Shown piece after piece: positions 1 through 28,126 of a DNA stretch of 28,126 bases. This DNA comes from Thermovirgaceae bacterium. Its GTDB lineage: Bacteria > Synergistota > Synergistia > Synergistales > Thermovirgaceae. A model generated the notes under the pieces. That model had not been told where the DNA came from, ran no database searches, and worked only from the letters and a program-made list of their open reading frames with translations. The number at the start of each line of letters is the position of its first letter. The stretch's first letter is position 1. Location: contig JBKHBH010000022.1 of assembly GCA_046542505.1 (NCBI GenBank), positions 1 through 28,126 on the forward strand, read 5' to 3'. Both the position numbers and the translations under genes were made by a program.

Positions 1-138
1 ATTAATCTCGACGGGACCTCTTTATAACACGAGACTCGCATGGTAATATTTACTTAAAAGAAAAAGAATTAAAAAAATAAAAAATTTTTTGATTGAAAAG
101 TTTGCAAACTAGAAGGCGGAGGAAAAACGGAGAATCTA

Positions 139-2508
139 ATGAATTTCCTTGCGCACGTCCGTCAAGAAGAAGATGGAACCTGGGAAACCCAAAATTTGGG
201 CGATCACCTGGAAGGTACTGCACATAAGGCGGTATCGTTTGCTGCGAAATTTGGCAACCCGGATTGGGCAAAGACTATTGCCTACTGGCATGATCTGGGC
301 AAATTTAATCCAGGGTGGCAGCGACATATAAAAACCAGTTCTGGGTTTGATAAAGAGGTCCACATTGAAGGAGTGGCAGGTAGAGGAAATCACAGCTCGG
401 CTGGTGCCGTATTGGCATTTGCTGAGTTCACTAAAGCCCAACCTTTAGCTCGTGCTCTTGCATATCCTATAGCAGGCCATCATGCTGGTCTTCCCGACTG
501 GGATCCGGAAGACCCTTTGGGAAACCCTCTGCCGATGAGAGTTTACAAAAATCCACTGAATCAGGAACTTGATTTGGAGATCCTGGAAGCCATAAAAAAC
601 ATTCCTGAAGCTGAACCATTTATTTACTGTGAAAAGCCACAAACCGCACCGTTTGGTATTTCTTCACTTACAACAGAAGACAACGAATTCCTGCATTTGT
701 GGATTCGGATGCTTTTTTCGTGTCTTGTAGACGCTGATTTTCTCGACACAGAGGAATTTATGGATCCTGTGAAAGCAGAATGTCGGGCAAGCAAAGATAT
801 CAGCTCAGGAGAAAATGCCAAGGCAATTATTCTACCTTCTCTAAAAAAGCGTTTTGATTCCTTCATGCAAAGGAAAATCAGCGAGGCATCAAAAACATCA
901 ATAAACCTACAAAGAAAGAAAATCCTTGAGACATGCCGGGAAAAGGCTTCTCTGGAGCCGGGGTTTTTTTCGCTGACTGTTCCGACAGGGGGAGGCAAGA
1001 CGCTTTCGTCAATGGCTTTTGCCCTGGAGCATGCTCTTCAATATGGGAAAGACAGGGTTATTATGGCAATACCCTATACGAGCATCATTGAACAAACTGC
1101 AAAGGTGCTGAAATACGGGTCTGACGATGATGCGGAAATTGAAGCCGTCAAAAAAAGAGGTGACTGGCTTTTTGGTGAATCGGCAGTCCTCGAACATCAC
1201 AGCAATATGGATCCGGAACGTGAAGATCAAAAAAACAGGCTCTCTGCCGAAAACTGGGATGCTCCCATAATTGTTACAACAAATGTCCAATTATTTGAAT
1301 CACTGTATGCGAGTCGCCCGTCTCAGTGCCGCAAACTACATAACATAGCCAATAGTGTAATAATCCTCGACGAAGCCCAGATGTTACCTCCCGAATTTTT
1401 GAAACCAGTCCTTTCGGTGTTAAAGGGTCTTGTCTCGCGTTTTGGCGTGACGGTGCTCTTATGTACTGCCACGCAACCCGCCCTTCAGGGGGAAATAGGT
1501 TCTGGAAAAAGTGTATTTACAGGTATTCCGGAGGCAACCGAGATTATTGATGATCCACGATCACTTGCACAAGCATTTAGGAGAGTGGACCTGAGTCTCC
1601 CCAATCCCGACTCTTTGGGACGCCTGTCCTGGGATTCTCTGGCAACGGAGCTTGTAGCACATGATCAGGTTCTTTGTATTGTCAACACGCGTCGAGATTG
1701 CCGAGAGCTCCATGCTCTAATGCCCAAGGGCACCGTTCATCTTTCGGGCTTCATGTGCGCAGAAGAGAGAAGCGAACTAGTAAGCGAAGTCAAGGAAAAG
1801 CTCCGAAAGGGAAAGCCGGTTCGGGTCGTAAGCACGCAATTGGTTGAGGCAGGAGTCGACATAGACTTTCCCGTTGTCTATCGGGCCCTTGGGGGCCTTG
1901 ATTCGATCGCGCAAGCCGCGGGGAGGTGTAACAGAGAGGGTACTCTCGAGGCCATAGGGAGGAAAGGTCGAGTTGTTGTTTTCTTGCCTCCAAGCCCTGC
2001 TCCGCCAGGTCTATTGAGAAAAGGCGAGGAAGCAAGCATGGAAATTTTGCGGCAGGAGAGGTTTTCGGATATAGGACCGGAACGTTTCAAAGAATATTTC
2101 AGGATTTTTTACGGCAAGGTTATAGATTTTGACCAGCCCCGTTTTAAAGACAGGCTTGTCAAAGAAGCGAGGGAATTCAAATTTCAATTCAGGACCTTGG
2201 CGTATCATCTTAATCTTATCGATAATAGCAGACAAGAATCAATCATCGTTGAATATGATGGAGCCAGACAGGGAAGCACGGACCTGATAAAAGAACTTCG
2301 TTATAAAGGACCAAGCAGGACTTTGTTAAGAAAATTGCAACGGTTTACTGTCTCCGTACCCAGGTATAGTTGTCAAGAACTTTTCAGGAAGGGAATGATA
2401 GAGGAGGTTTCCGGTTTCTATGTACAGGTGAGCCCGGCCTTGTATCGGAAGGGGCTGGGATTATTGCCGGATGAAAGCCAATGGAGCGAAGAGGTCTTAT
2501 TGGTGTAG
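139..2508 (+). CDS. cas3: CRISPR-associated HD nuclease/helicase Cas3
   Basis: N-terminal HD domain (WHDLGK, IAGHHAGL, LVDADFLDT), Walker A VPTGGGKT, DEAQ box, TAT, STQLVEAGVDID, QAAGRCNR; GGAG RBS upstream. Confidence 0.97.
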   Translation: MNFLAHVRQEEDGTWETQNLGDHLEGTAHKAVSFAAKFGNPDWAKTIAYWHDLGKFNPGWQRHIKTSSGFDKEVHIEGVAGRGNHSSAGAVLAFAEFTKAQPLARALAYPIAGHHAGLPDWDPEDPLGNPLPMRVYKNPLNQELDLEILEAIKNIPEAEPFIYCEKPQTAPFGISSLTTEDNEFLHLWIRMLFSCLVDADFLDTEEFMDPVKAECRASKDISSGENAKAIILPSLKKRFDSFMQRKISEASKTSINLQRKKILETCREKASLEPGFFSLTVPTGGGKTLSSMAFALEHALQYGKDRVIMAIPYTSIIEQTAKVLKYGSDDDAEIEAVKKRGDWLFGESAVLEHHSNMDPEREDQKNRLSAENWDAPIIVTTNVQLFESLYASRPSQCRKLHNIANSVIILDEAQMLPPEFLKPVLSVLKGLVSRFGVTVLLCTATQPALQGEIGSGKSVFTGIPEATEIIDDPRSLAQAFRRVDLSLPNPDSLGRLSWDSLATELVAHDQVLCIVNTRRDCRELHALMPKGTVHLSGFMCAEERSELVSEVKEKLRKGKPVRVVSTQLVEAGVDIDFPVVYRALGGLDSIAQAAGRCNREGTLEAIGRKGRVVVFLPPSPAPPGLLRKGEEASMEILRQERFSDIGPERFKEYFRIFYGKVIDFDQPRFKDRLVKEAREFKFQFRTLAYHLNLIDNSRQESIIVEYDGARQGSTDLIKELRYKGPSRTLLRKLQRFTVSVPRYSCQELFRKGMIEEVSGFYVQVSPALYRKGLGLLPDESQWSEEVLLV

Positions 2509-2550
2509 GAATTGCCCGGCAAGCTTCTGGAAGGGAGAAAGGAGGAACTG

Positions 2551-3267
2551 ATGAACGAAAAATTCTTCAATAAAACCTTCTGTCTTGATGTTTCGGGAGA
2601 GTATGCTTGTTTTACGAGGCCTGAAATGAAAGTCGAAAGAGTCAGCTACGATGTAATAACTCCATCAGCTGCGAGAGGAATCTTCGAAGCCATTTTTTGG
2701 AAGCCCGCCATAAAATGGCATGTCAGGAAAATCGAGGTCCTCAATCCTGTCAAGTGGATTTCGGTACGTAGGAATGAAGTGGGAGCGGTAATGAGTGAAA
2801 GAAGAAAAGAAATTTTTATTGAGAACGAAAGACAACAAAGGGCAGGGCTTTTCCTGAAGGATGTTCGCTATAGACTCCACGCAGAGCTCGAGTATATACC
2901 TCCGAAAGACAGGGGCAAGACAACCACTGAAGCCCCAGATGAACTGGTTTCAGGGGAAGAGGAATCTGAATATCGAAAAGACGAAAACCCCGGAAAATAC
3001 AATGCCATTTTTGAGCGACGGGCAAGAAAAGGTCAGTGTTTTAACCAGCCTTACCTTGGTTGTCGTGAATTCAGCTGTGCTTTTCGGTTGGTCGATGATC
3101 TTGCAAATGAGCCGGAACCGATCGATGAATCGCGAGATCTTGGATTCATGCTTTATGATCTTGATTTTTCCGATCCCGAGGACATAAAGCCGGCCTTTTT
3201 CAGAGCCATGCTTAAAAAAGGTGTGATTGACGTACCACCTTGGGAAAGCGAGGAGGTGCGAAGGTGA
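2551..3267 (+). CDS. cas5c: Type I-C Cas5 (Cas5c/Cas5d, crRNA-processing endoribonuclease)
   Basis: GEYACFTRPEMKVERVSYDVITPSAARGIFEAIFWKP and QPYLGCREF motifs; start moved from TTG 2512 to ATG 2551, which follows AAGGAGG. Confidence 0.96.
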   Translation: MNEKFFNKTFCLDVSGEYACFTRPEMKVERVSYDVITPSAARGIFEAIFWKPAIKWHVRKIEVLNPVKWISVRRNEVGAVMSERRKEIFIENERQQRAGLFLKDVRYRLHAELEYIPPKDRGKTTTEAPDELVSGEEESEYRKDENPGKYNAIFERRARKGQCFNQPYLGCREFSCAFRLVDDLANEPEPIDESRDLGFMLYDLDFSDPEDIKPAFFRAMLKKGVIDVPPWESEEVRR

Positions 3268-5006
3268 TTCTGCAAGCACTCGCCGCATATTATCAGCGTA
3301 AGGTTTCCGATCCGAAAAGCGACTTGGCTCCCGTCGGATGGGAATGGAAGGAACTCCCCTTTCTGCTTGTCATTAACGAAGAAGGAGACCTGCGAACAAT
3401 AGAGGATACACGGGAAAAGCAAGGAAACAGATTGCGAGCGAAGAGTTTCCTGGTGATCCAAGGGGAGAAGAGGAGCTCTGGTATCAAGCCTAATTTGCTT
3501 TGGGACAACGTGGAATATGTTTTGGGCGCGAACCCACGAGGCAGAAGTGATGTTTCGAAAAGACATAAAGCCTTCAAAAAAAGGATTAGCGATGAATTCC
3601 CCGAAGGGACGGAGCCTTTAGGCGTTTTAGCTGTAAAACGATTTCTCGATAAAAATCCTTTGGAACAAATCAATAAAAAATTTGCGGATTCAGAGCTTTT
3701 GGAAGAAATACTCGATAGCAACGCTTTTATCACTTTCCGGTTGGAGAATGGTAAAAGCGAGACGATTTTTGATGAATTAAGAGGTACATTCCCAAAAGAA
3801 GAAAGTTCTGTGGATCCACAAAATAGAGGGGTATGTTTGGTTTCAGGGAAGAAAGCACAAATATTGAAATTACATCCTGCTATCAAAGGCGTCAGGGGCA
3901 CAAACACTTCCGGTGCATCTGTTGTTTCGTTTAATCTGGATGCTTTTTCCTCGTACGGCAAGAAGCAAAACTTCAATGCGCCACTCTCAAACGATGCTGT
4001 TTTTGCTTATACGACAGGACTAAATTATTTGCTACGGAGAGATTCAGAGAACAAGGTTTCTGTAGGCAATATAACCATCGTTTTTTGGGCAGAAAAAGCG
4101 GAGCAGGAATTATTTGACATGGAAGAGAACTTTCCGTTGTTTATCAATGATCCTCCAAAAGATGATCCAGACAGGGGTGTAAGAGCTGTAAAAGCCCTGT
4201 ATCAATTTGCCGCTTCCGGGAAGATGCCTGCAAATAACGGAGAACGTTTTTTTGTTTTGGGACTTGCTTCGAATGCAGCGAGGATTTCTGTACGTTTTTG
4301 GAGATCAGGAACACTGAAGGATTTTTCAGAGAAAATGATCCAGCATTTTGAAGACATCAAAATTGTTAAAGGTCCCAAAGAGGCCGAATATCTAACTTTC
4401 TATCAACTCATCCGCTCCACCGCGGTAGGTAGAAAAATGGAAACCGCCCTCCCAAAACTCGCAGCTGATGTTTTGACAAGTGTCATGGATGGTACTCCTT
4501 ACCCAAAACCATTCATGCAACAGTGTGTTATGCGTATCAGAGCAGAAAAGTATATAGGAAGAGCGCGAGCTGCAATCTTGAAAGGATGCATAAACCGTCA
4601 CCAAAGAAAATATGGGGCTGAAAGAAGGGAGGTTTTAAGTGTGGCTTTAGACAGAGAAAATTCGAACACCGCGTATAGACTTGGCAGACTGTTTGCGGTT
4701 TTGGAGAGGATTCAGGAAGCTTCTCACCCGGGAATTAACGCCACAATCAGAGATCGTTTTTACGGGGCTGCCTCGTCAAGTCCAGTTTCTGTTTTTCCAA
4801 GGCTTTTAAAATTGAAAAATCATCATCTCGCTAAACTTGAAAACCAAGGTCAAAAAGTTTTCTATGAGAAAGAAATAGGCGAAATAATATGTGAGATTAA
4901 TGATTTCCCCAGATTTTTGACTATAGATCAACAAGCTCTGTTTGCCGTCGGTTACTATCACCAGAGGCAAGAATTTTTCCGTAAGAAAGAAGAAAGAAAT
5001 AAATAA
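3264..5006 (+). CDS. cas8c: Type I-C large subunit Cas8c (Csd1)
   Basis: GTG start overlaps the cas5 stop (GTGA) after AGGAGG; ILQAL..YY N-terminus, RSSGIKPNLLWDN, CLVSG, HPAIKGV, VSFN..AFSSYG, NAARISVRFW motifs. Confidence 0.95.
   Translation: MILQALAAYYQRKVSDPKSDLAPVGWEWKELPFLLVINEEGDLRTIEDTREKQGNRLRAKSFLVIQGEKRSSGIKPNLLWDNVEYVLGANPRGRSDVSKRHKAFKKRISDEFPEGTEPLGVLAVKRFLDKNPLEQINKKFADSELLEEILDSNAFITFRLENGKSETIFDELRGTFPKEESSVDPQNRGVCLVSGKKAQILKLHPAIKGVRGTNTSGASVVSFNLDAFSSYGKKQNFNAPLSNDAVFAYTTGLNYLLRRDSENKVSVGNITIVFWAEKAEQELFDMEENFPLFINDPPKDDPDRGVRAVKALYQFAASGKMPANNGERFFVLGLASNAARISVRFWRSGTLKDFSEKMIQHFEDIKIVKGPKEAEYLTFYQLIRSTAVGRKMETALPKLAADVLTSVMDGTPYPKPFMQQCVMRIRAEKYIGRARAAILKGCINRHQRKYGAERREVLSVALDRENSNTAYRLGRLFAVLERIQEASHPGINATIRDRFYGAASSSPVSVFPRLLKLKNHHLAKLENQGQKVFYEKEIGEIICEINDFPRFLTIDQQALFAVGYYHQRQEFFRKKEERNK
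4641..5006 (+). CDS. cas11: Cas11c small subunit, translated from an internal in-frame start in cas8c (121 aa)
   Basis: GGGAGG (4627-4632) lies 8 nt before an in-frame GTG (4641); product MALDRENSNTAYRLGRLFAVLERIQE...VGYYHQ matches the C-terminal Cas8c segment known to be made separately in type I-C systems. Confidence 0.85.
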   Translation: MALDRENSNTAYRLGRLFAVLERIQEASHPGINATIRDRFYGAASSSPVSVFPRLLKLKNHHLAKLENQGQKVFYEKEIGEIICEINDFPRFLTIDQQALFAVGYYHQRQEFFRKKEERNK

Positions 5007-5033
5007 ACAAGATTTATTTGGAGGGAAAATAAA

Positions 5034-5879
5034 ATGAGTCTTATTAAAAAAAGGTACGATTTTGTGTTTTTCTTTGATGTTCAAGATGGGAACCCCAATG
5101 GAGATCCAGATGCAGGCAACTTGCCAAGGATTGATGCTGAGACAGGAATGGGACTGGTAACGGATGTTTGTTTGAAACGAAAGGTGAGAAATTACGTCCA
5201 ACTCAAAGGCTATGACATTTTCGTAAAAGAAAAAGCAGTTCTCAATAACTTGATAGAAGAAGCTCATAGACAAGAAGAAGTTGAAAAATCAGACGAGAAG
5301 GAGAAAACAGGTGCAGCCAGAGATTGGATGTGTAAAAAGTATTTCGACATCAGGACATTTGGAGCAGTAATGACGACCGGGAAAAATGCCGGACAAGTTC
5401 GTGGTCCTGTACAACTCACCTTTGCGCGTTCGGTTGAACCTATTGTTGCCCTGGAGCACAGCATTACACGCATGGCCGTAGCAACTGAGGCAGAAGCGGA
5501 AAAACAAGGCGGAGATAATCGGACCATGGGTCGCAAGTTTACAGTACCTTATGGCCTTTACCGGGCGCATGGGTTCATTTCGGCACATCTTGCATCACAA
5601 ACCGGGTTTTCGCAGGAAGATCTGGATCTTTTCTGGGAAGCACTGGTCAATATGTTCGAACACGATCGATCGGCAGCCCGCGGGTTAATGTGCTCAAGGG
5701 CGGTGGTGGCCTTTGAGCATCAATCAGCCCTCGGGAACAGGCCTGCACATGAGCTTTTCTCGCGGGTGACTGCAGAGCGTGTATCTGAGGGGCCTGCAAG
5801 AGAGTTCTCTGACTACAAAATAATGCTTGACGGAGATCCTCTGGAAAAAATCTTCAATATGGTTCCTGTTACTGAATGA
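5034..5879 (+). CDS. cas7c: Type I-C backbone Cas7 (Csd2)
   Basis: [62 protein letters not shown] motifs. Confidence 0.97.
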
Positions 5880-5889
5880 AGTGGTCTTG

Positions 5890-6555
5890 ATGTATTCCGA
5901 GGATGAATTGCTGCCGATTTCAGCCCTGCAGCATCTGGCTTTTTGTGAACGACAGTGGGCATTGATCCATCTTGAGCAAGTTTGGCAAGACAATGTCCTG
6001 ACAGTCGAAGGAAAACAGTTGCACGAAAAAGCCCATGAATCTGACTCAGAATACAAGGGAAATGTGAAGGTCATACGTTCCCTTCGGATCCGCTCATTCA
6101 AATTGGGGCTGGTGGGACAGACGGATGTTGTGGAATTCGAAGAGACAGCTTCGCAAAATTCCATTGTTCGGATTATCGAATATAAACGAGGTCGTCCGAA
6201 GATAGGCCATTGTGATGAAGTCCAAATCTGTGCGCAAGCCATTTGTTTGGAGGAAATGTTGGGGCTGACTCTTTCTGAAGGCAATTTCTTCTACGGAAAA
6301 CCCAGGCGCAGGCACCCGGTTGTCTTTTCAGCAGAATTACGAGAGGAAACCGAAAGATTGGCGATACGGTTGCACGAACTGACAGAAAGAAAAATTACCC
6401 CGAAAGCGAATTATGGCAAACATTGTGAGAGCTGTTCTCTCAAGGATATATGTCTCCCTGAATCTATGGAGCGGGGGAAAAGAGCCAGCAGGTATCTTAA
6501 ATCGATAATTGATTCCTCCTTGAAAGAAGATATCGTCAAAGAGGACGGTAAATGA
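5890..6555 (+). CDS. cas4: Cas4 RecB-like Fe-S nuclease
   Basis: ISALQHLAFCERQWALIH, DVVEF...IEYKRG, QICAQAICLEEM and C-terminal CxxCxxxxxC; start taken at ATG 5890. Confidence 0.95.
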   Translation: MYSEDELLPISALQHLAFCERQWALIHLEQVWQDNVLTVEGKQLHEKAHESDSEYKGNVKVIRSLRIRSFKLGLVGQTDVVEFEETASQNSIVRIIEYKRGRPKIGHCDEVQICAQAICLEEMLGLTLSEGNFFYGKPRRRHPVVFSAELREETERLAIRLHELTERKITPKANYGKHCESCSLKDICLPESMERGKRASRYLKSIIDSSLKEDIVKEDGK

Positions 6556-7583
6556 AACATTTGCTCAACACTCTTTATGTTACGACACAAGGCAGTTACC
6601 TCTGTAAAGAGGGCGAAACGGTCCATGTAAGGATAGAGCATGAAACGAAACTGCGTGTCCCGATACATACGTTATCCGGCATCATTTGTTTCGGACAGGT
6701 ACTTTGCACTCCGCCGTTGTTGGGTTTATGTGGCGAAAGAGGGGTTTCCGTCTCTTTTCTTTCAGAAAATGGTCGATTTCTGGCTCGAGTACAAGGTCCT
6801 GTTGCCGGTAACGTCCTTTTGAGGAAAGAACAGTATAGGCGATCTGATGATCAGGAAAAATCAGCCGAAATTGCACGTTCCGTTATAATTGCGAAAATAG
6901 CAAACAGCCGCACGGTGCTTTTGAGGGCAGCTCGGGAAAATGGCAATGCTTTAGCAACGACCGAGATTTCTAGTGTGGCAGCTCTTCTTGCAAGGCATTT
7001 GAAGAACCTTGAAAATCTGGTTCCGCTGGATACATTGCGAGGTATCGAGGGGGATGCAGGGAGACAATATTTCAGTGTTTTCGACCACCTCATAACTTCA
7101 CAAGTTGTTGGTTTTCACTTTCCTGCACGTACGCGCCGCCCTCCGATGGATCCAATGAACGCACTTTTGTCATTCTTATACACCCTTCTCGTTCATGATG
7201 TAGCCTCAGCGCTTGAAGGAGTCGGGCTTGATCCGGCAGTAGGATTTTTGCATCGCGATCGCCCCGGAAGACCTGGTTTGGCACTTGATCTGATGGAGGA
7301 ATTGAGACCGCCTTTCGCTGATCGATTGGCCTTAAGCTTGGTTAACAGGCAGCAGATAAAGATCAAAGACTTTGATGTTACTGAGACAGGGGCAGTCCTT
7401 ATGAAGGATGGCGCGAGAAAGGAAATTCTCAAGGCTTGGCAAAAGAGAAAACAAGAGGAAATCACACATCCATTTATCAACGAAAGGATTCCCTTAGGCT
7501 TGGTCCCGCATGTCCAGGCTTTACTCCTATCTCGCTATTTGCGTAACGACCTCGATGCCTACCCGCCGTTCCGGTGGCGATAA
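6552..7583 (+). CDS. cas1: Type I-C Cas1 integrase
   Basis: LLNTLYVTTQGSYL, LRGIEG, RRPP.DPMNALLSFLY, GLDPAVGFLH, LALDLMEELR motifs; ATGA overlap with cas4. Confidence 0.98.
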   Translation: MKHLLNTLYVTTQGSYLCKEGETVHVRIEHETKLRVPIHTLSGIICFGQVLCTPPLLGLCGERGVSVSFLSENGRFLARVQGPVAGNVLLRKEQYRRSDDQEKSAEIARSVIIAKIANSRTVLLRAARENGNALATTEISSVAALLARHLKNLENLVPLDTLRGIEGDAGRQYFSVFDHLITSQVVGFHFPARTRRPPMDPMNALLSFLYTLLVHDVASALEGVGLDPAVGFLHRDRPGRPGLALDLMEELRPPFADRLALSLVNRQQIKIKDFDVTETGAVLMKDGARKEILKAWQKRKQEEITHPFINERIPLGLVPHVQALLLSRYLRNDLDAYPPFRWR

Positions 7584-7598
7584 TGAGGTGTTTCTCGG

Positions 7599-7889
7599 AT
7601 GATGGTACTTGTGACTTATGACGTAAACATTGTTTCGGAAGGTGGTGCGAAACGACTCAGGAAAGTTGCGAAAATCTGCCAGAATTATGGGCAGAGGGTT
7701 CAAAATTCTGTATTTGAGTGTCTTGTTGATCCAGCGCAATGGGCTGCCTTACGTCATGAATTGCTTCAGGCCTTTGATCCAGCTAAAGATAGTCTGAGGT
7801 TTTATTTTCTTGGAGCAAATTGGAAGAAACGCGTAGAGCATCAGGGTGCGAAGGAAACGTATGATCCTGAAGGCCCCCTGATCCTTTAA
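7599..7889 (+). CDS. cas2: Cas2
   Basis: VLVTYDV, RLRKVAKIC, GQRVQNSVFEC, DSLRFY motifs; GAGGTG RBS. Confidence 0.97.
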   Translation: MMVLVTYDVNIVSEGGAKRLRKVAKICQNYGQRVQNSVFECLVDPAQWAALRHELLQAFDPAKDSLRFYFLGANWKKRVEHQGAKETYDPEGPLIL

Positions 7890-8082
7890 GACTTTTCTTG
7901 TGCTGCGCGAACCCCAAGTGATCCTGGAATTTCCCGCAGATTCGCGTGTCTCTGAAAATCCAGATGCTGACTAGAAAATCCCGGGTGAGTATTACATTTG
8001 TTTCTCAGAAAGGACTTGAATTTCTAGGTTCCGCGAAACAGCTACAATAAAGCGTTGCCATAACAGGAGAAAAAAAGATACG
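7890..8082 (+). promoter_or_regulatory. CRISPR leader
   Basis: 193-nt non-coding stretch between the cas2 stop and the first repeat, at the end opposite the degenerate repeat; contains CGCGAA/TTCGCG repeat motifs. Confidence 0.85.
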
Positions 8083-9968
8083 GTCGCCCCCTTCGCGGGG
8101 GCGTGGATTGAAACACCTCCCAAGGAAGTAATAAGCTACCCCACCAAAGTCGCCCCCTTCGCGGGGGCGTGGATTGAAACTTCACAAGTGCCTTTAATCG
8201 TTTTTGTTGCCTTAGTCGCCCCCTTCGCGGGGGCGTGGATTGAAACGTCATCTCCATCACAGTCTTAGTGGTATACGGGAGTCGCCCCCTTCGCGGGGGC
8301 GTGGATTGAAACGGTTACTGACAGTATGAGGAGTGATTTGTAATGGGTCGCCCCCTTCGCGGGGGCGTGGATTGAAACACATTGACTACGATGACCCAAA
8401 ATTGTATGAATAGTCGCCCCCTTCGCGGGGGCGTGGATTGAAACATAGAAAACGCTGCACTTGCTACCCCAGAAAGGGCGTCGCCCCCTTCGCGGGGGCG
8501 TGGATTGAAACCCACTTGAAAGCTTGTAATTGACTGTGGACGTAGTCGCCCCCTTCGCGGGGGCGTGGATTGAAACATCCACGTTAAACACATGCAGATA
8601 GCGCAAAATGTCGCCCCCTTCGCGGGGGCGTGGATTGAAACCATGGTCCTGCCGACGTAGTGAAGCTGGAGCCATGTCGCCCCCTTCGCGGGGGCGTGGA
8701 TTGAAACTGATCACTCTTGACGTCGCGTCTGTCTGTGTATGTCGCCCCCTTCGCGGGGGCGTGGATTGAAACACGACGTGCCGGAACAGGAAGCAAAGTC
8801 CCTGGTGTCGCCCCCTTCGCGGGGGCGTGGATTGAAACGCCACGCCGGGCGGGACGTTCGGGGCGCTATTTTGTCGCCCCCTTCGCGGGGGCGTGGATTG
8901 AAACGTCTGATACTTCTGTGTCTCCGCTAGAAGTTGTCGTCGCCCCCTTCGCGGGGGCGTGGATTGAAACCCGTTTAGCCCGACGTCCCAGCCGACATCC
9001 GATCGGTCGCCCCCTTCGCGGGGGCGTGGATTGAAACAGCAAGGATCGCCCATTCCCGAATATCTGATTCTGTCGCCCCCTTCGCGGGGGCGTGGATTGA
9101 AACAAATGTTGATGGTGTCGTTGAAGATACTGACTCTGTCGCCCCCTTCGCGGGGGCGTGGATTGAAACGCGTAGGAAAGGAGCGTCCACTGTTTGCCTT
9201 TTCCGTCGCCCCCTTCGCGGGGGCGTGGATTGAAACCGACACGCTTGCCGCGAGCGTCGCGCCCCAGGTGGTCGCCCCCTTCGCAGGGGCGTGGATTGAA
9301 ACACGGGCATCGTAACTCAAGTCAAGCAAGACTTAGGTCGCCCCCTTCGCGGGGGCGTGGATTGAAACACCGTGTCATTCGTTCCGCCATCCTCTTTCAC
9401 TCCGTCGCCCCCTTCGCGGGGGCGTGGATTGAAACCAAGAAACGGTCAAAGCGAGCAAGCGCCTCATCGGGTCGCCCCCTTCGCGGGGGCGTGGATTGAA
9501 ACATTCAAGGCAGTGGTGCCGGTACTTTCCAGTATGTCGCCCCCTTCGCGGGGGCGTGGATTGAAACCAAGAAACGGTCAAAGCGAGCAAGCGCCTCATC
9601 GGGTCGCCCCCTTCGCGGGGGCGTGGATTGAAACCCCCGAAATTTAATCTCCCTCATTCTGCGCCCTCCGTCGCCCCCTTCGCGGGGGCGTGGATTGAAA
9701 CGAGAAAGGCGCAAAACTTAGCAATGAAGCCCTTGAGTCGCCCCCTTCGCGGGGGCGTGGATTGAAACGAAATATCCGAGCCCTTCTGGGCTGACCCCAG
9801 AGTGTCGCCCCCTTCGCGGGGGCGTGGATTGAAACCTGTTATGACACGCCCAGCACAAGCTCTGCAGGTGTCGCCCCCTTCGCGGGGGCGTGGATTGAAA
9901 CAAAAAGTTTCGGTGGGATTTTCCCTGGTCATGTTTGTCGCCTACTTCACGAGGGCTAAAATTTCCTG
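8083..9968 (+). CRISPR. Type I-C CRISPR array: 28 full repeats (8083-9901), one degenerate terminal repeat (9937-9968), 28 spacers of 33-35 nt
   Basis: Repeat GTCGCCCCCTTCGCGGGGGCGTGGATTGAAAC (32 nt; 7-bp stem CGCCCCC/GGGGGCG; 3' ATTGAAAC), counted by hand; repeat 19 has G15A; spacers 21 and 23 are identical. Confidence 0.99.
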
Positions 9969-9982
9969 CAGGAGGAAAAACC

Positions 9983-10420
9983 ATGATTCGTCCTTTCAGG
10001 AATTCGGACATGGATGAAGTGATCGGGATCTGGATTGAAGCCTCCGAAGAGGTCCATAATTTCGTGAAGCCCGGGTTCTGGCGGTCCAGGGCCGGAGACA
10101 TGCAAGAAAACTACATTCCCGCCTCTGAAACCTATGTGTTCGAGGAATCTGGAAAGATCAAAGGGTTTTTTTGCCTTTACGGGAACACTTTGGCTGCACT
10201 GTTTGTGGACCCTCGTTATCAGGGGCGCGGCATCGGCGGGAAGCTCGTTGAAAAGGCGATGGAACTGAGAGGTGATTTGGGCCTGACCGTCTACAGGGAG
10301 AACAGGCAGGCTGTGAGATTCTATGAAAAGCATGGCTTCAAGGCAGTGTCTTGCAGGGTTGACGAAAATACAGGGCATCGTGAGATCATAATGAAACGCT
10401 CCGCCGGAACGGTGAAGTAA
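9983..10420 (+). CDS. GNAT family N-acetyltransferase (YiaC/YjaB-like)
   Basis: AGGAGG RBS then MIRPF; acetyl-CoA motif LFVDPRYQGRGIGGKL and N..AVRFYEKHGF. Confidence 0.9.
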   Translation: MIRPFRNSDMDEVIGIWIEASEEVHNFVKPGFWRSRAGDMQENYIPASETYVFEESGKIKGFFCLYGNTLAALFVDPRYQGRGIGGKLVEKAMELRGDLGLTVYRENRQAVRFYEKHGFKAVSCRVDENTGHREIIMKRSAGTVK

Positions 10421-10480
10421 TGGAGAGGAGAATGGAACCGGTGCATGGGCCTCAGCCAGTATCAGGAGAGTCAAAGCCTT

Positions 10481-10502
10481 TTTAACCGCACTCTGTTAAA
10501 CT
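10481..10502 (+). promoter_or_regulatory. Putative extended -10 promoter overlapped by a palindrome
   Basis: TG-T-TAAACT (10494-10502) overlapping TTTAAC-N8-GTTAAA (10481-10500), about 40 nt upstream of the reductase start. Confidence 0.4.
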
Positions 10503-10544
10503 GATAGTCAGGATTGTGAGAACTATATCGAGGAGGATGCGAAG

Positions 10545-12470
10545 ATGAAGAATTCGAGTGCGGTCAGAGTGTGTTCTCCCATTACTGTCGGCAACGTCAC
10601 GATCAAGAACAGGTTAGTGGTCGCGCCCATGGTGACGGTTTATTGTGACCAGGACGGCATGGCCACGGAGCGTTTCATCAGGTACCACGAGGAGAAGGCC
10701 AGGGGTGGATGGGGCCTGATTACCGTTGAGGACTATGCCGTAGACCCCATCGGGAGGGGCTTCTGGACGCCGGGGCTCTGGAAGGACGAGCAGATTCCGT
10801 CCCACGCTGAACTGGTGGAGCGGGTACACGCCGCCGGGTCAAGGATTGTGGCCCAGATCTACCATTGCGGCAGACAAACCATGTCCGCCCTCGTGGGCGA
10901 GCAGCCCGTGTCGGCCTCACCGCTGCCGTGCCCGATTCTGGGCGAGGTGCCCAGGCAACTGACGGTGCCCGAGATCAAAAAGATCGTCTCCCAGTTCGGC
11001 GACACGGCCCTGAGGGCGAAAAAGGCCGGCTTTGACGGCGTCCAGGTGCACGGTGCCCACGGGTACCTTATCGCACAGTTCATGTCGAAGTACTCCAACA
11101 AGCGCTGCGACGAGTACGGGGGTGCCCTGGAGAACAGGCTCCGCTTCCCCCTCGAGATTGTGGCGGATATCCGCAAAAAGTGCGGTCCCGATTTCCTGGT
11201 CGACTTCCGGATCTCCGGCGATGAATTCGTGCCCGGTGGCAGGACGATCGAGGAGACCAAGACCATCGCCATGCAGCTCGAGAAGCAGGGTATCGACATG
11301 ATCCACGTTTCGGCAGGAACCTATGAGAGCACCTGGTCCATAATCCCGCCCATGAACATCACAAACGGGTGGATCGCCGACCTCGCGGCAGAGGTCAAAA
11401 AGGTGGTCTGTATCCCGGTGACCACGGTGGGCCGCATCAATGACCCCATGCTGGCCGAAAGCATCCTGGCTTCGGGGAAGGCCGACCTGGTGGCCATGGG
11501 CAGGGCGTCTCTGGCGGATCCCGAGCTTCCGAAAAAGTACTTCGAGGGACGCTACGAGGACATCCGTCCATGCATCGGGTGTCAGCAGGGATGCCTGGAA
11601 GTGCTTTTCAACAACGAACCCATTCGGTGTCTCGTGAACCCCATTTTGGGATTCGAGTACAAGGACGAGCTCAAGAAGGCCGACAAGCCGAAGAAGGTCA
11701 CCGTCGTGGGTGCCGGTCCGGCCGGCTTGGAGGCGGCCCGTGCGGCGGCCCTGGCGGGACATGAAGTCACGCTCTACGAGAAGACGGACTGTTTCGGCGG
11801 CGAGTTCACCACGGCGGCCATCCCTCCGGTAAAGGGGGACCTCATGGGCTATGTTTCCTGGGCGGCGAAGCAGGTGGAGAAGCTCGGCGTGGATATCAGG
11901 ATGAACACGGAGTACACGGCCGAGCTTTGTGAGAAGGAAAAGCCCGACAAGGTGATTATCGCCACCGGGGCTCAGCATTCCAGACCTCCGATTTCCGGGA
12001 TCGACGGATCCAACGTGGTGACCGCCACGGACGTGCTGTGGGGCAGGGCCGCTACCGGACAGAAGGTGGTCGTTGCCGGGGGGGGCATGATCGGCAGCGA
12101 AACGGCGACGTACCTTGCGTCTTTGAACAAGCAGGTGACCATCGTGGAGATGCTTCCCCAGGTGGCCGCCGACGAGGAGTTCACCAGGCGGGTGCTGATG
12201 CTCAAGATGTTCGAGGAAAAGCACATCGACGTCATGACCGACACGAAGATCACCATGATCACCGATACGGGGGTACAGGTTGAAACAGGGCCTGACACCA
12301 CGGAGATCGAAGCCGACACGGTGGTCCTGGCCCTGGGCATGACGCCCGAAAAGGGCCTGGTCGAAGAGCTCAAGGGCAAGGCGGACGTTGTCGTCGTGGG
12401 CGACGCGGTGGACGCACGCAACGCCCTGGAGGCCACCAGGGAAGGTTTCCTGGCGGGCGCCGGAGCCTAG
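10545..12470 (+). CDS. Old Yellow Enzyme-family FMN/4Fe-4S/FAD NAD(P)H-dependent ene-reductase (FadH/BaiCD-like architecture)
   Basis: KNRLVVAPM, GFDGVQVHGAHGYLIAQF, N.R.DEYGG, CIGCQQGC-x11-C Fe-S motif, two Rossmann motifs (VVGAGPAG, VAGGGMIG); GAGGAGG RBS. Confidence 0.92.
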   Translation: MKNSSAVRVCSPITVGNVTIKNRLVVAPMVTVYCDQDGMATERFIRYHEEKARGGWGLITVEDYAVDPIGRGFWTPGLWKDEQIPSHAELVERVHAAGSRIVAQIYHCGRQTMSALVGEQPVSASPLPCPILGEVPRQLTVPEIKKIVSQFGDTALRAKKAGFDGVQVHGAHGYLIAQFMSKYSNKRCDEYGGALENRLRFPLEIVADIRKKCGPDFLVDFRISGDEFVPGGRTIEETKTIAMQLEKQGIDMIHVSAGTYESTWSIIPPMNITNGWIADLAAEVKKVVCIPVTTVGRINDPMLAESILASGKADLVAMGRASLADPELPKKYFEGRYEDIRPCIGCQQGCLEVLFNNEPIRCLVNPILGFEYKDELKKADKPKKVTVVGAGPAGLEAARAAALAGHEVTLYEKTDCFGGEFTTAAIPPVKGDLMGYVSWAAKQVEKLGVDIRMNTEYTAELCEKEKPDKVIIATGAQHSRPPISGIDGSNVVTATDVLWGRAATGQKVVVAGGGMIGSETATYLASLNKQVTIVEMLPQVAADEEFTRRVLMLKMFEEKHIDVMTDTKITMITDTGVQVETGPDTTEIEADTVVLALGMTPEKGLVEELKGKADVVVVGDAVDARNALEATREGFLAGAGA

Positions 12471-12491
12471 GAAACAGGCATGTTTCCTAGG
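12466..12491 (+). terminator. Hairpin at the end of the reductase gene (possible terminator, weak U tract)
   Basis: CCTAGGAAACA-GGCA-TGTTTCCTAGG, perfect 11-bp stem overlapping the stop codon. Confidence 0.55.
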
Positions 12492-12520
12492 GTTCTGAAT
12501 AAAGTCTGAATTTTCTTTCG

Positions 12521-12549
12521 TTGACAGGACGGTACAAGTTGGTTAAGAT
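12521..12549 (+). promoter_or_regulatory. Sigma70-type promoter for the met leader and metNIQ
   Basis: TTGACA (12521-12526), 17 nt, TAAGAT (12544-12549). Confidence 0.8.
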
Positions 12550-12600
12550 ACTCCTCAACTTCGGGGACAAGGGCCCCGACAGGAAAGAGTGGTTGAAGCA

Positions 12601-12690
12601 GTGAAACGGAAGACGGCACCGGCAGCAGTTACCAGCATCATGATGATGTGCATGTGCGGCGGTCCCCCTGGGGTGATCGGCGCAGCTTGA
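12601..12690 (+). CDS. Putative Met/Cys-rich attenuator leader peptide MKRKTAPAAVTSIMMMCMCGGPPGVIGAA (29 aa)
   Basis: GTG...TGA ORF with ATG ATG ATG TGC ATG TGC at 12640-12657, placed between the promoter and a terminator upstream of metN; purine-rich GAAAGAGTGG upstream; alternative in-frame GTG at 12589. Confidence 0.75.
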   Translation: MKRKTAPAAVTSIMMMCMCGGPPGVIGAA

Positions 12691-12714
12691 TGCTGCCGTC
12701 GAAAGACCTTTCAG

Positions 12715-12752
12715 GCCGGGACCTTCATTTTTTGAAGGTCCCGGCTTTTTTT
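12715..12752 (+). terminator. Intrinsic terminator (attenuator) in the metN leader
   Basis: GCCGGGACCTTCA-TTTTT-TGAAGGTCCCGGC 13-bp stem followed by T7, ending 47 nt before the metN start. Confidence 0.88.
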
Positions 12753-12799
12753 ATGCCTTTTTGCCGCCGGGTGCGGCGGATTTTCCGGAGGTGCGGAAC

Positions 12800-13813
12800 A
12801 TGATCGAAATCAGAAACGTTGGAAAGACTTTCAGTTCGGGCGGGAAAGGGCTTGAAGCCCTCAAGGACATTTCCCTCCATATCGAACCGGGAGATATCTT
12901 CGGTATCATCGGCCTCAGCGGTGCGGGGAAATCCACCTTGCTTCGAGCCATCAACAGGCTGGGGGAACCCGATTCGGGACAGATCATCCTGGGCGGAACG
13001 GACGTGACAACCCTCGACTCCGGCGGTCTCCGGGGCCTCAGGAGGAAGGTGGGGATGATCTTCCAGGACTTCAACCTTCTTTCGTCCCGCACTGTCTCGG
13101 GCAACGTGGCCTTCGCTCTCGAAGTGGGCAAATGGGCCAAAAAGGACATATCCCGTCGAGTGGCGGAGATGCTCGAGCTTGTAGGGCTTTCGGACAAGGC
13201 CCAGAACTACCCGTCACAGCTGAGCGGGGGCCAGAAGCAGCGCGTTGGAATCGCCAGGGCCCTGGCCAACAAGCCGTCGGTTTTGCTGAGCGACGAGGCG
13301 ACGAGTGCTCTCGATCCCAAAACCACGCAGTCCATTCTGGCGCTGCTTGAGGACATCAATAAAAAAATGGACATCACTGTCGTTCTGGTGACTCACGAAA
13401 TGGGCGTCATCCGGCAAATCTGCCATAGGGTGGCCGTCCTCGAGGCCGGAAGAGTGGTGGAGCAGGGAAGGGTTCGTGATGTCTTCATGAAGCCCTGGTC
13501 CCGCACGGCAAAAGAACTTCTGAGCCACCTGCCCCGGAGAAGCTACGACGTGGACCGGCTCCCCAGGGAGCCGGGAAAGCCGGTGGTGACTTTTTCCTTC
13601 AACGGTGGCACGGTCGACCGGCCCATCATCTCGAGAGCCATCAAAAAGACCGGGACGGAGATTAATATCCTGTCTGGTGAGATCGACAGTCTACCCGCCT
13701 CACGGGTGGGGAGTCTGACGGTCCAGCTTGCCGGGACCGAAGAGGAGATTGCCGGAGCCCTGTCGTATATGCGTTCTCAAAAGGTGGAAACCGAGGTGAT
13801 CTGGAATGGATAA
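12800..13813 (+). CDS. metN: Methionine ABC transporter ATP-binding protein
   Basis: GIIGLSGAGKS, LSGGQKQRVGIARAL, DEATSALDP, C-terminal NIL-type domain (INILSGEI); ATG 12800 follows GGAGGTG. Confidence 0.93.
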   Translation: MIEIRNVGKTFSSGGKGLEALKDISLHIEPGDIFGIIGLSGAGKSTLLRAINRLGEPDSGQIILGGTDVTTLDSGGLRGLRRKVGMIFQDFNLLSSRTVSGNVAFALEVGKWAKKDISRRVAEMLELVGLSDKAQNYPSQLSGGQKQRVGIARALANKPSVLLSDEATSALDPKTTQSILALLEDINKKMDITVVLVTHEMGVIRQICHRVAVLEAGRVVEQGRVRDVFMKPWSRTAKELLSHLPRRSYDVDRLPREPGKPVVTFSFNGGTVDRPIISRAIKKTGTEINILSGEIDSLPASRVGSLTVQLAGTEEEIAGALSYMRSQKVETEVIWNG

Positions 13814-14462
13814 TCTGGCCGAACTCGCGGGCCTCCTTGCGACCCCGACGTGGGAAACGCTTTATATGGTGTTCTTTTCGACGCTGTTCGCGACACTCAT
13901 GGGATTTCCCCTGGGAATCGTCCTGGTAGTGACCGAAAAGGGCGGAATCCTCGAGAACGAACACCTGTACCGCGTGCTGGACGGGATCGTCAACGTCTTG
14001 CGGTCCTTCCCGTTCATCATCCTGATGATCATCCTCTTTCCCCTCTCCCGGGTCGTGGTGGGTACCACCATCGGGACCACGGCGTCCATCGTCCCCCTGG
14101 CCATCGCCGCCGCGCCCTTCGTGGCGAGGGTGGTGGAGAGCGCCCTCAAGGAGGTCGACCAAGGTCTGGTAGAAGCGGCGGTCTCCATGGGAAGCAGCCC
14201 GAAAGAGATCATCTTCAAGGTCCTGATTCCGGAGGCGCTCCCGCTACTCGTACTTGGAGAGACGCTGACGGTGATCAACATCATCGGCTATTCGGCCATG
14301 GCCGGAGCCATCGGAGGGGGTGGTTTGGGTGATCTTGCCGTTCGTTATGGATTCCACCGCTTCCAGACGGATGTGTTGATCGCGGCCGTTGTCGTGATCA
14401 TTGCGATGGTCCAGGTGATCCAGGGCGCGGGAAACGCTCTCGCGCGCCGGGTCTCGCACTGA
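13806..14462 (+). CDS. metI: Methionine ABC transporter permease
   Basis: TWETLYMV, NVLRSFPFIIL, EAAVSMG, GYSAMAGAIGGGGLGDLA motifs. Confidence 0.95.
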   Translation: MDNLAELAGLLATPTWETLYMVFFSTLFATLMGFPLGIVLVVTEKGGILENEHLYRVLDGIVNVLRSFPFIILMIILFPLSRVVVGTTIGTTASIVPLAIAAAPFVARVVESALKEVDQGLVEAAVSMGSSPKEIIFKVLIPEALPLLVLGETLTVINIIGYSAMAGAIGGGGLGDLAVRYGFHRFQTDVLIAAVVVIIAMVQVIQGAGNALARRVSH

Positions 14463-14487
14463 AAAAAGTCTTTTCCCAAATGGAGGA

Positions 14488-15294
14488 ATGATGAGAATGA
14501 AAAAACTTTCGGTCCTTTCGCTTTTTGTCTTTACCCTTTTTGCAGTTGCAGCAGGTCCCCTTTCGGTATCGGCCGGGGAAGTGCTCAAGATCGGGGCCAC
14601 GCCTGTTCCGCATGCGGAGATCCTCAATTTCATCCAGGACGACGTGGCGGCCGATGGTGTCCAGCTCGAAGTCGTCGAATTCACCGACTACGTGAAACCA
14701 AACCTGGCCCTGAACGACGGCGAGCTTGACGCCAACTACTTCCAGCACCTTCCCTATCTTGAGGATTTCAACACCACCCACGGGACGAAACTCGTTCCCG
14801 TCGGGACAGTTCACGTCGAGCCCCTTGGGCTATACTCCGAAAAGGCGGATTCCGTGGATGATCTCGAAGAGGGGGCGTTGATCGCCATACCAAGCGACAG
14901 CGTCAACGGGGCAAGGGCACTGCTCCTCCTCGAGTCGAAGGGGCTTATCGACGTGGACAATGACGCGGGGCTTGCCGCTACGGAGCGCGACATCACGGGA
15001 AACCCTAAGAAGCTCAAGTTCAAGGGCATCGAGGCCGCCCAGCTTCCCAGGGTGCTTCCAGACGTTGACGGGGCCGTCATCAACGGCAACTACGCCCTCG
15101 AGGCCGGCTTCAACCCTGCAGAGGACGCCATTCTTCTCGAAGACGGCGAGTCCCCCTATACCAACATCCTTGTCGTCAGGGAAGGCGACGGGGAGGACGA
15201 GCAGATCGCCGTGGTGTTGAAACATTTGCAGTCCCGGAAAGTGGCCGATTTTATCCTGTCGGAGTACGAGGGTGGCGTGGTGCCGGCATTCTAG
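14488..15294 (+). CDS. metQ: Methionine ABC transporter substrate-binding protein (MetQ/NlpA family)
   Basis: IGATPVPHAEIL, FTDYVKPN.AL, DANYFQHLPYL, VINGNYAL; signal peptide without lipobox Cys; start may be ATG 14491 or 14497. Confidence 0.93.
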   Translation: MMRMKKLSVLSLFVFTLFAVAAGPLSVSAGEVLKIGATPVPHAEILNFIQDDVAADGVQLEVVEFTDYVKPNLALNDGELDANYFQHLPYLEDFNTTHGTKLVPVGTVHVEPLGLYSEKADSVDDLEEGALIAIPSDSVNGARALLLLESKGLIDVDNDAGLAATERDITGNPKKLKFKGIEAAQLPRVLPDVDGAVINGNYALEAGFNPAEDAILLEDGESPYTNILVVREGDGEDEQIAVVLKHLQSRKVADFILSEYEGGVVPAF

Positions 15295-15423
15295 AAAGAA
15301 GGATCACATTACACTGGCCATCATAAAGGACCGGGTGGAAGGACCCTGTACTTTCCCAGGTCGGAAATATGGGAGGAATTTACCGGGGGTGGTCGGGACA
15401 GGTAGTGAAAGCGCAAATACATC

Positions 15424-15471
15424 AACACAGAAGCGGAGGCTTTCAGGAAGCCTCCGCTTCTGTGTTTTCTT
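15424..15471 (+). terminator. Intrinsic terminator after metNIQ
   Basis: Perfect 19-bp inverted repeat AACACAGAAGCGGAGGCTT/AAGCCTCCGCTTCTGTGTT with a 5-nt loop, followed by TTCTT. Confidence 0.75.
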
Positions 15472-15520
15472 GATATGGCCCGGGCGCTTATAATGGCTGC
15501 GAAGGGAGGAGAGCCTTCGA

Positions 15521-16177
15521 ATGCGACTTTTCAGAAGACGCCCCACAGTGGATTTCAGAAGAAAGTCACCCTGGCCCAGACGGATCCTGTTGCTGTTTCT
15601 TGTAGCCGCTGTCGCCGGGCTGGGCGTGTATCTCGCGAAAACGCAGTTTGGCGCCATTGTTTCCGTTTTGGGAGAAAAGGAGCCTGCGAGGACCGTGACG
15701 GAGAAGGCGAAAATGCCGGAACTTCCACCCGAATACGAAACCAGGGTCCTCCAGGTAGTCAATGACAAGGGTCTCCAGAACGAATACTGGCTCTGGATCG
15801 TGAAGAAGGATTTTACCCTGTCGGCCTTCAGGGGGACGGAAAGAGTCGCCGTGTATGAAATCGCCATCGGCGAAAACCCCGGGGACAAGCAGGAAGTCGG
15901 CGATTGCCGGACACCAGAGGGGATCTTTACCGTGGAAAGCCTGCATGATTCGAGCGCCTGGGTCCATGATTTTGGCGACGGCCCCGTGGAAGGGGCCTAC
16001 GGGCCCTGGTTTATCCGCCTGAAAACGGGATGGAAGGGGATCGGCATCCACGGCACTCATGACCCGTCAACTTTGGGGACGACGACCACCGAGGGCTGCA
16101 TACGGGTGAGAAATGAGCACCTCCTGGAGGTCGTGGAAAACGTGGAAGAAGGCTCTGTCGTAGTGATTGATCCCTAG
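15521..16177 (+). CDS. Membrane-anchored L,D-transpeptidase (YkuD domain)
   Basis: Basic N-terminus plus one TM helix; G.K...GD.RTPEG.F and GIGIHGT-x11-GCIRV catalytic His/Cys motif. Confidence 0.88.
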   Translation: MRLFRRRPTVDFRRKSPWPRRILLLFLVAAVAGLGVYLAKTQFGAIVSVLGEKEPARTVTEKAKMPELPPEYETRVLQVVNDKGLQNEYWLWIVKKDFTLSAFRGTERVAVYEIAIGENPGDKQEVGDCRTPEGIFTVESLHDSSAWVHDFGDGPVEGAYGPWFIRLKTGWKGIGIHGTHDPSTLGTTTTEGCIRVRNEHLLEVVENVEEGSVVVIDP

Positions 16178-16187
16178 CCGTGGGATT

Positions 16188-16216
16188 TTCGCAAAAGGAC
16201 CGAGTGCGTGTATAAT
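16188..16216 (+). promoter_or_regulatory. Putative sigma70 promoter for the ykuK-like gene
   Basis: TTCGCA, 17 nt, TATAAT. Confidence 0.55.
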
Positions 16217-16353
16217 CTTTTCAAACGTGCAATCATCACGTTTATACCCGCCGGAAAAAGCTGCGTTTTGGATTTTTCTGACCTTCCCTTCACGCTGTTA
16301 TGTTGCACGTCTTTTTTGCCGTCAGGCAAATTCATTGTAGGGTTGTGAGGCCG

Positions 16354-16872
16354 GTGAAACATGTCTACAGCTGTACCCACGGGAGATTGACCCTTGAGAA
16401 AGCCATTCTCAAGATACGAGATTTTTCACAGGAGCAAGGGCAATACAACCTGTTCGTGGGAACCGACTCGCAGGTCGTAAACGGGAAGACGCTTTTCGTC
16501 ACCTCAATCGTCGTGCACCGTGTCACGAAAGGAGCCATCTTTTTCATCAACAGCAGGCTGACGGAAAAGACTTTTACCATCCAGAGCCGACTTATCGAGG
16601 AGGCTTATCGAAGCCTCCAGATGGCCCAGCGTATCAATGAGCTGGGCGTGAGGCTCAAGTGCGACATATGCGGCGACGTTAAATGCCTGACTATCGATGC
16701 CGATGTTGGAGAAAACGGTTCTTCCAGGGAAGTAATCCGCGCCATCGTCGGCATGGTGACCGCCTATGGATACACCTGCCGCCTTAAACCGGAATGCGCG
16801 ACCATCAAGGTGGCTGACAAATACACCAAGGTGCGTATGCCTTCGGAGGTTGCACCGGCGCCGGCCTCGTGA
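16354..16872 (+). CDS. RNase H-like YkuK (DUF458) family protein
   Basis: VGTDSQ, T.FVTSIVVHR..KGA.FF, DVGENG, VGMV...G..KP, VADKYTK; GTG 16354 chosen as start (ORF track starts at 16300). Confidence 0.8.
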   Translation: MKHVYSCTHGRLTLEKAILKIRDFSQEQGQYNLFVGTDSQVVNGKTLFVTSIVVHRVTKGAIFFINSRLTEKTFTIQSRLIEEAYRSLQMAQRINELGVRLKCDICGDVKCLTIDADVGENGSSREVIRAIVGMVTAYGYTCRLKPECATIKVADKYTKVRMPSEVAPAPAS

Positions 16873-16991
16873 AAAACGTGAAAGCTGGTCCGGGACAGCC
16901 CAGTTCGGCGCGCCCCGTGAGCATGCAGGGAATATCCGCCGTTGCTTTTCCGAAAACCGGGAAATGAAGGATTCTTTGCGGGTTTTTGGCA

Positions 16992-17020
16992 TTGACAGCA
17001 GAAGGGCGAAAATATACTCT
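16992..17020 (+). promoter_or_regulatory. Putative sigma70 promoter
   Basis: TTGACA (16992-16997) with TACTCT at 17-nt spacing (TATACT at 15 nt). Confidence 0.55.
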
Positions 17021-17090
17021 ATTACTATACTAGGGTAAAATAGGTGCCCCATCCAGGGGCAGGTCGTGGTTTCGCGGGGAGGGAACTCCA

Positions 17091-17483
17091 ATGGCAAGCA
17101 GAATGACCACGGGTGGAACGACCTATGTAGTGGCTAAAAACCCCGCGACCGGGGAATACCAGCTCGTGACGCGGGGTCGGTATCCCTATGTGATGATAGA
17201 AAGTCCCGTGCCGGTGCTGCGGATCGTCAAGTTCGTGGACTTTCTCGGGCACTATGTTGATCCTCTCGAGAACGGCTTTATAGTGGCCTGCTCCCGCCCC
17301 TATGAAGGGGAGTACCTGACCCGGGAGGGGTACGCATCGGTTGTTCTCGACGTGATGGAATTCGTGGAAAAGTCAGGTTTCAGGTGCTGCATTGTGTTGT
17401 CGGCAAGTGTGTGTATCTATGTCAACGTTGATGGTTCCATACGCCCCGGCCAAACTCCGGAGCAGTACGCAGAGATTCTCTAG
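17091..17483 (+). CDS. Hypothetical protein (130 aa)
   Basis: GGAGG RBS, its own candidate promoter and terminator, globular-looking composition; no family recognised. Confidence 0.7.
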   Translation: MASRMTTGGTTYVVAKNPATGEYQLVTRGRYPYVMIESPVPVLRIVKFVDFLGHYVDPLENGFIVACSRPYEGEYLTREGYASVVLDVMEFVEKSGFRCCIVLSASVCIYVNVDGSIRPGQTPEQYAEIL

Positions 17484-17514
17484 CTCAAGGTGCTTGAAGA
17501 CTGTGTGACAGCAT

Positions 17515-17553
17515 AGGAAACCCCGGCGCGGATTCAGCCGGGGTTTCCTTTTT
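17515..17553 (+). terminator. Intrinsic terminator between convergent genes
   Basis: AGGAAACCCCGGC/GCCGGGGTTTCCT 13-bp stem followed by a T run. Confidence 0.8.
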
Positions 17554-17594
17554 GTTCGACAGGCTTTTATGATCCTCTGCTTGGGACCTCCGCT

Positions 17595-17945
17595 TCAGAC
17601 CGAAAGAAGCGCTTTGCCGGATTTCATCCATTCTGTTAGAAATTCTCCGGTGTAGAAGACCTCCACGTCGATACTTTCGAGTTTTTCCACGGCGCCCAGA
17701 TTCTCGGCGCATTTTCTGCAGGCAATGGTCCTGATGCCCTTTTTCCTGAAAGCTTTCAGGCTTTCTTGTACCGACTCGTCCTCGGCAGCCAGCTTTGTCG
17801 CGGCACCCCAGACGAGCAGTGTGACGCCATTCCACCATCCCTTCAGCTTCGCATTGACGGTGTACATGAAGATCATGTTTTCCACCGTCTCCCTCTCGGC
17901 TGTGGTCCAGAGGACGAGGATATCTTCAAAATTGTGTGAATTCAT
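17595..17945 (-). CDS. DsrE family protein
   Basis: LVLWT, MYT.NA...GWW..VTLLVWG, ACRKCA motifs; GGAGGGG RBS on the minus strand. Confidence 0.8.
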   Translation of the reverse strand: MNSHNFEDILVLWTTAERETVENMIFMYTVNAKLKGWWNGVTLLVWGAATKLAAEDESVQESLKAFRKKGIRTIACRKCAENLGAVEKLESIDVEVFYTGEFLTEWMKSGKALLSV

Positions 17946-18087
17946 GGGTATGCCCCTCCCTTCCGGTGATTTTTTCAGTGTACATCAGGATTGCGGATTC
18001 CCCGCCTTGCTTCAGGCAGTCTTGTTTTCTTAAAAAAACAGGCTCCAGCAATGTTACGAACAGAAAACGGGGGGTGACCCGGTTGAC

Positions 18088-18116
18088 TTGACGTGGACGG
18101 GAACAAAGTTTAGTGT
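18088..18116 (+). promoter_or_regulatory. Putative sigma70 promoter for hutH
   Basis: TTGACG, 17 nt, TAGTGT. Confidence 0.5.
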
Positions 18117-18406
18117 ATGCACAAAACTGCAAGCTTTCACAAAACGGCTTGAAGTGTTTTCTTTTGCGGAGCAGGGTTTTCAATCGAGATTTTGCGATGA
18201 ATTTGTACTGATGGTTTTTGATGTCCTTGGGAGAAGATTTGGAAATGTCATCAAGATCTGCAGGCAGGTAACGTTCTGTCCTTCAAAAAGAAATAGGCGG
18301 GCGGGTGTGTTGATCGGCGAGCCCTTCTGCCAAACACTGTTCGTGATTTTCACTGTTGCACGGTCTGCCCGGATATACCAAAAATTTGTTGCCTGGAGGT
18401 ATTCAA

Positions 18407-19939
18407 ATGAGCGGTTCAAGAATTGTCTTGACGGGACATACACTGACCATCGAGGAAATCGTGAGGGTCGCACGGGAAGGCGCTACCGTCGAACTTGACA
18501 GTGAAGCCGCCGCCTTTGTCAGGCGTGGAGCCGAAATGGTGCAGGAGTGGGTCGATTCCGAAAAGGTTGTTTACGGAGTCTCTACAGGTTTCGGCGACCT
18601 GGCGAATGTTACCATTTCTCCGGAGCAGTCAAGGACGCTTCAGGAAAATCTTCTCAAGAGCCATGCCTGCGGCGTCGGAGAGGAACTGCCCGAGGAAGTG
18701 GTGCGGGCGACAATGTTGCTGAGGGTCAATACCCTCATCAGGGGATTTTCCGGTATTTCCCTCGAAACCCTTAACCAGCTCGTCAGCTATCTGAATCTCG
18801 GAATCCATCCGGTTATCCCGAGTCAGGGATCCGTCGGGGCCAGTGGAGATCTTTGCCCCCTTTCCCATCTTGCGGTGTCCCTTCTCGGGATCGGGGAGGT
18901 CAATTACAAGGGCCGGAAAATGTCCACGGAAGAGGCATTGAAGGAAGTCGACCTCGAACCAATTCGTTTGAATCCCAAGGAAGGGCTTGCGCTCAATAAC
19001 GGGACGACGGCCCTCACGGCCCTTGCCGTTTTGGTCGCTTTTGATGCGGTAACACTGTTGAAAACGGCGGATATTTCGGCCGCTCTTTCCCTCGAAGCCC
19101 TGCACGGAGTTCCCTTTGCCTTTGACAAGCGGACCCATGAGCTTCGCCCGCATACGGGACAAAAGAACGTTGCCGAGAATATGCGACGGTTGATTGACGC
19201 GAGTGAGATTATCGAAAAGCACAAACATGAAAGGGTTCAGGATGCCTATTCTCTTCGTTGTGTTCCCCAGGTTCACGGGGCAACCAGGGACGCCCTTGAA
19301 TACGTCATCCAGAAACTTGAGATCGAGATCAATTCGGTCACGGACAACCCGATTATTTTCCCTGCGGACAAGGATGTCATAAGCGGGGGCAATTTCCACG
19401 GACAGCCCATTGCCATTGCAATGGACTTTCTCGGTATCGCCATGGCAGAAATCGCGAGCATTTCAGAGCGACGGGTGGCCCGCCTGGTGGACCACAAGCT
19501 CTCGGGCCTTCCTCCCTTTCTCGTTGAAGACAGCGGTGTGAACAGCGGTTTCATGATTCCCCAGTATGTCTGTGCAAGCATCGTGTCCGAAAACAAGACC
19601 CTTTCACACCCGGCATCGGTTGATTCGATTCCCACGTCGGCCAACCAGGAAGATCATGTTTCGATGGGGTTCTGGGCTTCCCGCAAGGCTTCACAAATTC
19701 TGGAGAATGCCTTCAAGGTCCTTGGCATCGAGGTCATGGCCGCATGCCAGGGGATCGACTTTTCGGCTCCTCTCTCGGCTGGAACAGGTACGAAAGCGGC
19801 CTATGAGGCGGTAAGAAAAGAGCTCCCTTACCTGAAAGAAGACACTTTCCTTCATCCTTTTATCAAGCGTTCGGTAGAGCTGGTGAAATCCGGAGATATC
19901 CTTTCCGCAGTCGAAGCTGAAGTCGGAGAATTGGCGTAG
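18407..19939 (+). CDS. hutH: Histidine ammonia-lyase
   Basis: VYGVSTGFG, MIO tripeptide in GASGDL, histidase-type SH pair in NLLKSHACG, QDAYSLRC, SGGNFHG, NQEDHVSMG; ATG 18407 follows GGAGGT. Confidence 0.93.
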   Translation: MSGSRIVLTGHTLTIEEIVRVAREGATVELDSEAAAFVRRGAEMVQEWVDSEKVVYGVSTGFGDLANVTISPEQSRTLQENLLKSHACGVGEELPEEVVRATMLLRVNTLIRGFSGISLETLNQLVSYLNLGIHPVIPSQGSVGASGDLCPLSHLAVSLLGIGEVNYKGRKMSTEEALKEVDLEPIRLNPKEGLALNNGTTALTALAVLVAFDAVTLLKTADISAALSLEALHGVPFAFDKRTHELRPHTGQKNVAENMRRLIDASEIIEKHKHERVQDAYSLRCVPQVHGATRDALEYVIQKLEIEINSVTDNPIIFPADKDVISGGNFHGQPIAIAMDFLGIAMAEIASISERRVARLVDHKLSGLPPFLVEDSGVNSGFMIPQYVCASIVSENKTLSHPASVDSIPTSANQEDHVSMGFWASRKASQILENAFKVLGIEVMAACQGIDFSAPLSAGTGTKAAYEAVRKELPYLKEDTFLHPFIKRSVELVKSGDILSAVEAEVGELA

Positions 19940-19945
19940 ACAAAG

Positions 19946-19982
19946 AAAAATGACCCGGTTTTTAAAAACCGGGTCATTTTTC
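19946..19982. terminator. Bidirectional terminator
   Basis: Perfect 36-bp palindrome AAAAATGACCCGGTTTTT|AAAAACCGGGTCATTTTT (19946-19981) between convergent hutH and the 19993-20766 gene. Confidence 0.85.
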
Positions 19983-19992
19983 TCACATGTGT

Positions 19993-20766
19993 TCAGGACT
20001 CGATTTTTTCACGAACCTTGTCAGGGGCATGGCACCCGCCAAGCTGATAATAGAGGCACCGCCTCCCCAGGCAGGGAGTGCATGGTGTGTTCTGGAGTTC
20101 CCTTTCCTCGTCTCCCAAAAGGAGGATCGAGCATTCCGATTTGCGCGGATGCATGACATTTTGTTCGTTGAGGAGGATTCCGAGGACTTTGCTCGCCGAT
20201 GTCAATTCAAAAACAGCTGGAATGAGCTCTGACCCTTTTCTCCCGCCGCCCGGGTAATGATCCAGCATCGGATAGAGCCCGAAATCCGATGTTGCTTTTT
20301 CCCTTACGATTTCTCTGAGTTTGAGGTGCATCCCGTTCAACAAAAGAGAAGCGGCAACATCTATCAGGAGGGCCTTGAGATTGTTCCCCTCCCTTGAAAA
20401 TTCCGTAACCTTTTTTTCGATTGCGTCGCCGATGGTCCAGGCCATTAGGGCAGTTCGCGGTGACTTTCCCAGAAATTGCTGGAAAATTTGTCCCGTTCCC
20501 GAATGGATCGTGTCTTTGAATCCTTCCATCAGCCTTCCTGTCGGGATAAAACCGATGAGTCCCTTCGGTTCAAGCAATTCTTCGCAGGAAGCGCTTTCCC
20601 AGAACTCCAGGAACGAGTCAAAAGCCTTTCGGGTCCCGGTGCTTTTTTGCCGATATTGGTTTTCCAGTTTCTTCAGATCAACAAGGATCGGTGTGTCCTC
20701 AAGCTTTTCAAAAGTTTCCGGTGTTGGTCCGTCCCGGTTTTCCACGTAAACTGTAAAATGCTTCAT
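19993..20766 (-). CDS. Stand-alone B12-dependent methionine synthase activation-domain-like protein with a Cys-rich tail
   Basis: TIG..IE, A.LID, YPG.G (compare SPGYG), GI.L....M.P.KS pattern; C-terminal CxxCx4Cx7C; GGGAG RBS. Confidence 0.68.
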   Translation of the reverse strand: MKHFTVYVENRDGPTPETFEKLEDTPILVDLKKLENQYRQKSTGTRKAFDSFLEFWESASCEELLEPKGLIGFIPTGRLMEGFKDTIHSGTGQIFQQFLGKSPRTALMAWTIGDAIEKKVTEFSREGNNLKALLIDVAASLLLNGMHLKLREIVREKATSDFGLYPMLDHYPGGGRKGSELIPAVFELTSASKVLGILLNEQNVMHPRKSECSILLLGDEERELQNTPCTPCLGRRCLYYQLGGCHAPDKVREKIES

Positions 20767-21513
20767 TCGTGACTCCCTTCACGGTTCTCGTATTGTTTAC
20801 CTTCAATACACGGAACGTATCGGGCACGGAATGCTGAGACCAGCAGGCAGAACGGTGCGAAGCAGAACCGGTTCTCTTTCTCCAAAGAAGAAAGAAGCGG
20901 TGCAACAGGCGATACCGAATTCCTTAGCCCATTATAAGGGCCTGCCCTGAAAAGTCCGTCTTCGTAATGATGTGTGTCCCGGTTTGTATTGGAGGACCGG
21001 AGACCTCTCTTCGATGACGTGATTGTGCATCGACGAACCACCGTTCAGGTTGTTCCGGATTCGAAAGCTCCGACAGAATAGCAAGCAGCTGAAAAGTCCG
21101 TTTTGGTGTTGCGATGACATACCGTGATCATGGGAACGGTGGAAGTCGAAACAGCCGGAAGCAGGTGTTCTTTAAAGAAGGATCTTCGGGTTGCAGTAAT
21201 TTGTTCCATCTGGCATTTTGGAAAGGCCTTCTAAAAAAAGTGCAAAATCATTGTGGTTTTGCATGTATGGATGTGCCTTTCGATATAGCTGTTCCCTCTC
21301 GAGTATGTACGCTTTTTTTACCGGTGTGTTTTCCTCTATGCAAAAGCCATTGAGGTTGAGCAGGTCTCAACCTTTCAAAAGGGAATTTTGTACGTTCCTG
21401 TTCGTTTTGTAGAACCTCTGTCTATACCGGCGGGCAACGTGATTAGTTGCTCTTTGTGTCCGAAGTGTCCGAATGAACCTTTTTAAGGCTCGATGAGAGT
21501 GGAGGTTTTTCTC

Positions 21514-22494
21514 GTGAACAAGATGTTGGAATATGTCAACGAACTTGGCAGGATACCAGTCTTTCCGCTTTTGGGATTCCCGGGACTCAAGTTTTTGGGC
21601 AACTCCATCAGCCAGGGCGTAAGGGACGCCCAGATCCAGTTCAACGGGATGGAGGAAAATGCGCGCAGGTATGACGTCGACGGGTTGTTTCATCTCATGG
21701 ACCTGACCATCGAGGCTGAAACTCTGGGAGCCGAGGTCCGATTCCCCGAAGACGAGTCACCTTCCGTCAAGGTTCACCCGCTCAGGGAAAGGGCACAACT
21801 GAAAGACATGAAGATTCCGGATCCGCAAAAAGACGGAAGAATGCCGGTGTTTGTGGAAACGGTCAAGAAAATGAAAACCGGACTCTCCCTCCCTGTGGGA
21901 GCCTATGTCATAGGTCCCTACACCCTCGCTGGAGAAATGATGAAGGTCGAAAACACCCTGCGCTCCACGATCAAGGATCCCGGCGGCCTGAAAGAGATCC
22001 TGACTTTCATGACCAGAGTCATAACACCTTATGCGACAGCTCTTGTCAAGGCGGGGGCGGATATTTTGACGATTCTGGAACCGACGGCTTCCATGCTTTC
22101 TCCGAAGCAGTTTCGGGAATTTTCCGGAGCCTACGTCAAAGAGATTTTTGATGCCTTGCCTGAATGCATGACTGTCTTGCACATTTGCGGCAACACGACA
22201 TACATCCTCAAGGAGATGGCCGCTACCGGGGCGGAAGGGTTGAGTCTCGACACAGCGGTCAAGTTCGACGAAGTGGTCGACAGCGTCCCCAACTCGGTAC
22301 TCATCGGGAATGTCGATCCCGTCCGGGTCATGCTCGACGGGACACCGGAAAAAGTCCGCGAGAGCACACTGGACCTGCGAAGGAAAATGAAAGACTACGA
22401 CAATTTTATTCTCAGTACAGGCTGCGATCTTCCTCCGAAAACCAATCATGAAAACATTCTGGCCTTTGTGGAAGCCGGGAAAGAGAGCCTTTGA
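21514..22494 (+). CDS. URO-D/MtaA-CmuA family protein (probable Zn-dependent corrinoid methyltransferase)
   Basis: DLTIEAETLG, PDP..DGRMP, GPYTLA, Zn ligands LHICG and LSTGCDL, GNVDP; GTG 21514 follows GGAGG. Confidence 0.85.
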   Translation: MNKMLEYVNELGRIPVFPLLGFPGLKFLGNSISQGVRDAQIQFNGMEENARRYDVDGLFHLMDLTIEAETLGAEVRFPEDESPSVKVHPLRERAQLKDMKIPDPQKDGRMPVFVETVKKMKTGLSLPVGAYVIGPYTLAGEMMKVENTLRSTIKDPGGLKEILTFMTRVITPYATALVKAGADILTILEPTASMLSPKQFREFSGAYVKEIFDALPECMTVLHICGNTTYILKEMAATGAEGLSLDTAVKFDEVVDSVPNSVLIGNVDPVRVMLDGTPEKVRESTLDLRRKMKDYDNFILSTGCDLPPKTNHENILAFVEAGKESL

Positions 22495-22638
22495 TACAGT
22501 CGTGGTTTTGCTCCTTTTTAATATTAAATCAACAAACCGGGTAGCGGTGCCATGAGTTTGCCCTTTGAAGGTTTGCAAAGCGTTCTTGTGATCTGGAAAA
22601 GGAAAAATTTATCCGCATTTTAAAGGAGTGGTGCTTCA

Positions 22639-23829
22639 GTGCCGACCAAACTTGGTTTCCCCAACAGCAGAATGGCGAAAATCCCCCTCTCGGGAGGGAT
22701 AAGAGAAATTCTCGCCATTGCAGATGACCTGGAAGCAAAAGGAAAAAACATTATCCACATGGAAATAGGCCGACCGGATTTTGACTCCCCTTCATGCGCA
22801 AAGGAGCGTGTAAAAGAAGCACTCGATGCCGGAAACGTCCACTATACCGATTTTCGTGGAGAAAAAGGTCTCCGCCAGGCGATTTCAGAGAAGTACAAAA
22901 CAGAATATGGCCTTGATGTCGATGCAAACGACAATGTACTTGTAACCGTCGGTGCCATGGAAGCAATGCTTGTAGCTTTCTTGACGCTTCTTGAACCGGA
23001 AGACGAAGTGATAGTGCCTGCGCCCTATTTCCCCGGATATTCGGACCAGCTCGCACTTGCAGAAGCAAAACAGGTTACCGTCCACTGCCGGATGGAAAAC
23101 GGATTCAGGCTTCAGGTTCAGGATCTCGAAAAAGCCATTACAGAGAAAACGAAGCTCATTGTTCTCAATTCTCCCAACAACCCTTCAGGAGCGGTCCTTA
23201 CCAGTGAAGATCTTTCGGCTATCGCTGAACTTGCCCGTGAAAAAGACCTTTGGGTCCTTTCAGACGAATGTTACGAAAAATTTTTGTATGAAGGAGAACA
23301 CCAGACCATTGCATCTTTTCCGGGCATGGAGGAGCGAACCATAATCGCGTCAAGTGCTTCCAAGACGTGGTCAATGACGGGCTGGAGAATCGGCTGGCTT
23401 GTCATGCCTTCTGAAATGACCCCTTACGCGGTGAAATGCCATCAGAACATTACATCCTGCGGCAACTCCTTTGCACAGGCAGGTGTGACTTCTGCCTTGC
23501 GGGAGGCACATGACGACGTCACCGCCATGGTAGCTGAATATCGTCGCCGCAGAGACCTGGTGATTGAATATTTGAAGGAAACCCCAGGAATGGATGTTGT
23601 TGTTCCCGACGGAGCTTTCTATGTATTTCCCAGTATTTCGCGATTCGGGATGACCGACCTCGATTTTTGCATGTATTTGCTGAAGGAAAAGGGGGTTTCT
23701 GTCGTACCTGGAGAAGTTTTTGGAAGCCCGGGCTTCGTGAGGATAGCGTATTGCAGGTCCTATGAAGAAATAGAAGAAGGTATGAAGCGGATCAGGGAGG
23801 CGGCTCAAGAGCTTGCGGCCGGCAAATAG
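22639..23829 (+). CDS. Class I/II PLP-dependent aminotransferase (AspB-like)
   Basis: IGRPDF, NSPNNPSG, SDECY, SASKTWSMTGWRIG (PLP lysine), GAFYVF; AAGGAG RBS. Confidence 0.93.
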   Translation: MPTKLGFPNSRMAKIPLSGGIREILAIADDLEAKGKNIIHMEIGRPDFDSPSCAKERVKEALDAGNVHYTDFRGEKGLRQAISEKYKTEYGLDVDANDNVLVTVGAMEAMLVAFLTLLEPEDEVIVPAPYFPGYSDQLALAEAKQVTVHCRMENGFRLQVQDLEKAITEKTKLIVLNSPNNPSGAVLTSEDLSAIAELAREKDLWVLSDECYEKFLYEGEHQTIASFPGMEERTIIASSASKTWSMTGWRIGWLVMPSEMTPYAVKCHQNITSCGNSFAQAGVTSALREAHDDVTAMVAEYRRRRDLVIEYLKETPGMDVVVPDGAFYVFPSISRFGMTDLDFCMYLLKEKGVSVVPGEVFGSPGFVRIAYCRSYEEIEEGMKRIREAAQELAAGK

Positions 23830-23881
23830 AAGGGAAAGACCGGTCCGCGTAGCCGGGTTTTCAATAAACGTTGGGTGGTTT

Positions 23882-23905
23882 GTATCCGGCAGGGGTGCCG
23901 GATAC
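23882..23905. repeat. Intergenic hairpin upstream of dctP
   Basis: GTATCCGGCA-GGGG-TGCCGGATAC, 10-bp stem with no U tract. Confidence 0.6.
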
Positions 23906-23968
23906 GTGAGGCAACAACGATAAGTGCAACATGTCAGGAAGGACTAAAAAAGAGGAGGTACGAGGAGA

Positions 23969-24973
23969 ATGATCAGGAAAGCATCAGTTTTTCTCATCGC
24001 GGCGATAGTGCTGAGTCTGGTGGCGACCGTTGGGGCAGTTGCAGAGGAGCAATATGTTCTAAAGATCGGAAGCGTTACAAACGAAAGTCACCCCTATTAT
24101 CAGACTTTCCAGAAGGTTTTCGTTCCCTACATCGAAGAACATGCGGGGGACCGTATCAAGGTGGAGTTTTATTTCAATGGCCAGCTTGGAGGAGACAGGG
24201 AAATGGTGGAAATGCTCCAGTATGGTGCTCTCGGCATGGACTGTGCGACGCCAAGCACTCTAAGCAGCTTCGATAAGCGTTTCCAGGTCCTCACGCTCCC
24301 GTATCTTTTCAAAACCAAGGAAATGGCATACAGCTCTCTTGATGGAGAATTTGGCCAAACCCTGGATTCGTACCTCCCGAAGATCAATCTCTACAATCTT
24401 GGGTATTTCGAAAACGGTTTCCGTCATATCACCAACAATCGCAAACCAGTGTACTCTCCGGAAGATGTCAAGGGGTTGAAGATCCGTACCCAGGAAAACC
24501 CGGCTCATATTGAATACTTCAGGGCTGCCGGAGCGAACCCGACCCCAATGAACTGGGGCGAACTCTACACGGCACTCCAGCAGGGAACTGTCGATGCACA
24601 GGAGAATCCGCTTGTTTTGATTCTTGAAGCGAAATTTTACGAGGTTCAAAAATACGTTTCCCTTACGGGACATGTGTATTCACCGACAATGCTGGTCACA
24701 AGCAAAGTCTGGTTCGACAGCCTTCCCGAGGATCTTCAGGAAATCGTCAAGGAGGCGTCCAGGCGTTTTTGCGCGGCTGAAAGAGAGCTTATCAATGAAG
24801 AAGAGAAACACGCAAGAGCCCGCCTTGAAGAACACGGCATGGAAGTCAACGAATTGACTCCTGAACAGATCGATGCCTTTGCCGAGAAGGCAGTGAGTGT
24901 ATACGAAAAAGCCAGAAAGGTTGTTGGTGACGAGTTAGTTGACCTTGCGCTCGAGATACGGAATCAGGACTAA
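23969..24973 (+). CDS. dctP: TRAP transporter substrate-binding protein
   Basis: Signal peptide, NGQLG.D, LPYLF, GFRH, GLKIR (carboxylate-binding Arg), ELYTALQQGTVDAQENP. Confidence 0.94.
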   Translation: MIRKASVFLIAAIVLSLVATVGAVAEEQYVLKIGSVTNESHPYYQTFQKVFVPYIEEHAGDRIKVEFYFNGQLGGDREMVEMLQYGALGMDCATPSTLSSFDKRFQVLTLPYLFKTKEMAYSSLDGEFGQTLDSYLPKINLYNLGYFENGFRHITNNRKPVYSPEDVKGLKIRTQENPAHIEYFRAAGANPTPMNWGELYTALQQGTVDAQENPLVLILEAKFYEVQKYVSLTGHVYSPTMLVTSKVWFDSLPEDLQEIVKEASRRFCAAERELINEEEKHARARLEEHGMEVNELTPEQIDAFAEKAVSVYEKARKVVGDELVDLALEIRNQD

Positions 24974-24992
24974 ATTACGCGCGTAAATTGGA

Positions 24993-25026
24993 CACTTGGG
25001 AGGCGGTTCAAACCGCCTCCCAAGTG
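24993..25026. repeat. Strong hairpin between dctP and dctQ (possible mRNA-stabilising stem)
   Basis: CACTTGGGAGGCGGT-TCAA-ACCGCCTCCCAAGTG with no U tract. Confidence 0.7.
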
Positions 25027-25049
25027 CGACGGAAAAGAGGATGAAACAA

Positions 25050-25544
25050 ATGCTCAAAAAGCTCAACATGCTTGAGGAATATTTTCTCGTAGGAACCCTG
25101 GCTTTCAACGTCGTCCTCATTTTCTCCCAGGTTGTGATGCGCTATGTTTTTCAAAATTCGCTTTACTGGAGCGAAGAGCTTGCCCGTTTTGTGTTTCTCT
25201 GGTTTTCCTGGATAGGAACGAGTTTTGCTGTAAGGGAAGGTGCTCACCTGAAAGTGTCGATGATCGCGGACCGTCTTGGAGGTAAGGCAAAAAGCATGCT
25301 GGAATTGATGTCTCTTGGTATCTGGCTTGCTTTTTCAATATTTCTTGCTTTTCAGGGCTGGAAGATCACATCGTTCATTGCGTCAATGGGGCAGACATCG
25401 CCGGCACTCTATATACCAATGTATTTGACGTATGCATCGGTTCCCACAGGATCAGCCCTGATGGCTGCGAGGTTGTTGCTGGAACTGAAGAAGTTTTTGA
25501 AGGGCCAGCAGGTGCCATCTGGAGGGGAGGAAGCCCTTCAATGA
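25050..25544 (+). CDS. dctQ: TRAP transporter small permease
   Basis: QVVMRY, WSEELARF, H..V motif, four hydrophobic segments; start is ATG 25050 or 25041. Confidence 0.92.
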   Translation: MLKKLNMLEEYFLVGTLAFNVVLIFSQVVMRYVFQNSLYWSEELARFVFLWFSWIGTSFAVREGAHLKVSMIADRLGGKAKSMLELMSLGIWLAFSIFLAFQGWKITSFIASMGQTSPALYIPMYLTYASVPTGSALMAARLLLELKKFLKGQQVPSGGEEALQ

Positions 25545-26821
25545 GTATTGCCATTCTGTTCGGACTCATGATTCTACTCATTTTCGTCGGTGTTCCGATT
25601 GGGATAACCATCGGGGTTTCAACTGCGGTAACCATGTTTTTCTGGGGTTCCATGCCCCTTATGTCCATTGCTCAAAAGGCATATACGGGGCTGGATTCCT
25701 TTCCCCTTCTCGCGGTGCCGTTTTTTATCCTGGCGGGGTCGTTAATGTGCAACGGAGGTATCTCGAAAAGACTTATCAATCTGGCGGAAACGCTCGTAGG
25801 GTGCATCATTGGCGGTTTGTCCATGGTGACGGTCATGGCGTGCATGTTTTTCGCGGCCATCTCGGGATCCGGACCCGCGACCGTTTCGGCAATCGGTTCT
25901 TTTATGATCCCTGCCATGAAAGAAAGGGATTACGGGGGAGGTTTCGCCGCCGCCGTGACCGCTACAGCCGGAACAATCGGTGTTATCATCCCTCCGTCGA
26001 TTCCCTTCGTTATCTATTGCATTGTCGCCCAGGTTTCCATCGGAGACATGTTTATCGCAGGCATCATTCCCGGGATCATCATAGGTCTTTCCATCATGGC
26101 CACCTGTTACGTCATGGCCCGCAAAAGAAACTATGTTACCAGCACAACACGGCCGACGTTCCGTGGTGTGTTGACAAGTTTGAAAGAAGCATGGTGGGCC
26201 ATGATGATACCGGTGATCATCTTGGGGGGTATCTACGGGGGCGTGTTCACGCCTACAGAAGCTGCTGTTGTTTCAGTGGTTTACGCCCTTTTTATCGGGG
26301 TGTTTGTTTATAAGGAACTGAACTTCGAGATGATCTACAAAAGCATGCGGGAAACTGCTTTAATTAACGGTTCGCTAATGTTTATGATCGGCCTTTCTAT
26401 CGCCTTTGCGAATTATATCAGTCTGGCACAGGTTCCGGCAAAGATCGCGGCCTTTCTGACAAGCTTTTCAGACAGCCCCTTCATTCTCATGCTGATTATC
26501 AATGTTTTCCTGCTGGCGATAGGTTGTTTCATCGACAATATTGCCGCCGTGGTCATCCTGACGCCCATTCTGCTGCCCGTGGTGACGCGAATCGGGATTG
26601 ACCCCATACATTTCGGGTTGATCATTACCTTCAATCTTGCTATCGGGTTCATTACACCGCCCTACGGCATTAACCTTTTCGTGGCTTCAACTGTCTCGAA
26701 AGAAAGCATTGAGAAGATTTCCTGGGCGATTTTGCCTTTCATTGTCGTCTTGATCTTGTGCCTGCTGGTTTTCACGAATTTTCCCATTTTCACGACAGGA
26801 ATCCTCAGGCTAATCAGGTGA
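25541..26821 (+). CDS. dctM: TRAP transporter large permease
   Basis: LLAVPFFILAG, FAAISGSG.A, IIPPSI, FTPTEA, GIDPIHFG, ITPPYG; ATGA overlap with dctQ. Confidence 0.95.
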   Translation: MSIAILFGLMILLIFVGVPIGITIGVSTAVTMFFWGSMPLMSIAQKAYTGLDSFPLLAVPFFILAGSLMCNGGISKRLINLAETLVGCIIGGLSMVTVMACMFFAAISGSGPATVSAIGSFMIPAMKERDYGGGFAAAVTATAGTIGVIIPPSIPFVIYCIVAQVSIGDMFIAGIIPGIIIGLSIMATCYVMARKRNYVTSTTRPTFRGVLTSLKEAWWAMMIPVIILGGIYGGVFTPTEAAVVSVVYALFIGVFVYKELNFEMIYKSMRETALINGSLMFMIGLSIAFANYISLAQVPAKIAAFLTSFSDSPFILMLIINVFLLAIGCFIDNIAAVVILTPILLPVVTRIGIDPIHFGLIITFNLAIGFITPPYGINLFVASTVSKESIEKISWAILPFIVVLILCLLVFTNFPIFTTGILRLIR

Positions 26822-26925
26822 TGCACGAGAAAAAAGGCGCATTTACTGCGAGGACACGGCGATGTTGCGCTTGGAATCCCGAAAACCTCACAGGACGCAA
26901 AAAACGAAAAAGAGGTGGATTACTC

Positions 26926-27903
26926 TTGTCGAAATTCAAAGTGCTCATGACGGACACCATATTTCCGGATATGTCCATTGAAGAAGAAGAACTGTCAAAA
27001 ATAGGTGCCGAACTCAGGCTGTCGGATTCCGACGATCCAGAAGCATTGCTTTCAGAGGGCAAAGAGAGCGACGCACTGCTCGTCAATTTCGCCCATGTCG
27101 GCGCTGATGTGATCAACAGGCTTGAAAAGTGCAAGATCATATCGAATGCCGCCATTGGTGTGAATAATATCGACGTCGACGCGGCAACACGCAAGGGCAT
27201 CATGGTGGCAAACGTTCCCGATTATTGTACAGAAGAGGTTGCCGACCACACTGTCGCCCTGTTCCTTTCAGGCATCCGGAAGATCGTTCACCTGTCTGAA
27301 AGAGTCAAGGAAGGTTTTTGGGAAATCGAAGATGCAAAGCCGATTCCCAGGCTCAGGGGCAAGATCTACGGTTTGTTTGGATGTGGGGCTATTGGGAGGA
27401 CAGTCGCAAGGCGCGTTTCCGCTTTCGGGATGGAAGTGGTAGGTTACGATCCTTACGCGCCTGATGAAGTGCTTGACGAGGCGAAAATCAGAAGGATTGA
27501 CAACTTCGAGGATTTTTTCTCGATGGTGGATGCCGTTTCCCTTCACGTACCTTTGACTGAAGATACCTGTCACATTATCGACCGCAAAATTCTGGAAAAG
27601 ATGAAGCCTTCGGCTTTTATGGTAAACGCGTCCCGTGGTGCCCTGATAAATGAAAAGGATCTTTATGAAGCCCTGAAAGGCGGCACGATTGCGGGAGCAG
27701 CCATGGACGTGCTTGAAAACGAGCCGCCCAAAGAGGTCCCCCCTCTGGCGAAGCTGCCAAATGTCACCGTAACCCCCCACGTAGCATTTTACTCGGAAGA
27801 ATCCGCTATTGATCTCAGACAGAAGGCTGCAAGGGAAATCGTGAGGGCGCTGACAGAGGGCACTCCCTTGAATTGGGTAAACAGGAAACAAATGGCGAAA
27901 TAG
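26926..27903 (+). CDS. D-isomer-specific 2-hydroxyacid dehydrogenase (CtBP-like subfamily)
   Basis: NVPDYC.EEVADH, GCGAIG, YDPY, SLHVPLT, NASRG, DVLENEP, TPHVAFYS (Arg-Glu-His triad); TTG 26926 follows GAGGTG. Confidence 0.9.
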   Translation: MSKFKVLMTDTIFPDMSIEEEELSKIGAELRLSDSDDPEALLSEGKESDALLVNFAHVGADVINRLEKCKIISNAAIGVNNIDVDAATRKGIMVANVPDYCTEEVADHTVALFLSGIRKIVHLSERVKEGFWEIEDAKPIPRLRGKIYGLFGCGAIGRTVARRVSAFGMEVVGYDPYAPDEVLDEAKIRRIDNFEDFFSMVDAVSLHVPLTEDTCHIIDRKILEKMKPSAFMVNASRGALINEKDLYEALKGGTIAGAAMDVLENEPPKEVPPLAKLPNVTVTPHVAFYSEESAIDLRQKAAREIVRALTEGTPLNWVNRKQMAK

Positions 27904-27963
27904 AAACGACGTCAGTATTCGCCGGTCTCTTTGACTTGTCGTCCATGTTCGAACCCCAAGGCA

Positions 27964-28003
27964 TTTCCCAGGTGGGCGGGTTTGAACCCGCCCACCTGGG
28001 AAA
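27964..28003. repeat. Long perfect inverted repeat after the dehydrogenase (terminator-like or REP-like)
   Basis: TTTCCCAGGTGGGCGGGTT-TG-AACCCGCCCACCTGGGAAA, 19-bp arms. Confidence 0.7.
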
Positions 28004-28126
28004 ACCGGACGCACCACACGATACGGAGCAAGAACAGCATAACCGATCCCATTCTGCTTTGCCGGTTCGGGAATCCTTCACTTCCCGCATCTGGTGGCAG
28101 GTATCGGGTCTATTTCTTTGCAGCAG

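Follow-up and report, generated by a model that had tools for sequence, protein, structure and literature searches.

A predicted methionine-sensing transcription attenuator before metNIQ in a Thermovirgaceae bacterium and its relation to a leader module found across Synergistales

Introduction

Transcription attenuation by a translated leader peptide is textbook knowledge for Trp, His, Leu, Thr, Ile/Val, and Phe. The methionine importer operon metNIQ is usually controlled in other bacteria by SAM riboswitches, T-boxes, or MetJ. Here we analyze the metNIQ leader of a Thermovirgaceae bacterium (order Synergistales), which lies in a stretch of 28,126 nucleotides (contig JBKHBH010000022.1 of assembly GCA_046542505.1, hereafter the window). 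Like the classical enterobacterial attenuators (trpL, hisL, leuL, thrL, ilv, and pheL), it appears to combine a translated leader that carries cognate codons with an intrinsic terminator, a mutually exclusive antiterminator, and the position of the ribosome as the switch; unlike them, it would sense Met. The SAM-I (S-box) riboswitch acts on the same physiological target and likewise gives a terminator/antiterminator output, but it senses SAM by means of an aptamer, and none is present in the metNIQ leader.

The closest described case comes from the re-annotation of Streptomyces lividans TK24, in which a 29-codon leaderless leader before metNIQ was named metL and read as a methionine-dependent attenuator, at the level of annotation only and with no typical Rho-independent terminator found by the authors (PMC8079986). 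As annotated, metL and the Synergistales leader have in common a length of 29 codons, interleaved Met and Cys codons near the end, and a position directly before metNIQ, but metL stands on a leaderless transcript without the Gly-Pro-Pro-Gly module described below, and the two show no resemblance by eye. Another related case is the mycobacterial "Cys ribulon", a set of leaderless short ORFs with polycysteine runs that act on translation (bioRxiv 10.1101/834739). As described there, it resembles the reading proposed here in that stalling on sulfur-amino-acid codons controls downstream genes and that one sensing logic serves many loci; however, the Cys ribulon uncovers the following gene's ribosome-binding site, responds to Cys only, and involves no terminator, whereas the Synergistales leader would act through transcription termination, carries Met runs, and shares one RNA platform with leaders for several amino-acid classes. 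In the accessible parts of two further sources, an Actinobacteria survey reported no RNA element before met genes (PMC1262725) and Naville and Gautheret did not mention metN (PMC2965389). In the full-text articles searched (Russian-language attenuation surveys not covered), no attenuator family was found described for Synergistales, and S. lividans metL was the sole Met leader.

The metNIQ leader is a known kind of system which, as a Met sensor, has one annotation-only precedent. By contrast, the common module, which carries the stop codon in its spacer and recurs throughout the order, appears to be undescribed. An initial annotation of this locus had proposed a ribosome-mediated attenuator that senses Met and perhaps Cys, adding that such a leader is not among the textbook attenuators. 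The latter statement holds, and any claim to novelty for the combination itself has to yield to the S. lividans annotation before metNIQ (PMC8079986).

Architecture of the metNIQ leader

All features described here are on the forward strand, and the leader region spans positions 12521-12799. It begins with a sigma-70-type promoter (TTGACA-17-TAAGAT, 12521-12549) that matches the consensus at 10 of 12 positions; two promoter-like sites occur in 12000-13200, compared with 0.3 expected. In minimum free energy (MFE) folds, the 5' end of the leader RNA forms a stem-loop (12556-12595) enclosing the Shine-Dalgarno-like AGGAAAGAG, and cutting the 5' end inside this hairpin alters the predicted fold downstream. 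The upstream ORF (uORF) starts with GTG at 12601 and comprises 29 codons followed by TGA (12601-12690, stop codon 12688-12690), reading MKRKTAPAAVTSIMMMCMCGGPPGVIGAA. An alternative in-frame GTG at 12589 is nearer to the AGGA at 12581-12584, so translation may begin there and the uORF would then gain four codons (33 in total); the choice between the two starts leaves the attenuator argument unaffected. The Shine-Dalgarno match is weak in the source genus.

Six consecutive sulfur codons (ATG ATG ATG TGC ATG TGC) occupy 12640-12657, and the window contains the corresponding pattern ATGATGATGNNNATG a single time where 0.02 would be expected, with a match in 2 of 100 shuffles. The putative sensor codons are Met14-Met15-Met16-Cys17-Met18 (12640-12654), that is, four Met codons within five ahead of metNIQ; the codon of Cys19 (12655-12657) appears to belong to the shared module and not to the sensor run. 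It is followed by the predicted 5' arm of the antiterminator (12658-12674, hereafter arm A), whose core GGTCCCCCTGG is read as Gly-Pro-Pro-Gly, by a predicted hairpin (12677-12702) with the stop codon in its loop, and by the predicted 3' arm of the antiterminator (12706-12726), which overlaps the 5' arm of the terminator. The intrinsic terminator (12713-12752) consists of a 15-pair stem (12713-12747), of which 13 pairs form the G+C core (12715-12727 with 12733-12745), and a run of seven T residues (12746-12752). Downstream are the ribosome-binding site GGAGG of metN (12788-12792), metN itself (12800-13813; Pfam ABC_tran and NIL), metI (13806-14462; BPD_transp_1), and metQ, which encodes an NlpA lipoprotein (14488-15294; Lipoprotein_9). 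Every element of the initial annotation, namely the promoter, the 29-codon uORF with its MMMCMC run, the 13-bp terminator with seven T residues, and metN, was found at the place claimed.

The same annotation had seen no SAM-I or T-box consensus in the leader, and the Rfam covariance-model scan agrees with it: no family reached its gathering score anywhere in the window, and neither SAM-I (RF00162) nor T-box (RF00230) gave a match in it. When matches up to E = 10 were considered in 12440-12860, the best leader-type match was Thr_leader (RF00506), whose 16.1 bits fall well short of the cut-off of 55 (E = 1.7), and the metNIQ leader has no sequence or covariance-model relation to the classical enterobacterial leaders.

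Conservation in close relatives

A DNA search with the 301-nt leader across 41 related genomes recovered the full-length leader, at 84-90% identity, in four of the five other genomes of the genus and in one additional genome (G011); the genus genome without a match (G001) is 72% complete. Among the resulting six leaders (the window and five relatives), the -35 hexamer and the GTG are invariant and the -10 hexamer reads TAAGAT or TAACAT. The N-terminal half of the uORF varies freely, whereas the sequence from codon 14 to the stop codon is invariant except for codon 19, and that from codon 20 to the terminator is kept. Conservation of the in-frame Met/Cys run applies to its first five codons, MMMCM being present in 6/6 leaders; it does not extend to the sixth, which is Cys in only four of the six, Tyr in G003, and Arg in G004. 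A 230-nt contig from a sequencing run of a relative covers 12489-12714, and the run is probably DNA, so it is silent on expression.

A module shared across Synergistales

Weaker matches to the leader in the relatives share only its 3' half and have different codon runs. The common part consists of the arm GGNCCNCCNGG, then a small hairpin whose loop holds the stop codon, and then a terminator of the form GGCCGGGACC...GGTCCCGGC followed by a T run. A covariance model built from the 3' half of the leader (R1) matched 117 of 151 sampled genomes of the order; these genomes represent 47 of 51 genera and carry up to 16 matches each. In a phylum-wide sample, 34 of 101 genomes were matched at E<=1e-9, and at this threshold no match was found in the seven genomes of families f11-f13, which are absent from the order sample.

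The 154 matches examined here are the best of the order-wide R1 matches together with the copies of the source genome and L010, and about 345 further matches lie outside this set. A uORF is present in 150 of the 154, nearly always with a Shine-Dalgarno-like motif, and its stop codon lies 33 or 36 nt into the R1 match in 147 of the 150. Five copies were found in the source genome, comprising Met, Ile/Leu/Val, two aromatic, and one mixed leader: the metNIQ leader on contig C42 encodes the peptide MKRKTAPAAVTSIMMMCMCGGPPGVIGAA, and the copies on contigs C110, C30, C88, and C125 encode VLRSSVILAIILLVLIPCGSPPGAAVT, ...MNCFGFYYFSGVEPPLRFDA, ...MNWFCFYYYGSVEPPLRFDA, and ...FAYALIIYFPSGSPSW, respectively. 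Two other R1 matches in this genome (C87 and C24) were rejected as gene ends with plain terminators and several more as reverse-strand terminator matches, indicating that R1 is not specific below about 40 bits. A strict regular expression for the module recovered only the metNIQ copy in the source genome and missed the others, so a covariance model is needed. Scanning genome contigs with a pattern for Met leaders gave 65 stretches. Only six of them are a short uORF followed by a terminator, and each of these six comes from a Synergistales record; the remaining 59 fall within long ORFs or opposite to them and were discarded as chance matches. Judged by these sequence comparisons, the metNIQ leader is one copy of a module that has been reused with different sensor codons across Synergistales.

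Codon runs and downstream genes

After the four matches lacking a uORF were dropped, the 150 leaders were classed by the residue count in a counting window before the module, using a rule of our own, and the first long downstream ORF was scanned against Pfam (143 ORFs). The Met class (n=26) precedes MetN in nine cases, MetQ in two, MetY (O-acetylhomoserine sulfhydrylase-type) in one, and a family of about 420 amino acids without assigned function in ten. All four leaders of the Met+Thr class stand before aspartokinase, and three of the four in the Thr class before homoserine dehydrogenase. The Ile/Leu/Val class (n=83) is followed by the acetolactate synthase small subunit (34), ketol-acid reductoisomerase (5), and PanB (ketopantoate hydroxymethyltransferase; 2), the PanB cases standing behind Val runs, and the aromatic class (Phe/Tyr/Trp, n=24) by a PaaK-like AMP-binding ligase (11), SBP_bac_3 (4), and an SSF transporter (3). 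Among the remaining nine leaders ("other") is one of Leu type, which precedes an isopropylmalate synthase-type gene (HMGL-like). Threonine-dehydratase-type PALP enzymes stand behind three Ile-type leaders, two of which were placed in "other" and the third (IMIIM) in the Met class.

MetN, MetQ, or MetY families are found behind 12/26 Met-class leaders and behind 0/124 of the others. These class counts are not independent: the window and its close relatives supply six of the nine MetN cases. Leaders with MMMCMC before MetN also occur in three genomes of another family (G118, G065, and G091), and MetQ follows Met leaders in two further genomes. Because the codon run tracks the gene while the RNA part is shared, an aptamer in the shared RNA cannot explain the match. 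Agreement of this kind between codon run and downstream gene is, at the level of predicted leaders, the signature of sensing by a translating ribosome. For the approximately 420-aa protein, Foldseek gave only weak TIM-barrel matches and the ESM Atlas no usable match.

Antiterminator and terminator

When the transcript was folded up to the loop of the terminator, the MFE structure paired 12658-12674 with 12706-12726 (16 pairs, -37 kcal/mol), and this helix enclosed the stop-codon hairpin; after addition of the 3' arm, the terminator was predicted to win (-52.5 kcal/mol). A local hairpin of arm A with 12670-12678 appeared in the predictions only after terminator formation.

On fixed alignment columns the antiterminator signal is modest, because bulges shift between members. 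Paired cells amounted to 75.2% against 73.1% in shuffles (reached by 1/500) and the covariation score was 0.216 against 0.178 (0/500), whereas pairs changed on both sides numbered 6 against 5.6 (284/500); the unslid register was the best of seven. Per-sequence energies permit register shifts and are the stronger tests. Among 97 unique pairs, the duplex of arm A with the 5' half of its own terminator had a mean energy of -23.4 kcal/mol, compared with -18.3 kcal/mol when the halves came from other members, and none of 5000 permutations reached the own-partner mean. Within the same genome the corresponding values were -23.2 and -17.9 kcal/mol, and the own partner was the best in 45 of 64 copies. 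In MFE folds made before the 3' arm is available, all 99 members had at least eight arm-to-arm pairs, mostly 12-16. The antiterminator as predicted from these sequences co-varies with its terminator across the family.

The stop codon follows arm A by 14 or 17 nt in 95 of 96 members, mostly precedes the partner arm by 14-21 nt (our own reading, corrected by three columns), and, in 86 of the 96, is located in a local hairpin loop. According to these positions, the spacer between the arms has about the size of one ribosome footprint, with the stop codon in its middle. In a model of the ribosome on the leader, 12-14 antiterminator pairs were free with the A site on codons 14-16, compared with 11 on Cys17, eight on Met18, and five, in a shifted register, on Cys19. 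For the untranslated leader, the predicted probability of the antiterminator was 0.8-0.96 with 5' ends at 12550-12560 and 0.05-0.1 with 5' ends at 12564-12570, which cut the 5' hairpin; with an arbitrary 5' end, the antiterminator was kept in 75 of 96 family members.

The likeness to the trp, his, thr, and leu attenuators drawn in the initial annotation is borne out for the logic of leader peptide, terminator, and antiterminator, but not for the geometry. Unlike in the classical systems, the predicted antiterminator 5' arm of the metNIQ leader lies inside the uORF, downstream of the sensor codons, and the stop codon occupies a hairpin loop within the spacer that separates the antiterminator arms. 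Moreover, no clear 1:2 hairpin was seen in the predicted folds of this leader, and in contrast to trp the untranslated RNA is predicted, with some uncertainty, to read through rather than to super-attenuate.

Proposed mechanism

Considering the match between codon runs and genes and the co-varying antiterminator, the central proposal of the initial annotation, a ribosome-mediated attenuator in which Met codons control metNIQ, is supported by the comparative analysis. Very probably, the leader is an attenuator through which the availability of charged elongator Met-tRNA determines the transcription of metNIQ, as one copy of the reused module. Ribosome positions, timing, and the response to Met in the following scheme are inferred.

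Transcription would start near 12556, and translation of the uORF would proceed behind the advancing RNA polymerase. With ample Met, the ribosome would pass arm A (12658-12674) and reach the stop codon at 12688, where it would cover approximately 12673-12702, i.e., the whole spacer, and melt the hairpin. Since a ribosome parked there would fill the spacer, arm A and 12706-12726 could not meet; this is a steric argument. With the arms kept apart, the terminator (12713-12747) would form and end the transcript at the T run. Under a shortage of Met-tRNA, the ribosome might instead stall with one of the codons for Met14-16 (perhaps Cys17) in the A site and leave arm A free, the stop-codon hairpin would fold and bring the arms together, and arm A could capture the 5' half of the terminator before the 3' half is made, allowing the polymerase to read into metN. 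If read-through is the default state, Met starvation that hampers initiation would still open the operon, and such a design, if real, would therefore suit methionine.

Cysteine input

The initial annotation suggested dual sensing of Met and Cys. Its methionine half agrees with the Met codons as sensor, whereas the cysteine half is not established, given that Cys19 is variable and belongs to a module position. Cys occurs at the position of Cys19 in 33 of 79 leaders of all classes, and in the model, stalling there would place the ribosome over half of the antiterminator arm. Being a module position, variable within the genus, and badly placed, Cys19 is not evidence for Cys sensing. Cys17 is a different matter: its conservation in 6/6 close relatives, and the recurrence of Cys after Met runs elsewhere, keep a cysteine input possible.

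A dual sensor, in which stalling on Cys codons also counts and the importer is induced at cysteine shortage as well, would accommodate MMMCGMMMC before metY, MIMCMMM and MLMCM before metQ, and the MMMCTTM leader that precedes the approximately 420-aa family. The S. lividans metNIQ leader reads ...CMCRRMCAF, apparently an independent case (PMC8079986). The share of Cys in the sensor window is also higher in the Met class (9.0%) than in the other classes (1.6-2.4%), although the former value is inflated because the module position falls inside the counting window for some leaders. However, the sixth codon is Tyr or Arg in two relatives of the same genus and is badly placed (five shifted pairs free), a single Cys codon would be a weak sensor, Tyr or Arg follows the Met run in other Met-type leaders, and the aromatic leaders of the source genome carry Cys too. 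We therefore consider a true dual sensor conceivable but rather doubtful.

Other explanations of the leader

Several other readings have to be considered. If the uORF were present by chance and the leader acted as a ligand-binding riboswitch, a T-box, or a protein-binding element, this would be in line with the usual control of metNIQ elsewhere by SAM riboswitches, T-boxes, or MetJ, and SAM-I riboswitches and T-box-like matches do occur elsewhere in the order. Against it, Rfam gave no family at gathering score and no riboswitch or T-box type among the leader matches at E<=10, and the uORF is kept in 150/154 matches. In addition, the structured part is common to leaders of unrelated amino-acid genes and only the codon run differs, tracking the gene; a Met- or SAM-specific riboswitch cannot account for a module found in leaders for different amino acids. 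We regard this explanation as very unlikely. Even less credit can be given to the idea that a small functional protein is made from the uORF, with the hairpin serving as its plain terminator. The leader does form a promoter-to-terminator unit with an ORF, and many peptides of the family are hydrophobic (rich in Ile, Leu, and Val), but the N-terminal residues vary freely even inside the genus, family-wide conservation is limited to the run's amino-acid class and the RNA module, and the unit always lies directly upstream of, and on the same strand as, a gene of the matching pathway.

The Pro-Pro-Gly encoded on arm A raises another possibility, since PPG is a strong EF-P-dependent pause motif. 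A pause there, governed by EF-P or proline supply, could hold the ribosome on arm A and favor termination in all leaders, which would give the module an additional or even predominant role as a sensor of the general translation state. Of 120 unique leader tails, 59 contain PPG and a further 20 a different PP; where present, PPG falls exactly on arm A and always in the same frame. On the other hand, PP is absent from 41 of the 120 tails (e.g., SPE, LPG, YPG, and SPS), nucleotide complementarity is kept in 99/99, and the amino-acid-specific codon runs would be without a role if the PPG pause alone mattered. Because the PP-less tails keep the RNA pairing, RNA explains the conservation of the arm without recourse to the peptide. 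Such a sensing role of the PPG pause we find improbable, while a helpful pause on PPG within the attenuator scheme is possible.

Significance

As an attenuator responding to methionine, the metNIQ leader is a case well supported by sequence comparison, with a clear terminator and antiterminator. The occurrence of one switching module before at least five classes of amino-acid genes offers a natural series in which only the sensor codons vary, useful for studying the evolution of attenuators and how ribosome position is read. The class of a leader may also guide functional assignment: unassigned genes behind Met, branched-chain, or aromatic leaders could be assigned to the corresponding metabolism or transport.

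A bolder reading, held tentatively and which we would bet slightly against, is that the module constitutes an order-wide "plug-in" attenuator platform composed of the Gly-Pro-Pro-Gly arm, the stop-codon-loop hairpin, and the terminator, in which a ribosome parked at the stop codon acts as a wedge between the arms and only the sensor codons (Met/Cys, Ile/Leu/Val, Phe/Tyr/Trp, Thr, or Met+Thr) are exchanged, giving several ribosome-run regulons per genome. The Met version would then be a true Met-plus-Cys sensor whose default read-through works despite crippled initiation, and the approximately 420-aa TIM-barrel family would be placed with the Met/homoserine pathway.

Methionine supply and SAM-I riboswitches in related genomes

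MetE and MetH domains were not found in the source assembly (93.5% complete), metQ is the only Lipoprotein_9 gene found there, and one full-length Cys/Met PLP enzyme is present. Given the single MetQ gene and the lack of MetE/MetH matches, the metNIQ leader may control the main route of this organism to methionine. The source genome has three T-box-like matches, all on other contigs. The six genomes of the source genus yielded no SAM-I riboswitch, and 20 of the 41 relatives have one. Within the same family, SAM-I riboswitches stand before metY-like genes in two of the four loci inspected and before metNIQ in none, which gives no sign of a regulator swap at metNIQ. In one relative (G008), a SAM-I riboswitch and a Met leader are arranged in tandem before metY.

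Met-type leaders and a conserved protein family behind them

Behind Met-type leaders of this attenuator family, we observed genes encoding a conserved protein family of 418-432 aa, whose 12 members share 58-96% identity and in each case represent the first gene after the leader (loci L031, L032, L034, L036, L048, L154, L189, L201, L180/L247, L208, L210, and L194). Searches of Pfam and NCBIfam gave no match to the family in either database, and no member was found in the window's genome. In the related genome G096, the family gene is followed by genes for aspartokinase, aspartate-semialdehyde dehydrogenase, and homoserine dehydrogenase, and in G034 and G040 a class I/II aminotransferase gene comes after it. 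An AlphaFold model (pLDDT 78) has a TIM-barrel-like appearance, and its matches, to class II aldolases, are no more than weak (E 4e-4, TM 0.34-0.47). We consider this family a candidate for a previously uncharacterised enzyme of the Met/homoserine pathway.

At another locus (L220, contig C15 of the related genome G008), a SAM-I riboswitch with its own terminator (5-105, 81.8 bits) is directly followed by a Met/Cys leader of the attenuator family, MTAARTNTMMMCGMMMCNIGGSPPGELGG, also with its own terminator (197-349), and then by an O-acetylhomoserine sulfhydrylase-type gene (422 onward). This arrangement represents tandem control by SAM plus Met-tRNA.

Other leaders and their downstream genes

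Two further leaders in the window's genome belong to the family of the metNIQ leader but carry aromatic codons; both are on the minus strand (contig C30, 5483-5579, and contig C88, 5563-5655). One of them, FGFYYF, precedes a gene for a PaaK-like AMP-binding ligase, and the other, WFCFYYY, precedes a gene for a membrane protein without a Pfam family. This membrane protein shares 61% identity with the product encoded behind another leader in the related genome G032.

Many Ile/Leu/Val-type leaders are followed by an ORF of 51-75 codons, and the next gene encodes a protein of approximately 386 aa without a Pfam family. In the window's genome, such an ORF lies on contig C110 (minus strand), about 79 nt past the terminator of the leader (5390-5483), and no fewer than 24 related loci have one as well. 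The ORF is conserved solely at its C-terminus, (W/F)RGPFEGYR-stop; with this conserved tail and free N-terminus it resembles a second regulatory peptide, which may be an arrest peptide. Behind the aromatic leaders that precede SSF transporters, ORFs of 55-58 codons end in PRWWKY or PHWWRY.

Surroundings of the metNIQ leader

Upstream of the met promoter, and ending 50 nt from it, lies a gene (10545-12470) whose product, a fusion protein of 641 aa, joins an Oxidored_FMN domain of the old-yellow-enzyme type to a pyridine nucleotide-disulphide oxidoreductase domain, an architecture like that of 2,4-dienoyl-CoA reductase. A short hairpin rich in G+C (GCCGC...GCGGC, 12763-12779), located past the leader terminator and ahead of the ribosome-binding site of metN, is retained, with base changes, in the close relatives.
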